From positions 14,791-78,790 of the forward strand of contig CAYXBY010000001.1 of the NCBI GenBank assembly GCA_964463325.1: a stretch of 64,000 nucleotides of DNA. The letters run 5' to 3'. A program made the position numbers and the translations under genes. How positions within the stretch are numbered: position 1 is the stretch's first letter; each line of letters starts with the position of its first letter. Source of the stretch: an uncultured Lachnospiraceae bacterium. Lineage in GTDB: Bacteria > Bacillota > Clostridia > Oscillospirales > CAG-272. The notes beneath the pieces are model-generated. The model was not told where the DNA came from and did no database searches. It worked only from the letters and a program-made list of their open reading frames with translations. This document shows positions 1 to 64,000 of this stretch, one piece after another.

Positions 1-1
1 T

Positions 2-1276
2 CAGGTGCTCGTATTTGCACTCCAACAGCTGCTCGCCATTCTGGCAGCCACCATCGCCGTGCCTGCGATCATCGGCAACGGGATGTCAAACTCCGCTGCT
101 CTGCTCGGCGCCGGCGTCGGCACGATAGTCTACCTGCTGTTCACCAAATTCAAGAGCCCCGTGTTCCTCGGCTCCTCCTTCGCCTTCCTCGGCTCCATGG
201 CAACTGCCTTCGCAGGGGCTACCTCAATGTCTCTCGGTTATCTCGGCCTTATCTTAGGCGCGCTGATGGCAGGCCTGGTATATGTGGTCATCGCCATCGT
301 AGTAAAGCTCGTGGGTGTTAAGTGGATCGACAAGCTGATGCCCGCAGTCGTTATCGGCCCGACAGTCGCAATCATCGGTCTGTCGCTCGCAGGCAACGCA
401 GTCGGCGACCTGTCCGCCGCAAAGATCGAGACCGCCTCTCCCTACCTCTGCATGATCTGCGGCCTGGTTACGCTGGCTGTTACCATGGTCTGCTCGGTCT
501 ACGGCAAAAAGATGCTCAAGATGATCCCCTTTATAATCGGCATACTCGCCGGCTATGCAGTGGCAACCGTGTTCACCGTGATCGGTAACGTCGCCGGCCT
601 TGACGCACTCAAGATCGTTGACTTCTCCGCCTTCCAGAACATGCAGTGGGTTCCCGACTTCACCTTTGTCGAGGCCGCTAAGGGCTTCGCCGACATCGAC
701 GGCGCTTACATAGCCACCATCGCAGTCGCATACGTACCGGTCGCCTTCGTTGTATTCGCTGAGCACATCGCCGACCACAAGAACCTCTCCTCCATCATCG
801 AGCATGACCTGCTTGAGGATCCGGGTCTGTCCCGCACCCTGCTGGGTGACGGCGTCGGCTCCGCTGTTGGTGCTTTATTCGGCGGCTGCCCCAACACCAC
901 CTACGGTGAGTCGGTCGGTTGCGTGGCCATCTCGGGCAACGCCTCCGTTGTGACCATCCTGGCAACCGCAGTCATGGCTATCCTGGCTGCCTTCGTAGCT
1001 CCCTTTACCACCTTCCTCGCAACCATCCCCAACTGCGTCATGGGCGGCGTGTGCATCGCACTCTACGGCTTCATCGCAGTCTCCGGCCTCAAGATGATCC
1101 AGACAGTTGACCTCGGTGACAACAAGAACCTGTTCACCGTCTCGGTGATACTCATCGCCGGTGTCGGCGGCATGGTAGTGACCTTCGGTAAGGTCACCAT
1201 CACCTCGGTTGCCTGCGCACTCATCCTCGGTATACTGACCAACATCCTGCTCAACCGCAAGAGCCGTAATCAGTAA
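2..1276 (+). CDS. NCS2-family nucleobase (uracil/xanthine-type) permease, N-terminus cut by the window edge
   Basis: The reading frame is open to position 2 (track ORF 5..1276). The protein is highly hydrophobic and multi-pass. Its start (QQLLAILAATIAVPAIIG) and the NTTYGESVGCVAISG region are typical of uracil/xanthine permeases. A hairpin terminator follows. Confidence 0.8.
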   Translation, partial: QVLVFALQQLLAILAATIAVPAIIGNGMSNSAALLGAGVGTIVYLLFTKFKSPVFLGSSFAFLGSMATAFAGATSMSLGYLGLILGALMAGLVYVVIAIVVKLVGVKWIDKLMPAVVIGPTVAIIGLSLAGNAVGDLSAAKIETASPYLCMICGLVTLAVTMVCSVYGKKMLKMIPFIIGILAGYAVATVFTVIGNVAGLDALKIVDFSAFQNMQWVPDFTFVEAAKGFADIDGAYIATIAVAYVPVAFVVFAEHIADHKNLSSIIEHDLLEDPGLSRTLLGDGVGSAVGALFGGCPNTTYGESVGCVAISGNASVVTILATAVMAILAAFVAPFTTFLATIPNCVMGGVCIALYGFIAVSGLKMIQTVDLGDNKNLFTVSVILIAGVGGMVVTFGKVTITSVACALILGILTNILLNRKSRNQ

Positions 1277-1293
1277 TCCAATATAAAAACTTA

Positions 1294-1330
1294 GGCGCTT
1301 GCCACACTGTGGCAAGCGCCCTTTATTTTT
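1294..1330. terminator. Bidirectional intrinsic terminator between the permease and murE
   Basis: GGCGCTTGCCACA/TGTGGCAAGCGCC stem followed by TTTATTTTT on the plus strand, with an A-run (TATAAAAAC) on the 5' side. It sits between convergent stops at 1276 and 1329. Confidence 0.75.
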
Positions 1331-2834
1331 ACCGCTTTCGCAGCTCGGATTCCAGCATGCGACGCGCATGCCTCATAACGATCTCACGCTCTGAAAAAGG
1401 CCTTCTAACGCCATTAGCCAGCTGATAATCCTCGTGACCCTTGCCAGCCAGCAGCAGGATATCTCCTTCCCTCAGCAGCTCCAATGCATGGCAGATAGCC
1501 TCTTGACGATCGGTGATCACCTCATAATCGCAGCCGTTCTGCACAAATCCGTCAGCGATATTTTGAGCGATAATACGAGGATCCTCGCGGTTGGGGTTGT
1601 CCTCTGTCAGTATACAAAGATCACTCAGGGCTGAGGCCGCGTTCCCCAGCTCGGCTCGCCGCATTTCAGTCCGCCCACCGACTGAACCAAAAAGCGATAT
1701 TATCTTGCGATGCGGATACTGCTGTAGCGTTTCAAGCACAGCTGTCATGCTGGCACCGTTGTGCGCATAATCGATAATGACCGTCGCATACGGCAGTGCC
1801 GGCACCAGCTCAAAGCGCCCGCGAACCGTTATCCCCCCCAGCAGCTTGACCATATCATCCAGCGCTTCAGAATATATCCCGCATACCGCCAGTGCGGCCA
1901 GCGCATTGGAAACGCTGAATTCGCCCGGAAAATTGATCTGCGCCGGCGTACGAACGCCATCATGGCAAATGTCAAATTGCATGCCAAGAGTATTCGTCGT
2001 GCGGTACATGGCAAGATCGTCGGCAGTATACATTGCCGGGCTCCTCAGGCCGTAGGTCACTATATCGGCGCGACAACCGTGCAGCATATATTCAGAGTAA
2101 TCATCGTCGGCATTGACAACCGCATAGCGCGGCGAAAACTCTGAAAACAGTCGAGCCTTGCTGTCACGGTAGTGTTCAAAGGTGGGGTGCTCATACGAGC
2201 TGATGTGGTCAGGCGACAGATTTGTAAAAACGCAAGTATCAAATTTAACAAAGCGCACACGCCCCACATACAGCGCCTGCGACGACACCTCTATCACCAC
2301 AAATTTTATTCCGGCTTCAACCATCTCGCACAAATAACGCTGTATATCACAGCATTCCGGCGTTGTGTTGACGCTTGAATACTGAAAGCCCCCGAACAGC
2401 ACACCGTTAGTGCCGATATATCCCGTCGGCATACCGAGACCATCCAGTATTCCCTTCACCGTCAGCGCGACCGTCGTCTTGCCCTTTGTGCCGGTAATAC
2501 CAATTACGGTCAGCTTCTCAGACGGATGCCCATACACCAAATCTGCCAACAACGCCAACGCAAATCGTGTATCCCTTGTGTACACGATCGCGCAGTCGTC
2601 CGGCACCTCAATGGGCTCCTGCGCAACAAAGCAACGACAGCCGTTGTCATACGCATTTCTGGCAAAAATGTGCCCATCAGTTATCAATCCCTTCATACAG
2701 ACAAAAACCGAGGCTGAGCAGACTATCCTCGAATCACAGCAAACATGCTTAATATTGATCTGTTCGCTTACAGCGTTGGACTGCATTCTACCGTCGCCGA
2801 GGTCCGCAGCCTTTATAAGCTCTGAAAATGTCAT
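1329..2834 (-). CDS. murE: Mur ligase, MurE-like (UDP-MurNAc-L-Ala-D-Glu:diamino acid ligase)
   Basis: 501 aa with the P-loop GITGTKGKTT, a Mur ligase middle domain and a C-terminal domain. The C-terminal motif reads EDNPNRE (DNPN, not DNPR). It is not embedded in a dcw cluster. Confidence 0.85.
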   Translation of the reverse strand: MTFSELIKAADLGDGRMQSNAVSEQINIKHVCCDSRIVCSASVFVCMKGLITDGHIFARNAYDNGCRCFVAQEPIEVPDDCAIVYTRDTRFALALLADLVYGHPSEKLTVIGITGTKGKTTVALTVKGILDGLGMPTGYIGTNGVLFGGFQYSSVNTTPECCDIQRYLCEMVEAGIKFVVIEVSSQALYVGRVRFVKFDTCVFTNLSPDHISSYEHPTFEHYRDSKARLFSEFSPRYAVVNADDDYSEYMLHGCRADIVTYGLRSPAMYTADDLAMYRTTNTLGMQFDICHDGVRTPAQINFPGEFSVSNALAALAVCGIYSEALDDMVKLLGGITVRGRFELVPALPYATVIIDYAHNGASMTAVLETLQQYPHRKIISLFGSVGGRTEMRRAELGNAASALSDLCILTEDNPNREDPRIIAQNIADGFVQNGCDYEVITDRQEAICHALELLREGDILLLAGKGHEDYQLANGVRRPFSEREIVMRHARRMLESELRKR

Positions 2835-3205
2835 GCGTGCGTTCTCCTTTCGCTCAACGGCAGCAGCTGCTCAATGCCGCGGATAATGTACTCTTCTTCA
2901 AATATTTCAATATTTTTAGACATAATATTTTGAAATTGTGATGTGCACGGAACAAGTATCGTGCGCACATCATGTGGTGCCGCCACCATATCCAACACAG
3001 CGTGAAGCAGATAATAGCTGTTTCCCGGGAGACGGCAGTGCACAAATCTGTATTTGATCCATATCGGCCAGCGAAGCGGGCGCCTTTCAGCAAATAGCGT
3101 CGGCACTGTGCCGTATTCACGGTTCAGCGCTCTTATAGCAGGCACTGTCTGATCTGACAGTCCCAGCAGCACCACACCGGCGCCGCCTTCAACAAGCTTT
3201 TCCAT
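2831..3205 (-). CDS. Hypothetical 124-aa protein translationally coupled to murE
   Basis: Strong SD (AAGGAGAG) 8 nt upstream of the ATG at 3205. Its stop overlaps the murE ATG (ATGA). I recognise no family with confidence; there is a loose resemblance to the N-terminal (pre-ATP-grasp) part of carboxylate-amine ligases. Confidence 0.55.
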   Translation of the reverse strand: MEKLVEGGAGVVLLGLSDQTVPAIRALNREYGTVPTLFAERRPLRWPIWIKYRFVHCRLPGNSYYLLHAVLDMVAAPHDVRTILVPCTSQFQNIMSKNIEIFEEEYIIRGIEQLLPLSERRTHA

Positions 3206-3294
3206 GAAGCAGCTCTCCTTATAGTTTGTGCTACTATTATAGCATATAATTGCCGAAAAATAAACTGATTTTTGATTTTTTTACTCATTACCTA

Positions 3295-3323
3295 TTGCAT
3301 TCTTTAGCGCAATTGAATATAAT
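3295..3323 (+). promoter_or_regulatory. Putative sigma-A promoter for the GNAT gene
   Basis: TTGCAT (3295-3300), 17-nt spacer, TATAAT (3318-3323), located 39 nt upstream of the ATG at 3362. Confidence 0.4.
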
Positions 3324-3361
3324 GAAGGGGACCTCTAATAATTCCACATACGGGGTATGCT

Positions 3362-3919
3362 ATGCGCAGAGAATTCATTTACAAGATTTTTTCAAATATG
3401 CCGCAGCTGGAGACGCCGCGCCTGCTGCTGCGTCGGCTACAGGTGCTGGATGCCGTGGATATGTATGACTACGCGCGGCGCGCCGACGTCACGAAATATT
3501 TGACCTGGTGTCCCCACCCCAGCGTCGGCTACACCCGCGATTATCTGGAATATGTCGCCGTCCGCTGCGAGTCGGGCGAGTTTTTCGACTGGGCGATAGA
3601 GGAAAAGTCGAGTGGGCGCATGGTCGGCACCTGCGGCTTTACCAGCTTTGACTACCGTTCGGACTGCGGCGAGGTGGGCTATGTGCTCAATCCCGCTGTT
3701 TGGGGGCACGGCTACGCCACAGAGGCGCTACGCACCGTGATCGATTTTGGTTTTGAACAACTGCATCTACACCGCATCGAGGCGCGGTTTATCCGCGGCA
3801 ACGACGCCTCGCGGCACGTGATGGAGCGCGTGGGCATGTCCTACGAGGGCATGCTGCGCGGCGCCATGCTCATCAAGCATGAGTACCGCGATATCGGCGT
3901 TTGTGCGGTGGTGAGGTGA
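3362..3919 (+). CDS. GNAT-family N-acetyltransferase (RimJ/RimL-like)
   Basis: 185 aa with the N-terminal ETPRLLLRRL motif and the acetyl-CoA binding core (WGHGYATEAL) typical of RimJ/RimL-type GNATs. Confidence 0.85.
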   Translation: MRREFIYKIFSNMPQLETPRLLLRRLQVLDAVDMYDYARRADVTKYLTWCPHPSVGYTRDYLEYVAVRCESGEFFDWAIEEKSSGRMVGTCGFTSFDYRSDCGEVGYVLNPAVWGHGYATEALRTVIDFGFEQLHLHRIEARFIRGNDASRHVMERVGMSYEGMLRGAMLIKHEYRDIGVCAVVR

Positions 3920-3925
3920 AGCGTT

Positions 3926-3967
3926 GCGGGCGTCACTGCTTTTTGCGGTGACGCCCGCGGGCTTTTT
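3926..3967 (+). terminator. Intrinsic terminator of the GNAT gene
   Basis: GCGGGCGTCAC/GTGACGCCCGC stem followed by GGGCTTTTT. Confidence 0.7.
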
Positions 3968-4004
3968 GTGGCTTGTAGCCTCAAGAAAAGCGGCGAGCAC
4001 TCCC

Positions 4005-4040
4005 ACAAAAAAAGCGGCGAGGCATTGCATGCCTCGCCGC
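4005..4040 (-). terminator. Intrinsic terminator of the DUF1385 gene
   Basis: On the minus strand, a GCGGCGAGGCAT/ATGCCTCGCCGC stem is followed by TTTTTTTGT. It lies 12 nt after the stop at 4052. Confidence 0.7.
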
Positions 4041-4051
4041 CAAATTATGCT

Positions 4052-5158
4052 TTATTTTTTCTCCCACGCGTCACTGCCGTCACCGGGAATGACATCCGCG
4101 AGCGCCGCAATGGCGCACTCGATCATACTGTCGTCGGGCTCGCGTGTGGTAATGCGCTGCAACCACATGCCGGGCGCCGAAATGATGCGCGTCATGACGT
4201 TGTCGTGCTTGCCTGCCAGCTTGATAAGCTCGTAACCGATGCTCATCATCAGCGGCAGCAGCGCAATGCTTATCAGCGAACGTAGCACTACATTCAGTGC
4301 GGTGCTTTCTACCAGCTTGGCGGGAATAAACATAGTGATAAACACACCCACCAGCACCATCAGCACCAAGAACGACGTTCCGCAGCGCGGGTGAAACCGC
4401 CGCTGACGACGAACATTTTCAACCGTCAGCTCCAAGCCGCTCTCATAGCAGGCAATGGACTTGTGTTCCGCGCCGTGGTACATAAACGTGCGGCGAATAT
4501 CCTTCATCAGCGAGACCGCCAGCATATAGCCGACCAATATCACTATTTTGATAACGCCCACAAACAGCGCCCGCAGCAGCGAATAGCCGTAGCCACTGCC
4601 ATCCAGTGCCGGGATCAGCTTGGTCAGCAATCCGTAAAGCATCTCGGGCAGCGCCTTGAACAGCACCACCGCCAGCACAACGCCCAGCACCGTTGAGATG
4701 ACCATTATGATGTTCATCATCCACGGCTGTATGCTCTCGCTCTTTTTTGCGTCGGCATTATTGTTTGAAACGGCATCACATTTTACTTGATCGTCGCTGT
4801 TATCAGCAGCAGTCTCGCCATTTGTGACGTCGATCTGCTCCTGTTCGGACTTTTTATCGTCCTTGGGCTCGACCGCATCCTCAAGCCCGGCAAGCTCTGC
4901 CGAGCGCATCAGGCAGCGATATCCCAGCTTCATGGAATCGATAAAGCTGAATATTCCGCGCAAAAACGGTGCCCGGTAGATCCACGACTTGGTCGAATTA
5001 TCGGTCTCCCAGCTCTCGAGCGCGATATCGCCCTCCGGCTTGCGGACCGCCATCGTGGTCCGCTTGGGACCACGCATCATTATACCCTCGATCAGCGCCT
5101 GACCGCCGATAGAGGTCTTTTTCATGGGGCTGACTGCCCCGTTTTCTTTGTTGGACAA
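4052..5158 (-). CDS. DUF1385-family membrane protein (YqhQ-like)
   Basis: 368 aa. The N-terminal IGGQALIEGIMMRGP and the later HGAEHK motif are characteristic of DUF1385. It contains an acidic, low-complexity insert of about 55 aa. Confidence 0.8.
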   Translation of the reverse strand: MSNKENGAVSPMKKTSIGGQALIEGIMMRGPKRTTMAVRKPEGDIALESWETDNSTKSWIYRAPFLRGIFSFIDSMKLGYRCLMRSAELAGLEDAVEPKDDKKSEQEQIDVTNGETAADNSDDQVKCDAVSNNNADAKKSESIQPWMMNIIMVISTVLGVVLAVVLFKALPEMLYGLLTKLIPALDGSGYGYSLLRALFVGVIKIVILVGYMLAVSLMKDIRRTFMYHGAEHKSIACYESGLELTVENVRRQRRFHPRCGTSFLVLMVLVGVFITMFIPAKLVESTALNVVLRSLISIALLPLMMSIGYELIKLAGKHDNVMTRIISAPGMWLQRITTREPDDSMIECAIAALADVIPGDGSDAWEKK

Positions 5159-5181
5159 TTTTTTGCCTTTCTGTTATATCT

Positions 5182-6315
5182 CTATCTTGAGCCGGCGCTC
5201 TCCATCTCAGCCTTATGCTTATCGATAAGGTTGTGAATACGGCGAACGGGATCCAGCAGATTGCTGATAGTGGAATCGTGGTTGAGCGTGTCGATTATGT
5301 ACGACACATACTTGCACATGTTTACCTCCACATACCAGGGCTCGGACAGCAGCTCGGGCGTGCGATAAACGAGGTTTGTGGTGAAGATCTTGTCGAACAG
5401 GCCTTCGTTGTAGGCGCGGTCGAACTTATCGAGCCCCTCGGTGAACAGTCCGAAGGTGACAAAGGCGAAAATGCGCTTAGCGCCCTTCTGCTTGAGCTGC
5501 TTTGCAACGTCGATCAGCGAATCGCCCGAGGCGATAATGTCGTCAACAATGATGACATCCTTGCCGTGCAGGTCGCCGCCGAGGTACTCATGCGCCTCAA
5601 TGGGGTTGCGGCCGTTGACAACACGGGTGTAGTCGCGACGCTTGTAGAACATGCCGATGTTGATGCCCAGCACGGAGGAATAGTACATGCAGCGCCCCAT
5701 TGCGCCCTCATCGGGAGAAATGATGGTAAGCGAATCCTTGTCAACGACGATATCCGGCACGTTGCGAACCAGCGCCTTGATCATCTGGTAGGTCGGACGA
5801 ACGTCGTCGAAGCCGCAGAGCGGGACGGCGTTCTGCACACGCGGGTCGTGCGCGTCAAAGGTGATGACGTTGGTGACACCCATGTTCTCCAGCTCCTGGA
5901 GCATAAGTGCGCAGTCCAGCGACTCGCGCCCGGAGCGCTTGTGCTGTCTGCCCTCATAAAGCATGGGCATGATGACCGACACACGGCGAGCCTTACCTGC
6001 GTTGGCGGCGATAACGCGCTTCAGATCGGCGAAATGATCGTCCGGGCTCATCGGGACCGTTTGACCGTACATCTCGTAGGTCACGCCGTGATTGAAAACG
6101 TCGCTTATGATGTAAAGGTCATGTCCGCGCATGGACTCACTGAGCAGACCCTTTGCTTCACCTGAGCTAAAGCGCGGGCAGTGGGAATTAACTATGAAGG
6201 TTTCGTCCTCGCCCTTCCCTCTCCACTCCTTGAGATAATAGTCGACCTGTGAGCCAAACTGCTCGCAGCCATTCATTGCAATTACACTTAGTTGTCCGTA
6301 AAGTGTGTCGTTCAT
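5182..6315 (-). CDS. prs: Ribose-phosphate pyrophosphokinase (PRPP synthetase), long form
   Basis: 377 aa with two PRTase-type domains and the PRPP-binding loop (VIIVDDIIASGDS). A GGAGG SD lies 5 nt upstream. Confidence 0.85.
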   Translation of the reverse strand: MNDTLYGQLSVIAMNGCEQFGSQVDYYLKEWRGKGEDETFIVNSHCPRFSSGEAKGLLSESMRGHDLYIISDVFNHGVTYEMYGQTVPMSPDDHFADLKRVIAANAGKARRVSVIMPMLYEGRQHKRSGRESLDCALMLQELENMGVTNVITFDAHDPRVQNAVPLCGFDDVRPTYQMIKALVRNVPDIVVDKDSLTIISPDEGAMGRCMYYSSVLGINIGMFYKRRDYTRVVNGRNPIEAHEYLGGDLHGKDVIIVDDIIASGDSLIDVAKQLKQKGAKRIFAFVTFGLFTEGLDKFDRAYNEGLFDKIFTTNLVYRTPELLSEPWYVEVNMCKYVSYIIDTLNHDSTISNLLDPVRRIHNLIDKHKAEMESAGSR

Positions 6316-6474
6316 TTCAACCTCCGTGCCGTGAGTCGGCGATGATATATTTATTTATAATATATTATAACATAATTATCGCGATTTGAAAAGGTTTTTC
6401 GACCATTTTGGTAAACTATTTTTCATCTTACGCCCATATGGCGCCATTCACTGCAAATTAATTTCCAGTTTGCC

Positions 6475-7959
6475 TCATTTTATGCCATCAAATGCCATAA
6501 GGCATTCAAAGCGCTCGTATGCGGCGTCCCATGCGGCACTGTCCTGCGGCTCGAAGCACTGCGGCTCAAACGAGCGGATGACCAGCTCGCGTCCCTCGCG
6601 GACGTTGCGCAGCTCGCCGTCGGATATGGCCTGCACGATAAGATTGCCTATCGCCGTGGCCTCACTCGGCCCCGCGATCACCGGCAGGCCGCAGGCGCTG
6701 GCTGTCATACTGTTGAGCAGACCGTCCTTTGAGCCGCCGCCGACGATATGAATAGCGCTCGGGCGCACGCCCGACAGCCGCATAACGCCCTCGGCCACCG
6801 CGCGGTATTTAAGCGCCAGGCTCTCGTATATGCAGCGCACCGTCTCGCCTACCGACTGCGGCACCGGCTGCCCGGTGCGGCGACAATACTCGGCAATGCG
6901 ACGCGGCATGTTGCCCGGCGTACCGAATTCGGGTGCGTCGGGGTCGATGAACGAGACATGCGACGGTGTGGCGCGCGCCATGCGTTCAAGCTCGGCAAAG
7001 CTGAACTCTCTGCCCTCGCGAGCCCACTGACGGCGCGACTCCTGAAGTATCCACAGCCCCATTATATTTTTTAGAAAACGCACAGTGCCCTCGACGCCGC
7101 CCTCGTTGGTGAAATTGGCGTCTCGACTGGCGTCATTTATTATGGGCTCGCGCACCTCCGTCCCCATCAGCGACCAGGTGCCACTGCTGATATACAGCAT
7201 GTCACCCGCCGTGCACGGGACCGCTATAACCGCGCTGGCCGTGTCGTGCGCGGCCACATTTACCACCTGCACGTCGCCACCCAGCTCCTCACGCAGCTGA
7301 GGCAACAGCCTGCCCAGACGGTTTCCCGGCTGCACAAGCGGTGAAAAAAGCGTCTCCGGTATGTCAAATGCGGTCAAAAGCTCTCCCGACAGCGTCCGGT
7401 GGCGCGCATCCAGCAGTGCTCCGGTCGAAGCAACGGTATATTCGGTCGCCATGCAGCCGGTCAGAAAATAATTCAGCAGATCGGGGATGAACAGCAGCCG
7501 CTCGGCGCGGCGCAGCCGTTCGGCGTCCTCGCGCTGCTCGGCGCATAGCTGATACAGCGTGTTAAAGCTCAGCGACTGTATGCCGGTGATGTCGTAAATG
7601 CGCTCAAACGGCAGCCGCTCCGACGCATATGCCGCCGCCGCGGCGTTTCTCGCGTCGCGATAATGCACCGGCGAGGACAGCATATGCCCCTGCCGATCCA
7701 TGAGCGCGTAGTCGACGCCCCAGGTGTCGATGCCGACGCTTGACAGCTTCTCGCCTTCGCAAAAAGCGAGGCTGAGAGGCTGCTTTATTTCATGAAAAAT
7801 GCGCAGTATGTCCCAATAAAGCCGATCGACCACCTGTACCGGCTGATTTTGAAAGCGGCCGTTCTCGCGCAGCGTCAGCCGCTCGCCGTCATAGCTGCCG
7901 ACAATTCCCCGCCCGCTTGACGCACCGAGGTCGATAGCCAGATATTTTTTATTGCTCAT
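6475..7959 (-). CDS. rhaB: FGGY-family carbohydrate kinase, rhamnulokinase-like
   Basis: 494 aa. The N-terminal AIDLGASSGR motif is the rhamnulokinase variant of the FGGY phosphate-1 motif, and the C-terminal FGGY domain (HIVGGGSKD) is present. No other rha genes are nearby. Confidence 0.7.
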   Translation of the reverse strand: MSNKKYLAIDLGASSGRGIVGSYDGERLTLRENGRFQNQPVQVVDRLYWDILRIFHEIKQPLSLAFCEGEKLSSVGIDTWGVDYALMDRQGHMLSSPVHYRDARNAAAAAYASERLPFERIYDITGIQSLSFNTLYQLCAEQREDAERLRRAERLLFIPDLLNYFLTGCMATEYTVASTGALLDARHRTLSGELLTAFDIPETLFSPLVQPGNRLGRLLPQLREELGGDVQVVNVAAHDTASAVIAVPCTAGDMLYISSGTWSLMGTEVREPIINDASRDANFTNEGGVEGTVRFLKNIMGLWILQESRRQWAREGREFSFAELERMARATPSHVSFIDPDAPEFGTPGNMPRRIAEYCRRTGQPVPQSVGETVRCIYESLALKYRAVAEGVMRLSGVRPSAIHIVGGGSKDGLLNSMTASACGLPVIAGPSEATAIGNLIVQAISDGELRNVREGRELVIRSFEPQCFEPQDSAAWDAAYERFECLMAFDGIK

Positions 7960-7983
7960 GCTTGAGCCTCCTTTACGCTTGCT

Positions 7984-10377
7984 TTATCTCAGCTCCAGCA
8001 CCGTAACGCCGCCGTCGCCCTCGCCGTAGCGCCCTATCCGATAGGACGCCACCCGCTTATCCGAGCGCAAAAACTGCCAGAGCGCGTTTCTCAGCGCGCC
8101 GGTGCCCTTGCCGTGTATGAGATAAACAGTGTTCAGCCCGCGCAGCTGCGCGTCATCGATGTATTTGTCCACTGCCAGCCAAGCCTCCTCGCCTGTCATG
8201 CCGCGCAGGTCGATCTCGTTTTTGACCGACTTGACCGCCGCCTCCGGCTTGTATTCCGAAGCTGGCACGCGGCGCTTTTCGCGGTCGACGACTATCGTCT
8301 CGTGCTCGTCGACCAGCTTGAGGTTGGAAATGTTGGTCTTTGTCCGTGCGGCGCCGGCCTGCACCGTTAGACTGCCCGATTTATCCGGCAGACTGAGCAC
8401 GGTGGCAATGGTGCCGATGCTGCGCAAGTAGACCTGGTCACCCTTCTTGAGCGGGCGCGGCAGCACATAGCCGTCGTCCTCGGGACGCTCAACCGGGTTG
8501 AATTTGTCCTCGTTTGCCCGCAGGTGGGCGCGTATCTCACGACGGGCGCGATCCAGCTCCTCACCGGCACGCTCGCTGTCCTTGGCGCGGCGGGCGCGGT
8601 CGAGCTGCGACAGCACAAAATCTGCCGACGCCTTGGCGCTCTCGATTATCGAAACCGCCTTGGCCTGTGTTTTTTCGTATTCTGTCTCGGCGCGCGACAG
8701 TTTATCCTGTATTTTGCGCTCGGACTCTCGCTTAAAGCGCTCATATTCCTCGCGCAGGCGGGCAGCCTCATCGCGGTCACGCTCCATTGCGATGCGGCTG
8801 GCCTCCAGCTTCTCGATGACGTCCTCAAAGCGCTTATTATCAGTGCTGATGGTGAGCTGTGCGCGGTCGATGATGTCCTGCGACAGTCCCAGCCTCCGCG
8901 AGATAGCAAATGCGTTTGACTTGCCGGGGGTGCCGATGATCAGCTTGTAGGTTGGGCGCAGCGTCTCGATGTCAAACTCGCACGAGGCGTTCTCGACACC
9001 GTCCGTCTCCAGCGCATAGGCCTTGAGCTCGGCATAGTGCGTCGTGGCGGCGCAAATGGCGCCCTTCTCACGCACCGACTCGATCACTGCAACCGCCAGC
9101 GCCGCACCCTCGATTGGGTCGGTGCCAACACCCAGCTCGTCGAACAGCACCAGCGAGCGCTCGCTCAGCTGCTGCATTATGGCCACGATATTGACCATGT
9201 GCGCCGAGAAGGTGGAAAGCGACTGCTCGATGCTCTGCTCGTCGCCAATGTCGGCTAAAACATTGTCAAACATGCAAATGGAGGAATGCTCTTCCGCCGG
9301 GATGTGCAGCCCGGCCTGCGTCATCAGCGCAAAAAGACCCAGTGTTTTAAGCGTTACGGTCTTGCCGCCGGTGTTAGGGCCAGTGATGATAAGCGTGTCG
9401 TGTCCGTGACCGATGGCCACATTGATGGGCACCACCTTTTCGCGGTCTATCAGCGGATGGCGCGCACGGCGCAGCTCGAGTGAGCGGTCACCCGATATCT
9501 GCGGCTGGACGCCGCGCATGCGCAGCGACAGCTCGCCACAGGCGAAAATAAACGCCAGCTCGGTGATATTTTGATAATTCAGTCGCAGTGCCGACGCACA
9601 TCCGGCCACCTCGCCCGACAGCGCATAGAGCACCTTGTCTATCTCATGCTGCTCGGCCGCCTCCAGCTCGCGCAGCTCATTGTTGGCGTCGACAACGGCG
9701 ATAGGCTCCACAAAAAGCGTCGCGCCCGAGGACGAGGTGTCGTGCACCAGTCCCTTGACCTCGCCGCGGTATTCCTGCTTGACGGGCACAACATACCGCC
9801 CGCCGCGCTGCGTGACTATGTTCTCCTGAAGATATTTCGAATAAGCACCGCCGGTGTATTTGGACAGAATGTCCTTTATGCGGTTGTTCAGCCCCTTGAT
9901 GCGGCGGCGAACACTCGCAAGCTCAGAGCTGGCCTCGTCCGCAATAAGATCCTCGGCAATTATGGAGCGCGTGATACGATCCTCCAGCTGCCGATCAGGG
10001 ATAAGCCGCTCAAATATCTCGTCAAGCGACGTTTCAAAGCTCCGGTTGACCCGAATGTAGTCAAGCAGGCCGCGACAGGTGCGCAGCACGTTGGCCGCGT
10101 CGAGCAGCTCGCGGGCGGTCAGCGTCGCGCCCTTCTCTGCGCGGTCGCAAATGCCCTCCATGCTCTGTATCATGCCAAAGGAGGGCGTCCCCTTGACGCC
10201 AAGCAGGCGCACGGCATCGGTCGTATGCCGCTGCGAGCGCAGCACCACGCTGACATGCTCGCTCGGCTCGAGCGACAGTGCCAGCTCGCGTGCGCCGTCT
10301 GTCAGCGCACAGTCGGCCAGCAGCACGCGCACCTTATCAAATTCAAGTGTTTTTAATGTTTTCTCTGAAAAGCTCAT
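7984..10377 (-). CDS. mutS2: Endonuclease MutS2
   Basis: 797 aa with a MutS ATPase core (GPNTGGKT), a long coiled coil and a C-terminal Smr domain (IDLRGM...LIHGKGTG). Confidence 0.95.
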   Translation of the reverse strand: MSFSEKTLKTLEFDKVRVLLADCALTDGARELALSLEPSEHVSVVLRSQRHTTDAVRLLGVKGTPSFGMIQSMEGICDRAEKGATLTARELLDAANVLRTCRGLLDYIRVNRSFETSLDEIFERLIPDRQLEDRITRSIIAEDLIADEASSELASVRRRIKGLNNRIKDILSKYTGGAYSKYLQENIVTQRGGRYVVPVKQEYRGEVKGLVHDTSSSGATLFVEPIAVVDANNELRELEAAEQHEIDKVLYALSGEVAGCASALRLNYQNITELAFIFACGELSLRMRGVQPQISGDRSLELRRARHPLIDREKVVPINVAIGHGHDTLIITGPNTGGKTVTLKTLGLFALMTQAGLHIPAEEHSSICMFDNVLADIGDEQSIEQSLSTFSAHMVNIVAIMQQLSERSLVLFDELGVGTDPIEGAALAVAVIESVREKGAICAATTHYAELKAYALETDGVENASCEFDIETLRPTYKLIIGTPGKSNAFAISRRLGLSQDIIDRAQLTISTDNKRFEDVIEKLEASRIAMERDRDEAARLREEYERFKRESERKIQDKLSRAETEYEKTQAKAVSIIESAKASADFVLSQLDRARRAKDSERAGEELDRARREIRAHLRANEDKFNPVERPEDDGYVLPRPLKKGDQVYLRSIGTIATVLSLPDKSGSLTVQAGAARTKTNISNLKLVDEHETIVVDREKRRVPASEYKPEAAVKSVKNEIDLRGMTGEEAWLAVDKYIDDAQLRGLNTVYLIHGKGTGALRNALWQFLRSDKRVASYRIGRYGEGDGGVTVLELR

Positions 10378-10385
10378 AATACTCT

Positions 10386-11189
10386 TTATTTAATCATAGT
10401 TTTGTAAAAATCCAGTGAGTAAAAGCCGCACTCAAGATGATTGAGCAAATACGCCTCGCCGGCGCGGCAAAAGTCGCCGATGTCCTGCGCATCCTTTATG
10501 CGGAATGAATACACCCTCTCAGGCAGCGCGTGCAGCACAAATCCCGCCGCAGCCACTGCGCCAAGTCCCATTGGAATCAGTAGATTATTGCTGAATTGCG
10601 TGTCGTCGTAGGCGGTGCACGCCTCCTTGCCCGCCACTGCGGACTGTCGCTTTAAGCAGTCGGCGCAGATGATGCCGCCGTTCATAACGTCGAGATAGAC
10701 CGTGTCGGTCGGCTCGCGGCGGCAACTGCGGCAGTGCGACATTTCGGGCATATAACCGGAAAAGCCCGCCGCCCGCCATTCATATGTTGCCTTGATCAGG
10801 CGCGGCTCGACGCTGCCACGCGACAGCGCATAAAGTGCGTTCAGCGTCATGCGCAAAATGTCGACGCCTGAAACGTATTCACCCGTGATCTCGCGCGCCA
10901 CCTCGGCTATGTAGGCTGCCAGCGACAGCTTGATCATGTCCTCATGCACACCGGCAAAATACTCGGTCACCGATCCGCCGCGCAGCCAGTTCATATCGCC
11001 CTTGTGATAAAGCTCAAAATTTCCGTAAACAAAGGGCTGCGTCAGCGCGGCAAGCTGGCTTTTTGATGATCGCGCTCCCTTGACCATAACAGTGACCTGC
11101 CCATTTTCGGGCGTCAGCAGCACAAGCAGGCGGTCATGCTCGCCGGTTTCGGTCACACGCAGCACGAGGCCGTCAGTTGTAAAAAGCAT
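10386..11189 (-). CDS. recO: DNA repair protein RecO
   Basis: 267 aa with an N-terminal OB fold plus a CxxC...CxxC zinc motif. It sits in the conserved position downstream of era. Confidence 0.9.
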   Translation of the reverse strand: MLFTTDGLVLRVTETGEHDRLLVLLTPENGQVTVMVKGARSSKSQLAALTQPFVYGNFELYHKGDMNWLRGGSVTEYFAGVHEDMIKLSLAAYIAEVAREITGEYVSGVDILRMTLNALYALSRGSVEPRLIKATYEWRAAGFSGYMPEMSHCRSCRREPTDTVYLDVMNGGIICADCLKRQSAVAGKEACTAYDDTQFSNNLLIPMGLGAVAAAGFVLHALPERVYSFRIKDAQDIGDFCRAGEAYLLNHLECGFYSLDFYKTMIK

Positions 11190-11207
11190 AGCTGCCTCCC
11201 CTGGAGC

Positions 11208-12095
11208 TCAGTCTTCCTGCCGATACCCGAAATTGGCCACCGTTTGCAGGCTGTCGCGCCAATTTTCCTTGATCTTGACCCAAAGGTCGAGATACACCCG
11301 TGTGCCGAACAGCTTTTCGAGATCCTGGCGCGCATATGTGCCCACCAGCTTGAGCCCCGCGCCGCCCTTGCCGACGATTATGCGCTTATGCGACTCTTTT
11401 TCGCAAAAGATCTCGGCGCGGATGCTGATAAGTCCCTTTTTCTCGGTAAATTCCTCAATGACGACGGCAATGCCGTGCGGAACCTCCTTGTTCAGTGTGC
11501 GCAGCAGCTTTTCGCGGATGATCTCGGCTGCCAGCTGCCGCTCGGGCTGATCGGTCACCATGTCCTCGGGGAAAAACCACTCCGATTCGGTCAAAAAGCG
11601 CTCACATTCCTCCAGCAGCTCGTCCACCTTGTCGCCACTGCGGGCGCAGGTAGGCACAAAGGCATCAAAATCGTGCAGCGCAGCATATGCGGTTATCGAC
11701 TCGGCTATCTGCTCGCGGCGGTATAAATCCACCTTGTTGAGCACCAGCACCGACCCACAGCCGGACGACTTGATATAGTCGATAACGCCGCGCTCGGTGT
11801 GCGAAATGGGCTTGCCGGCATCCACCACCAGTACAACGGCGTCAGCCTCACGCATGGTGTCGTCCGCCGCCTTGACCATGTAGTCACCCAGGCGATCCTT
11901 GGGCGTGTGCAGTCCGGGGGTGTCGAGAAAAACGAACTGCGACTCGCCGACGGTATGTATGCCGATGATACGGTTGCGCGTGGTCTGCGGCTTGTTCGAG
12001 ACGATGGCCACCTTCTCGCCCAATATTTTATTCATGAGCGTCGATTTTCCCACATTCGGTCGCCCGACGATGGCTATAAATCCTGTTTTCTTCAT
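11208..12095 (-). CDS. era: GTPase Era
   Basis: 295 aa with G1 GRPNVGKST, G3 DTPG, G4 NKVD and a C-terminal KH domain. Confidence 0.95.
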   Translation of the reverse strand: MKKTGFIAIVGRPNVGKSTLMNKILGEKVAIVSNKPQTTRNRIIGIHTVGESQFVFLDTPGLHTPKDRLGDYMVKAADDTMREADAVVLVVDAGKPISHTERGVIDYIKSSGCGSVLVLNKVDLYRREQIAESITAYAALHDFDAFVPTCARSGDKVDELLEECERFLTESEWFFPEDMVTDQPERQLAAEIIREKLLRTLNKEVPHGIAVVIEEFTEKKGLISIRAEIFCEKESHKRIIVGKGGAGLKLVGTYARQDLEKLFGTRVYLDLWVKIKENWRDSLQTVANFGYRQED

Positions 12096-12568
12096 TTTTC
12101 TGTTATCCCCAATCCGATAGAATCGATTATCTCGTGCTGCCGACGGCGCATGTCAGCATCCTCGGCCTCGCCGCGCTCGTGGTCATAGCCCAGCAGATGC
12201 AGCACGGAATGTATGCAGAGGAATGCCACCTCGCGCTCAAAGCTGTGTCCGAATTCCTCAGCCTGCGCCGCCGCCCGCTCAAGCGAAATGACTATGTCGC
12301 CTAACACCAGCAGTCCGCGCCCGGGCTGAGCCTCGGCATTCTCTTCAATCGGGAAGGACAGCACGTCGGTCGGGCGGTCGATGCCGCGATACTCAAGATT
12401 CAGGCGGTGAATGGACTCGTCGTCCGCAAATGTCAGCGATACCTCGGTGTCGCGGCCGACGCCCTCATAGCGCAGTGTCGCCTCAATGGCGCGGCGCATG
12501 AGCAGCTTGAGCTGGTAGCCCACAGGGCGTTTTTTCTGTATGTTATCAAAGTAAATACGAAGCTTCAT
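12092..12568 (-). CDS. ybeY: rRNA maturation endoribonuclease YbeY
   Basis: 158 aa with the HSVLHLLGYDH zinc motif. Its stop overlaps the era start (ATGA-type). Confidence 0.9.
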   Translation of the reverse strand: MKLRIYFDNIQKKRPVGYQLKLLMRRAIEATLRYEGVGRDTEVSLTFADDESIHRLNLEYRGIDRPTDVLSFPIEENAEAQPGRGLLVLGDIVISLERAAAQAEEFGHSFEREVAFLCIHSVLHLLGYDHERGEAEDADMRRRQHEIIDSIGLGITEK

Positions 12569-13594
12569 TTATCTTTCCTCTTTTTTCAGCCGGCGGTAGC
12601 GCGTGTCGGGCTTGTCCTCGCGTCTCGCCTGCTCTTTTTCAAATTTTTCATATGCAAGTATTATCTGCTGCACCAGTCGGTGCCGCACAACGTCACGCTC
12701 GCTAAAGCGATGTATGGCGATATCGTCAATGTTATCAAGTATTTTGACCACCTGCGACAGCCCGCTGCGCTGCCCACGCGGCAGATCGGTTTGCGTCAGG
12801 TCGCCGGTGACCACAGCCTTTGAGTTGAAGCCCAGCCGCGTCAAGAACATCTTCATCTGCTCGGGCGTGGCATTTTGCGCCTCGTCGAGAATGATAAAGG
12901 AATCGTCCAGCGTGCGGCCACGCATGTAGGCCAGCGGCGCGATCTCGATGGTCTGCTTCTCCAGCTGACGCGCGTAATTTTCCGGGCCGATCATCTCGTA
13001 CAGTGCATCGTACAGCGGGCGAAGATAGGGGTCTATCTTGCTTTGCAGGTCGCCGGGCAGATATCCCAGCTTTTCGCCCGCCTCAATGGCCGGGCGCGTA
13101 AGTATGATGCGGCTGACCTGCTTATCCCGCAGTGCCTTGACGCCCATCGCCACGGCCAAAAACGTCTTGCCGGTGCCGGCAGGCCCTATGCCGAAGGTGA
13201 TGGTGTTGTGCTGTATCTTGTCAACGTACTGCCGCTGCCCCAGCGTTTTAGCCTTGATGGGGCGGCCCTTGGTCGTCACGCAGAGGCAATCGTCCCCAAG
13301 TGCCGACAGCTCATCCTCGTTGCCCTCGCGGACGCTGTCGATAACGTACCTCACCGACTGCTCCGAAATAGTCTCCTCATACCCCGCCATCTGGCGCAGA
13401 TATGCTATCACCGTCGCGGCCTGGTGCACGCCCTCTCCGCTCCCGCGTATCTCGACCGCGTCGCCGTTGTCGGACGGATGCGTCTGTATCTCAACGCCGA
13501 ATTGCTTCTCGACCGCCCTGACGTTCTCGTCAAAGCAGCCAAAGACGCGCGCAGTCAGCTCGCTGCTTTCAATGTATACAGTTTCAACCTTCAT
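12569..13594 (-). CDS. phoH: PhoH-family ATPase (PhoH/YbeZ)
   Basis: 341 aa with an N-terminal KH-like region, Walker A GPAGTGKT and Walker B IILDEAQN. It sits in the conserved phoH-ybeY-era order. Confidence 0.9.
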   Translation of the reverse strand: MKVETVYIESSELTARVFGCFDENVRAVEKQFGVEIQTHPSDNGDAVEIRGSGEGVHQAATVIAYLRQMAGYEETISEQSVRYVIDSVREGNEDELSALGDDCLCVTTKGRPIKAKTLGQRQYVDKIQHNTITFGIGPAGTGKTFLAVAMGVKALRDKQVSRIILTRPAIEAGEKLGYLPGDLQSKIDPYLRPLYDALYEMIGPENYARQLEKQTIEIAPLAYMRGRTLDDSFIILDEAQNATPEQMKMFLTRLGFNSKAVVTGDLTQTDLPRGQRSGLSQVVKILDNIDDIAIHRFSERDVVRHRLVQQIILAYEKFEKEQARREDKPDTRYRRLKKEER

Positions 13595-13603
13595 GCTATC
13601 ACC

Positions 13604-14785
13604 TCACTCCGAGACCTGAAATTCCACCGTCTCGGCTATGTTTTCTATCAGCGTCAGCGTACAGTCCAACACGTATGCCGACTCGCCTATCTGACCTTCA
13701 ATTTCGCTTTTAAGTATGTCCGCGCCACCGTCCCGCAGCTCGCCGAGCTGACGCTCAAGCTCAGCATATGCCAGCTCCATCGCCTGCTCGTTGCTGTGAC
13801 GGCACACCTCGAGGCTATAGTGGCGGTGCTCTGTGCTTTCGATCCACAGCGGCAGCCGCTGCACTCCAAAAAGGCAACACCTATCCACATTACATATTGT
13901 ATCATATGTTGACCCCAAAAATCCAGTGTTTTTATAAAGTTTTATGCTTTTTCCGAAAAAAATCAGCTTTTTTTGTTGCACGACCTCACCGTCATAGCGT
14001 TTTTGCTCATATTCGAGCGGTATTTCGATGTGTATCTCGCGCATAGTCCGCGCAAATACCGCGCCGCGCGCGCGAATATACCGCCAGCCCAGGCGCTCGC
14101 TGTCAGAGATTCCACTGACCAGCAGCTCCCCACCCCGCACATATTGTCCAACCGTGACCACCGACCAGCCGTCATACGCCTCTATCCGCTCGATGCGGCC
14201 ATCTCGCTGCGCGACGAGATTTGCGGGTGCTGTCGGCTCAGGCTTGGGCTGCGGCAGCTGCTCGCGTATCTCGACCGACGCCACATTTCCCTCGAGATTG
14301 ACCGCCACCCAGCTAATGTCCTCACTCTCAATGAGCAGACGGTTCTCAATGGAATCAACGTCGAGCCGCGATATCCGACTGCCGACCGCCAGCCCCTGAC
14401 GCGCCAGCGCCTCCACCACCTCTTCCTCGCTCAACAGCGTATTCCCGCTAACTCGAACGTCCCACAGATATTGCCCCGACGCCACTACTATCGCCACCGC
14501 CAGCAGCAGCCCGACGAGCAGTCCCGGCCGCCGCCGATAAAGCAGTATGCAATGTGGCAGTCCAAAGCGGCGGTCAACGTGCAGCCGTATGCCAACGCCC
14601 CGACACAGCTGCTCAATCAACGCGGCCGTGTATCGAGTGCAGCAGAGGCGGACGCGCCCGGCATCGCGGTCAAGCTTCAGATGGCTGTAAACCAGGCGGT
14701 AACGCATGCACATGTTCATCAGCGTCTCGGTGTGGCATATGTGCGCCGACAGCTCGCAGCCTCCAAAAATCAGATATTTCAGCAC
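13604..14785 (-). CDS. yqfD: Sporulation protein YqfD
   Basis: The family assignment rests on overall similarity and its position after yqfC. The track ORF (to 14869) runs 90 nt into yqfC. I place the start at the in-frame GTG at 14785 (GGAGGAGG upstream), which gives a 7-nt overlap with the yqfC stop. The exact start is uncertain. Confidence 0.75.
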   Translation of the reverse strand: MLKYLIFGGCELSAHICHTETLMNMCMRYRLVYSHLKLDRDAGRVRLCCTRYTAALIEQLCRGVGIRLHVDRRFGLPHCILLYRRRPGLLVGLLLAVAIVVASGQYLWDVRVSGNTLLSEEEVVEALARQGLAVGSRISRLDVDSIENRLLIESEDISWVAVNLEGNVASVEIREQLPQPKPEPTAPANLVAQRDGRIERIEAYDGWSVVTVGQYVRGGELLVSGISDSERLGWRYIRARGAVFARTMREIHIEIPLEYEQKRYDGEVVQQKKLIFFGKSIKLYKNTGFLGSTYDTICNVDRCCLFGVQRLPLWIESTEHRHYSLEVCRHSNEQAMELAYAELERQLGELRDGGADILKSEIEGQIGESAYVLDCTLTLIENIAETVEFQVSE

Positions 14786-15093
14786 CTTTTCACTGACGCC
14801 TCCTCCAAAAAGCTGACTGTTAGTATGTGGCCGTCGATGTCCGCCGTGCCGGTGTGATAGGCGGTACAATAAAGCCCCTCGCCACGCACCGACAGGCAGC
14901 AGCCGCGCAATCTCAGCTGCACCTCCTCGGGAGTATAGAGCAGTATCTCGCGACAGCCGTGCACGACGACGTTGCTCCGCCCGCGCAGCTCGACAAAAAT
15001 GCCGTTGACCACGTCCGGCGATATGTCAAGTCGGCGGGACAGCCGCTCAAAAAATCCGGGGCTTGACCCCGTCACCCGCTCATTTTTGCTCAT
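14779..15093 (-). CDS. yqfC: YabP/YqfC-family sporulation protein
   Basis: 104 aa with YabP-like repeats (ELRGRSNVVVHGCREILLYTPEEV). It immediately precedes yqfD, as in Bacillus and Clostridium. Confidence 0.8.
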   Translation of the reverse strand: MSKNERVTGSSPGFFERLSRRLDISPDVVNGIFVELRGRSNVVVHGCREILLYTPEEVQLRLRGCCLSVRGEGLYCTAYHTGTADIDGHILTVSFLEEASVKRC

Positions 15094-15160
15094 AGCTGCC
15101 CACCTCCGAAGAATATAATATGGTGATATCGCTTTATTTTATGCTAAAGGAGCTACCATA

Positions 15161-16279
15161 ATGACACATATCAAGCGTCGCTCGCCTGGGCAGCTGATGT
15201 TTTGCGCCCTGTGCGCCGCCTGCCTCGGGCTGATACTTTACTATTCCGACTGCGCCATTGAATACATGAGCGCCGGGCTGCGGCTGTGCGCGCGGACGGT
15301 CATTCCGTCGCTGTTCCCATTCATGGTGATCTCAGAACTTATGGTATCGGCGGGGCTGGGCGAGCTGCTGGGACGTCTGTGCGAGGGGGCGGTGCGGCGG
15401 CTGTTCGGCGTCTCGGGAGCGGCGACCTGCGCCCTGCTGATGGGTGCAGTGTGCGGCTTTCCCATCGGCGCCAAAACAGTCATGGCGCTGCTTGATGCCG
15501 GGCACATATCACGCCGCGAGGCCGAAAGGCTGCTGTGCTTTTGCAACAACCCAAGCTCTGCATTTCTCATCAGTGCAGTTGGCATATCGCTATATTCAAG
15601 TCGTCGAGTGGGGGTGATCTTTTATTTTGTGACATTGTCAGTCGCCACTGCTGTGGGGATCGCCGCACATCTGCTATTCGGCGCGGTCACTGTATGCGGA
15701 GCCGACAGTCGCAGTATGACACGCCGTCCGCCCGTCCCGGGGCTTGACAGCTTCACCACCGCCGTGTCGGACGCCGCTGTCGGCATGCTGACCGTCTGCG
15801 CTTATGTTGTCTTTTTCTCGGCCATCATGGGCTGTCTCGGGCAGCTGCTGCGGCAGCTGGGCTGTCCTGACACGCTCTGCGCACTGCTTTACGGCATGGT
15901 CGAGCTGTCGGGCGGCGTCAGCGCTGCGGCGGCGCTCGACGTGAGCGCAGTGCGCGTCATAATAAGCGCGTTTATTATCGGATGGTCGGGGCTTTCGGTG
16001 CATTTTCAAATAATGTCGCTGTGCCGCGGCCGCGGAGTCAGCTTTCGCAGTTATTTTGTCGCCAAGCTATGTCAGGGACTGCTGTGCGCAGCGGCCGTCG
16101 GGGTCATTTTTGCGCTCTGCCCAACGGCCTTCGCGCCGCAGACCGACAGCGCCGCCGCTGCGTGGGCGTCGGTCATCGTCGACCCGCTCCGGCTGGCCGC
16201 TCTCGCCGCTTTTGGACTCGCTACGGCACTCGCTCTGCTACGTCGCATACACAAATCGACGCCGCGCGTCATATATTGA
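15161..16279 (+). CDS. ylbJ: Sporulation integral membrane protein YlbJ (nucleoside-recognition/Gate domains)
   Basis: 372 aa and multi-pass. The motifs IPSLFPFMVISELM, GFPIGAK and FCNNPSSAFLISAVG match the YlbJ family. Confidence 0.7.
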   Translation: MTHIKRRSPGQLMFCALCAACLGLILYYSDCAIEYMSAGLRLCARTVIPSLFPFMVISELMVSAGLGELLGRLCEGAVRRLFGVSGAATCALLMGAVCGFPIGAKTVMALLDAGHISRREAERLLCFCNNPSSAFLISAVGISLYSSRRVGVIFYFVTLSVATAVGIAAHLLFGAVTVCGADSRSMTRRPPVPGLDSFTTAVSDAAVGMLTVCAYVVFFSAIMGCLGQLLRQLGCPDTLCALLYGMVELSGGVSAAAALDVSAVRVIISAFIIGWSGLSVHFQIMSLCRGRGVSFRSYFVAKLCQGLLCAAAVGVIFALCPTAFAPQTDSAAAAWASVIVDPLRLAALAAFGLATALALLRRIHKSTPRVIY

Positions 16280-16322
16280 CAATAGAAGTGTAACTCAAGC
16301 AAATAGAAAGGAGGCTGCCGCA

Positions 16323-16556
16323 ATGAACGACTGCACCGCCGTTATCGGCTCAATGACAACCGCGCTTAAGGCGCAAAAAGCACTTCTGAAGGCCTCTATT
16401 CCCTCCACCGTGGTCAAGCTGGACTCCTCTGTCACCCGTCGCGGCTGCGCTTACGGTCTCGAATTCGACTGCATCCAGTCCGCCAACGTGCAACACACGC
16501 TGAGCAGCGTCGGGATCCGAGCATCACGCTATCTACAAGGGGGCGGCTATATGTGA
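16323..16556 (+). CDS. DUF3343-domain protein (putative S/Se carrier-like)
   Basis: Only the last 77 aa of track ORF 16056..16556 look real. AAGGAGG lies 7 nt before the ATG at 16323. The small alpha/beta protein carries a conserved Cys (RRGCAYGLEF). Its stop overlaps the start of the desulfurase gene. Confidence 0.65.
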   Translation: MNDCTAVIGSMTTALKAQKALLKASIPSTVVKLDSSVTRRGCAYGLEFDCIQSANVQHTLSSVGIRASRYLQGGGYM

Positions 16557-17698
16557 TATATCTTGACAATGCTGCCACCAGCTTTCCCAAGCCCCGCGCC
16601 GTGTGCGATGAAGTAGGCAAATGCCTGCGTCTGTACTGTGGCAACCCGGGGCGCGGCGCGCACCGACTCTCCATGGCCGCTGCCGCGCAGGTCTACACCT
16701 GTCGCGAGAGCGTCGCGCGACTGCTCGGTGTGCCGTCGCCTGAAAATGTTATCTTCACGCTGAACACCACTGCCGCACTCAACACTGCCATCAAGGGGCT
16801 GCTTCGCCGCGGCGACCACGTCATCATAAGTGATATGGAGCACAACTCGGTCTGGCGGCCGATCTTCAAGCTGCATGAGCGTGGCGAGCTCGAATATGAT
16901 ATCTTTCATTCCTACGTTGGCGACGAGCGACGCAGTGCCGTGCGCATATGCGCCTCCATCGCACGGCTGATCAAGCCGAGCACGCGCATGGTGATCTGTC
17001 TGCACGCCTCAAACGTCTGCTCGGCCGCGCTGCCGATCGAGCAGATAGCCGCCTTTTGCCACCGACATAACCTACTGCTTGTCGTGGACGCGGCGCAGTC
17101 GGCGGGACATCTGCCCCTCAGCATGGCCGCATCGGGCGCTGACGTGCTTTGTGCACCGGGACACAAGGGACTGCTCGCGCCCCCCGGCTGCGGCATACTT
17201 GCACTGCGTGACGGCCTGACCCTCGACACGCTGACCGAGGGCGGAAACGGCGTCAGCTCGCTTGAGGGCGGCATGTCTGTGACCCCGCCCGAGCGCTACG
17301 AGGCCGGGACGCTGCCGCTTCCCGCCATTGCCGGGCTGCTGCAGGGGGTCCGAACTGTCGAGCAGCGTGGCGTCGAGGCCATTCACGCGCACGAGGCCTC
17401 GCTGTATCGTGCGCTCCGCGACCGACTATCCGCTCTCCCCGGCGTGACGCTGTACGCTCCCGACTATGTCGGCTCGGTGCTGCTATTCAACATTGGAAAG
17501 CTTAGCTCGGATCAGTCCGCGCGTCTGCTCGACGACCGCGGCATATGTGTCCGCAGCGGCTTTCACTGTGCGCCGCTCGCCCACAAAACGCTGAAAACTC
17601 CCGACCACGGTGCCGTCCGCGCCAGCCTCGGTCTGTACAACACGCTCTCCGACATCGACGCACTCTACACCGCCGTGCGTGATATTCTGAAGAATTGA
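16553..17698 (+). CDS. Class V aminotransferase-fold PLP enzyme, cysteine desulfurase family
   Basis: 381 aa with the N-terminus MIYLDNAATSFPKP, the PLP-lysine region (PGHKGL) and a C-terminal RSGFHCAP active-site Cys loop. It has a GTG start. Confidence 0.85.
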   Translation: MIYLDNAATSFPKPRAVCDEVGKCLRLYCGNPGRGAHRLSMAAAAQVYTCRESVARLLGVPSPENVIFTLNTTAALNTAIKGLLRRGDHVIISDMEHNSVWRPIFKLHERGELEYDIFHSYVGDERRSAVRICASIARLIKPSTRMVICLHASNVCSAALPIEQIAAFCHRHNLLLVVDAAQSAGHLPLSMAASGADVLCAPGHKGLLAPPGCGILALRDGLTLDTLTEGGNGVSSLEGGMSVTPPERYEAGTLPLPAIAGLLQGVRTVEQRGVEAIHAHEASLYRALRDRLSALPGVTLYAPDYVGSVLLFNIGKLSSDQSARLLDDRGICVRSGFHCAPLAHKTLKTPDHGAVRASLGLYNTLSDIDALYTAVRDILKN

Positions 17699-17723
17699 CC
17701 CCGGGGCTCTGCCCTGCACACGC

Positions 17724-18024
17724 AAGGGGGCTTTTCCGAGAAAAAGCCCCCTTGACCCCCAAAAAGCTTTCCCAAAAGGCTAAGGACGAGGCCTGTGAGC
17801 GGACAGATAGCATATCGGGAAACAATAGCTCACCAAAGACCTTCAAAAAGGGGTTATGGCAGACATCTGAGGGCTAACAGACGTCTGCCATTCATCCAAA
17901 TGGCTCACATAAGACTTCAATGTAGCCGAAAAAATTTCTACACATCCTTTTTGATAGTTTTTGCGGATTCTTAAGGTGCTTTTTTCAAAAAGCACCTTAA
18001 GCGGAGCGCGAGGCAGAGCCTCGC
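17724..18024. repeat. Cluster of four strong hairpins in a non-coding gap (possible MITE-like element or ncRNA)
   Basis: The hairpins lie at 17724-17753, 17856-17891, 17970-18001 and 18008-18024. None has a flanking U-tract. A 9-nt inverted repeat, GGCTCTGCC (17705-17713) / GGCAGAGCC (18012-18020), brackets them. Confidence 0.4.
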
Positions 18025-18037
18025 ATACAATAGAAAT

Positions 18038-18071
18038 CAGCAAAGGGGTCGCTGCCGATGGCAGCGACCCC
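18038..18071 (-). terminator. Terminator of rplQ (end of the alpha operon)
   Basis: On the minus strand, a GGGGTCGCTGCC/GGCAGCGACCCC stem (12 bp) is followed by TTTGCTGATTT. It lies 12 nt after the rplQ stop. Confidence 0.6.
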
Positions 18072-18082
18072 TAAAAATTATA

Positions 18083-18433
18083 TCAGTTCTCGTCGACGAG
18101 ACGGATAATGGCCATTTCGGCGCCGTCACCCTTGCGGGGACCGATCTTAAAGATCTGAGTATATCCGCCGTTTCTGTCGGCATACTTGGGAGAAATCTCG
18201 GAGAAGAGCTTGGTAACAACGCTTTCCTTGGTTATGAAAGCCATGGCGGTGCGGTGGTTAGCCAGAGTATTCTTCTTACCGAGAGTGATCATCTTTTCGG
18301 CAATAGCGCGAACTTCCTTAGCTCTTGTAACGGTGGTCTCAACCTGGCCGTTCTCAAGCAGATAAGTAACGAGCCCGCGGAGCATCGCCTGTCTCTGAGA
18401 CGTTGTTCTGCCGAGTTTTCTGGTTCCGGGCAT
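18083..18433 (-). CDS. rplQ: 50S ribosomal protein L17 (bL17)
   Basis: 116 aa starting [21 protein letters not shown]. It is the last gene of the alpha operon. Confidence 0.97.
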
Positions 18434-18480
18434 TTTTATTCCCTCCTTTTGCAGTACTTAATCTGAGCAATAATTCCCGG

Positions 18481-19455
18481 TCATTCCTCTTCTCTTTTGA
18501 GATCGAGGCCGAGTGAATGTAGTTTCAAAATAACTTCTTCAAGCGATTTTTTACCGAGGTTACGAACCTTTATCATATCCTCCTCGGTGCGGGTAGTCAG
18601 GTCTCCGACCGTATCGATGCCGGCGCGCTTCAAGCAGTTAAAGCTACGAACCGACATGTCAAGCTCCTCAATGGTCATCTCAAGAACCTTTTCCTTAACG
18701 GTCTCTTCTCTTTCAACCATTATCTCTGTGTTCTTTGCTTCATCTGAAAGATCCACAAACAAGTTGAGATGCTCGTTGAGAATCTTGGCTCCCAGAGAGA
18801 TCGCTTCCTTCGCAGTTATTGTTCCGTTTGTCAAGACCTCAAGCGTGAGCTTATCAAGGTCTGTGATGTTGCCGACACGGGTATTCTCAACCGTGTAGCT
18901 GACATTGTAAACCGGTGTGTAGATAGAATCGGTATATATGGTTCCGATAGGCGCGCTGACGGTAGGCCCCAACTGTGCGTTGTGAATCTGCTTATTGCGC
19001 TCCTGCGACACGTATCCGCGTCCGTGATCAAAGGTCAGCTCCATATAGAGGCGCTCATTTTCACCGATCGTAGCAATATGATGGGTGGGGTTGAGTATCT
19101 CTATGTCGGAATCCTGCTTTATATCGCCGGCTGTGATATCGCGCTCGCCCGTGACGTCAAGAATGACCGTCTTGGGTGCGCTGGTATGCAGCTTAGCGGT
19201 AATACCCTTGATGTTGAGGATGATCTCTGTGACATCCTCCTTGACACCGGGGATCGTGGAAAACTCATGGAGAACGCCGTCTATCTTCACGCTTGTCACG
19301 GCAACGCCGGGCAGCGAGCTGAGCAGTATTCTGCGCAGTGAATTTCCGAGGGTGATACCGTAGCCGCGCTCGAGCGGCTCAACGATGAACTTCCCCTTCC
19401 GTCCATCCTCACTGAGGTTGACCGTGGTGATATTGGGCTTTTCTATCTCAATCAT
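18481..19455 (-). CDS. rpoA: DNA-directed RNA polymerase subunit alpha
   Basis: 324 aa with N-terminal dimerisation and insert domains and a C-terminal HhH domain ([17 protein letters not shown]). Confidence 0.97.
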
Positions 19456-19558
19456 TCCAAATAAATCCTCCTATTAAATTAATGGGGTGCCATTTCCGAT
19501 CTGTAAGCCGTTCCGTAATGTTCCGCCAGAGCATCACGGAGATGCCCAAAAGCGGATA

Positions 19559-20230
19559 TTACTTGGAATACAGCTCGACGATAAGCTGCTCGTTGATCTC
19601 GATATCGATATCGTCTCTGGTAGGAAGCGCAACTACCTTAGCGGTTGCGTTCTCCTTGTTGACTGTCAGCCACTTGGGCATAGTCTTGTTGCCAAAGCTG
19701 TCAGCCAGGCCGGGATTGACAACTTCCTTGTCATCAACGGTCTTCTTGGTGCCGGTGTACTTCTTGGAAGCCTTGAAGCTGTCGGTAACCGAAATTACGT
19801 CGCCTGCCTTAAGAATGACGGAAGGAATGTTGACCTTCTTGTCGTTTACCTTGAAGTGGCCGTGGATGATGAGCTGACGAGCCTCCTTGCGGCTGCTTGC
19901 CAGACCGACTCTGTAGATAACATTGTCAAATCTGCGCTCAAGCAGTACGAGCAGGTTCTCACCGGTCATGCCTTCCTTACGGTCAGCCTCTTCAAAATAG
20001 TTGACGAACTGCTTCTCCAGCACGCCGTAGTAGCGTCTGGTCTTCTGCTTCTCGCGAAGCTGCATTCCGTACTCTCTCTGCTTCTTAACGGCAGCACCAT
20101 GCTGTCCGGGCGCCTTGGAGCCTCTCTTGGTGTCCAGTGCGCACTTTGTAGTGCAACGATCACCCTTCAGGAAGAGCTTTGTGCCTTCTCTGCGGCAGAT
20201 CTTGCATACAGGTCCGGTATATCTTGCCAT
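19559..20230 (-). CDS. rpsD: 30S ribosomal protein S4 (uS4)
   Basis: 223 aa starting [16 protein letters not shown], with a four-Cys cluster and an S4 RNA-binding domain. It is somewhat longer than the usual roughly 200 aa. Confidence 0.96.
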
Positions 20231-20253
20231 TTTACTTTATACCCCCTATAAAA

Positions 20254-20649
20254 TTAAACACGTCTGCGCTTAGGCGGTCTGCAACCATTGTGAGGAATGG
20301 GCGTCACGTCCTTGATCATGGTGATCTGGAGACCAACCGTCTCAAGCGCACGGATTGCGGATTCACGTCCCGAGCCGGGACCTCTAACATAAACCTCAAC
20401 AGACTTGAGTCCATGCTCGATCGCTGCCTTTGCAGCGGTCTCGGACGCCATCTGCGCGGCAAACGGCGTGGACTTTCTGGAGCCCTTGAAGCCAAGCTCA
20501 CCAGCCGATGCCCAGGAAATTGCATTTCCCTCTTTGTCGGTTATGGTGACGATCGTGTTATTGAAGGTTGCGCGAATATGAACCTGACCCTCGGGTATGT
20601 TCTTCTTTTCGCGGCGTCTCTTGACTACCTTCTTTCCAACATTAGCCAT
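20254..20649 (-). CDS. rpsK: 30S ribosomal protein S11 (uS11)
   Basis: I trimmed the track ORF to the ATG at 20649 ([32 protein letters not shown]), giving 131 aa. Confidence 0.96.
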
Positions 20650-20665
20650 CTTTATGCCACTCCTT

Positions 20666-21037
20666 TTAACTCTTCTTCTTGTTAGCGATTGTCTTAGCGG
20701 GACCTTTTCTGGTTCTCGCATTGGTCTTAGTTCTCTGTCCTCTTACCGGCAGTCCCTTTCTGTGACGGATACCGCGGTAGCAGTTGATCTCGACCAAACG
20801 CTTGATGTTCAGTGCCACGTCCCGGCGAAGATCGCCTTCAACATGATAATGAGATTCGATCTCATCACGAAGCTTTGCAACTTCTTCTTCCGTCAGATCC
20901 TTCGCACGAGTATCGGGATTGATTCCCGTCTTCGCGAGGATATCGTTTGCGCTCTTGCGGCCGATACCGTAGATGTAGGTAAGGGCTATCTCAACGCGCT
21001 TCTGATTCGGAATATCAACGCCTGCTATACGAGCCAT
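20666..21037 (-). CDS. rpsM: 30S ribosomal protein S13 (uS13)
   Basis: 123 aa starting [26 protein letters not shown]. Confidence 0.97.
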
Positions 21038-21076
21038 TCTGTTTTACACCTCTCAAATTCGGTAGATTTGTAGGGC

Positions 21077-21190
21077 TTAACCCTGTCTCTGCTTGTGCTT
21101 GGGATTCTCACAAATGACCATTACGCGGCCTTTTCTCTTGATAATCTTGCACTTCTCGCAGATCTTTTTTACGGATGGCTTTACCTTCAT
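21077..21190 (-). CDS. rpmJ: 50S ribosomal protein L36 (bL36), Zn-binding form
   Basis: This gene is too short to appear in the ORF track. My own translation gives [37 protein letters not shown] (37 aa, CxxC...C...H). Confidence 0.95.
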
Positions 21191-21235
21191 TGTATTATAC
21201 CATTCCTTTCATAATGTTTTAGCGTGTGGCGCCAA

Positions 21236-21454
21236 TTATTTGGCTCTCCACGTTATCCTGCCCTTTGTGAGATCGTAAACGGAGACCTCAACGGTCACCT
21301 TATCACCGGGCAGTATGCGAATATAGTTCATTCTAAGCTTGCCGGAAATGTGCGCCATAACTATGTGCCCATTCGGCAGCTTGACCTTGAAGGTGGCATT
21401 GGGCAGTGCCTCAAGAACTACACCTTCAAACTCAATCACGTCATCCTTTGCCAG
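21236..21454 (-). CDS. infA: Translation initiation factor IF-1, apparent CTG start
   Basis: The track ORF starts at GTG 21439, but the upstream in-frame codons read CTG GCA AAG GAT GAC (xAKDD). That restores the conserved 72-aa IF-1 N-terminus MAKDDVIE. GGGAGGG lies 6 nt upstream of the CTG. Confidence 0.85.
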
Positions 21455-21498
21455 AAAAATCCCTCCCTGCTATTTTCTTCGTGTGTGACAAGTTTTAT

Positions 21499-22272
21499 TC
21501 ACCATGCTTTATCGATCAGCGTAAGAATTCTCGGCCCATCCGGCAATATAGCCACTGTGTTTTCATAATGAGCCGACAGCTTCCCGTCCGCCGTCTTGAC
21601 TGTCCAGCCGTCCGGGAGGTCACGAACCTCCTTAACTCCGGCATTTATCATGGGCTCGATAGCTATCGTCATGCCCTCGACCAGTCTGACGCCGTGTCCG
21701 GCGGTGCCGTAATTCGGAACATCGGGCTGCTCATGCAGCTCACGTCCCACGCCGTGGCCGATATACGGCCTTACCACTGAGAAGCCTGCGCTCTCAGCGC
21801 ATTTCTGAACCGCGCTGCCTATGTCGCCTATGCGCATACCGGGGCGTGCAGCCGCTGCGCCCTCGAAAAAGCTGTTGCGGGTCACCTCAATGAGCCGCAT
21901 AGCCTCCTCGCTGACTTTTCCAACCGGTATAGTGCGCGCAGCGTCGCCGTGAAAGCCGCGATAGCAGGCGCCAACATCGACCTTAACGATATCGCCCTCA
22001 TGCAGTATCCTCTTTCGCGAGGGGATACCGTGAATGACCTCATCGTTTATGCTGATGCAAGCGGAAGCCGGGAATCCGGCGTAATTCAGGAAGGAGGGAC
22101 GCGCACCGTTTTTCTCGATAAAGTGACGTATCAGCTTATCGAGCTCAAATGTGCTGACGCCCTCACGGACGTAATCGCGGATAAAGACCAGCGCCTCACC
22201 CGTGATGCGCCCCGCTTCCTTCATAAGCGCGAGCTGTTCTGAATTTTTGATCTGGATCATATACCGCCTCAA
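21499..22272 (-). CDS. map: Type I methionine aminopeptidase
   Basis: 257 aa with a pita-bread fold and the metal ligands D..D..H..E..E in the expected context. Confidence 0.95.
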   Translation of the reverse strand: MRRYMIQIKNSEQLALMKEAGRITGEALVFIRDYVREGVSTFELDKLIRHFIEKNGARPSFLNYAGFPASACISINDEVIHGIPSRKRILHEGDIVKVDVGACYRGFHGDAARTIPVGKVSEEAMRLIEVTRNSFFEGAAAARPGMRIGDIGSAVQKCAESAGFSVVRPYIGHGVGRELHEQPDVPNYGTAGHGVRLVEGMTIAIEPMINAGVKEVRDLPDGWTVKTADGKLSAHYENTVAILPDGPRILTLIDKAW

Positions 22273-22904
22273 AGATTTGACAGAGCCTCGGTCACCAGCC
22301 GACTTGTATCGGCCAGCTCCTCCTGCCCTTCCACGACGCGCAGCAGCCCGCGGCCGGAGTAGAACTCCTTTAGCGGCTCAGTCTGACGGTGGTAGGTGTC
22401 AAGTCTGTTTTTAACGGTCTCGGCGTTGTCATCCTTGCGGATAATGAGCTCAGCCGAGCACTTATCACAAACGCCTTCAACAGCAGGCGGGTTATAGCTG
22501 ACGTGGTAGGACGCGCCGCACGCGGGGCAGACTCTGCGTCCGCCCATGCGCGCGATTATCCGCTCATCCTCGACCTCGATGGCCAGCACGACATCAATGT
22601 GGACGCCAAAGTCCTCAAGTGCCTGTGCCTGCGCGACCGAGCGAGGGAAGCCGTCAAGTATGAACCCGTTTTTGCAAGCGTCTGACGCGAGATACTCCTT
22701 GATGATACCGATAACTACCTCATCGGGCACCAGTGCGCCGCTCTCCACATAGGACTGGGCGCGGCGTCCGAGCTCAGTGCCGGCCTTGATGGCGGCTCTG
22801 AGGATCTCGCCTGTTGAAATGGTGGGAATTTGAAAGTTTTTTGAAATAAGCTCAGCCTGTGTGCCCTTACCGGCACCGGGAGCGCCCATCAGTATCAAAT
22901 TCAT
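22269..22904 (-). CDS. adk: Adenylate kinase (Zn-lid type)
   Basis: 211 aa with the P-loop GAPGAGKGT and a lid carrying CPACG...CDKC. Confidence 0.96.
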   Translation of the reverse strand: MNLILMGAPGAGKGTQAELISKNFQIPTISTGEILRAAIKAGTELGRRAQSYVESGALVPDEVVIGIIKEYLASDACKNGFILDGFPRSVAQAQALEDFGVHIDVVLAIEVEDERIIARMGGRRVCPACGASYHVSYNPPAVEGVCDKCSAELIIRKDDNAETVKNRLDTYHRQTEPLKEFYSGRGLLRVVEGQEELADTSRLVTEALSNL

Positions 22905-22928
22905 ACTTTTTCCTCCGGTGGGATACTA

Positions 22929-24248
22929 TCAATCAAGGAAGCCCTTGTAGTTACGCATGGTCAGCTGAGCCTCGAGCTCATGAACTGTCTCAAGCGCAAC
23001 GCCTACAACGATCAGGAGGGACGAGCCGCCGAATGCAAGGCCTGCAAACGTCAGCGTACCATCGTGTATCGCGTAGTCGACAATGGAAATGAGCATCGGC
23101 ACACCGGCAACAACACAGAGGAACACGCCACCGATCAGAGTGATGCGGCTGAGTATCTTCTGGATATACTGCACAGTGGGCTTACCGGGACGAATACCCG
23201 GGACGGCGCCGCCATTGTCACGGATGTTGTTCGCAACCTCTACAGGATTGAAGGAGATCAAGGTGTAGAAGTAGGAGAACGCAATTATCAGCACCAGGAA
23301 TACCAGCAGGTAGGGCCAGGTGTAGTAATTGAAGTTGTTGGTGATCCACTTCAGCCAGCCGACATTCGGGAAGAAGGCGGCGATGGTTGCAGGGATAGCA
23401 ACGATGGAGTTTGCAAAGATGATGGGCATAACGCCGGTCATGTTGAGCTTGAGGGGCAGATTGGAGGACTGGCCACCATACATCTTGCGCCCGACAACTC
23501 TCTTTGCGTACTGGATCGGGATCCTTCTCTCACTGTTGGTGAACCACACCACCAGCAGCACTGCTGCCAGCGTGATGGCCAGCGAAACAATGACGAGGAT
23601 CAGACCTGTCCACTTGAAGGAACCGTTATCAAACATCATGCCGAACAGCGAGCCGCAAAGCGAAGGCAGTCTTGCGATGATGTTTGCAAACAGAATGATG
23701 GAGATACCGTTGCCGATACCGAACTCATTGATCTTCTCAGCCAGCCACATGATAAGTGCGGCGCCGGCGCAGAAGCAGGCAATGACCACAGCATACTTGA
23801 ACACCTTGGCGCTGTCATCAGTGCCGAAGGAAAGCATGTTATAGCTTCTCATGGTCATGGCATAACCGTAAGCGGTTATCAGACCGAGAACAACGGTACA
23901 AATGCGGGTGTAGCCCGCGATCTTCTTCTTGCCTTCCTCTTCCTTGGACATTCTCTCAAGGGCAGGAATTGCGATAGTAAGAAGCTGAATAACTATCGAT
24001 GCGGTGATGTAGGGCGAGACGGAGAGAGCAAACAGCGTTGCCTTTCCGAATGCGTCACCGGACAGTATATTCATGAACTGGAAGATGGAGCCGGCAGCGT
24101 ACTGGTTAAACGAGCTGAGCGCGTCAGCACTTACATACGGAACCGGAATAGATGCACCAAGGCGGTAAAGGACTATGATCAGGAGCGTGAAGAGCAGCTT
24201 CTTGCGAAGCTCCGGGACCTTCCACGCATTCTTAATTGTCTGAAACAT
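22929..24248 (-). CDS. secY: Preprotein translocase subunit SecY
   Basis: 439 aa with 10 TM segments, in the conserved position between rplO and adk. Confidence 0.97.
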   Translation of the reverse strand: MFQTIKNAWKVPELRKKLLFTLLIIVLYRLGASIPVPYVSADALSSFNQYAAGSIFQFMNILSGDAFGKATLFALSVSPYITASIVIQLLTIAIPALERMSKEEEGKKKIAGYTRICTVVLGLITAYGYAMTMRSYNMLSFGTDDSAKVFKYAVVIACFCAGAALIMWLAEKINEFGIGNGISIILFANIIARLPSLCGSLFGMMFDNGSFKWTGLILVIVSLAITLAAVLLVVWFTNSERRIPIQYAKRVVGRKMYGGQSSNLPLKLNMTGVMPIIFANSIVAIPATIAAFFPNVGWLKWITNNFNYYTWPYLLVFLVLIIAFSYFYTLISFNPVEVANNIRDNGGAVPGIRPGKPTVQYIQKILSRITLIGGVFLCVVAGVPMLISIVDYAIHDGTLTFAGLAFGGSSLLIVVGVALETVHELEAQLTMRNYKGFLD

Positions 24249-24250
24249 CC

Positions 24251-24691
24251 TTACACCTCCTCAATCTTTCCACCTGCTGCTTCTATTTTTTCCTTAGCAC
24301 TTGCGGAAAAAACGGTTGCTTTAACAGTTACCTTTTTGGTGAGGTCACCGTTTCCAAGCACCTTAAGTCCATCAAGCTCCTTGCGGACTATCTTCTTCTC
24401 GAGCAGTGCGTTCAGATCGATCACCGCACCGTCCTCAAAGACATTGAGCTCGGACACGTTGACTATCGCGTAAGTTGTAGCAAACTTATTGTGGAAGCCT
24501 CTCTTGGGAAGCTTTCTGTAGAGGGGGAGCTGTCCGCCCTCAAAGCCGGGACGGACACCGCCGCCCGATCTGGCATTCTGACCCTTATGGCCCTTGCCAG
24601 CTGTTTTTCCGTTACCGGAGCCTGCACCTCTGCCCTTGCGGAACACAGGAGTTGCGGAGCCGGCTGCGGGAGATAACTCATGGAGTTTCAT
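24251..24691 (-). CDS. rplO: 50S ribosomal protein L15 (uL15)
   Basis: 146 aa starting [12 protein letters not shown], with a Gly/Arg-rich N-terminus. Confidence 0.96.
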
Positions 24692-24704
24692 CGTGCTGCC
24701 TCCT

Positions 24705-24878
24705 TTATACGTTTTCGACCTTGACGAGATGCGCGATCACGCGAATCTTGCCGGCCAGAACAGCGTCATCCTTGCAGACGATGCTGTCACCGATCTTTCT
24801 CAGACCCAGCGAATGAGCAGTCGCCAGCTGACCTTCCTTGGCGCGGATGAGGCTCTTGATAAGTGTAACCTTTTTCAT
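24705..24878 (-). CDS. rpmD: 50S ribosomal protein L30 (uL30)
   Basis: I trimmed to the ATG at 24878 ([17 protein letters not shown]), giving 57 aa. An AAGGAGGGG SD is present, and the start lies after the rpsE stop. Confidence 0.93.
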
Positions 24879-24891
24879 TTCAAACCCCTCC

Positions 24892-25419
24892 TTAGCCGTT
24901 GACCTGTTCAACGCTGATGTCGCGGATCTTTGCGACCTCCTCAGCGGTACGGAGTGCCTTCAGACCCTCCATCGTAGCCTTGACCACGTTGGTAGGATTG
25001 TTGGAACGCAGGCACTTTGCACGTATATTCTTGATCCCGGCCAGCTCGAGTATAGCTCTCACCTTGCCGCCGGCTATGATACCGGTACCGGGAGCGGCGG
25101 GCTTGAGCAGGACCTTGCCTGCACCGTAAACGCCCACCACCTCATGAGGTATGGTAGTTCCCTTGAGGGAAACGTGGATCATGTTCTTTTTAGCGTCCTC
25201 GATACCCTTGCGGATAGCCTCGGGGACCTCTGCTGCCTTGCCGAGTCCGACGCCAACGTTGCCGTTTCCGTCGCCCACGACCATAATAGCCGCGAAACGA
25301 GCGATACGACCGCCCTTGACTGTCTTTGATACACGGTTCAGCGCAACCATGGACTCGCGGAGCTCGTTCTCTTCACGACGGGGCTCGCGGTCATGTCTGT
25401 TGTTTTTGCTGTAAGCCAT
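24892..25419 (-). CDS. rpsE: 30S ribosomal protein S5 (uS5)
   Basis: 175 aa with a dsRBD-like N-domain and the S5 C-domain. Confidence 0.97.
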
Positions 25420-25488
25420 TTTTTACTCCTTAAATTTGTTCAAAAGGTTAATTTGAACAGTGTACAAACCGGAAATCAGTCTTTCGAC

Positions 25489-25848
25489 TCAGAACTTCAG
25501 GCCGCCCTCGCGAGCGCCTGTAGCCAGTTCCGATACACGTCCGTGATAAAGATAGCCGCCGCGGTCGAAAACGACTTCGGAGATACCCTTTTCGATCGCT
25601 CTCTCAGCGATCTTCTTGCCAACGAGCTTTGCAGCCTCTTTGTTGCCTGTAGCGCCCTCAAAACCAGCCTCATAGGTGGACGCGCTGGCAAGAGTTACAC
25701 CCTTAACGTCATCAATGATCTGAGCACTGATGTGATCGTTGGAGCGATAAACAGACAGACGGGGACGAGCGGTCGTGCCCGAGATCTTAGCTCTTACTCT
25801 CTTATGTCTCTTGAGACGAGCTGTGTTGCTGTCCTTTCTTGAAACCAT
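25489..25848 (-). CDS. rplR: 50S ribosomal protein L18 (uL18)
   Basis: 119 aa ending [26 protein letters not shown]. Confidence 0.97.
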
Positions 25849-25867
25849 ATCATTCCACTCCTTTCAA

Positions 25868-26440
25868 TTATTTGCCGGTCTTAGCGACTTTACGGCGAAC
25901 GACCTCGTTGTTATACTTAACACCCTTACCGTGGTAAGGCTCCGGAGGTCTCTTGCTTCTGATGGTAGCTGCGGTCTGGCCGACCAGCTGCTTGTCAATG
26001 CCCTTGATGATGATCGTAGGCACTGCCATCTTATCCGGCACCTCGAACTTAATGCCCTCGGGCGCCTTGATGCAATACTTTTCCTGAGGCTGACCGTTGG
26101 CCTCGAGCGAGTAGCCGAGGTACAGCTGCAGGGTCTGCCCCTGAAGCACTACCTTATAGCCAACGCCGATTATCTCCAGTGTCTTGGAGAAGCCCTCAGT
26201 TACACCAACCACCATGTTGTGGAGCAGTGCGCGGGTCAAGCCATGCAGGCTCTTATCAGCCTTGTCGTCGGAGGGACGGCAGACGAGCAGCTCATTGCCC
26301 TCCTGCTTGATCTCCATACGGGGACTGAAGCTCTGGGTCAGGGTTCCGAGAGGACCCTTGACAGTGACGTTATTGTTGTCGCCCAGCGTAACGGTAACAC
26401 CGGCGGGGATGACAACAGGCATTCTACCTATTCTTGACAT
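25868..26440 (-). CDS. rplF: 50S ribosomal protein L6 (uL6)
   Basis: 190 aa starting MSRIGRMPVVIPAGVTV. Confidence 0.96.
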   Translation of the reverse strand: MSRIGRMPVVIPAGVTVTLGDNNNVTVKGPLGTLTQSFSPRMEIKQEGNELLVCRPSDDKADKSLHGLTRALLHNMVVGVTEGFSKTLEIIGVGYKVVLQGQTLQLYLGYSLEANGQPQEKYCIKAPEGIKFEVPDKMAVPTIIIKGIDKQLVGQTAATIRSKRPPEPYHGKGVKYNNEVVRRKVAKTGK

Positions 26441-26457
26441 TTCGTTTTACCTCCCGC

Positions 26458-26856
26458 TTACCAGACGAAGGCAAGGACTTCGCCGCCGATCTTCTGCGCG
26501 CGAGCCTGCTTGTCGGTCATGATACCCTTGGAAGTGGAAACGATTGCAATGCCCAGACCGTTCATGACCTTGGGCATATCCTCGTAGCCGGCGTATACTC
26601 TCAGACCGGGCTTGGAAACGCGGCGGATACCGCGAATGACCTTCTGCTTGCCGGCCTGATACTTAAGGGTAACGCGAATGGCTCCCTGCTTGCCATCCTC
26701 GATGAGCTGATAGCTCTTGACGTAGCCCTCAGCAACGAGTATCTTGGCAATGGATTCCTTCATTTTGGATGCCGGAATGTCAACAGTGGGATGCTTAGCG
26801 TCATTGGCGTTTCTGATCCGTGTGAGCATATCGGCGATTACATCTGACATTTGCAT
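26458..26856 (-). CDS. rpsH: 30S ribosomal protein S8 (uS8)
   Basis: 132 aa containing [13 protein letters not shown]. Confidence 0.97.
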
Positions 26857-26960
26857 TGTTTTTTTCTCCTTTATGCAAGTTATTATCTTGCTGCCGGAGC
26901 TTCTCCGGCGGCATATCGGTGGTTAAACCCTGAGGGTTTCCTTCCGATAGTAAGGGGGTT

Positions 26961-27146
26961 TTACCAGCTTGCTTTCTTTACGCCCGGGATCTCGCCCTTG
27001 TAGGCGAGCTCACGGAAGCATATACGGCAAATGCCGTACTTACGCAAATAAGCATGGGGACGGCCGCAGATCTTGCAGCGGTTGTACTCACGGGTGGAGA
27101 ACTTCTGTGCTCTCTGCTGCTTGAGTATCATTGACTTTTTTGCCAT
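26961..27146 (-). CDS. rpsZ: 30S ribosomal protein S14 type Z (Zn-binding)
   Basis: 61 aa with [23 protein letters not shown] (CxxC...CxxC). Confidence 0.96.
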
Positions 27147-27162
27147 TCTTCAGTCCCTCCTC

Positions 27163-27702
27163 TTAGTTTGCGAAGGGAGCGCCCATCAGCTTGAGCAGCT
27201 CCTTAGCTTCTTCATCGGTGCGCGCGGTAGTAACGAAGCAAATATCCATACCGCGGATCTTATCGACCTTGTCGTACTCGATCTCAGGGAATATCAGCTG
27301 CTCCTTGAGACCGAGAGCGTAGTTGCCTCTGCCGTCGAAGGCGTTGGGGTTGATACCCTTGAAGTCACGAACGCGGGGAAGTGCGAAGTTGAACAGTCTG
27401 TCGATAAACTCGTACATTCTCTCGCCGCGAAGCGTGACCTTCGCACCGATCTTCATGCCCTCACGAACTTTGAAGTTAGCAACCGACTTCTTAGCGTAGG
27501 TCGGCACTGCCTTCTGGCCGGAGATGATCGCGAGGTCCTTCAGCACGCTGTCGATGACCTTCGCGTTATCCTTTGCATCACCGCAGCCGACGTTGATAAC
27601 TACCTTGTCGAGCTTGGGGATCTGCATGGGGCTCTTGTATTCAAACTTTTTCATAAGGGCGGGAGCGACCTCGGCCTTATAGAAATCACCAAGTCTTGCC
27701 AT
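27163..27702 (-). CDS. rplE: 50S ribosomal protein L5 (uL5)
   Basis: 179 aa with the typical uL5 sequence, in spc-operon order. Confidence 0.97.
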
Positions 27703-27715
27703 TTTTCACCCTCCC

Positions 27716-28057
27716 TTAAATTTCCGGGTAGCCGCACTTCTTGTGGGCAGCTACGCGAACCTTTTTGCCTTTTTCGTCGACCTTATGGCCAACTCTGGCA
27801 GCCTTGCCGCACTTAGGGCAGACGATAGCGACCTTGGAGGCGTAGATTGCGCCCTCGGTGTCGACGATACCGCCGCTCTCGCCCTGTCTGCGGGGCTTGA
27901 CGTGCTTATGAACGGTGTTCACACCCTCAACAATGACCTTGCCCTCCTTGGGAGAGACAGCGATCACCTTGTGGACCTTGAGCTCGCCGTTCTGATCCTT
28001 CTTTTCCTCATACTTACCGGTAAGAAGGACGACTTTATCACCAGCTTTGATATTCAT
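27716..28057 (-). CDS. rplX: 50S ribosomal protein L24 (uL24) with a C-terminal CxxC...HxxC motif
   Basis: 113 aa with a KOW motif at the N-terminus and a C-terminal VCPKCG...AAHKKCG. Confidence 0.95.
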   Translation of the reverse strand: MNIKAGDKVVLLTGKYEEKKDQNGELKVHKVIAVSPKEGKVIVEGVNTVHKHVKPRRQGESGGIVDTEGAIYASKVAIVCPKCGKAARVGHKVDEKGKKVRVAAHKKCGYPEI

Positions 28058-28076
28058 GATATGGTATCCTCCTTAA

Positions 28077-28445
28077 TTAAAGTACTTCGGGAGCCAGAGA
28101 AAGGATCTTAAGATAGTTCTTCTCACGAAGCTCTCTTGCAACCGGCCCAAATATACGGGTTCCGGTAGGATTCTGGTCTTCCTTTATGATTACCGCAGAG
28201 TTTTCGTCAAACTTGATGTAAGAACCGTCGGCACGCTTGATGCCGTGTCTGCTTCTTACGATAACAGCTTTGACTACCTGACCCTTTTTCACCACGCCGC
28301 CGGGTGCTGCCTTCTTAACGGTAGCTACCACAACGTCACCGATGTTTGCGTAACGGCGATCAGTACCGCCGAGGACGCGAATGCACATCAGCTCTTTTGC
28401 ACCGGTGTTATCGGCAACCTTCATCATTGACTGCTGCTGTATCAC
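28077..28445 (-). CDS. rplN: 50S ribosomal protein L14 (uL14)
   Basis: 122 aa starting [18 protein letters not shown]. Confidence 0.97.
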
Positions 28446-28503
28446 TTGTGTTTTCCTCCTGATTCAATACGATATTGACGTATCTACTTTGTGTGTGGAT
28501 AGA

Positions 28504-28761
28504 TTATTTAGCTTTTTCGATGATCTCGACAACGCGCCATCTCTTTGTCTTGGAAAGCGGTCTTGTCTCCATGATCTCGACCTTATCGCCGATGCCGCAG
28601 GCGTTGTTCTCGTCATTGGCATGGACCTTAAGGGTGCGCTTGATGATCTTGCCGTAAATGGGGTGTCTTACATTGTCCTCGATAGCGACGGTGACGGTCT
28701 TATCCATCTTGTCGCTGACAACGAGACCGACACGGGTCTTTCTGAGATTTCTTTCTTCCAT
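28504..28761 (-). CDS. rpsQ: 30S ribosomal protein S17 (uS17)
   Basis: 85 aa containing [19 protein letters not shown]. Confidence 0.97.
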
Positions 28762-28773
28762 GACCTGTCCTCC

Positions 28774-28965
28774 TTATGCGTCCTTCTTTTCAGAAAGGAT
28801 GGTCATTACGCGCGCGATGTCACGCTTGACCTCGGGAATACGATTAGTGTTTTCAAGCTGATTAATCGCAAGCTGGAAACGGAGGTTGAACAGCTCAGTC
28901 TTGAGCTCCTTAAGCTTTGCGTTGAGCTCATCAACGGATAATTCTCTTATTTCATTGATCTTCAC
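28774..28965 (-). CDS. rpmC: 50S ribosomal protein L29 (uL29)
   Basis: 63 aa containing [19 protein letters not shown]. Confidence 0.96.
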
Positions 28966-28968
28966 AGC

Positions 28969-29385
28969 TTATGCCTCCTGTTCCTTAACCATGAACTTGG
29001 TCTTAATAGGCAGCTTGTGGCCGGCAAGACGCATAGCCTCGCGAGCTACAGCCTCATCAACGCCGTCCATCTCAAACAGCACTCTGCCCGGCTTGACCAC
29101 GGCCACCCAGTACTCAGGCGAGCCCTTACCGGAACCCATTCGGGTCTCAGCAGGCTTCTCGGTGATGGGCTTGTCGGGGAATATTTTGATCCAGACGTTA
29201 CCGCCACGCTTGATGTAACGTGTCATTGCGATACGTGCTGCTTCTATCTGATTGCTGGTGATCCACGCCGGCTCCAGAGCGACAAGACCGAAACGGCCGT
29301 TGCTCAGGGTGTTGCCGCGAGTGGCCTTACCCTTAAGTCTGCCGCGCTGCACGCGACGGAACTTAACTCTCTTAGGCATTAACAT
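28969..29385 (-). CDS. rplP: 50S ribosomal protein L16 (uL16)
   Basis: 138 aa starting [16 protein letters not shown]. Confidence 0.97.
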
Positions 29386-29387
29386 TT

Positions 29388-30167
29388 TTACTTCTTGCCT
29401 CCTTCTCTCGGAGCTCTCTCGGAGCGTGCGCCGTCATGCGGAGGTCTGCGGTCGCCGCGGTTGTCTCTGCGGTCGCGGTTGTCTCTGCGATCTCTGCGAT
29501 CACGGTTATCTCTGGGGTTGTAGCCCTGTCTGTTTACATCGTTGAGAACCTCGCCGATGTAGATCCAGACCTTGATACCGATCTTACCGTAGGTAGTGTT
29601 TGCCTCCCAGAAGCCGTAGTCGATGTCGGCTCTCAGCGTCTGCAGCGGGATGGTACCCTCATGGTAATGCTCGGTGCGAGCGATCTCGGCGCCGCCAAGA
29701 CGTCCGCCGCAGGATATCTTGATACCCTTAGCGCCCAGACGCATGGTGTTGCGGATCGCCATCTTCATAGCGCGGCGGAAGGAGATACGTCTCTCGAGCT
29801 GAGAGGCGATGTTCTCTGCAACCAGCTGTGCATTCAGATCGGGCTGTCTGACCTCGACGATGTCGAGTCTGACCTCCTTGCCCAGCATGCCCTTAAGAAT
29901 TTCCTTGTACTTTTCCTTCTCAGCACCGCCGTGACCAATGATCATACCGGGCTTTGCGCAGTAGATGGTGATCTTGACCTGCTTCGAGGTACGCTCGATA
30001 TCGATCTTAGGCACGCCTGCGTTCTTGAAGGTTTCCTTGAGGAATTTTCTGATGTTGTAATCGGAGACGATGGTATCGCCGAATTCCTTGTCCTCGACAA
30101 ACCATCTGGAGCTCCAATCCTTGATTACGCCCACACGGAGACCGTGGGGATTAACTTTCTGTCCCAT
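29388..30167 (-). CDS. rpsC: 30S ribosomal protein S3 (uS3) with an Arg/Asp-rich C-terminal tail
   Basis: 259 aa with the KH and S3-C domains, followed by a roughly 40-aa tail [27 protein letters not shown]... Confidence 0.96.
29452..29516 (-). repeat. Imperfect in-frame tandem repeat inside the rpsC 3' end
   Basis: The plus strand reads GTCGCCGCGGTTGTCTCTGCG / GTCGCGGTTGTCTCTGCG / ATCTCTGCG / ATCACGGTTATCTCTGG, which encodes the RDNRDRR repeats. Confidence 0.8.
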
Positions 30168-30182
30168 TCAGCTTTACCCTCC

Positions 30183-30524
30183 TTATGCTCTTTCCTTGAC
30201 AGCTATTGTCACGTGGCAGGTTCTTCTCAGGATCCTGTCAGCGCTACCCTTACCGCGGGGGTTGGTGCGCTTGTTATACTTCATATGTCCCTGACATACG
30301 AAGCACTCGGAGACATAGAGCTTGGATGTGTCCATATGAAAATTGTGTTCAGCGTTTGCAACAGCGCTTCCCAGCAGCTTGACCAGATAGGGCGAGGAGC
30401 CCTTGGGGGTGTTCTTAAGGATCGCCATAGCGACACCCGCGTCCTTACCTCTGATGAGGTCGAGAACGAACTTGACCTTGCGCGGGGAAAGTCTGGCATC
30501 ACGAAGATATGCTTTTGCTTCCAT
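30183..30524 (-). CDS. rplV: 50S ribosomal protein L22 (uL22)
   Basis: I trimmed to the ATG at 30524 (MEAKAYLRDARLSPRKV), giving 113 aa. The start lies downstream of the rpsS stop. Confidence 0.95.
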   Translation of the reverse strand: MEAKAYLRDARLSPRKVKFVLDLIRGKDAGVAMAILKNTPKGSSPYLVKLLGSAVANAEHNFHMDTSKLYVSECFVCQGHMKYNKRTNPRGKGSADRILRRTCHVTIAVKERA

Positions 30525-30547
30525 TTTGATGTTTTCCTCCCTTTGCA

Positions 30548-30829
30548 TTACTTACCGTTGTTGGATGTCTTGGAGCCGGCGTGACCCTTAAAGGTGCGCG
30601 TAGGTGCAAACTCACCCAGCTTGTGGCCGACCATATCCTCAGTCACATAGACCGGGATGTGCTTCCTACCATCGTGAACCGCGATCGTGTGACCGACAAA
30701 TTCCGGGAATATGGTAGATGCGCGGGACCAGGTCTTGAGGACCTTCTTCTCATTCTTCTCATTCATGGCGCAAATGCGGGCGTAGAGCTTAGCTTCTACG
30801 AAAGGCGCCTTTTTAAGACTTCTGCTCAT
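30548..30829 (-). CDS. rpsS: 30S ribosomal protein S19 (uS19)
   Basis: 93 aa starting [11 protein letters not shown] and containing HDGRKH. Confidence 0.97.
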
Positions 30830-30843
30830 TCTACATTCCCTCC

Positions 30844-31674
30844 TTATTTAGCGTTTCTGCGTTTCACGATGAATTTGTTGGTTCTTGCCTTCTTGTTTCT
30901 GGTCTTATAACCCAGAGCAGGCTTGCCCCAAGGAGTCAGCGGGCCGGGATGACCGACAGGAGACTTACCTTCACCACCACCGTGAGGGTGGTCGCAGGGG
31001 TTCATGACAGAACCGCGGACAGTCGGACGGAAGCCCTTATGACGGGTCTTACCAGCCTTACCGACCTTGACAGTGTCATGCTCGATATTGCCAACCTGGC
31101 CTATAGTGGCCTTGCAATCCAGGCGAACGATTCTGACCTCGCCGGAGGGCAGTCTGACCTGAGCGGAGCCGTTTTCCTTAGCGATGAGCTGAGCGAAAAC
31201 GCCTGCGGAGCGAGCCAGCTGAGCGCCCTTGCCGGGGTAGAGCTCGATGTTGTGGATCATAGTACCAACAGGAATGTTGGCAACCGGCAGCGTATTGCCG
31301 GGCTTGATGTCTGCGTCAGCGCCGGAGTATACCTTGTCGCCGTCGGTCAGACCGAGGGGAGCAATGATGTAGCTTCTGTCGCCGGCCTCATTCTCAAGCA
31401 GAGCAATGTAAGCGGAGCGGTTGGGGTCGTACTCGACACCGATAACAGTAGCGGGAGAGGTGTTCTGACGCTTGAAATCGATAATTCTGTACTTGGTCTT
31501 GTTTCCGCCGCCTCTGTGACGGACGGTGATGCGGCCATAGCTGTTGCGGCCGGCATGCTTCTTCTTGATGACAGTCAGCGACTTCTCAGGAGTAAACTTT
31601 GTGATCTCCTCGAAGGTCGGAACAGTCATATTTCTTCTCGCCGGGGTAGTCGGCTTATACTTAATTGTAGGCAT
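30844..31674 (-). CDS. rplB: 50S ribosomal protein L2 (uL2)
   Basis: 276 aa containing [15 protein letters not shown] and [13 protein letters not shown]. Confidence 0.97.
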
Positions 31675-31693
31675 TCTGCTTCAACCTCCCCTA

Positions 31694-32116
31694 TCAGTTC
31701 ATACCTTCGAAGAACTCGATGGTGTTAGACTCAGCGGTGAGCGTAACGATCGCTTTCTTCCAGGCAGAGGTGTAACCATGATGAACGCCCATGCTCTTGG
31801 GCTTTCTCTTCATGTTGATGACGTTGACGTCCTTGACTGTGACATTGAACAGCTCCTCGACCGCTGCGGCGATCTCGGGCTTGGTAGCCTTCTTGTCAAC
31901 CTTGAAGACATACTTCTTGCAGACAGCAGCGGGAGCGAGGGGCTCACGCACGGTCTTGCCAGCCTTCTCGGCGCGGGCGACCTTGTTCTTATATCTGTCG
32001 GACTTCATAACGTCCTTGGGGTCCTTGCGTACCTTGTTCTTTTCGCCGGACATCTGAGCGAAGCTCTCCTCGGAAATGACGGGAGCAAGGATAATGTCCT
32101 GTGCCAATCTACTCAT
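31694..32116 (-). CDS. rplW: 50S ribosomal protein L23 (uL23) with a roughly 40-aa basic insertion
   Basis: 140 aa against the usual roughly 95. The conserved blocks DIILAPVISEES and KKYVFKVDKKATKPEI...VNV are separated by NKVRKDPKDVMKSDRYKNKVARAEKAGKTVREPLAPAAVC. Confidence 0.93.
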   Translation of the reverse strand: MSRLAQDIILAPVISEESFAQMSGEKNKVRKDPKDVMKSDRYKNKVARAEKAGKTVREPLAPAAVCKKYVFKVDKKATKPEIAAAVEELFNVTVKDVNVINMKRKPKSMGVHHGYTSAWKKAIVTLTAESNTIEFFEGMN

Positions 32117-32739
32117 TACGCATATACCTCCTCGAGCATTGTGACCGCTTCCTTAGCAATGATGAGCTTGTCAGCATTGAGGATATCGTACACATTGATG
32201 GTGTTGTAGAGCGCGGTCTTTACGCCGGCTATGTTAGCGCAGGACTTGATGACCTTGGCATCGATAGCGGGCAGAACTACGAGAGCCTTTCTGTCGGAGC
32301 CGACTGCATTCAGCATATTGACCATGGTCTTGGTGCTGTAGCCGTCGCACTTGATCTCGTCGATGACGATGAGGTCACCGCCGGCGACCTTAGCGGACAG
32401 TGCGCTGTAGAGCGCAACTCTCTTGGTCTTCTTGTTCATGCCGGTGCGGTAGCTTCTGGGCTTGGGGCCGAGTGCTACGCCGCCGTGTGTCCACTGAGGT
32501 GAACGGGTCGAGCCCTGACGAGCTCTGCCGCTGCCCTTCTGTCTCCAGGGCTTCTTGCCGCCGCCGGATACCTCACCGCGGGTGAGGGTGGACTGAGTTC
32601 CCTGTCTCTGATTGAGCAGGTAAGCTCTTACTGCGGCATGGAGAACTGCTTCATTTACTTCCGCGCCGAATATGACATCGGACAGCGTGATCTCGCCGAC
32701 ATTCTTGCCGGACATGTCCATTACATTTACGTTTGGCAT
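32116..32739 (-). CDS. rplD: 50S ribosomal protein L4 (uL4)
   Basis: 207 aa containing SGGGKKPWRQKGSGRARQGS. Confidence 0.97.
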   Translation of the reverse strand: MPNVNVMDMSGKNVGEITLSDVIFGAEVNEAVLHAAVRAYLLNQRQGTQSTLTRGEVSGGGKKPWRQKGSGRARQGSTRSPQWTHGGVALGPKPRSYRTGMNKKTKRVALYSALSAKVAGGDLIVIDEIKCDGYSTKTMVNMLNAVGSDRKALVVLPAIDAKVIKSCANIAGVKTALYNTINVYDILNADKLIIAKEAVTMLEEVYA

Positions 32740-32759
32740 TGTTCTTCCTCCTTACCGCA

Positions 32760-33392
32760 TTATGCTTTGACCGAGTCGCGGATGAACACTATGCCGTCCT
32801 TGGCACCGGGAACGGCGCCCTTGATGGCGATGAGGTTGTTCTCTGCATCGATCTTCACAACTTTAAGATTGAGTATGGTGACCTGCTCGTTACCGTACTG
32901 ACCGGCCATCTTCTTGTTCTTGAAGATACGAGAAGGGCTGGAGTTAGCGCCCATAGAACCGGGCTGACGATGTACAGGGCCCACACCGTGGGTCATTCTC
33001 AGCTTGTGGCAGTTCCAACGCTTAACAACGCCGGTATAGCCGCGGCCCTTTGTGATCCCGGTGACGTCGACCTTATCGCCAGTGGCGAAGGTATCGACAG
33101 AGATCGTGTCGCCTACGTTATAGCCGGAGCAGTCGTCAAGACGGAACTCCTTGAGGTGCTTCTTCACAGCGACGCCTGCCGCAGTGAAATGACCAATCTC
33201 GGGCTTGTTAAGGTGCTTTTCCTTAACGTCCATAAACCCGAGCTGAAGCGCGTCGTAGCCTTCCTTTTCGGTGGTCTTCTTCTGTGCGACTACGCACGGA
33301 CCCGCTTCGATGACAGTTACCGGAATGACATTACCCTTCTCATCGAAGATCTGAGTCATTCCCAGCTTTTTGCCGATGATTGCCTTTTTCAA
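32760..33392 (-). CDS. rplC: 50S ribosomal protein L3 (uL3)
   Basis: 210 aa starting [16 protein letters not shown]. Confidence 0.97.
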
Positions 33393-33515
33393 TTTTTCCT
33401 CCTGTAGGTTATTGGTTGACGCTGTGGATTTCCCTTTCGGGCTACGCCAACATGACCGACAATGCCGCCTTGCGGCAGCGTGGTTGGTTTTGCAGGATGA
33501 TCGCGATGCTTGATA

Positions 33516-33827
33516 TTACAGCTTTATCTCGATCTCAACTCCTGCGGGAAGTTCAATGTTCATCAGGTCCTCGACAAGCTTCTTCGAGGGTCTGATGATG
33601 TCTATCAGTCTCTTGTGGGTGCGATATTCGAACTGCTCGCGGCTGTCCTTATTCACGTGCACCGAGCGGAGAATAGTGATTATCTCCTTGTCAGTGGGGA
33701 GCGGAATGGGACCGGAAACAGTAGCGCCCTGTCTCTTTGCTACCTCGACGATCTTCTGCGCCGCGGTATCGATCAGCGTGTGATCGTAGCTCTTGAGACG
33801 GATTCTGATCTTCTCATTGGCTGCCAT
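33516..33827 (-). CDS. rpsJ: 30S ribosomal protein S10 (uS10)
   Basis: I trimmed to the ATG at 33827 ([16 protein letters not shown]), giving 103 aa. An AGGAGG SD lies 7 nt upstream. Confidence 0.96.
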
Positions 33828-33960
33828 TTTTGTGCCTCCTTCTTGAATTTTGCTGCCTCGGGACGCCTTATTATAGTAATGAAGCGTTTGCCGGGACACG
33901 TTTCGGAAATTGGCTTAAATTCCTTCCAACACGTCGCCGTGTGTTTCTTCGCCTGACCTA

Positions 33961-34007
33961 TAAAAAACCGAACTTGCGCACACTCAGCATTGCGTGACAA
34001 GATTCGG
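33961..34007 (-). terminator. Intrinsic terminator inside the S10-operon 5' leader (candidate attenuator)
   Basis: On the minus strand, CCGAA-CTTG-CGCA ... TGCG-CAAG-TTCGG forms 13 bp with two bulges and is followed by TTTTTTA. It lies 134 nt upstream of the rpsJ ATG and about 137 nt downstream of the predicted TSS. Confidence 0.6.
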
Positions 34008-34150
34008 GGTAGGCGAGACACCAACGACACGGACAGTGGGTCAACTATCCGGCGCTCTCAGAATTATTGCCGCCCGATTTTCGGACATACTCCATGGAAA
34101 TTCCCTGCTTTCGCAGCAACCTTCCACTTCTTCGCATATCAAGCCTTCAT

Positions 34151-34179
34151 ATTATACCACTATTCGGTCAATATTTCAA
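34151..34179 (-). promoter_or_regulatory. Near-consensus sigma-A promoter of the S10 operon
   Basis: On the minus strand: TTGAAA (34179-34174), 17-nt spacer ending in TGG (extended -10), TATAAT (34156-34151). Confidence 0.65.
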
Positions 34180-34379
34180 GCCCTTTGGCAGCAACTTGCT
34201 TTCGTCATAACGCAGATTTATTCGCGAATATCAGACGCCGCATTGTTCATAATAGACAAAAATGCGTCATTATCATTCAAAACCGCACTTTTTCGCTGCC
34301 GGGCGCAGGCAAGTTTACAATTTGTTCACAATTTTGAGTTATAATTAGTATGTATAAATGTATTTTGAGAGGTTTTTAC

Positions 34380-35210
34380 ATGCAGGATCAAAATAATAAG
34401 CTGAAAATTTACCTGTTTTCAGGCTTCACGCTGTCGGGCATAATGGCAGTTCTATACGTTTTGTGCTTTTTGCTATCATTTGACCGCTCCATTGGCTATT
34501 TTGACGTTTCGCCGCTGACTACTGTGCTGCATTCGCTGCTGGCGCTGACGGTGCTTTGGGTGGCATCTATGCTGCTGCTTATTCCCCGCAACGGACTAAC
34601 CGTACAAGCGCATCCGCTCAGCCGCAGCAGCCACGTATTATTGTACATTTTGACCGCCGCATTTATCATTTCAACATATTTGCAAATACAGCTGATAACC
34701 ACGTCGTCTCTGTCCATCTTTATTTCAATTCTTGGCGGCGTCAGCGCAGCCTACACCTGCTGCACCGCTATGGAACACGGTCCGCGTCCCCAGCAGCGCT
34801 CGCTGCTGGGCTATGGCGTTATCGTGTGGTGCTTCCTCACCATCGTTGACGCATATTTTAACCGCTATGTCGCCATGAACGGCCCGCTTAAGGTGCTACT
34901 GATGTTCAGCATGGTATTTTTGATGCTGTTCCAGCTTTACGATGTTGGGTTCACGGTTGGCCGCGGGCGGCCGAGACTGTACGCAGCTTTCGGGCTGCTC
35001 AATGTGCTGCTGTCGCTGTCGTTCGCGCTCTCATACTTTGTCTGCCTGATTGGCGGGCTTCAAAGGGTACCTGAATTTTTGCCGGCGGCGATAGTGACGC
35101 CGGTCTACGCGGTCTATTCTGTGTCGCGACTGCTTGATCTATCCAAGGCTGCACCGTGCAGTGACACAGCCGAGCAAAGCGTACCTCCCGCCGACGAGGC
35201 CGCAGAGTAA
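34380..35210 (+). CDS. Polytopic membrane protein, unknown function
   Basis: The track ORF begins at 34350. The ATG at 34380 has the better SD (GAGAGG, 7-nt spacing). The product is 276 aa with about 7-8 hydrophobic segments, and I recognise no family. Confidence 0.6.
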   Translation: MQDQNNKLKIYLFSGFTLSGIMAVLYVLCFLLSFDRSIGYFDVSPLTTVLHSLLALTVLWVASMLLLIPRNGLTVQAHPLSRSSHVLLYILTAAFIISTYLQIQLITTSSLSIFISILGGVSAAYTCCTAMEHGPRPQQRSLLGYGVIVWCFLTIVDAYFNRYVAMNGPLKVLLMFSMVFLMLFQLYDVGFTVGRGRPRLYAAFGLLNVLLSLSFALSYFVCLIGGLQRVPEFLPAAIVTPVYAVYSVSRLLDLSKAAPCSDTAEQSVPPADEAAE

Positions 35211-35249
35211 GCGCAGCAGACTATATATAATAAAAGGAAGGAAAAAATC

Positions 35250-35801
35250 ATGTCAGCCAACCAGCGAGTACAGTGGTTCCACCGAAAGGTGGCGGAAATG
35301 AGCTACCCAAACGCCAAGCGACTGTCCGAGCGCTTCAAGATATCACACCGCCAAGCGCAGCGCGACGTTGATTTTTTACAGCAGCAATTAAAAGCGCCTC
35401 TCGCATACGACCACAAGCGGCGCGGTTATTACTACACTGAGGATTTTGCGCTTCCTATCGCGCTGACTACTGCAAACAGCGAGGATTACAACGGCGTTGT
35501 CGCCAATTCCATCGAATTCGCGCCGGAAACGCAGGCCGACAGCACAGTCATTCAGCTTCAGCTGCCCTACTCGGCGCAGATCCGAGTGGCGGATCGCCTT
35601 ACCGCGGTCGAGCTGGGAGGCTACATCACCGAGCGCACCGGCGATATGATCTATCGCTGCGAATTTCACAGCATCGAAAAATTCATGAGCGTGATAATGT
35701 CGCTCGAGGCGGACATCACCATCCTCTCACCCGACTGGCTGCGGGCGCGGCTGGTTCGCTCCGCCGAGCGCATTTTGCGCAACAATTCAGAAAATTCATA
35801 A
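35250..35801 (+). CDS. YafY-family-like transcriptional regulator (HTH plus WCX-like C-terminus, no clear WYL core)
   Basis: 183 aa. The N-terminal HTH (YPNAKRLSERFKISHRQAQRDVDFL...YDHKRRGYYY) and the C-terminal ITILSPDWLRARLVRSAERIL resemble YafY/PafBC-type regulators. An AAGGAAGGA SD is present, and the gene is co-oriented with the membrane protein. Confidence 0.6.
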   Translation: MSANQRVQWFHRKVAEMSYPNAKRLSERFKISHRQAQRDVDFLQQQLKAPLAYDHKRRGYYYTEDFALPIALTTANSEDYNGVVANSIEFAPETQADSTVIQLQLPYSAQIRVADRLTAVELGGYITERTGDMIYRCEFHSIEKFMSVIMSLEADITILSPDWLRARLVRSAERILRNNSENS

Positions 35802-35828
35802 TTTTTCATACTTTTTTTCAAAAAGCTA

Positions 35829-35857
35829 TTGACATTTCGGCAGAGATGTGGTATCAT
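35829..35857 (+). promoter_or_regulatory. Sigma-A promoter of rplJL
   Basis: TTGACA (35829-35834), 17-nt spacer ending in TGG, TATCAT (35852-35857). Confidence 0.65.
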
Positions 35858-35863
35858 TCATCT

Positions 35864-36031
35864 GTTATCCAAAGACAGCAGGTTCCCGTAAAGGCCACAA
35901 GCTCTCCTGCCGAGGATGTGTTAATAGCATACTTCGCGTTCGCGCGGCTGTTATCCTTCTCTTGGGGTCTTGTGTCTTCCGGGAGAAGGATATATTTATT
36001 TTCCGTATTTCACATTGGGAGGTGAAACACA
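35864..36031 (+). promoter_or_regulatory. Ribosomal protein L10 leader (autoregulatory 5' UTR of rplJL)
   Basis: A structured UTR of about 170 nt lies directly upstream of rplJ (UUAUCCAAAGACAGCAGG...CCUGCCGAGGAUG helix) and ends in a terminator-like hairpin. Position and architecture match the Firmicute L10 leader. Confidence 0.6.
35954..36002 (+). terminator. Attenuator terminator within the L10 leader
   Basis: TCCTTCTC/GAGAAGGA stem, extended by GG/CC pairs, followed by TATATTTATTTT. It lies 30 nt before the rplJ ATG. Confidence 0.55.
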
Positions 36032-36559
36032 ATGCCTAGTAATGCAATTCTTGAGCAAAAGAAGCAGATCGTGGCGGACCTTGCTGAAAAGATCAAGGCT
36101 TCCCCCGCCGGCGTTCTGGTCAATTATCAGGGAATCACCGTGGCTGACGACACCGCAATGCGTAAGGCTCTTCGTGAGGCCGGCGTGACCTATGTGGTCA
36201 TGAAGAACTCGCTGACCGGTCGTGCATGCGATGAGGTCGGATACGGCGCTATGAAGGAGCATCTTGAGGGCATGACCGCTATCGCTATCAGCGCTAACGA
36301 TCCTATTGCCCCGGCTAAGATACTCAAGCCCTACGCTGAGAAGATCGAGTCCTTTAAGATCCTCGCGGGTTACCTCGAGGGCGAGGTCATCGATGAGAAG
36401 ACCGTTGTCGCTCTTGCGGACATCCCTTCAAAGGAGGTTCTGGTCGCCAAGTTCCTTGGAAGCATCCAGTCTCCTCTTTACAAGCTCGCATACGCCCTCA
36501 AGGCTGTCGCCGACAAGATGGGCGAGGATGGCGAGCAGGCCGCTCCGGCAGAGGCTTAA
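36032..36559 (+). CDS. rplJ: 50S ribosomal protein L10 (uL10)
   Basis: 175 aa with the typical uL10 sequence. A GGGAGGTG SD is present. Confidence 0.96.
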   Translation: MPSNAILEQKKQIVADLAEKIKASPAGVLVNYQGITVADDTAMRKALREAGVTYVVMKNSLTGRACDEVGYGAMKEHLEGMTAIAISANDPIAPAKILKPYAEKIESFKILAGYLEGEVIDEKTVVALADIPSKEVLVAKFLGSIQSPLYKLAYALKAVADKMGEDGEQAAPAEA

Positions 36560-36632
36560 TCAGCCGGATTTCATCAAATGCGGCTGACATGTCCGCATAA
36601 ACAACTTATTTATTTATCGGAGGTATTTCAAA

Positions 36633-37010
36633 ATGGCATCTGAGAAGATTACAGCTATTGTTGAGGCCGTTAAGGGCCTTTCCATTCTTGAGCTCTCTGA
36701 GCTCGTTAAGGCAGTTGAGGAGGAGTTTGGCGTATCCGCTGCTGCTCCTGTTGCTGTCGGCGGCGCTGCTGCTGCAGCTGCTCCCGCTGCTGAGGAGAAG
36801 ACCGAGTTCGACGTTGTTCTCGCTTCCTTCGGCGCTAGCAAGCTGAATGTTATCAAGGTCGTCCGTGAGATCACAGGTCTGGGTCTGAAGGACGCTAAGG
36901 AACTGGTTGAGGGCGCTCCCAAGACCATCAAGGAAGGCGTTTCCAAGGATGAGGCTGAGTCCATCAAGAATCAGCTCACCGAGGCTGGCGCAACCGTTGA
37001 GGTTAAGTAA
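36633..37010 (+). CDS. rplL: 50S ribosomal protein L7/L12 (bL12)
   Basis: 125 aa with an Ala-rich hinge and the C-terminal domain [23 protein letters not shown]. Confidence 0.97.
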
Positions 37011-37043
37011 GTCCAAACTCGTTTCAAAATCCTGTCTGTACAG

Positions 37044-37078
37044 GAGACCGGCACCACGCGGTGCCGGTCTCTTTGTTT
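37044..37078 (+). terminator. rplJL terminator
   Basis: GAGACCGGCAC/GTGCCGGTCTC stem followed by TTTGTTT. It overlaps the stop of the convergent ATPase gene. Confidence 0.8.
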
Positions 37079-38135
37079 ATTCCCCAAATATGCTGCGGCA
37101 GAGCTTGGCCGTGAACCGCTCCTTGGCTGAAAAATCCATGGCGTCGGAATATATCCGCTCCATTTCAAAATGATATTCCCGCACACCGGCCAGCGCGTCC
37201 AGCGCCCCTGACAGCATGCTGCTATAGGCTCTGTGCGCGTGCCTCGCCTCCTGGATGTCTGCCTCCGAGGCTGGCAGATTGAGCGATTCCATTGCGACTG
37301 GGAAGCAGGTGCGCCCCTCCGCGTGCTCGCCTTCACCGTCGTCGACGACAGCGGCTACACGATCCCGCTCCAGCAGCACGCCGTCCAGCCGCTCCGGGTC
37401 GATGGGGTCGCGCGATACCATCACCCGCAGCCCGCGCAGTCGTGCCAGCTCAACTAAGCTGTCAAGCAGCCGATGTGCCGTCATAAAGCTGTCCTTGATG
37501 ATATACAGCGTCGTCGCCTCGCGCGCGAAGCATTCCGACGTGGCCTGCCCCGTCATACCAACGGCGTTGAGCAGCGCGGTGCTGATCACAAATCCCTCGC
37601 CCGGCTCAATGCCCGCCAGCATAGATGCAGCATACTGGCGCAGCCCCTGCTCATCGATCAGCTCGCTACCAATGCCGCGTATGACATGGCACATATCGAG
37701 ACAGCCCGAAAGCCAGCCATAGGCCTGGCGCCACGCCAATCGCTTGCGTCGCCCCAGCTCGCGCAGCTTGCCGCTGTGCTCACGCAGACACGACTCATCC
37801 CAAAAGTCCCCGAGATTGATCAATTGCTCGACCACGCCGGGCTGCTCAGGCTCCCAGGCGTGCGGTGGGGTGCCATCGATGAAGGCGATAGTGCTGTCGT
37901 CTCGGCGCAGCAATATGCCATCCAGCGATCCGGGGTCAGACGAGCAATAATACCGCCTCGTCGTCCATCCGCGCGCCTGGGCGTAGCTCTCGACCGCTCT
38001 CATGAACCGACTTTTGCCCGTTCCCGGGCCTCCCTTTATCACAAAAATCCGCTCCGCCGAGCCAAACACCTCGGTGTAGTAATTTGTAAATCCCCGCCCG
38101 CTGTTCGAGGCGGCAAAATAACCATCAACTGTCAT
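37077..38135 (-). CDS. P-loop NTPase of unknown function (conserved Firmicute hypothetical ATPase)
   Basis: I trimmed the track ORF (431 aa) to the ATG at 38135, which has GGAGG 5 nt upstream, giving 352 aa. Walker A is IKGGPGTGKS, followed by CSSDPGSLDG and DGTPPH motifs. Confidence 0.7.
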   Translation of the reverse strand: MTVDGYFAASNSGRGFTNYYTEVFGSAERIFVIKGGPGTGKSRFMRAVESYAQARGWTTRRYYCSSDPGSLDGILLRRDDSTIAFIDGTPPHAWEPEQPGVVEQLINLGDFWDESCLREHSGKLRELGRRKRLAWRQAYGWLSGCLDMCHVIRGIGSELIDEQGLRQYAASMLAGIEPGEGFVISTALLNAVGMTGQATSECFAREATTLYIIKDSFMTAHRLLDSLVELARLRGLRVMVSRDPIDPERLDGVLLERDRVAAVVDDGEGEHAEGRTCFPVAMESLNLPASEADIQEARHAHRAYSSMLSGALDALAGVREYHFEMERIYSDAMDFSAKERFTAKLCRSIFGE

Positions 38136-38145
38136 TGATCCCTCC

Positions 38146-38180
38146 TGAAAAATAAAAATCGGAAGCCTGAACTTCCGATT
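38146..38180 (-). terminator. Intrinsic terminator immediately upstream of the ATPase RBS
   Basis: On the minus strand, an AATCGGAAG/CTTCCGATT stem is followed by TTTATTTTTCA, which runs directly into the GGAGG SD of the ATPase gene. Confidence 0.7.
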
Positions 38181-38382
38181 TTTTGACTTTGTGATGTGCG
38201 GCGGCGCCGCATGGCGTTTTGAGGCTTGCAGCCTCGGGGCGGTGTGAAGTATTGCACACTTCAGCGCTGTGAAAGTGGCCCCTTCATGGCCGTGGCTACG
38301 TCCGTCAAGGTCAAAACTATCTTCCAAAGAGCGATGAAGCGCGCAGCATTTCACTTGCGTCGAAGCATGCAATACCTCTTCC

Positions 38383-38958
38383 CTACTTCTGCACTATCTT
38401 GACATTCGCCGGCGTGATGCCAGACTGGTCGTAGACGATCTCGTTTATGATAGCGATATCGCTTTGAGTCAGCTTGTCGGCCTTGACAACGACGTTCACC
38501 GTCCCCGAGCTGATAACTGCCACGCACTGCTCAAAGCCCTTGGCTACGACCAATGTCTCAATGTTGGACTCCGCCTCCATGTCCTTGGCAATCTGACTGA
38601 TATCGGCGAGCGCCTGCGTTTTGGTGGCCTCGTCAGATTTTGCGCTGTCGACCACCGCCTGAAGCACCTCCAGCGCCTCATCACGGGCACGAGCGCGGCT
38701 GACCTGCGTCGACGAGAAGAAGCTGTCGACCGAGGCGTTGCCGCTGTCGACCGAGGCCGGCGTTGTGCCCGCAGCGTCCGAGCTGCCCATGCCGGCGCTG
38801 GCACTGTAATCAAAGCCGTCGTCTCGCCCCGCAAATATTGCCCAGTTAAGTACCACCGCCACGCCGATCAGCAGGACGACGCCCGCAATAATAAGATTCC
38901 GCTTGCCCACGCGCTCCACAAATCGCTTTGCCGGCGAGCTTTCCTGTTCGTAAACCAT
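38383..38958 (-). CDS. spoIIIAH: Stage III sporulation protein AH
   Basis: 191 aa with an N-terminal TM segment and a YscJ/FliF-like C-domain. It is the last gene of the spoIIIA operon. Confidence 0.8.
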   Translation of the reverse strand: MVYEQESSPAKRFVERVGKRNLIIAGVVLLIGVAVVLNWAIFAGRDDGFDYSASAGMGSSDAAGTTPASVDSGNASVDSFFSSTQVSRARARDEALEVLQAVVDSAKSDEATKTQALADISQIAKDMEAESNIETLVVAKGFEQCVAVISSGTVNVVVKADKLTQSDIAIINEIVYDQSGITPANVKIVQK

Positions 38959-39030
38959 CTCAAATACCTCCAGATGCTTTTGTTTTTTGTTGTGTTACAT
39001 TATATTACGCACCGCCGGGCAATATGCCCG

Positions 39031-39528
39031 TTATGTGCCTGTGACATAAATTTTATTTGAACCTATATTGTATGCCGCGCTCAGCAGCGCCGTCAGTCGG
39101 CGCACGACCTCGGGCTCCGACCCGCCGCGGCACACCACGCCGATACCGCTGATGCGCGGCAGCAGCTCGGTCAGATACACTGCCTGCTCCGAGCTGCCGT
39201 TGCCGACGGTGACATACTTCACCTGCCCCGATGCGCCGCCAAGCTCGGACTTTGTGTCCGTCGCATAGACAAATTCATAGCCACACTCAAGACTTACCGC
39301 CACGCTGACATCCGAAACGCCCTCCACTCGGCTGCAAAGCGCGGCTATCTCACGTCGCAGCTGCTCAGTGTAGTCCTCCAGCTGCTCGTGTCGACTGGAC
39401 GCCGCCTCAGTGCACGAGGTGTCGGTATCTGCGTCACCGGAGCCGCCGAGACACAGCAGCACCCCGCCCAGCGCCAAAAGCCCCACAAGCATCAGTTTGC
39501 GGTCAAGCCGCCATTTGCTTTTTTGCAA
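39031..39528 (-). CDS. spoIIIAG: Stage III sporulation protein AG
   Basis: 165 aa with an N-terminal TM segment and a C-terminal ISGIGVVCRGG...IGSNKIYV block typical of SpoIIIAG. Confidence 0.8.
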   Translation of the reverse strand: MQKSKWRLDRKLMLVGLLALGGVLLCLGGSGDADTDTSCTEAASSRHEQLEDYTEQLRREIAALCSRVEGVSDVSVAVSLECGYEFVYATDTKSELGGASGQVKYVTVGNGSSEQAVYLTELLPRISGIGVVCRGGSEPEVVRRLTALLSAAYNIGSNKIYVTGT

Positions 39529-39541
39529 TAGTTATCACCAC

Positions 39542-40030
39542 CTATCCGGTTACTGTACAGCGGCAGCCCAGCAGCTCGCCGATGTACGCTTCTATCTCGT
39601 AAGGGTCGCGCAGCAGGGCTCCGCCGGACAGTATGACCGTCACGCTGTCAACATACAGCTCCCCATCACGCTCGCCGAGCACCGCGCTGACGTGACACTG
39701 CTCAAGTGGTATGTCATAGCGCTCGCAAATGTGCCCGCGCAGCGATCCCGACGCGTTGTCGGCGCCGTATCGCAAAAGCTGCTCGATATATTGCTGCTCA
39801 TATTGCTCCTCGGCCTGCTCGCGGTCGAACATACCTGACAATCCGTCGCCCAGCTGCTCAAGGCCGGCCATAAGCTCGCCCAGCGGCGCGACAAGCACGC
39901 ACAAAACACACAGCGCTCCCAAAAAGCAGACCGTCCGTCGCGTCCCGCCGCCCTCGCCCTCGGGCACCAGCGCCCCTATCGCCCCAACGACCAGCGCCGC
40001 CGCCACCACGCTCAAAAGATACCCGCTCAT
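39542..40030 (-). CDS. spoIIIAF: Stage III sporulation protein AF
   Basis: I trimmed to the ATG at 40030, which forms an ATGA overlap with the spoIIIAE stop, giving 162 aa. It has two N-terminal TM segments and sits in the expected operon position. Confidence 0.75.
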   Translation of the reverse strand: MSGYLLSVVAAALVVGAIGALVPEGEGGGTRRTVCFLGALCVLCVLVAPLGELMAGLEQLGDGLSGMFDREQAEEQYEQQYIEQLLRYGADNASGSLRGHICERYDIPLEQCHVSAVLGERDGELYVDSVTVILSGGALLRDPYEIEAYIGELLGCRCTVTG

Positions 40031-41178
40031 ACCGCCACCCACGCTGCCGACGTCCGCGCCAGCAGCGTCAGCGAGAAGATGAGCATGACCGAGCAGGCAC
40101 ATATCACAGCCAAAAGGTAGCCCCAGACGCTGACCAGCTCCGACAGCACGCCCGCCTCCTCACCGCAGCCCAGCAGCCGCGCCGCAGTCCCCGACGCCAT
40201 CAGCGCCAGCCGCGTCAGCAGCACCGAGATCAGCGTCGGCAGAATCAGCAGCACTATCACGACTATCCCCATCACGCCGACGCTGGCGCGTATATATTTG
40301 ACGCTGCCCGCGACCGTCCGCAGGCTCTCGCCCAGCGCGCTGCCGACGACGGGAATAAAATTGCCCGCCATATATTTCGCCGTTCTGGCGCTCAGACTGT
40401 CGGCGGCCGACGCCAACGTCGATTGTGCACCCAGCACCGCCATCATGAGCATCATCACAAGCCCAATGACAAATGTAAAGCATTTCTTGACTGCCGCCGC
40501 TATTCCGCGCATATCGACCGACGGCGAAAGCGCCGAGGCCATGGCCAGCGCCGTGCACAGCACCGCGACCGGTATCACGCAACGGCTGCAAACATTCTCG
40601 CAGACCGTCATAAAAAACACCATTGACGCATTATTCGCCGCCGCGCTTGCCACATTGCCGCCCATGGTGTAAAACGTCCCCATCAGCGGCAGCATGGCGT
40701 CCGCAAGCAGGTTGAGCCGCTCCAAGGACGCTGTCACCAGCCGCAGCTGCTCATATTGCGTTGATATTATGGCGCCCAGCACCGCCGTCACCGTGCACAG
40801 CTTGACCGCGGCGCTCAGTGAAGACGACCTCGACAGCGTATTCAGCGACCGCAGCAGCGCCGAGAGCAGCAGTATCACCAGCAGTGTCGCGAAAAGCCGC
40901 AGCGCCCCGCCAAGTCGGACGCCGAGCAGCTGAGCGATACATGAAATTATGTATTCAAGGCTGCTCATCTGCTCAGCCGCACCGTGCAGCTGCGCCGGAT
41001 CGTCCGAAAACACGCCCTCCGGCAGTAGCTCGGCGATGTCGTCGGGCACACCGTCCAGCAGCTGCTCATATTGCTCGCCATAGGCGTCGTAATTGACTGC
41101 GGCGGCGGGCAGCTTGAGCGCGGCGACCAGCACCGCTACCGCACAAACGGTCAAAATGACAGCTATCGCTCTCCGCAT
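40027..41178 (-). CDS. spoIIIAE: Stage III sporulation protein AE
   Basis: 383 aa and polytopic, at the fifth position of the operon. Confidence 0.85.
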   Translation of the reverse strand: MRRAIAVILTVCAVAVLVAALKLPAAAVNYDAYGEQYEQLLDGVPDDIAELLPEGVFSDDPAQLHGAAEQMSSLEYIISCIAQLLGVRLGGALRLFATLLVILLLSALLRSLNTLSRSSSLSAAVKLCTVTAVLGAIISTQYEQLRLVTASLERLNLLADAMLPLMGTFYTMGGNVASAAANNASMVFFMTVCENVCSRCVIPVAVLCTALAMASALSPSVDMRGIAAAVKKCFTFVIGLVMMLMMAVLGAQSTLASAADSLSARTAKYMAGNFIPVVGSALGESLRTVAGSVKYIRASVGVMGIVVIVLLILPTLISVLLTRLALMASGTAARLLGCGEEAGVLSELVSVWGYLLAVICACSVMLIFSLTLLARTSAAWVAV

Positions 41179-41187
41179 ACCCTCACC

Positions 41188-41580
41188 TCACGCCCATCTC
41201 AGCAGCTCACGAGCCGTGTCGAGCACTGACGAAATGAGCGGCAAGCTAAGCAGCAGTATCTCACACCGTCCCGCCAGCTCGAGGCAGCTCGCTACCGTCC
41301 CCTCGCCACAGTCGCGACACAGCTCAGCTCCGAGCTGCGTCAGCATGGCCACGCCGAACGCCTTGAGCAGCACCTCGACGCCGTCACCCAAGCCCGCGCC
41401 CTCCGCCAGCTGCTCAAAATAGACGCAGAGCGGCGCCAGCAGCCCCAGTATCACCGCCATCAGCACCACGCTGCCGCTCAGCCTGATCGGGATCGCCAGC
41501 TCGCCGCGCAATTGCCTAACGACCAGCGCCGCCATCGCCGTGATAAGCCCGATGCCGCATATCTGCCAGCTCTCCATCAC
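41188..41580 (-). CDS. spoIIIAD: Stage III sporulation protein AD
   Basis: 130 aa with 4 TM segments. It overlaps the spoIIIAC stop by 4 nt. Confidence 0.85.
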   Translation of the reverse strand: MMESWQICGIGLITAMAALVVRQLRGELAIPIRLSGSVVLMAVILGLLAPLCVYFEQLAEGAGLGDGVEVLLKAFGVAMLTQLGAELCRDCGEGTVASCLELAGRCEILLLSLPLISSVLDTARELLRWA

Positions 41581-41771
41581 AGCCCAAATATGTCGCGCAC
41601 GCTGTCGAACAGCGCGCCGATCTCACCGACCAGCATCAACAGCGCCACGACAATGCCACTGATTATGACCAGCGTTGATTGCTCATCGCGCCCGTATTTT
41701 GACAGTATCTGCGCCGCTGCCGACACCAAAATTCCTACTCCCGCCACCTTAAATATAAGCGAAATATCCAT
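41577..41771 (-). CDS. spoIIIAC: Stage III sporulation protein AC
   Basis: 64 aa starting MDISLIFKVAGVGILVSAAAQIL and containing GRDEQ. Confidence 0.9.
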   Translation of the reverse strand: MDISLIFKVAGVGILVSAAAQILSKYGRDEQSTLVIISGIVVALLMLVGEIGALFDSVRDIFGL

Positions 41772-41801
41772 TTGTCCCTCCTAATTACCATCGCGCCGCG
41801 C

Positions 41802-42275
41802 CTAAAGCAACAACAGCGTCAGCAGGGCGCCACCGCAAAGGCACAGCACCATTATCACGCGGCAGCGCCCCGGCAGGCGTGCGCTCTCACTGCGCTGCGC
41901 CGTCTCAAGCGTCGTGACACAGTCGTCAAGCGTGCACTCCAGCGTCTGCCGCGCCCCCATCTCGAGCGCCGCCGCAACGGTCTCAAGCGCCTGAAGTGAG
42001 GCCGCGTCAAGCCATGTCCGTGCCGCCGCGCAAAGCTGACGGGCATCGGCGGGCGGGGCGTTAATGCCACACTTCTCAAACGTTTTATGATCACATCTGC
42101 GAATTATCTCGCCAAACTCAAGGCCGTTTGTTTTGATTTGTGATGCAATATGTCGTGCAAGCGTGCAATAGCCATCCAGACGCTCGAGCCGCTCACGCTC
42201 GCGGCAGCACAGCTGCCGCCCCAGCATCGCGGATGCCGCCATCAGCATGCCGCCGCCCAAAAGCTCAGCCCACAT
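41802..42275 (-). CDS. spoIIIAB: Stage III sporulation protein AB
   Basis: I trimmed the track ORF (247 aa) to the ATG at 42275 (MWAELLGGGMLMAASAMLG), giving 157 aa. A GGAGG SD is present, and the gene overlaps the spoIIIAA stop by 11 nt. Confidence 0.8.
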   Translation of the reverse strand: MWAELLGGGMLMAASAMLGRQLCCRERERLERLDGYCTLARHIASQIKTNGLEFGEIIRRCDHKTFEKCGINAPPADARQLCAAARTWLDAASLQALETVAAALEMGARQTLECTLDDCVTTLETAQRSESARLPGRCRVIMVLCLCGGALLTLLLL

Positions 42276-43182
42276 CCGCTGCCTCCGCCGCCGTGACGTC
42301 GTATTCATAGCAAAAGCTGCCCGGCGCACGCGCCAGCCCAACGTAGTATCCAAAGCAGCGTCCGCGGTGCAGCGCCGCCATGCCGGGTCTTGACAGCAGC
42401 TCGCGCACGTCGGCGGCATGTGCGCAGGCCAGCAGCGGCACCCCGCACCCGTGCGCCGCCAGTATCGCGTCGGTCTCGCCGACGCCAATCTCATCGCATA
42501 CCAGCACCTGCGCCGCCAGCGTCCGCACCGCCACCTCAAGGCCAAGCGCCTTGGGATAGCTCGCCAGCACGTCGACCAGCAGCTCGGGTGCGTCCAGCCC
42601 CGGCGCCAGCTCGCCGCGGCTGTCGATCACGGCCACACGTCGCGCCTGCGTGCCCGATGCAAGACAGGCCGCGGCGCCGCGCAGCACCGTCGTTTTTCCG
42701 ACGCCGGGCGGCGAGTAGACTAACACCCCGCGACACAAGCGCTCTCGCCGCATAAGCTCCGCCAGCTCCTGCCCCACCCCGCGCGGCGCCATTCCAGGGA
42801 TGCGCACCACCACCGTGCCGATGTCGTAAATGCCGGTCAGGCGGTCGCCGTCCAGCGCCGCATGCCCGCATACGCCGATCCGCATGCCGCGATAGCTGAT
42901 ATAGCCCTGCTTGATGGTGTCGGCATGCGCATATGGCGAGCCGCCGCAGGCGCGATGGATGAGCTCCTCCAGCTCTGCCGCCGTCGCGACATAGTCGAGC
43001 GGGCTGTTGCGCCCGCCGCAGGTTAGCGAGGCTCGCCGCCCGCGGCGGATATGTATCTCCTCAATGCCGACCTCCCCGCGCTCGCGCAGCTCGTCCGACA
43101 GGCGATATGGCAGCAGCTCGAGCACTGCTATCGGCAGCACGGCCACCCCCGACGCGCGACGGTCTATAAGCGTTGTTCGCAT
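42265..43182 (-). CDS. spoIIIAA: Stage III sporulation protein AA (ATPase)
   Basis: Walker A is SPPGVGKTT and Walker B is LVCDEIG. I placed the start at the ATG at 43182 (GGAGG 8 nt upstream). Alternative ATGs exist at 43188 and 43200. Confidence 0.85.
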   Translation of the reverse strand: MRTTLIDRRASGVAVLPIAVLELLPYRLSDELRERGEVGIEEIHIRRGRRASLTCGGRNSPLDYVATAAELEELIHRACGGSPYAHADTIKQGYISYRGMRIGVCGHAALDGDRLTGIYDIGTVVVRIPGMAPRGVGQELAELMRRERLCRGVLVYSPPGVGKTTVLRGAAACLASGTQARRVAVIDSRGELAPGLDAPELLVDVLASYPKALGLEVAVRTLAAQVLVCDEIGVGETDAILAAHGCGVPLLACAHAADVRELLSRPGMAALHRGRCFGYYVGLARAPGSFCYEYDVTAAEAADVG

Positions 43183-43270
43183 CCGCATCACCTCCACCAT
43201 GAATATATGGTTTGTCCCGCCGCGATAGAACCCGCAGGACAACTTTTATCCCAAAGTTTTGGGGCGACAG

Positions 43271-43299
43271 TTGACAAGGCACGCTATATGTGGTATACT
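43271..43299 (+). promoter_or_regulatory. Sigma-A promoter of the GDPD genes
   Basis: TTGACA (43271-43276), 17-nt spacer ending in TGG, TATACT (43294-43299), located 42 nt before the ATG at 43341. Confidence 0.65.
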
Positions 43300-43340
43300 G
43301 TAACCACCAAAATTTGTTTTTGTTTGAAAGGACATTTACA

Positions 43341-44063
43341 ATGAACACCATTAAATTCGACAAGAAAAATGTTAAGGTCGTCGCACATCGCGGCGTCAGC
43401 GGACTTGAACGCGAGAACACCTGCGCCTCCTTCATCGCGGCCGGCAATCGCTCCTATTATGGCATTGAGACCGATATCCACAAGACTGTCGACGGCAACT
43501 ACATCATCATCCACGACAACGACACCGCACGCGTCGCGCAGGATAAGCTCGAGGTCGAGCAATCCACCTTCCAGACTCTGCGCTCGCTCCAGCTCACCAA
43601 TCTCTATGACGGCACACGCTCCCGCGCCGGCCTCAATCTCCCGACGCTGGAGGAATACATCAGCATCTGCAAGCATTACGAAAAGGACGCCGTACTTGAG
43701 CTCAAAAACGCCTTCACCGAGGACGAGGTGCTCGAGATCTGCGCCAACATTGAAAAGCTGGACTACCTCGACCACGTGGTCTTCATCTCCTTCTCCTACG
43801 ACAACCTGGTCTACCTGCGCCGCAAGTACCCCCAGCAGGCAGCGCAGTTCTTAACCTCCAGGTACGATGACAGCCTCATCGACCGCCTCAAGGAGTGGAA
43901 TCTTGACCTCGACATCCGCGAGACCGCGCTGACCGCCGAGATCACCGCCACCCTCAAGGCTGCCGGCATCACCGTCAACTGCTGGACAGTCGACGACCCG
44001 GCGCGCGCCGAGGAGCTGGTCGGCTACGGCGTCGACATGATCACCACCAACATCCTGGAGTGA
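43341..44063 (+). CDS. Glycerophosphodiester phosphodiesterase (cytoplasmic, GDPD family)
   Basis: I trimmed to the ATG at 43341, giving 240 aa. The catalytic motifs AHRG...ENT...ETD...HD are present. Confidence 0.85.
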   Translation: MNTIKFDKKNVKVVAHRGVSGLERENTCASFIAAGNRSYYGIETDIHKTVDGNYIIIHDNDTARVAQDKLEVEQSTFQTLRSLQLTNLYDGTRSRAGLNLPTLEEYISICKHYEKDAVLELKNAFTEDEVLEICANIEKLDYLDHVVFISFSYDNLVYLRRKYPQQAAQFLTSRYDDSLIDRLKEWNLDLDIRETALTAEITATLKAAGITVNCWTVDDPARAEELVGYGVDMITTNILE

Positions 44064-44068
44064 TCACC

Positions 44069-46876
44069 ATGATAGGGACTGCCAAAAGAGCCCTCTGTCT
44101 GCTTTTGACACTGGCATGTCTGGCGGCATTGGTGATCGTTCCGGTCACGGCGGCCAACGGTAGTGACACCGGTACGGTAAGCTACTCCTGCCCTGCCATC
44201 ACAGCGACTGTCGGACAGCGGGTGCAGCTGACCGGCCGCGCGGTCGAGTTCAAAAGCGCGACTGCAACGCCCGCCGCCGACATCACCTGGAGCTCAGACG
44301 TGCTGACCGTCGGCGCTGACGGCAGCGTCACCCCCACCTCCGCCGGCGTCTATGCACTGACCGCCACCGCGGGCAGCCTGAACCGTAAGGTCTATCTTGT
44401 GGTCAAGGCCGCCGAGGACAGCGAATATGTGCTGTACTACAACGATTTTTCCAACCCTGACATATCCGACTGGCGCGTAGTCCAGCAGACCTCCGGCGCC
44501 ACCATCGGCGTCTCCGACGGCAAACTGGTGCTCGACGCCTCGGGGAAATCTTCATATTATATCCGCCTGCTGCTGCCCTCCTGGCTGTCTGCCTTCGGTG
44601 ACTGCAAGCTGACTGCCAACCTCACCATCGAGCGCGCCGCCGCAGACACCAACTGGATCAGCCTCATGGCGCGCATCCAGAACAACAACTACCCCTACTG
44701 GCAGGCCTGCCTGCGCAAAAAGGCGACCGCCTCTAACGGCACCGAGCTGGCCGAGCGCACCTCGGCGGACAAGTGGAGCGTGACGCACACCTGCGCGTAT
44801 TCCGAGGACATATCTCCCTCAAAGCAGTACGAATACAGCCTTGAGCTGCAAGGCAAAAACGCCTGCTCCACAATTAACGGCGAGCAGCTGCTGTTCTCCA
44901 CCTCGGTGACGCAGACCTCGGGTCATCTCGGCCTTCAGAGCCGCGGCTGCCGACTGGCAATCGACAGCATCAAGGTCACTGTCCCGACCGAGGCGCTTGA
45001 ACCGCCCGTCGCCAATGTCCACACCACGCGCGAGCAAACGTCAAACCTCATCATGACGCCCGCCATCATCTCGCAGATAAAGACCGCCGCCGAGCTCGAT
45101 GAAATACAAACACTCGCGCCCACGGCCGCCATTTTGAACGTCAATTCGGCGCTTGAGGTGACGTCCCCCGACGGCGGGCTACTGTGCTCGCTGAGCGACG
45201 CGCTCGACAAGCTGGGACGGACGGTCATTCCGACGTTTTACGTCAGCGATAAGGCAACCGTCACCGCGCTGTGCGCCGAGCTTGAGCGCCGTGAGCTGAA
45301 GGATGTCATGTTTATCTCGTCGAACGACGAGCTGGTGCTGCTGGCACGGACGACATACCCACATTCGCAGGGCGTGCTCGATGTCTCGAGCCTCACATCA
45401 TCCGATGGGCTTGATAACAGTGCGCTGACTGCACTGCGCGGCCGCGCAAATGCCTGCAACGCGCGCACGGTGCTGCTGTCCGACGACGTCGCGAGCCGTG
45501 ACCGCGTCGAATATCTCCAGCGGCTGTTCATAACCGTCTGGAGCTGCCCCGCCGACACGGCGACAGGCTACGTCTCGGCCATCACCTCTGGCGCCAACGG
45601 CATTGTCGTCGCCGATCGCGTAAGCTACGACAGCCTGCTGACCTCATCCTTCGCCCAAAACACCATAACGCGCCTGGTCAACATCATCGGTCACCGCGGC
45701 ATTCCCTCGCTGGCGCAGGAAAACACTATCGCCGGTAGCGTGCTGGCCTATGACAAGGGCGCGACCATGATCGAAAACGACATTTATCTGACTCGCGACG
45801 ATGTCATCGTTGTCATGCACGACTCGACCATCGACCGCACCACCAACGGCACCGGCAACATCGAGCGCTTCACCTACGAGCAGCTGAAGCAGTATTCTGT
45901 TGACAGCAACGCCAGCTATGACCCTGAGCCGATACCGACGCTTGAGGATTACTTCAAGGAATTTAAGGGCAAGGACGTGCAGTTGGTCGTCGAGATCAAG
46001 TCTGACGCCAACACTAAGATAGTTGACGCGCTGGCAAAGCTGATCGAACAGTACGACATTGCCGATCAGGTCAATGTCATCACCTTCAGCGAGAATTTTG
46101 TCAAGCTGATGCACCAAAAGCTGCCTGAAATATCAGTCGGATACCTGACCTCGTCCATAAAGCAGCTTGAGGATGCCGCCGATGACACGCTTGAGACCGT
46201 GCTTGACACAGTTTCCCCGCTGGCAACAACCTACAACCCCAAGTACAGCGCCGGCAAGCTGGGCTACAACCTGCTGCGTCGGCTGTCCGAGCGTGGACTG
46301 ACCATCTGGCCCTGGACGCTCAACGATCGAGCCGATTTTGACAGCTATTTTATGCTGGGTGTCCACGGCATCACGACCAACTACTCAAGCTGGGCGACAA
46401 ATTACGCCCGCCGCCTTGATGCTCCGTCGTCCGAGGTAACTGTCGGCGAGGACGGCGTCGCATTTGCGCCGTCGCGCATGACCTACGGGCGCAAAACGAG
46501 CGAGATCACAACTGCCGAGATGATCGTGATCGAGAGCAACGGCGCCGATGTGCGCTACGCAGACGGCGTGCTGAGCGCGACCGGCAGCGGCAGCGCCACG
46601 GTTTATTTCAGGCTGGCCTGCCGCACGACCTCGGGCGCAACCTACTACCTCTGCACCGAGCCCGTCAGCGTCACGACGCCCGACGCCGTTGTGACTACCG
46701 CTCCCGAGCCGCAGGATGGCGACACAACGCCTGCGCCATCCATCGACACCGCGCCCGCCCCCACCGACACCACCACGTCCGGTGGCAGCGCCTCCGGCTG
46801 CGGCTCGACCGTCGGCCTCGCGGCACTCGTTGCGCTGCTCCCTGCCGCCCTCGTACTGTCGAAAAAACGCAAGTGA
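44069..46876 (+). CDS. Large secreted, membrane-anchored multidomain protein with a GDPD catalytic domain
   Basis: 935 aa from the ATG at 44069. It has a signal peptide (ALCLLLTLACLAALVIVPVTAANG), an Ig-like (Big_2-type) region, a ConA/DUF1080-like region and a GDPD domain (GHRGIPSLAQENT...ENDIYL...MHD). Then come an Ig-like region, a Thr/Pro-rich linker and a C-terminal hydrophobic helix ending in KKRK. Confidence 0.8.
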   Translation: MIGTAKRALCLLLTLACLAALVIVPVTAANGSDTGTVSYSCPAITATVGQRVQLTGRAVEFKSATATPAADITWSSDVLTVGADGSVTPTSAGVYALTATAGSLNRKVYLVVKAAEDSEYVLYYNDFSNPDISDWRVVQQTSGATIGVSDGKLVLDASGKSSYYIRLLLPSWLSAFGDCKLTANLTIERAAADTNWISLMARIQNNNYPYWQACLRKKATASNGTELAERTSADKWSVTHTCAYSEDISPSKQYEYSLELQGKNACSTINGEQLLFSTSVTQTSGHLGLQSRGCRLAIDSIKVTVPTEALEPPVANVHTTREQTSNLIMTPAIISQIKTAAELDEIQTLAPTAAILNVNSALEVTSPDGGLLCSLSDALDKLGRTVIPTFYVSDKATVTALCAELERRELKDVMFISSNDELVLLARTTYPHSQGVLDVSSLTSSDGLDNSALTALRGRANACNARTVLLSDDVASRDRVEYLQRLFITVWSCPADTATGYVSAITSGANGIVVADRVSYDSLLTSSFAQNTITRLVNIIGHRGIPSLAQENTIAGSVLAYDKGATMIENDIYLTRDDVIVVMHDSTIDRTTNGTGNIERFTYEQLKQYSVDSNASYDPEPIPTLEDYFKEFKGKDVQLVVEIKSDANTKIVDALAKLIEQYDIADQVNVITFSENFVKLMHQKLPEISVGYLTSSIKQLEDAADDTLETVLDTVSPLATTYNPKYSAGKLGYNLLRRLSERGLTIWPWTLNDRADFDSYFMLGVHGITTNYSSWATNYARRLDAPSSEVTVGEDGVAFAPSRMTYGRKTSEITTAEMIVIESNGADVRYADGVLSATGSGSATVYFRLACRTTSGATYYLCTEPVSVTTPDAVVTTAPEPQDGDTTPAPSIDTAPAPTDTTTSGGSASGCGSTVGLAALVALLPAALVLSKKRK

Positions 46877-46910
46877 TCGGACATGTGAGGTGATTGCATA
46901 CTTCACGCAC

Positions 46911-46978
46911 CAAAAAGGCTTGCCCTCGTGCGTATTTGAGCATCATCACGCCTCAATACGCATCCGAGGGCAAGCCTT
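46911..46978 (-). terminator. Long hairpin terminator (minus-strand sense)
   Basis: AAGGCTTGCCCTCG...CGAGGGCAAGCCTT forms about 26 bp in total, including the inner TGCGTATTTGAG/CTCAATACGCA helix. A T-run (TTTTTGG) is present only in the minus-strand sense. Confidence 0.55.
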
Positions 46979-47072
46979 ATGTACGGTGTAAAAATATTGT
47001 AGTCGCTCATTTGCGGCTCTTTAGATTTATTCATTAAATTTTTAAGCAATGATTTAACCGATCAAGCAATTG

Positions 47073-47117
47073 AAAACAGATGGCACCGCTCATTTGCGGT
47101 GCCATCTGTTTTTATTT
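47073..47117 (+). terminator. Intrinsic terminator (plus-strand sense) overlapping the 3' end of the minus-strand membrane gene
   Basis: AAAACAGATGGCACCGC/GCGGTGCCATCTGTTTT forms a 17-bp stem followed by TTTATTT. The stop of the minus-strand ORF (47090) lies in its loop. Confidence 0.7.
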
Positions 47118-47590
47118 GACGGTATTAAGCCTGCAGCGTCAGAACGCGCCGTCTCATCCCCGCCGCGCAATACGCCAATAACAGCCCGGAGCGCAATGGA
47201 GAGAAACCCCGCCATGGCCGCCGCGACGCCGAAAAGCAGCGCCGCGCCCGAACGCATAATACAAGCAGCGCCAAGCAGCGCAACGCACTGCACCGCGCCG
47301 CCCGCGGCGCATCCGCGCAGCAATAACGAGACATCTCGCAGATATCCGGCACGGCCGCGTCGGGCGGCGAGCAAAAGCTCCAGCATCAAGACACACATGG
47401 CCATCGCCGCCAGGACTGCCGCATAAAGGCAGACTAACATCGGCCAGAACCGCTTCATATACGCCGTGTCGATACTGCCGAGCAGCAGCCTCAGCACAAA
47501 CGGAAGCGCCACACACATCCCGCCCGCAGCGCCGAGCATCAGCCAAACAGACACCATCGTCAACCCGAATACCTTTTCACGTCTCTGCAT
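47090..47590 (-). CDS. Small polytopic membrane protein, unknown function (possibly DUF2975-like)
   Basis: The track ORF starts at a TTG. The ATG at 47590, with GGAGGG 5 nt upstream, gives 166 aa and four hydrophobic segments. The family assignment is tentative. Confidence 0.55.
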   Translation of the reverse strand: MQRREKVFGLTMVSVWLMLGAAGGMCVALPFVLRLLLGSIDTAYMKRFWPMLVCLYAAVLAAMAMCVLMLELLLAARRGRAGYLRDVSLLLRGCAAGGAVQCVALLGAACIMRSGAALLFGVAAAMAGFLSIALRAVIGVLRGGDETARSDAAGLIPSNKNRWHRK

Positions 47591-47602
47591 AAAAGCCCTC
47601 CG

Positions 47603-47634
47603 CAATAATCATATTAATACCTTCATGATTATTG
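47603..47634. promoter_or_regulatory. Perfect 10-bp inverted repeat upstream of the membrane-protein gene (candidate operator or RNA hairpin)
   Basis: CAATAATCAT (47603-47612), 12 nt, ATGATTATTG (47625-47634), ending 3 nt from the SD. Confidence 0.35.
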
Positions 47635-47654
47635 CCCACCATTATCGACGGCAT

Positions 47655-47689
47655 ACAAAAAGCGTGCACACCGAATATCAGTGTGCACG
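47655..47689 (-). terminator. Terminator of the lipoprotein gene
   Basis: On the minus strand, a CGTGCACAC/GTGTGCACG stem is followed by CTTTTTGTAT. It lies 36 nt after the stop at 47725. Confidence 0.7.
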
Positions 47690-47724
47690 TCTTTGTATCA
47701 CAATTCAGGAAATGCCTATACAGG

Positions 47725-49047
47725 TTACTGATATACTACGTCATATGTGAGGTCGTATATCTTGCAGCCGCCGCTGTTGAAATTAATGTAATACTTCCCA
47801 TCCCAGTTCATCAAGGTCTCAGATTCCATGGGCGTGGCCAGGTGCACAATGCGCTTAAAGCCGTCCTGCCAGGTGTAGACGATAATAATATTGTCATCCG
47901 TGCCCTTAGACGAATCTCTGCTGAGCGGCATGTAAATGTACGTGTCATCAGCGTCCATGCCCTGACCTATGTAGCCGGTCGTCGACTGCATATCAAGCGT
48001 CGAAACACATTTAAACTCGGTATCACAAATGTTCAGCTTGCCCCCCGCAGCTATGCAATAGCGGTCACGCTGGGCGTTGTAAGCAATGGCATAGGGCGTA
48101 CCATCCACCGTCGCATTCACCTGCCGCAGCAACGTCAGCGTATCAGGGTCGATGATGGACAATGTAGTGCCAACCATGCTCGGCACTACGAGAATGTTCT
48201 CCCGGCTGTTGTAGCACATATCGTTCGCATGATGGAGCGGCAGCTCCTCGCTGACTGCGACCAGTGACCAATCGTCCATTCTGCGCTTGACGATAATGTC
48301 AGTCTCCAAGCCGTTGACATTCTTTTTGAGAACGATGTAAAAATAAGTTCCATCCGTGGCCGCGCCCTGCGTGGCAGTGAAGCCGTTTATCGCCGGCTGA
48401 ACGCGCTTGTTATCAATGGCGGCCGCAATCATCTTTTTGGATGACATGATTCCCTCAAAGGTGTTTTTCTCAGGTGCGGTCACCAGCGTGTCCGCGCCAA
48501 CAGGAATCGCAAAGCCGTTATCCGTTCTATACTGCTTATTTCTAAGATAATTCTCCTCGAAATCATACATAGCGTAGGCCGTCATGGTGTCGTCCGTGCC
48601 AGCAATGACGATCTGCTGCTCTGTCACCTTGATGGCATACGAATCCTCCGGAAGCGAAGAGATCAGCTCACTTGAAGCCGCGCGATTGGTCGAGCCGACC
48701 AGTATCTCCGACGCATTATGATTGATATCGCCTGCATCCCTTACCCAGTCAGACTTGATAACAAATGTAGTTGACAGCAGCTTGTTTATATCCTTATTAA
48801 ACGCAACACAGCCGTCCACTATGCCGCCGTTTGCCTCTTCGGAACGAATGATAGTCAGCTTTGCCACGCCATTCTCAACGAGATGCAGCAGCTTTTGCTC
48901 AGGCACCGACGGAGTGTCAGCGGCCGATGTGCTGTCCGACGGCGTAGTATAATCATCCGCCGGTGTATTGCTGTCAGAGCAGCCGCAAAGCAGCATTGCG
49001 CCGCACAGTATGATCACAAATATAGATCTTAACAGTATTTTATTCAT
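47725..49047 (-). CDS. Lipoprotein of unknown function (lower GC than its neighbours)
   Basis: 440 aa with a signal peptide plus lipobox (AMLLCGC) and a Ser/Thr/Asp-rich linker. The N-terminal domain resembles accessory domains of glycoside hydrolases, and the C-terminal half is repeat or propeller-like. No confident family assignment. Confidence 0.6.
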   Translation of the reverse strand: MNKILLRSIFVIILCGAMLLCGCSDSNTPADDYTTPSDSTSAADTPSVPEQKLLHLVENGVAKLTIIRSEEANGGIVDGCVAFNKDINKLLSTTFVIKSDWVRDAGDINHNASEILVGSTNRAASSELISSLPEDSYAIKVTEQQIVIAGTDDTMTAYAMYDFEENYLRNKQYRTDNGFAIPVGADTLVTAPEKNTFEGIMSSKKMIAAAIDNKRVQPAINGFTATQGAATDGTYFYIVLKKNVNGLETDIIVKRRMDDWSLVAVSEELPLHHANDMCYNSRENILVVPSMVGTTLSIIDPDTLTLLRQVNATVDGTPYAIAYNAQRDRYCIAAGGKLNICDTEFKCVSTLDMQSTTGYIGQGMDADDTYIYMPLSRDSSKGTDDNIIIVYTWQDGFKRIVHLATPMESETLMNWDGKYYINFNSGGCKIYDLTYDVVYQ

Positions 49048-49078
49048 ATAAGTATGCCTCCGTGATATGGTGTTTTAA

Positions 49079-50038
49079 TTATTCACTAAACAATCTGCAA
49101 TAATCGCGATACAACTGCACCGAGCGCTCATGCCCACAGAAGGCCGATGTGCCGGGGCGATTCATCATCCCCATATACTGGTAGCAAAGCACCTCGTCAC
49201 AATACTCGGAAACTGCCTCCAGCTGTGCCCGGATGCGCCCGATATCAGCCGGCAGCAGCGCCGAATGGTAGACCGTGCCCTCAAACTCGAACAGCTCCAG
49301 GTCCGCCCAAAGCGCACTGCGCCCCGACAGGTCGTGCACGCGGCGCAGCGCCGCATAGTAAGAGCCCGTCTTGTCCGGCGTCGACTTCTGCACTCCGACC
49401 TCATCCTGATATGCCACAAAATCGACGTCCAGTGCATCCAGCTGACGCGCGTATTCGTCGTCACATTCCAACATATTTGTACCAAACGGCGCGATAAGTA
49501 TGCGCTTTGTGACATCAAGTGAGTGTGCGAAAGCCGTGTAGCTGTTGCAATAATTCATAAACTCGGGCGAGAAATGCCCGCGTATGCAGGTCTCATCCGG
49601 GTAATACCAGCCGTAGAATGAGGGGTGGTGCCCATATAGCGCATACAGCTGCTCCATGGCGCGAAAGGCGCGGCGCGTGACCTCAGGGTCGACCATGTTG
49701 ACCCGCGCGCACGACCAAACGCCGTAAAAGCCCGTCGACATAAACACCCGCAATCCCTGTGCGTCAGCCTCGTCGAGCAGTGCGCCGATGGGGTCAGCAC
49801 AGGCAAAATCCTCGGCGAAGGGGTAGATGTCATTCTTAAAGTAGGTCTCCGCCCTATCCTCGTAGACCAACGATGTGCACATCAGCACTATGTATTTCAT
49901 GCCCAGCCCCGCGATCTCGCGCACCTTCTCGCGCCACTGCTCGCCCGAAAAACGGCGGCAGCTGCTGTTCCAATACTTGCCCTCAGCGGTGTTGTGGTGG
50001 GTAAATTCAAACCACGTCCCGGTTATTTTCTTGATCAT
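49079..50038 (-). CDS. DUF4434-like (glycoside-hydrolase-like TIM barrel) protein
   Basis: I trimmed to the ATG at 50038 (GGAGG 6 nt upstream), giving 319 aa. It starts MIKKITGTWFEF, with W..EL blocks and GMKYIVL...GLRVFMSTGFYG. No signal peptide. Confidence 0.6.
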   Translation of the reverse strand: MIKKITGTWFEFTHHNTAEGKYWNSSCRRFSGEQWREKVREIAGLGMKYIVLMCTSLVYEDRAETYFKNDIYPFAEDFACADPIGALLDEADAQGLRVFMSTGFYGVWSCARVNMVDPEVTRRAFRAMEQLYALYGHHPSFYGWYYPDETCIRGHFSPEFMNYCNSYTAFAHSLDVTKRILIAPFGTNMLECDDEYARQLDALDVDFVAYQDEVGVQKSTPDKTGSYYAALRRVHDLSGRSALWADLELFEFEGTVYHSALLPADIGRIRAQLEAVSEYCDEVLCYQYMGMMNRPGTSAFCGHERSVQLYRDYCRLFSE

Positions 50039-50062
50039 ACAGGCCTCCCTTGGTTTTCTTCT

Positions 50063-50092
50063 ATTATAACATGCATTGCGGTCAAAATGCAA
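50063..50092 (-). promoter_or_regulatory. Putative promoter of the DUF4434-lipoprotein pair
   Basis: On the minus strand: TTGCAT (50092-50087), 18-nt spacer ending in TGT (extended -10), TATAAT (50068-50063). Confidence 0.5.
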
Positions 50093-50103
50093 CCCAAAAA
50101 TGC

Positions 50104-50146
50104 AATAAAAATCGGACATTCTCGGCTTTTGGGTCAAAAATGTCCG
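50104..50146 (-). terminator. Terminator after the bile-salt-hydrolase-family gene
   Basis: On the minus strand, a CGGACAT/ATGTCCG stem with a 20-nt loop is followed by ATTTTTATT. It lies 6 nt after the stop at 50152. Confidence 0.55.
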
Positions 50147-50151
50147 TTTCT

Positions 50152-51108
50152 TCAGCTCTGTGATATTGGAAATTGCGTCAGCGACGAACCGTCGAGCTCT
50201 GCCGCGTGCATATCCACCGCGCGGCGCCGACTGTCCTCGTAGGTCGAGAAATAATACACCCCGCGGTCAGCGTCCCAAGCGCCGGTGTAGATGGTGATCT
50301 CGTATTTGCCCGGCGCGACCTCGCAGCAGCCGCGCACCTGCTCGACTGAGCCTAAAATGTGAAATATCTGACATATGCCCGCGTCCGCTGTGTCGTCCGA
50401 GCGCGAATTTCCGCGCACGAAGGCCGCCCGCACAAAGCGCGACGCCGACGAGACGTCACCCGGCAGCCCCAACGCACCCATGCCGCGGCTGTAGCAGTCG
50501 AGCTCAAGCCCCGGCGCAAAGCTGCACTGCGGTTGGCGTGACGACAGCGCCATATAATTGCGCAGATTTGTCATGTGCCAGTCGAAAGGCGGGTTGTTGG
50601 TCAGCACGCCGGCGGGATCATCATAGACCTGTAGCCCCTCGCGCGTCGATTCGAGCACGATGGCGCCGCTGCGGTCGGCGATAATCCAGTGCAGCTCGGC
50701 CGCAGGATAGCGGTCACTGAAGGGCGTGCCGACGAGGCAGAGACGGTCTATCAGCGCCCGAGCCTCATCCACCGTGGCGCACTGCGACAGCACCCACGGA
50801 ATGAGCTCAAACTGCGCCACGCAGTCCTGCCCCGACTGCGCCTCGCCATACACCGCGTTTCCGACGAAATTCAGCCCCGCCATGCCAAGCCCCCGCTCAT
50901 TGACGGCGTCGTAATACAGCGGATATCCCTCCGCCACGTGCGCCATGCCGATCATGGCATAATGCTCTGCCGTCTCGCCGCCGTGACGCCACCGCAGCGG
51001 ATATCTCCGCGGCATCACGGTGACTGCCTCGCCGTATGAGAATTCATAATCCAACGTCCGCCCCATGAAAAAGTGGCCGGCCGTCCCATAGGTCACTGCT
51101 GTGCACAT
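50152..51108 (-). CDS. Choloylglycine hydrolase family protein (bile salt hydrolase / linear amide C-N hydrolase, Ntn)
   Basis: 318 aa starting MCTAVTY (nucleophile Cys2), followed by GRTLDYEF and NERGLGMAGLNF blocks typical of the family. Confidence 0.85.
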   Translation of the reverse strand: MCTAVTYGTAGHFFMGRTLDYEFSYGEAVTVMPRRYPLRWRHGGETAEHYAMIGMAHVAEGYPLYYDAVNERGLGMAGLNFVGNAVYGEAQSGQDCVAQFELIPWVLSQCATVDEARALIDRLCLVGTPFSDRYPAAELHWIIADRSGAIVLESTREGLQVYDDPAGVLTNNPPFDWHMTNLRNYMALSSRQPQCSFAPGLELDCYSRGMGALGLPGDVSSASRFVRAAFVRGNSRSDDTADAGICQIFHILGSVEQVRGCCEVAPGKYEITIYTGAWDADRGVYYFSTYEDSRRRAVDMHAAELDGSSLTQFPISQS

Positions 51109-51202
51109 ATGCGCTCTCCTAAGATTATTTGATATTTTTAGGTCACATATTGATAAGTTTTGCGGCCAAGGCTACACTGCTTATCATTTTGAGAACAAGG
51201 CA

Positions 51203-52231
51203 TCACAGCCTGTCGGCTATCTCAAATATCAGCCTTTCGGTCTTTTCCCAGCCGAGGCAGGGATCGGTGATGGACTGCCCGAACACGCCGCCGTCAGTCT
51301 TTTGATTGCCGTCGACAAGATAGCTCTCTATCATGAGCCCGCGGCACAGGCGGCGGATGTCGGAATTTTGACGCATCGAGCGCAGCACGTCATGCGATAT
51401 GCGTATCTGCTCCTCGTATTTTTTGCCCGAATTCGCATGGTTGGTGTCGATTATGACCGCAGGATTTTGCAGTCCCGAGGCGGCATAGCGCTCGTTCAGC
51501 TGAAGCAGATCCTCATAATGATAATTCGAGACCGTCTTGCCGTCAGTCGTCTGGTAGCCGCGCAGGATGGCGTGCGCGAGCAGGTTACCCGTGCTCTCGA
51601 CCTCCCAGCCGCGATAGATGAAGGTGTGCGGATGCTGCGCCGCGGTGATGGCGTTCATCATGACCGAGATGTCGCCCTCCGTCGGATTCTTTAGACCGAC
51701 GGGAATGTCCAGCCCGCTGGCCGCCAACCTGTGCTGCTGATTCTCGACGCTGCGCGCGCCTACGGCGACATAGGACAGCAGATCCGAAAGATAGCGATGG
51801 TTGTCGGGGTACAGCATCTCGTCCGCGCTCGAGAGTCCAAAATCGCGCAGTGCGCTCATGTGCAGCTCGCGGATAGCGACAATGCCGCGCAGCATGTCGG
51901 GGTGACTGTTGGGGTCAGGCTGGTGCAGCATGCCCTTGTAACCATCGCCGGTGGTGCGCGGCTTGTTGGTGTAAATGCGCGGGATGATGATGAGCTTGTC
52001 CTGTACCTGCTCCGACACGCGCTTGAGACGGCTGATGTATTCCAGCACCGACTCGCTCTTGTCGGCCGAGCAGGGACCGATAACAAGTATAAATTTGTCG
52101 CTCTCACCGCAAAATACCTTTTTTATCTCTTCGTCACGTGCCCGCTTGACCGCCGCCATCTCCGCCGTCACGGGATATTGCGCCTTGATCTCCTGTGGAA
52201 TGGGCAGCTTACGATAAAATTTCATGTTCAT
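51203..52231 (-). CDS. aroF: 3-deoxy-7-phosphoheptulonate (DAHP) synthase, class I
   Basis: 342 aa containing LVIGPCSADKSE and KPRTTGDGYKGM, and similar overall to AroF/G/H-type enzymes. Confidence 0.9.
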   Translation of the reverse strand: MNMKFYRKLPIPQEIKAQYPVTAEMAAVKRARDEEIKKVFCGESDKFILVIGPCSADKSESVLEYISRLKRVSEQVQDKLIIIPRIYTNKPRTTGDGYKGMLHQPDPNSHPDMLRGIVAIRELHMSALRDFGLSSADEMLYPDNHRYLSDLLSYVAVGARSVENQQHRLAASGLDIPVGLKNPTEGDISVMMNAITAAQHPHTFIYRGWEVESTGNLLAHAILRGYQTTDGKTVSNYHYEDLLQLNERYAASGLQNPAVIIDTNHANSGKKYEEQIRISHDVLRSMRQNSDIRRLCRGLMIESYLVDGNQKTDGGVFGQSITDPCLGWEKTERLIFEIADRL

Positions 52232-52263
52232 AGCTATATTTTAACCTCTCGTGTATTGTTTTA

Positions 52264-53148
52264 TCAATTTTTTATGACCGGCTTGTCGAATTTTTCGCGC
52301 CGCTCGCTTGAGCATCGCATCATTTGACGCAGCTGTTCCCTGTCGCCGTCGACCAGCGCCTGCCGCATGCGCCCCAGCTCGAGCGAGAAGCGATCCATCT
52401 GCGCCAGCAGCGCGTCGCGGTTCCAGAGAAACAGCTCGCTCCACATCTCGTCGTTTATTTTGGCGATTCGGGTCAGGTCACGGAATGAATCTCCGGTGTA
52501 GGCCTCCAGCCCCGGCTGGTCGGTCGCGCACATGAGCGACACCGCGATGCAGTGCGTCAGCTGCGACAGGAACGCTATCATGCGGTCATGCTCCTCAACG
52601 CTCAGACGACTAATGCGGTGAAAGCCCAGCAGCACGCCCAGCTGCTCACACAGCGCTATCGCCTCGGGGGTGTTGCTCTCGGTCGGGACAACGATGTAGT
52701 TTGCACCCTGAAAAACGCTGTCGTCGCTGTGCTCAACGCCGCTCTTTTCCCTGCCCGCCATGGGATGCGCCGCGATAAATTCGACTCCCTGCGGCATCAG
52801 CTGCTGCACGCGGGCGGTTATGCTGCCCTTGACGCCGGTCACATCCGTCACCAGCGTCCCGGACGAAAAATACCCGCCGTAGTGCTCGACCCACTCTATC
52901 AGCGTGTGCGGGTAGAGCGCCAGCACCACAAGGTCAGCTGCCGCGACCACCTCGGGGTCGACCTCGGTGTAGCCCGCAGCAATAAAGCCGCCCTCGCGCG
53001 CGTACTCGATCGAGCTCTCGCCGCGCGTTATGGCCGTGACGGCAAAGCCCTGCCGCGTCAGTGCGCGGGCATAGCTGCCGCCTATCAGTCCAAGTCCAAC
53101 AATAAGAATATTCGCTTTATTATCAAGCTTTTTCAGCTTCAGTGACAT
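52264..53148 (-). CDS. tyrA: Prephenate dehydrogenase
   Basis: 294 aa with the Rossmann motif IVGLGLIGGS and the HPMAG active-site block. Confidence 0.9.
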   Translation of the reverse strand: MSLKLKKLDNKANILIVGLGLIGGSYARALTRQGFAVTAITRGESSIEYAREGGFIAAGYTEVDPEVVAAADLVVLALYPHTLIEWVEHYGGYFSSGTLVTDVTGVKGSITARVQQLMPQGVEFIAAHPMAGREKSGVEHSDDSVFQGANYIVVPTESNTPEAIALCEQLGVLLGFHRISRLSVEEHDRMIAFLSQLTHCIAVSLMCATDQPGLEAYTGDSFRDLTRIAKINDEMWSELFLWNRDALLAQMDRFSLELGRMRQALVDGDREQLRQMMRCSSERREKFDKPVIKN

Positions 53149-54363
53149 TCAATCCTCCCTCTGCACGTCGGCGCCCAGCGCCCTCAGCATGCTCCAGAAT
53201 TCCGGCAGGCTCTTGGCCACGCACTCTGCGCCCTCGATCGTCCCGCCGACGGCGCAGGCAACAACCGCCAGCGACATGGCAATGCGGTGATCGTTGTGAC
53301 TGCGCAGCACCCGACTCGGCGCGCGCACCCCGCCGTCCACATGTATCTCATTTTCGGCCACCTCGACGCGAGAACCGAAGGCTGCCAGCTCCTCGGCCAT
53401 GGCCGCGCCGCGGTCGCTCTCCTTAAAGCGCAGACGCGCCGTGTCGCGCAGCGTGACGCCGTCACACAGCGCCCCCGCCGCCATAAGAACGGGGCCGAGG
53501 TCGGGACAGTCGGCTATCGACAGCGTGCAGTGCCCACGCCCGATGCTGCCGAGGTACTCCCGCCAGACGCGATCGCCCTGACGGCCGTCGTCGCAAAGCC
53601 CAGGCATTGATATCTGGCCGCCGAGCAGCTCCAGCGCCCCAAAAAACGCCGCCGCAGACTGGTCGGTCGGCACCTCCAACGCCGAATTTGCCCGCCCGCA
53701 CTGGCTGCCGTGGATGATAAACGTCCCCGCCTGCGGCCGCTCGACGGCATAGCCAAGCTTGCGCAACGCATGCATCGTCAGCTCGATGTACGACGCGCTC
53801 TCCAGTGCCGTCGTCAGCGTAATGCGGCTGTCACCCGCCGCGTGCGGCAGTGCAAGCAGCAGCCCCGAGATAAACTGACTACTGATATTGCCCGGGATGT
53901 CAAAGCTGCCGGCGTCAAGCGGCCCGCAGACTGTGATGCTGCCCTCGCCGCGCTGCCACCTCAGCCCCGCGCCGCGGCAAATGTCCTCGTAAACCGACAG
54001 CGGGCGCTGCAGGAGCCGCCCCGCCCCGTAAAAGGTGACCGGGCGGTTGTCGAGCAATGCGAACGGCAGCAGCAGCCGCAGCGTGGTGCCGCTCTCGCCG
54101 CAATCAAGCACCGTCTCGCCCGACAGCGACTCCATCAGCGCGCCGCCGCGCACCTTAGCCGTCTCGCCGCGCTGCTCAATGTCGGCACCGAGGCGGCGCA
54201 GGCAGCGGAGCGTCGCGCGGACGTCGCAATTATCCGGCAGACCGTGAATGACGGTCTCACCGGGCGTGAATGCAGCGGCGATGAGGTAGCGATGCGCCAT
54301 GCTTTTGGAGGTCGGCAGGCGCACCTCGCCGCTCGGGACGCAGGGTGACACCGTCACCCTCAT
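53149..54363 (-). CDS. aroA: 3-phosphoshikimate 1-carboxyvinyltransferase (EPSP synthase)
   Basis: I placed the start at the ATG at 54363, which forms an ATGA overlap with the aroQ stop, giving 404 aa. It contains LPTSKSMAHR and a C-terminal NDHRIAMS. Confidence 0.92.
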   Translation of the reverse strand: MRVTVSPCVPSGEVRLPTSKSMAHRYLIAAAFTPGETVIHGLPDNCDVRATLRCLRRLGADIEQRGETAKVRGGALMESLSGETVLDCGESGTTLRLLLPFALLDNRPVTFYGAGRLLQRPLSVYEDICRGAGLRWQRGEGSITVCGPLDAGSFDIPGNISSQFISGLLLALPHAAGDSRITLTTALESASYIELTMHALRKLGYAVERPQAGTFIIHGSQCGRANSALEVPTDQSAAAFFGALELLGGQISMPGLCDDGRQGDRVWREYLGSIGRGHCTLSIADCPDLGPVLMAAGALCDGVTLRDTARLRFKESDRGAAMAEELAAFGSRVEVAENEIHVDGGVRAPSRVLRSHNDHRIAMSLAVVACAVGGTIEGAECVAKSLPEFWSMLRALGADVQRED

Positions 54364-54797
54364 GTGTTGCCTCCCTGCTCGCACAGCAGGTCAATGGCCT
54401 CGAGATAGCCGTCAAGCCCCCGCCCCGAAATGCAGGCTACGCAGGCCTCGCGGACATAGCTGACCTGTCTGAAGGCCTCACGCCGATCCACCTCGGAAAT
54501 GTGCACCTCGACAGTCGGTATACCGACTGCCTTAAGCGCGTCGAGCAGCGCGACCGAGGTGTGCGTGTAGGCCGCAGGGTTTATGACGATGCCGTCATAA
54601 ACACCGTATGCGTCCTGAATGGCATCCACCAGCGCGCCCTCGTGATTTGACTGATAAAGCGTCACCGAGACGCCGCGCTGTGCCGCATGCGCCTCGATCA
54701 TCTCGCACAGCGTCGCATAGCTCTGCCGACCGTAAATATCCGGCTCGCGAATACCTAACATATTTATATTGGGGCCATTTATGACCAAAATTTTCAT
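54360..54797 (-). CDS. aroQ: Type II 3-dehydroquinate dehydratase
   Basis: 145 aa starting MKILVINGPNINMLGIREP and containing SNHEG. Confidence 0.95.
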   Translation of the reverse strand: MKILVINGPNINMLGIREPDIYGRQSYATLCEMIEAHAAQRGVSVTLYQSNHEGALVDAIQDAYGVYDGIVINPAAYTHTSVALLDALKAVGIPTVEVHISEVDRREAFRQVSYVREACVACISGRGLDGYLEAIDLLCEQGGNT

Positions 54798-56077
54798 TAT
54801 TGTACCTCCTCCGCCTCATTTATCATGTTGAGCAGGCGTGCCGCCGTCTGCTCCGGGCTGCCCTCGACCGGCAGTGTGATGTCCGCCGCCGCGCGGTACA
54901 GCGGCAGCCGCTCGCGATATCGCGCCTCAAGCGCCGCACGATCGCAGGACAGCGGGCGATCAGGCGTCGGCTGGATGTCGGCCGGCCGACGATCGACAAA
55001 AACAACAAGTCCATTGCGCTTCAGTGCGCGAATGTTGTCGGGACGCAGCACGGCGCCGCCGCCCGTCGCAATAACGCAGCCGCTCTGCGACGAAAGCTCG
55101 GCGATCACGGCGCTCTCGGCTGCCCTGAAGGCGTCCTCACCGTGCGAGGTGATGTAGTCCCCCGCCGTGACACCGGTTCGCTCACAAAACAGACTGTCGC
55201 TGTCAAACAGGGGACGCTCCATCCGCTCGGCCAGCAGACGCCCCAGCGTGCTTTTGCCGCTGCCCGGCATGCCGACGAGCACTATGCTCTGCTTGCGCCG
55301 CAGCATTTGGCGATAGACACTGTCTGTTTTGCCGATAATGCTCTCATTGTCAAGAAACAGCGCCGCCGCCCACGCCGCCTGAGCCACCAGCATGTAGAGT
55401 CCGCCCGCCGCCGGCAGTCCGCGCTCCAGCGCACGGCAGATCAGCCGTGTGCGCAACGGGTGGTAGACGGCGTCGGCCACGCCACGCAGCGCCGGGAACT
55501 CCGCCGGGTCAACGGCCATGCCGTCCTCGTGTGGGAACATGCCCAGCGGCGTTGTATTGATCAGCACCTCGACCTCAGAGCGCTCGCGGCTCAGCGTCTC
55601 GTAGCTGATCTCGTCCTCGCCGCGTGGCGTGCGCGAGACGCGCACCACCCTTGCCGCACCCAGCGACTCGGCCACTGCCCGCGCCGTCCGCGACGTCCCG
55701 CCGGTGCCCAGTATCGCGACATAGCTGCCGCGCACAGGAATGGCGGTGCGCACGAGCAGCGCACGCATGCCGTAAAAATCAGTGTTATAGCCTATCAGAC
55801 GCCCGTCGCGACACAGCACGGTGTTGACCGCGCCGATTCGCGCCGCGGCATCGTCGATCTCGTCGAGATATGGCATGACGGTCTGCTTGTAGGGGATGGT
55901 GACGTTGATACCGCAGAAGCGCCGCGCCCTCAAAAATTCGCCCACGTCCCCCGGCTCCAGCTCACGCAGGCAGTAGCTGTAGTCGGCCAGCAGGGGGTGT
56001 ATCTCGGCCGAAAAGCTGTGCCCCAGATGCTCACCGATGCAGCCGTATTCCATTGGTGCCATTGAATTTTCGCTCAT
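54797..56077 (-). CDS. aroE/aroK: Bifunctional shikimate dehydrogenase / shikimate kinase (AroE-AroK fusion)
   Basis: 426 aa from the ATG at 56077. The N-terminal half carries AroE motifs (NVTIPYK, GAVNTV, GYNTD, GTGGTSR). The C-terminal half carries the AroK P-loop GMPGSGKST plus DSD. Confidence 0.88.
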   Translation of the reverse strand: MSENSMAPMEYGCIGEHLGHSFSAEIHPLLADYSYCLRELEPGDVGEFLRARRFCGINVTIPYKQTVMPYLDEIDDAAARIGAVNTVLCRDGRLIGYNTDFYGMRALLVRTAIPVRGSYVAILGTGGTSRTARAVAESLGAARVVRVSRTPRGEDEISYETLSRERSEVEVLINTTPLGMFPHEDGMAVDPAEFPALRGVADAVYHPLRTRLICRALERGLPAAGGLYMLVAQAAWAAALFLDNESIIGKTDSVYRQMLRRKQSIVLVGMPGSGKSTLGRLLAERMERPLFDSDSLFCERTGVTAGDYITSHGEDAFRAAESAVIAELSSQSGCVIATGGGAVLRPDNIRALKRNGLVVFVDRRPADIQPTPDRPLSCDRAALEARYRERLPLYRAAADITLPVEGSPEQTAARLLNMINEAEEVQ

Positions 56078-56087
56078 TTGTGCCACC

Positions 56088-57182
56088 TCACACCAGCGCA
56101 TCCGCACCACCGCGCATCAGCAGCAGATCGGCGACCGTCAACGCCGTCACGGCGTCGATGACCGGACAGGCTCGCGGCACGATGCAGGGGTCGTGCCGTC
56201 CCGCAATGCTCAGCTCGATATTCTCGCCGCGCACCATATCGACCGTGTGCTGCGGGCGCGAAATGGACGGCGTCGGCTTGATGGCGCAGCGGAAGACGAG
56301 CGGCATGCCGTTGGTTATCCCGCCGCCGATGCCGCCGGAACGATTGGTCGAGGTCAGAATATTTCCTTCATTAATGTAATAGGGGTCGTTTGCCACACTC
56401 CCGCGCAGGTCAGCCAGTGCAAAGCCGTCGCCAAATTCGACACCCTTTACGGCCGGGATGGAAAACAGCCCGTGCGACAGCAGGCTCTCGACCGTGTCAA
56501 ACCACGGCTCGCCCAGCCCGGCCTCAAGGCCGGTGACTACCGTCTCGGCAATGCCGCCGACGCTGTCGCCCTCGGCGCCCGCCGCCAGTATGGCCTCGCG
56601 CATGCGCTCCCACGCCACCCCCGAGAGCACCGGATGGGCGGCCTCGTGCAGCACCGCAAGCTCGTCCTCGGGGTGAAGCGCGTCAAACGAACGGTCATCC
56701 ACACCGGCGCAACGGCTGATATGGGTGCCTATCAGTATTCCCTGACGCCGCAGCGCCGAGGCGACTATCGCCCCCGCCGCCACCAGCGCCGCCGTCAACC
56801 GACCGCTGAAATGGCCGCCACCGCGGGCGTCCTCAAAGCCGTGATACTTGATGTGCGCAGGATAGTCGCAGTGGCCGGGGCGTGCGCGACCGGCTATAGC
56901 GGAATAGTCCCCGCTGTGCTGCGCGACGTTGGGTATCAGTATGCACAGCGGCGTCCCTGTTGTGTGACCGTCGTAAACGCCGCTCTCGATGACAAATTCA
57001 TCCGGCTCGCGACGTGCAGTCGCAGTCGCGTCCTGCGGCCGACGGCGGCTAAGCGCGTGCGATATCTCGGCCTCGTCAACCGGGATACCGGGCGTCAGTC
57101 CGTCCAGCACCGCCCCGACGGCACTGCCGTGGCTCTCGCCAAAAAGCGTCAGTGTCAGCATGCTTCCGTAAACATTTTTCAT
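56088..57182 (-). CDS. aroC: Chorismate synthase
   Basis: I placed the start at the ATG at 57182, which forms an ATGA overlap with the aroB stop, giving 364 aa. It contains LFGESHG and GRHDPC. Confidence 0.93.
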   Translation of the reverse strand: MKNVYGSMLTLTLFGESHGSAVGAVLDGLTPGIPVDEAEISHALSRRRPQDATATARREPDEFVIESGVYDGHTTGTPLCILIPNVAQHSGDYSAIAGRARPGHCDYPAHIKYHGFEDARGGGHFSGRLTAALVAAGAIVASALRRQGILIGTHISRCAGVDDRSFDALHPEDELAVLHEAAHPVLSGVAWERMREAILAAGAEGDSVGGIAETVVTGLEAGLGEPWFDTVESLLSHGLFSIPAVKGVEFGDGFALADLRGSVANDPYYINEGNILTSTNRSGGIGGGITNGMPLVFRCAIKPTPSISRPQHTVDMVRGENIELSIAGRHDPCIVPRACPVIDAVTALTVADLLLMRGGADALV

Positions 57183-58204
57183 GACAGTGCGATGACCTCC
57201 CCGCATTTCTCAATTATTTGATCGGCGCTCATGCGCTCAAAGCGGAAGCGCCCTATCTCGGGCAGCAGGACGGTCACTATGCCATCTCCTGCCGCCTTTT
57301 TGTCGTGCAGCATGACCTCGCGCAGCCGCTCGCGCTCACAGCGAAAGGCGGTTGGCAGGTCATAACGATGCAAAAGATGCGTCAGGCGACGCCGCACCTC
57401 GCCCTCGGTCAGCGCCAGCATGCCGAGACCGACGCACTCACCGTGCAGCAGCGGGAAAGCGTCGCCCGCGCTGAGGCTTTCAATGGCGTGACCCACCGTG
57501 TGTCCAAAATTCAGCACACGGCGCAGCCCGCCCTCGCGCTCGTCCTGCTCGACGACACCCATTTTGACGCGCAGCGCCGCCTCGATCAGCTCGACCGCAC
57601 TCATACGCCGCGTCAGATCCTCCAATCGTTCAAAGCTTTCGGGGTCAGACGTGGCGAACATTTTGATGATCTCGGCCATGCCACAGCCAAACTGCCGTCG
57701 ATCCAGCGTTTCGAGCACCTCGGGGTCGATCACCACCGCTCTCGGCTGGTAAAACGTCCCCCAGACATTTTTGTAGCCGTCGAGGTCGACCGCCACCTTG
57801 CCGCCGACCGATGAATCGACCTGCGCGAGCAGCGTTGTCGGCACGTTGTAAAAGTCGATACCGCGCATATACGTCGCCGCGGCGAAGCCGCCGAGATCGC
57901 CGATCACCCCGCCGCCGACCGCCACCAGACAATCGCCGCGGTCAAAGCTGGCCGCCAGCATGACACGAATGACCTCAAGCAGCCGCTCGGGGCATTTATT
58001 CTGCTCGCCCGGCTCGAGCGTCACAATGTGCGGCTCGGTGCACGCGCGTGCCACCGTCTCAGCGTACACACCCGGGACGCCCGAGTCTGTCAGTATCAGC
58101 ACGCGACGGTGCAGCCGCAGCAGCTCGCCGACGCGCCCCAGCGCCCCGCGTTCGACTGTTATAGGGTAGCTGCGCGCGCCTAAATTCATTGTTAATGTTG
58201 ACAT
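57179..58204 (-). CDS. aroB: 3-dehydroquinate synthase
   Basis: 341 aa with the GGGVIGDLGGF NAD site and metal-binding His residues (HTVGHAIE). Confidence 0.93.
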   Translation of the reverse strand: MSTLTMNLGARSYPITVERGALGRVGELLRLHRRVLILTDSGVPGVYAETVARACTEPHIVTLEPGEQNKCPERLLEVIRVMLAASFDRGDCLVAVGGGVIGDLGGFAAATYMRGIDFYNVPTTLLAQVDSSVGGKVAVDLDGYKNVWGTFYQPRAVVIDPEVLETLDRRQFGCGMAEIIKMFATSDPESFERLEDLTRRMSAVELIEAALRVKMGVVEQDEREGGLRRVLNFGHTVGHAIESLSAGDAFPLLHGECVGLGMLALTEGEVRRRLTHLLHRYDLPTAFRCERERLREVMLHDKKAAGDGIVTVLLPEIGRFRFERMSADQIIEKCGEVIALS

Positions 58205-59307
58205 TTTCTATCCTCCCGCCTATCGAGCAGCCGCTCACCGGCAAAGCTGCCCAGCACGCGCACGCTGCTGCATACGCCACTAAGCTCCGCCAGCATGCTC
58301 TGTCCCGCCTCAGTTGCGAGGCAGCCCTCGCCCTCAGCATAAAAATAATATTCCCAGTTTTCAACGCCTGTCGGGTGACTTTTGAGGCATTTGAGGTTGT
58401 AATCATGCCGGCTGATCACCGAAATGGCGTCGCCAAGCGAGCCGGGGTTGTTTTTGCAGCTGAAAAGCAGCACAAAGTGCCCGTCCGTCGGCTTTATCTC
58501 GCAGGGCGTGGGAGTGAAGACCGCAAAGCGCGTCGTGTTTGTCTTTTGCTCGTTAATATCGTTCTCCAGCACGCAAAGGCCGTACAGCTCGGCCGTCTCG
58601 CGCGCCGCGATGACCGCTACATCCCGTCGCTCGCCCTCCGCGACTGCTTTAGCCGCGACTGCGGTGTTGACAGCATCGGTCTGTATCCAGCCCTGCCTCT
58701 TGAGATAGGGGCGGCACTGCGCCAGCGCCTGCGGGTGACTGACCACCTCGCGTATCTCGCCTATCCCAACGCCCGGTTTGGCCAGCAGGCACTGCGAAAG
58801 CGGCAGGTCGTATATCCCGCTGATGGACAACGGACCGCGGTAGGACAGATCCATGACCTGCCCCACATCGCCGGCATAGCTGTTCTCGATGGGCAGCACG
58901 GCGCAGCTGCATTCCCCACTCTCGACTCGGCGGTAAGCCGTGACAAAGTCCGGGCAAGGCGCCACGCAGCAGTCACCGAATATGCGCAGGGCGGCCACGT
59001 GTGCAAATGCGCCCTCCACCCCGCTGTACGCCACGCTGACACCGCTGTTGAGCAGCCGCTGATAGCTCTTTGACTGCGTCATGAGCTCGCACAAAAAGCT
59101 TTTGTAATACGGACGGTAGGCCTGCGGCACAAGCGCAGAATTGCGCTCGAGCAGCTGTGCCTCACGCTCTCTATCCTCTATCGGGAGCCCGTGCTCCTCC
59201 TTATATGCTGCGATGACCGCCGCCGCCTGCATCCGCTCGGCGAAAAGCGCCGCCATTTCACGGTCGACGCGGTCTATGGTCTGCCGCGCCTGCTGCAATC
59301 CGTCCAT
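58192..59307 (-). CDS. pheA: Bifunctional chorismate mutase / prephenate dehydratase (P-protein)
   Basis: I placed the start at the ATG at 59307 (GAGGAG SD); the track begins at a GTG six codons upstream. The product is 371 aa with a CM domain, a PDT domain (TTRF) and a C-terminal ACT domain. Confidence 0.9.
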   Translation of the reverse strand: MDGLQQARQTIDRVDREMAALFAERMQAAAVIAAYKEEHGLPIEDREREAQLLERNSALVPQAYRPYYKSFLCELMTQSKSYQRLLNSGVSVAYSGVEGAFAHVAALRIFGDCCVAPCPDFVTAYRRVESGECSCAVLPIENSYAGDVGQVMDLSYRGPLSISGIYDLPLSQCLLAKPGVGIGEIREVVSHPQALAQCRPYLKRQGWIQTDAVNTAVAAKAVAEGERRDVAVIAARETAELYGLCVLENDINEQKTNTTRFAVFTPTPCEIKPTDGHFVLLFSCKNNPGSLGDAISVISRHDYNLKCLKSHPTGVENWEYYFYAEGEGCLATEAGQSMLAELSGVCSSVRVLGSFAGERLLDRREDRKCQH

Positions 59308-59322
59308 ATGTCTCCTCACTTT

Positions 59323-59370
59323 CACAAAATAAGACCCGCGAGAGCATCCTATGGGATCCCTGCGGGTCTT
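59323..59370 (-). terminator. Attenuator terminator in the pheA-aro operon leader
   Basis: On the minus strand, AAGACCCGC-AGGG-ATCC [CAUA] GGAT-CTCT-GCGGGTCTT forms about 17 bp with two bulges and is followed by ATTTTGTG. It ends 16 nt before the pheA ATG. Confidence 0.75.
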
Positions 59371-59435
59371 CTATTTCAAATATCCGATACGAATTCCGTG
59401 TCTCCACGGCAAAACACCATCAGAGACGCCTTCGA

Positions 59436-59504
59436 TCACGAACAGATAACAGAAGAACCGCTTTGATGGTAATAATAAAATCGGGAGATAATAACCTTCA
59501 TCAT
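59436..59504 (-). CDS. Candidate leader peptide MMKVIISRFYYYHQSGSSVICS (Phe-Tyr-Tyr-Tyr regulatory codons)
   Basis: I read this by hand on the minus strand; it is too short for the ORF track. It starts ATGATG, preceded by GAGG, and carries TTT TAT TAT TAC at 59480-59469 and a TGA at 59438-59436. It lies between a consensus promoter and the attenuator terminator. Confidence 0.6.
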   Translation of the reverse strand: MMKVIISRFYYYHQSGSSVICS

Positions 59505-59540
59505 GGCCTCTGCCCTGTCCTTTCTCAAAATTCTAGCGCT

Positions 59541-59569
59541 ATTATACCTCTTTTTCGACGTCTTGTCAA
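59541..59569 (-). promoter_or_regulatory. Consensus sigma-A promoter of the aromatic amino acid operon
   Basis: On the minus strand: TTGACA (59569-59564), exactly 17 nt, TATAAT (59546-59541). Confidence 0.75.
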
Positions 59570-59623
59570 GAGCCTATTTGTCTATTTTTGCGCACCGACG
59601 CGCGGCATTATGTGGTCCATATT

Positions 59624-59659
59624 CACAAAAGCCCCGACGAATATAGCATCCGTCGGAGC
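59624..59659 (-). terminator. Terminator of the 96-aa gene
   Basis: On the minus strand, a GCTCCGACG/CGTCGGGGC stem is followed by TTTTGTG. It lies 18 nt after the stop at 59677 and insulates the aro promoter. Confidence 0.7.
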
Positions 59660-59676
59660 TCATTTGATGTATCAGC

Positions 59677-59967
59677 TTATTTCAGCGCCATCTCCAGCCA
59701 TATCAGACCCATTGAGAAGGCATCCTGCAGGCCGGATTTTGAGCCCTGCTTGATGATCTTGGTCGGGTCGCTCGAGTCGATGACCTGGATGAGTATCTTA
59801 TCCGGCACCTTGTGTCCGTTTTCCTCTTTGTAAGACATTATCTCCATTATTAATATGCACTTTTCGGACATATCGCCGTAGCATATGGTGTTCCCCTCGC
59901 GAACCAGGGGCTTGCCTTTATATTCAAGATACTTGCCGCTGACCACGCGGCGTGCTTCTTCACTCAT
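59677..59967 (-). CDS. Hypothetical 96-aa cytoplasmic protein
   Basis: GGAGG lies 8 nt upstream of the ATG and the gene has its own terminator. I recognise no family. Confidence 0.6.
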   Translation of the reverse strand: MSEEARRVVSGKYLEYKGKPLVREGNTICYGDMSEKCILIMEIMSYKEENGHKVPDKILIQVIDSSDPTKIIKQGSKSGLQDAFSMGLIWLEMALK

Positions 59968-60073
59968 TTACAGTACCTCCACGATAATTATAGTAATATA
60001 GTATACCACATTTTTCGTTGAAAGTCAATGATTTTTTATAACTTAGTGAAAAAATTGCACTACCGCGAAATAT

Positions 60074-60682
60074 TTATATCGCCGGGCAGCATTTTTTGCG
60101 GTGACAACGGCCATGCAGCCCCCACGCCAGTGCAAAAACGGCAACAGAGACGTCAAGCGCTATCAACGCCGGCAGGGTGAACCAGACATTTCCGATCATC
60201 AGCACGGCGCCGCTCCCGCCGGCCGGGATGTGCAGACAATAGCAGAGCGCGAGCCCCAGCTCCATAATGACAATATCATATATAACCCTAAGCACCCAAT
60301 GTACACGTCTCGAGGCCAAGACCGGGCCCCGTGCCGCGCTCATGAGCAGCATGGTGGCTATCAAAATACAGGTAGAATCGCCCCAGCGCATGAAAGCAAG
60401 CTGACTGAGCACATCCGCCCGCGTCGCATAGACAACAATGATCACATAGTTGGCCGCCAACACGGCCAATACCGATATAAGGCTGCGACGGTACATTGCC
60501 GTAGGGCTTCGTTGCTCATCGTCCCCAAAAAGCGAGCTGAGCAATATCGGAAGGCCGCACACGAGTATCGGTACGACCATAAAGGCCCGCGCCTCGAGCA
60601 GCGGGTAGGCCACCGCAGCGACCATGCCGCCGATGATCGCGGTGACAATAACGGTATTATACCATTTAACTATTGTTTTCAT
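60074..60682 (-). CDS. Hypothetical polytopic membrane protein with a Cys-rich C-terminus
   Basis: 202 aa with about 6 hydrophobic segments, ending HGRCHRKKCCPAI. A GGAGGAA SD lies 8 nt upstream. Confidence 0.6.
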   Translation of the reverse strand: MKTIVKWYNTVIVTAIIGGMVAAVAYPLLEARAFMVVPILVCGLPILLSSLFGDDEQRSPTAMYRRSLISVLAVLAANYVIIVVYATRADVLSQLAFMRWGDSTCILIATMLLMSAARGPVLASRRVHWVLRVIYDIVIMELGLALCYCLHIPAGGSGAVLMIGNVWFTLPALIALDVSVAVFALAWGLHGRCHRKKCCPAI

Positions 60683-60894
60683 AATATATATTCCTCCTTG
60701 GCAGGTAAAATATCAGTCACGAGCTCAAAAAGCGTGCCAAAGCACCCCCGGCTCATGCACGCATAGGCCCCCTCCTCTCGGTCACAATAAATATTTCCAA
60801 TTATATTATACATCCCCCCCTAAAATGTCAAGCGCTTTTTGCAAGCAGACCACCGCGCGGCTGCCGCAAAAAACAAAAAATTCATAAATCGGTC

Positions 60895-60923
60895 TTGTAA
60901 ACTTCACGCAGAGGTGATATACT
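60895..60923 (+). promoter_or_regulatory. Putative promoter of the rluA-family gene
   Basis: TTGTAA (60895-60900), 17-nt spacer ending in TGA, TATACT (60918-60923). The predicted TSS lies at or after the first ATG (60927), which favours the ATG at 60954 as the start. Confidence 0.5.
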
Positions 60924-60953
60924 AATATGAAGAAATTTTTTGGGAGGGCGACT

Positions 60954-61874
60954 ATGGAGCTTTTGGTCGGCACAGAATATTCGGGGCGCATGCTGCGTGA
61001 GCTGCTGCGCGGCGAGCTGCACATCTCGTCGCGGCTGCTGGCTCGGCTGAAGCAGGACGAGCACGGAATACTTGTGAACGGTCAGCGGGTGACGGTGCGC
61101 TGCCTGCTGCACGACGGTGACAAAGTCACACTGGCGGACTTCCCCGCCGAGTCGCAGCCCAAGGTCGAGCCGGTCAAGTTTGACATCGAGATAGTTTACA
61201 GCGACGAATATCTGACCGTCGTCAACAAGCCGCCCTACATGCCGACACACCCCTCGCACGATCATTACGACGACACTCTCGCCAATGCGCTGGCCTATAT
61301 TCATCGAGACGACGCGCAGCCCTACGTTTTTCGTCCCGTCAGCCGCCTCGACCGCAACACCAGCGGTCTTGTGACCGTCGCCGCGACCAAATACGCCTCC
61401 TGTCAGCTCAATCGGCTGATGCAGTCGGGCGGTTTTTCCAAGCGCTATATCGCCATAACCGACGGCGTGCCGACGCAGCCCGAGGGGCGCATACATACCG
61501 GCATCCGCCGCACTGCCGAAAGCATTATAGTCCGCGAGGTCTGCGAGCTCGGCACGCCCGGCTCCGAGGAGGCCATCACCGACTACCGAACACTGGCGTC
61601 CGACGGCGAGCACGCGCTGCTCGAGCTGCATCCCATCACGGGGCGCACCCACCAGCTGCGAGTGCATTTGGCCTCTGTCCTCGGCACCCCCATCTGCGGC
61701 GACGACCTGTACGGCGCCTCCTGCGAGCTTATCGGTCGGCAGGCGCTGCACGCCATCGGCCTCAAGCTGACTCACCCCATCACCGGCGAGCAGCTGACGC
61801 TCCACGCGCCTCCGCCCGAGGACATGCGCACGCTCAGCACCCGCCTGTTCCCCACCCTTGATCTGAAAGGATAA
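60954..61874 (+). CDS. RluA-family 23S rRNA/tRNA pseudouridine synthase
   Basis: 306 aa from the ATG at 60954 (GGGAGGG 5 nt upstream). It has an S4-like N-terminus, the catalytic RLDRNTSGL motif and HQLRVH. Confidence 0.88.
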   Translation: MELLVGTEYSGRMLRELLRGELHISSRLLARLKQDEHGILVNGQRVTVRCLLHDGDKVTLADFPAESQPKVEPVKFDIEIVYSDEYLTVVNKPPYMPTHPSHDHYDDTLANALAYIHRDDAQPYVFRPVSRLDRNTSGLVTVAATKYASCQLNRLMQSGGFSKRYIAITDGVPTQPEGRIHTGIRRTAESIIVREVCELGTPGSEEAITDYRTLASDGEHALLELHPITGRTHQLRVHLASVLGTPICGDDLYGASCELIGRQALHAIGLKLTHPITGEQLTLHAPPPEDMRTLSTRLFPTLDLKG

Positions 61875-63097
61875 TGCTTATGAATGATGATAAAAATATC
61901 AGTCCGCACGAGGCCGAAACTCCCGAGCTCACTCCACCGCCCGAGACGCCGACAACCGACGAGATGTTCCCCACACCCGAGGCCGCACCACCGGTGCGCT
62001 ATCACCTGCCACTGGTCAGCAAAATCCTGTTTGCGCTGGCGAGCGTCAGCGCCATTGTCTACCTTATCGCCATGCATAGCACCGCCGTCGCCGACTTTGT
62101 CTCGCGCTACCCCGGTTCGGTCGTCCGCGCGACGCTGGCGCACCTGACAAACTGGCTGCCCTGCTCGCTGGCCGAGGCGCTGGTGCTGTTTTTGCCGGTA
62201 ATACTGTTCTTTCTCATACGCGCCGCCGTCAAAAAATACAGCGACAGCTGGCACAACACGCTGGTCTACCTCGGCATGCTGCTGTCGGTGGCATCGCTGC
62301 TGCTCACGCTCATGGTCTGGGGCTTCGGCACCGGATATTACGGCCGGACGCTCGACCGCAAGCTGGGGCTCGAGCGCCGCGACGTCAGCGCCGACGAGCT
62401 GAAATATACCGCCGAACAGCTGATAGAACATGTCAACCGCACGGCCGAGGACGTCACCTTTCGCTATCAGAATTTCTCGGTAATGCCCTTCTCGCTCGAC
62501 GAAATGAACGACAAGCTGCTCGAGGCCTACGACCGCGTCAGCGACAAGCACAGCTTTGTGCAGCGACTGAACAGCCGTGTCAAGCCGGTGGTCAACAGCG
62601 AGCTGTGGTCGTACACACACATCACCGGCGTCTATTCCTACTTCACCGGCGAGGCCAATATCAACGTCAATTTTCCCGACTACACCATCGTCTACACCGC
62701 CGCTCACGAGCTGGCGCACCAGCGCGGCATCGCCCGCGAGGACGAGGCCAATTTCATGGCCTTCCTTGTCTGCACCTCCAGCGACGACCCTTATATCCAA
62801 TATTGCGGCTATCTCAATATGTACGAATACGTCCGCAACTCGCTCTACACCGCCAGCCCCGACATGTACAACGAGGTGCGCGGCAAGCTGGACCTCAGGG
62901 TCCAGTACGAGATGGCCGCCTACTCAAGCTTCTTCGACAAATACCGCCACAACGTGGTGGCCAACGTAAGCGAAACGGTCAACGACACCTACCTCAAGCT
63001 TCAGGGGACCGCCGGCACGCGCAGCTACGGCATGGTCACCGACCTCGCCGTTGCCTACTACCGCACATCGCAGGATACCGCCCCCAACGCTCAATAA
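61874..63097 (+). CDS. DUF3810-like membrane metalloprotein (HExxH)
   Basis: 407 aa with N-terminal TM segments and AAHELAHQRGIAREDEANF. Its start overlaps the rluA-family stop (TAATG). Confidence 0.7.
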   Translation: MLMNDDKNISPHEAETPELTPPPETPTTDEMFPTPEAAPPVRYHLPLVSKILFALASVSAIVYLIAMHSTAVADFVSRYPGSVVRATLAHLTNWLPCSLAEALVLFLPVILFFLIRAAVKKYSDSWHNTLVYLGMLLSVASLLLTLMVWGFGTGYYGRTLDRKLGLERRDVSADELKYTAEQLIEHVNRTAEDVTFRYQNFSVMPFSLDEMNDKLLEAYDRVSDKHSFVQRLNSRVKPVVNSELWSYTHITGVYSYFTGEANINVNFPDYTIVYTAAHELAHQRGIAREDEANFMAFLVCTSSDDPYIQYCGYLNMYEYVRNSLYTASPDMYNEVRGKLDLRVQYEMAAYSSFFDKYRHNVVANVSETVNDTYLKLQGTAGTRSYGMVTDLAVAYYRTSQDTAPNAQ

Positions 63098-63134
63098 TTC
63101 GCGATACAGCGCGACTGACGCTGTCGCAAAACCC

Positions 63135-63170
63135 GCCCTCATCGCATATAATAGCGATGAGGGCATTTTG
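63135..63170 (+). terminator. Terminator after the DUF3810 gene
   Basis: GCCCTCATCGC/GCGATGAGGGC stem (11 bp) followed by ATTTTG. Confidence 0.75.
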
Positions 63171-63400
63171 CATAATTATTATGTTAAAATTTCGTACATT
63201 TTTCCTTAAAAAAATTTTCAAAAAAGGCTTTTATTTTTTGACTTTATATGATATAATATAGTCACCCGAATTGTCGTATGTGATTTTTGGGTGTTTTTAC
63301 GCTTTGGGGGCTGTGAATAAGTCAAATTTTATTGTGAACGCCCGCAAATATTCTTTGTAAAGGATTGACCCGGCCCCGAGCCGTGGCGTGGATATATATC

Positions 63401-64000
63401 ATGGAAAAAATAGTCATCAACGGTGGTAACAAGCTCTACGGCGATATATATGTGGACGGCATGAAAAATGCCGCGCTCCCCATCCTCTTTGCCACTATCC
63501 TCACCGGGGACAGATGCGTCATTGAGAATCTTCCTCCAATAAGCGATATAAACACCACCCTCGACATTCTCCGCTCAATGGGCGCCAGCGTGCGTCTTTT
63601 GAATAAAACGACCGCAGAGATCGACACAGCGCATGTCGTCGGCGGCACCTCCCCCTATGATCTGGCGAGCAAGATGCGTGCCTCCACATATCTTCTTGGC
63701 GCTGAGCTGGGGCGTTTCGGTGCCGCCCGAGTCGGTTGGCCGGGGGGCTGCGACTTTGTTTCGCGCCCCATCGACCAGCACATCAAGGGCTTTGAGGCGC
63801 TGGGCGCTACCGAGTGCAGCGACGGCGGTTATATCCGCCTTGAGACCGACGCTCCCCTGCGCGGCACGACGGTGTATTTTGACGTCTGCTCTGTTGGCGC
63901 GACCTGCAACCTGATTCTTGCATCCGTTCTCGCCGAGGGCACGACCGTGCTTGACAATGCCGCCCGCGAGCCGCATATCGTCGACCTTGCCAACTTCCTC
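63401..64000 (+). CDS. murA: UDP-N-acetylglucosamine 1-carboxyvinyltransferase, 3'-truncated by the window edge
   Basis: This gene is not in the ORF track because it has no stop inside the window. My translation from the ATG at 63401 gives MEKIVINGGNKLYGDIYVDGMKNAALPILFATIL...PGGCDFVSRPIDQHIKGF (active-site Cys loop). Confidence 0.9.
   Translation, partial: MEKIVINGGNKLYGDIYVDGMKNAALPILFATILTGDRCVIENLPPISDINTTLDILRSMGASVRLLNKTTAEIDTAHVVGGTSPYDLASKMRASTYLLGAELGRFGAARVGWPGGCDFVSRPIDQHIKGFEALGATECSDGGYIRLETDAPLRGTTVYFDVCSVGATCNLILASVLAEGTTVLDNAAREPHIVDLANFL

Follow-up and report, generated by a model that had tools for sequence, protein, structure and literature searches.

A candidate leader-peptide attenuator with Phe and Tyr codons upstream of the pheA-aro-tyrA operon of uncultured Clostridia

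The window analysed here, a stretch of 64,000 nucleotides from an uncultured bacterium of the Clostridia, carries on its minus strand an operon for the synthesis of phenylalanine and tyrosine. By Pfam assignment its genes are, in order, pheA, aroB, aroC, an aroE-aroK fusion, aroQ, aroA, tyrA and the gene for DAHP synthase, and this assignment of the operon genes reveals no trp genes. The reading frames are closely packed or overlapping. Between a strong promoter-like sequence and pheA lies a leader region containing a short open reading frame and several potential RNA helices (Table 1).

Table 1. Coordinates of the leader elements and of the operon in the window
Feature	Position	Strand	Remarks
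Sigma-70-type promoter	59541..59569	(-)	TTGACA 59569-59564, 17-nt spacer, TATAAT 59546-59541
Helix P1, 5' strand	59507..59520	(-)	5'UTR, GGACAGGGCAGAGG, with leader Shine-Dalgarno GAGG; pairs with 59459-59440
Leader ORF	59436..59504	(-)	22 codons and stop; peptide MMKVIISRFYYYHQSGSSVICS
Regulatory codons	59469..59480	(-)	UUU UAU UAU UAC = Phe9, Tyr10, Tyr11, Tyr12; run kept in relatives
Hairpin A, 5' strand	59464..59471	(-)	UACCAUCA, Tyr12-His13-Gln14 codons; pairs with 59422-59415
R2, antiterminator 5' strand	59448..59461	(-)	GCGGUUCUUCUGUU, codons 15-19; pairs with 59375-59362
Hairpin A, 3' strand	59415..59422	(-)	UGAUGGUG; pairs with UACCAUCA
R3, antiterminator 3' strand	59362..59375	(-)	AAUAGAAGACCCGC; 59370-59362 doubles as terminator 5' arm
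Intrinsic terminator	59323..59370	(-)	hairpin 59370-59331 and U-tract AUUUUGUG 59330-59323
Regulated operon	51203..59317	(-)	Pfam assignments
pheA Shine-Dalgarno	59317-59312	(-)	
pheA	59307-58192	(-)	chorismate mutase and prephenate dehydratase (Pfam); ATG at 59307
DAHP synthase	52231-51203	(-)	Pfam

An earlier note on this DNA, made from the letters alone, had proposed a consensus promoter, a 22-codon ORF preceded by GAGG and a terminator hairpin of about 17 bp ahead of pheA, and all three are borne out. The promoter agrees with TTGACA-17-TATAAT at 12/12 consensus positions and is the top promoter-like site in the 10.5 kb scanned; TTGACA- and TATAAT-like boxes are visible at the equivalent relative position in relatives. 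Transcription would start near 59534, ~30 nt upstream of the leader ORF. On inspection of the sequence this ORF runs from the ATG at 59504 to a TGA at 59438-59436. The GAGG at 59510-59507 is separated by only 2 nt from the first AUG but by 5 nt from the second, at 59501, which makes the latter the likelier initiation codon; the choice between them does not affect the reading frame. A second small ORF, from the AUG within CUGAUGG, was dropped after being read across relatives, where both its Shine-Dalgarno sequence and its length are inconsistent.

The distinguishing feature of the leader ORF is its run of one Phe and three Tyr codons, directly preceded by a rare Arg codon, CGA (59483-59481), which is used at 11/255 Arg positions across 10 of the window's genes. 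A six-frame scan of the whole window finds five runs of at least four aromatic codons, and of these only the FYYY run belongs to a short ORF with pheA immediately downstream. The match between these codons and the end products of the operon, noted earlier, holds: the enzymes of both the Phe and the Tyr branch are encoded (pheA and tyrA), and there are neither trp genes in the operon nor a Trp codon in the leader.

The terminator hairpin comprises 17 bp with two bulges and has a predicted stability of -25.4 kcal/mol (z = -4.45), with 0/200 shuffles as stable. A simple terminator scan missed the hairpin owing to these bulges. The U-tract that follows is imperfect in the window (AUUUUGUG), and the relatives have U-runs of 5 or more. 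Within the leader ORF, R2 is complementary to R3 at all but one position: 12 Watson-Crick pairs and 1 G-U pair are formed, with 1 U-C mismatch, in exact agreement with the count given previously. This duplex has an energy of -16.8 kcal/mol, or -19.2 kcal/mol if slightly extended, and 1/100 shuffles of the ORF segment do as well. The terminator and antiterminator are mutually exclusive because 59370-59362 is common to both.

Homologous leaders, 56 of them distinct, occur in genomes of the Oscillospiraceae, Acutalibacteraceae and Ruminococcaceae and in gut metagenomes, all the relatives with the leader being uncultured MAGs or metagenome contigs. All 56 stand at the head of the same operon, whose first gene is pheA or else an aminotransferase gene followed by pheA, and the in-frame Phe/Tyr codon run is kept in every one. 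It is invariably RFYYYH in the ~20 closest leaders, with RFYYY, RFYYF and similar runs elsewhere. A leader of the form RFYYYH[QH]xGLS lies directly upstream of pheA in 20 of the best 80 pheA loci of GTDB genomes. A related leader (for example MFGYVSYRFYYFKTDCLYACKA) is present at about 37 loci that are more distant, mostly upstream of an aminotransferase gene immediately preceding pheA; by Pfam the gene order at one such locus, L061, is aminotransferase-pheA-aroB-aroC. A metagenome scan with the leader core pattern gave 43 matches, 36 with a pheA-like ORF just downstream and six further ones with the same leader on a contig that is cut off or has no ORF in the scanned 200 nt. One match, L086, was discarded as a chance occurrence of the pattern, with no in-frame upstream ATG and no terminator found. 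Also rejected were F/W-rich 'leaders' just ahead of pheA at four loci (L024, L032, L058 and L075); these are part of the aminotransferase gene upstream, at its 3' end.

The leaders vary in sequence and length in both the N- and C-terminal parts of the peptide, with the frame preserved. Trp is absent from all 52 distinct leader peptides, in which Tyr and Phe make up 16.7% and 12.4% of residues, respectively. Terminators of -18 to -31 kcal/mol are present in 49/49 automatically scanned leaders, and in 10/11 leaders collected afterwards the value lies between -16 and -28 kcal/mol; at one locus (L071) the automated pick was the antiterminator and the real terminator was read from the sequence. The spacing between the regulatory codons and the antiterminator is also maintained, R2 beginning 16-20 nt past the opening base of the aromatic codon run in 35/43 leaders (range 9-28).

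The usual regulators of aromatic amino acid genes in the Firmicutes are T-box leaders and TRAP, and the switch could be real but set by a factor in trans (a TRAP/PyrR-type protein, or a small-molecule or tRNA ligand), with the ORF incidental. The leader core (CGAUUUUAUUAUUACCAUCA...GCGG) does not vary, synonymous positions included, which shows constraint on the RNA itself, and the UACCAUCA/UGAUGGU pair, whose roles are putative, is invariant too. We nevertheless regard control by such a factor as improbable. Searches with cmscan of the window and 20 related loci gave no match to the T-box or any other Rfam family at the gathering threshold, and no T-box or riboswitch match is seen in 59200-59750 even at E <= 10. 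The only match is a sub-threshold one to His_leader (RF00514; 19.4 bits against a gathering score of 49, E = 0.91), attributable to the terminator and the ACCAUCA...GAUGGU stem. Nor were the spaced (G/U)AG repeats of a TRAP-like array noticed on informal reading of the sequence. The start codon, Shine-Dalgarno motif and frame are moreover kept specifically for the aromatic codons, the run being covered by a 10-45-codon ORF with a start and an SD-like motif in 51/56 leaders in frame 0, as against 4/56 in frame 1 and 0/56 in frame 2, and the sole feature common to very divergent leaders is a Phe/Tyr run 16-20 nt before R2. The ORF overlaps R2 and the strands of hairpin A, and this accounts for the invariance at the RNA level.

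Conservation of the ORF could alternatively reflect selection of R-F-Y-Y(-Y-H) as a peptide, that is, a small protein acting in trans or a nascent arrest peptide, and either could coexist with attenuation. The peTrpL leader peptide of Sinorhizobium has documented trans functions (PMC7298713), and here RFYY is kept at the amino acid level across very divergent leaders and preceded by the conserved rare CGA codon. Yet the conserved residues beyond the aromatic run coincide with pairing strands (HQSGLS with CCAUCA and R2, TDCL with ACGGACUGCCUG) and the Arg is missing in some members (L040, L056, L068 and L072). Ligand-induced arrest at high Phe or Tyr would, in addition, activate a biosynthetic operon at a time when there is no call for it. 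A function of the peptide itself thus seems very unlikely.

Both of the alternative helices keep their pairing through compensatory changes among the relatives. The outer stem of the terminator is paired in 92% of alignment cells, with double changes at 4 pairs, rising in the wider family to 97.7% with double changes at 5/7 pairs; its covariation score is reached by 0/500 shuffles, and RNAalifold independently predicts the same stem. For the antiterminator, 82.8% of cells are paired in alignment A1 against 32-64% with the partner slid (4 pairs with double changes), and 83.8% in alignment A2 against 21-46% (5 pairs with double changes). The A2 shuffle control for pairs changed on both sides is not extreme (61/500), and the antiterminator covariation, while real, is modest because its strands are highly conserved. 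The pairing is nonetheless specific to each leader: cognate R2:R3 duplexes average -16.6 kcal/mol against -13.8 kcal/mol for non-cognate ones, and 0/5000 permutations reached the cognate mean. Compensatory changes that can be read from the sequences include UUCUUCU/AGAAGA in the window against UCUUUC/GAAAG in relatives, and in the wider family CUGUC/GACAG, CCUUCU/AGGAGG and CGUUUUAU/AUAAGGGG.

These data bear on whether the elements are juxtaposed by chance, as an ordinary promoter, a long 5'UTR and a stable (for example mRNA-protecting) hairpin that do no switching. The weak U-tract of the window would fit such an arrangement, and a first fold of the full-length leader only marginally beats shuffles (z = -1.78). 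However, all the parts are kept in 56 unique leaders, compensatory changes occur in both alternative helices, the relatives have U-runs of 5 or more, and the metagenome pattern matches lie almost exclusively beside pheA. A chance association is scarcely credible in the light of these observations.

Two further helices, which the earlier note lacked, are candidates for setting a default of termination. The first, P1, forms between the 5'UTR with its Shine-Dalgarno sequence and the 3' portion of the ORF, and it belongs to the minimum free energy (MFE) structure of the full-length leader. Across 43 leaders its cognate pairing averages -17.4 kcal/mol against -14.4 kcal/mol for non-cognate strands, with 0/5000 permutations reaching the cognate mean, though for a sizeable minority shuffled sequences pair at least as well. 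Pairing can be recognized by eye despite differing sequences, as in UUGAACAG:CUGUUCAA of L054 and AAAUACAGG:CCUGUAUUU of L040. The second, hairpin A (UACCAUCA:UGAUGGUG; -19.2 kcal/mol, z = -2.5), encloses R2 and sequesters it in part. Hairpin A is the local MFE structure in 14/14 unique leaders of the FYYY subfamily; both its strands are invariant in alignment A1, and its basal helix is without covariation. On these folding predictions either P1 or hairpin A may act as the anti-antiterminator.

In the free window RNA, P1 together with the terminator (-67.7 kcal/mol) is favored over the antiterminator state (-59.5 kcal/mol). Masking the ribosome footprint in ViennaRNA left the fold as it was, since P1 is able to close around the masked nucleotides. 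To model the stall we therefore folded the RNA lying downstream of the ribosome and nothing else, on the assumption that a helix cannot enclose the ribosome. For a ribosome stalled at Phe9, Tyr10 or Tyr11, the antiterminator is then the MFE structure (~-45.7 kcal/mol) before the 3' arm of the terminator is made. Once that arm has been made, the antiterminator (-49.1 kcal/mol) and terminator (-49.5 kcal/mol) are isoenergetic, and the outcome is therefore kinetic. The argument that a stalled ribosome would disrupt P1 is one of sterics.

The geometry of the ribosome also requires some revision of the earlier account, in which a ribosome at the stop codon covers R2. Such a ribosome does cover the 3' part of R2, but only that part, and in some relatives the stop codon is >20 nt beyond R2. 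Coverage by the terminating ribosome is consequently incomplete as an explanation, and refolding of an anti-antiterminator must be invoked. If the stall were at the last Tyr codon, the ribosome would reach into R2 and occlude its first 3-5 nt.

We consider it likely that the leader is a ribosome-mediated transcription attenuator which senses charged tRNA-Phe and tRNA-Tyr and governs the common shikimate pathway together with the Phe and Tyr branches. By default, with no ribosome on the leader or with one that has run through and been released, R2 (GCGGUUCUUCUGUU) would be held by P1 or by the UACCAUCA:UGAUGGUG hairpin. R3 would then be free to pair with R4, forming the terminator, and polymerase would stop at ~59325, before pheA. 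If Phe-tRNA or Tyr-tRNA is scarce, a ribosome translating the ORF would stall with Phe9, Tyr10 or Tyr11 in its A site. Positioned between the 5'UTR and R2, and on UACCAUCA, the stalled ribosome would prevent either anti-antiterminator from forming, and its leading edge would end just before R2. R2 could then pair with R3 once R3 is made, leaving R4 without a partner and allowing read-through into pheA-aro-tyrA.

It is conceivable, but on present evidence rather doubtful, that this is a variant of classical attenuation in which the main role of the ribosome is to divide the RNA sterically. Halted at the Phe/Tyr codons, it would separate R2 from the anti-antiterminator in the 5'UTR and Shine-Dalgarno sequence, and after passing R2 it would keep this segment apart from the terminator arm. 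The helix containing the Shine-Dalgarno sequence would in addition close the leader to late-arriving ribosomes, while the invariant UACCAUCA/UGAUGGU hairpin, which is specific to the subfamily, would be a pause or synchronization element. In such a scheme a single leader would integrate Phe and Tyr to govern the entire common pathway and both its branches.

The attenuator proposed here follows the logic of trpL, hisL and pheL, in which a short ORF carries codons for the end product and termination is the default. It is nevertheless distinct from the E. coli pheL-pheA attenuator (Rfam Phe_leader, RF01859). The regulated pheA is a chorismate mutase-prephenate dehydratase fusion in both, and the same exclusive pairing of antiterminator and terminator is described for pheL (PMC11802643). 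The two leaders however have no similarity in sequence or structure, the window region giving no match to Phe_leader, nor to the Leu/phe leader (RF01743), even at E <= 10. The pheL peptide has 7 Phe codons where the window leader has 1 Phe and 3 Tyr, and pheL controls pheA alone, not the whole shikimate pathway and tyrA. The window leader further differs in that the 5' strand of its antiterminator is inside the ORF and in that one of its candidate anti-antiterminators is formed by the 5'UTR and Shine-Dalgarno sequence rather than the regulatory codons.

In Corynebacterium glutamicum the aroF operon is preceded by the aroR leader, for which ribosome-mediated attenuation with a Phe-Tyr-Phe peptide is described (Neshat et al. 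2014, as summarized in PMC11802643). In that summary aroR, too, is a mixed Phe/Tyr leader peptide controlling shikimate pathway genes; it belongs to the Actinobacteria, however, and its sequence is unrelated to that of the window leader. The same summary reports a response to Phe and not to Tyr, whereas in the window leader a response to Tyr would be expected, given the preponderance of Tyr codons and the presence of tyrA among the operon genes. Within the Firmicutes, the Lactococcus lactis Leu/phe leader is found upstream of Phe or Leu biosynthesis genes in Lactococcus only (PMC2864571). It is likewise a leader-peptide motif but has no Tyr component, and its Rfam model gives no match in the window or the 20 related loci. 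The uORFC-13-1 motif upstream of aroF in Acholeplasma, a proposed attenuator, also has an ORF directly followed by an intrinsic terminator ahead of a shikimate pathway gene, its regulatory codons coming from a U run that encodes at least one Phe (PMC8632094). It differs in its Mollicutes lineage, its regulated gene and its motif.

The earlier suggestion that leader-peptide attenuation is unusual in the Firmicutes was overstated. Such attenuators have been predicted or shown for his (PMC9413887) and ilv (PMC5794164, PMC5864092) as well as for the Lactococcus leu/phe genes (PMC2864571). The his and ilv systems, from the B. cereus group, Peptostreptococcaceae, Erysipelotrichales, Staphylococcus and Listeria, share phylum and mechanism with the window leader but respond to His or to Leu/Ile/Val and are unrelated in sequence. 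The mechanism is therefore classic and already known in the phylum. This particular family of Phe/Tyr leaders does appear to be undescribed, as had been surmised for the lineage: we found no description of it in the literature, with Panina 2003 and Vitreschak 2004 as places that may hold an earlier mention.

While it overturns no principle, the family adds a leader-peptide attenuator to the Clostridia, in the Oscillospiraceae, Acutalibacteraceae and Ruminococcaceae, three families abundant in the gut and rumen. The aromatic amino acid synthesis of this lineage would thus appear, from its leader sequences, to be under translation-coupled attenuation and not T-box or TRAP control. It would also be the second natural case, after C. 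glutamicum aroR, of a single leader reading two amino acids. As a compact putative Phe/Tyr-responsive switch, the leader could be of use in engineering anaerobes that are hard to manipulate, and the 56-member alignment provides the basis for an Rfam-type model.

The sequence of the leader upstream of the pheA operon, its conservation in relatives and the modelled energies of its folds make it quite probable that the operon is controlled by leader-peptide attenuation, with the same regulatory logic as pheL and trpL. Inspection of the sequence from 59700 to 59200 located on the minus strand every element listed in the earlier note, which had proposed a Phe/Tyr leader-peptide attenuator at this site (see table). 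Among promoter-like sites across the 10.5 kb scanned, the promoter ranks first. A small upstream gene (96-aa ORF at 59967-59677, minus strand) ends in its own strong terminator, so the promoter begins a separate transcription unit that this terminator is predicted to shield from upstream transcription. The leader Shine-Dalgarno (SD) sequence, GAGG (59510-59507), is spaced 2 nt from the first AUG of the leader ORF and 5 nt from the second, making the second the likelier start. None of 200 shuffled sequences was as stable as the terminator hairpin, which is followed in order by AUUUUGUG, the pheA SD (59317-59312) and the pheA ATG (59307). The two strands of the antiterminator, the ORF segment R2 and its partner R3, pair with exactly the base-pair count of the earlier note, and this pairing consumes the entire outer 5' arm of the terminator.

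Elements of the attenuator region, in order of transcription
Feature	Position	Strand	Description
Intrinsic terminator of upstream gene	about 59661-59630	-	-25.1 kcal/mol, z = -4.6, then UUUUGU
Promoter TTGACA-17-TATAAT	59569-59541	-	12/12 positions match
Leader ORF, ATG ATG AAG ... TCG TGA	59504-59436	-	product MMKVIISRFYYYHQSGSSVICS
R2, antiterminator 5' strand	59461-59448	-	GCGGUUCUUCUGUU; with R3, 12 Watson-Crick pairs, 1 G-U, 1 mismatch, -16.8 kcal/mol
R3, partner of R2	59375-59362	-	AAUAGAAGACCCGC
Terminator hairpin	59370-59331	-	17 bp and two bulges, -25.4 kcal/mol, z = -4.45

Pfam assignments of the downstream genes give pheA (CM_2 and PDT), aroB, aroC, an aroE-aroK fusion, aroQ, aroA, tyrA and DAHP synthase, with no trp genes among them. 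The fusion (54797-56110, minus strand) joins the N-terminal domain of shikimate dehydrogenase to shikimate kinase in one 437-aa ORF. At the junction of tyrA and the DAHP synthase gene a promoter-like TTGATA-18-TAAAAT (10/12; 52238-52267, minus strand) could, from its sequence, act as an internal promoter driving the operon's last gene.

The leader is conserved. Scanning GTDB genomes with the PheA protein gave a best 80 loci (PheA identity 48 to 84%), all from Oscillospiraceae, Acutalibacteraceae, Ruminococcaceae or 'Eubacteriales' MAGs. In each of the 20 closest, pheA is directly preceded by a short ORF whose core, RFYYYH[QH]xGLS, is invariant and whose N- and C-termini vary; these loci belong to the FYYY subfamily. 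Searching metagenomes with the core pattern CGATTYTAYTAYTAYCAYCNNNGCGG returned 43 matches, with a pheA-like ORF beginning just downstream in 36; another six are the same leader, either truncated or lacking an ORF in the scanned 200 nt, and one is a chance match. Of the other loci, most have a class I/II aminotransferase gene immediately before pheA, and in this wider family the Phe/Tyr-rich short ORF lies in front of the aminotransferase gene, about 1350 nt upstream of pheA (for example MFGYVSYRFYYFKTDCLYACKA, MFVKGYRFYYYYTGADVLCNRKAEQ and MAGFYFYYFMNADCLYVD), with a GTG or TTG start in 11 cases. The L074 leader (…FRFFYYKKGLSV…) bridges the two groups. The conserved Phe/Tyr-rich ORF anticipated upstream of pheA in relatives is thus found in 56 unique leaders, none of which encodes Trp. 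In 51/56, an SD-like motif, start codon and 10-45-codon ORF span the aromatic run in frame 0, compared to 4/56 and 0/56 for the other frames. Terminators of -18 to -31 kcal/mol follow in 49/49 automatically scanned leaders, and of -16 to -28 kcal/mol in 10 of 11 added later.

Two loci are unusual. In L071 (about 1695-1767) the antiterminator (CGGACUGUCUGUGC...ACAGACAGCCCG) is itself a -24.2 kcal/mol hairpin, which the automated search picked as the terminator; the real terminator follows it. The metagenomic L115 (leader about 8263-8564, minus strand of the locus), with no pheA start detected in the 200 nt after its leader, keeps an RFYYYHHCGLS leader with an entirely different terminator sequence (AAGGCUUGC...GCAAGUCUUUU), and GGCCUU of its ORF is still complementary to the changed 5' arm.

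The Arg codon directly before the Phe/Tyr run (59481-59483, minus strand) is CGA, as in most related leaders, which yields a near-invariant nucleotide string, CGAUUUUAUUA. CGA is rare in the genome (11/255 Arg codons in 10 genes); its use here may deliberately slow translation or reflect an RNA-level constraint.

Both helices show covariation, modest in the antiterminator, as the attenuator proposal had called for. Across the window and 24 FYYY-subfamily members, 92% of cells pair in the outer terminator stem, where 4 pairs have double changes, a score reached by none of 500 shuffles; for the antiterminator pairing of the earlier note the figure is 82.8%, falling to 32-64% on sliding the partner. 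Its 4 double-change pairs include U-A to C-G and C-G to U-A (UUCUUC/GAAGA in the window, UCUUUC/GAAAG in relatives). For 37 wider-family members the corresponding values are 97.7% with double changes in 5/7 pairs (a stem recovered independently by RNAalifold) and 83.8% as against 21-46%, with 5 double-change pairs. An alignment-free comparison agrees: ORF segments bind their own terminator arm at a mean of -16.6 kcal/mol and the arms of other leaders at -13.8 kcal/mol (0/5000 permutations as good). The antiterminator 5' strand starts 16-20 nt past the first base of the first aromatic codon in 35/43 leaders (range 9-28), which is just past the leading edge of a ribosome halted at that codon.

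In the free full-length leader, the terminator combined with P1, a helix between the 5'UTR/SD segment and the 3' part of the ORF, reaches -67.7 kcal/mol compared to -59.5 kcal/mol for the best antiterminator state, indicating that termination is the default. With folding confined to RNA downstream of a ribosome on Phe9, Tyr10 or Tyr11, the antiterminator is the MFE structure (about -45.7 kcal/mol) before the 3' terminator arm is made and isoenergetic with the terminator afterwards (-49.1 versus -49.5 kcal/mol), so the first-formed structure should persist. Stalling at Tyr12 takes GCG out of R2 and weakens the antiterminator.

The elements of the original mechanism stand, to which we add two candidate anti-antiterminators that it had not included. 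It had a ribosome at the stop codon covering R2; this holds for part of R2, but is not a full account, since some relatives place the stop over 20 nt past R2. Termination would therefore need an anti-antiterminator that refolds behind the ribosome. One candidate is P1, in which GGACAGGGCAGAGG (59520-59507), including the leader SD, pairs with 59459-59440 (minus strand), overlapping R2. P1 recurs with different sequences in divergent leaders (UUGAACAG:CUGUUCAA in L054, AAAUACAGG:CCUGUAUUU in L040), and cognate strands pair better than non-cognate ones (-17.4 versus -14.4 kcal/mol; 0/5000 permutations as good), although P1 fails to outperform shuffled sequences in a sizeable minority of leaders. 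The other candidate, hairpin A, encloses R2 locally and has strands invariant across the FYYY-subfamily alignment (UACCAUCA at the Tyr12-His-Gln codons on the 5' side and UGAUGGU, past the stop codon, on the 3' side). It is the local MFE structure in 14/14 unique subfamily members, partly sequesters R2, and its inner helix covaries by eye (CGGUC:GACUG versus CGGCC:GGCUG). A stalled ribosome would occupy its 5' strand, and hairpin A may be the equivalent of a 1:2 pause hairpin.

In the wider family (L047, L037, L023, L068, L054 and others) a small hairpin nested within the antiterminator spans the leader stop codon and seems by eye to covary (AAAGCUU/AAGCUUU, AAAGCC/GGCUUU, GGCGGA/UCCGCC, AAGCGG/CCGCUU). 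A terminating ribosome would be expected to melt it.

The attenuator is outside every Rfam family by sequence and structure. The earlier note had proposed a check against T-box and known leader models. Even with the cut-off relaxed to E <= 10 across 59200-59750, no T-box, Phe_leader or Leu/phe leader match appeared, and the sole match was a sub-threshold His_leader (19.4 bits, gathering score 49) due to the terminator and one stem; 20 related loci scanned at gathering threshold gave nothing but a tRNA. The assertion that leader-peptide attenuation is rare in Firmicutes goes too far: precedents in Firmicutes or relatives include predicted his attenuators in the B. cereus group, Peptostreptococcaceae and Erysipelotrichales (PMC9413887), demonstrated ilv attenuators in S. 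aureus and Listeria (PMC5794164, PMC5864092), the Lactococcus Leu/phe leader RF01743 (PMC2864571) and a Phe uORF upstream of aroF in Acholeplasma (PMC8632094). Mixed Phe/Tyr codons in one leader are shared with C. glutamicum aroR, a Phe-Tyr-Phe leader controlling aroF (Neshat 2014, as cited in PMC11802643). Full-text literature searches, with two older comparative papers outside their reach, turned up no account of a clostridial Phe/Tyr leader, and the family, which is widespread, appears to be uncatalogued.

At gathering thresholds the sole Rfam match in the whole window, away from the attenuator, is an S10-Clostridia ribosomal-protein leader (RF03136; 34067-34141, minus strand) barely above threshold (35.6 versus 35.1 bits), implying an S10 r-protein operon downstream on that strand. 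Directly downstream of the pheA operon lies a choloylglycine (bile-salt) hydrolase family gene (50152-51108, minus strand), consistent with a gut-dwelling organism.
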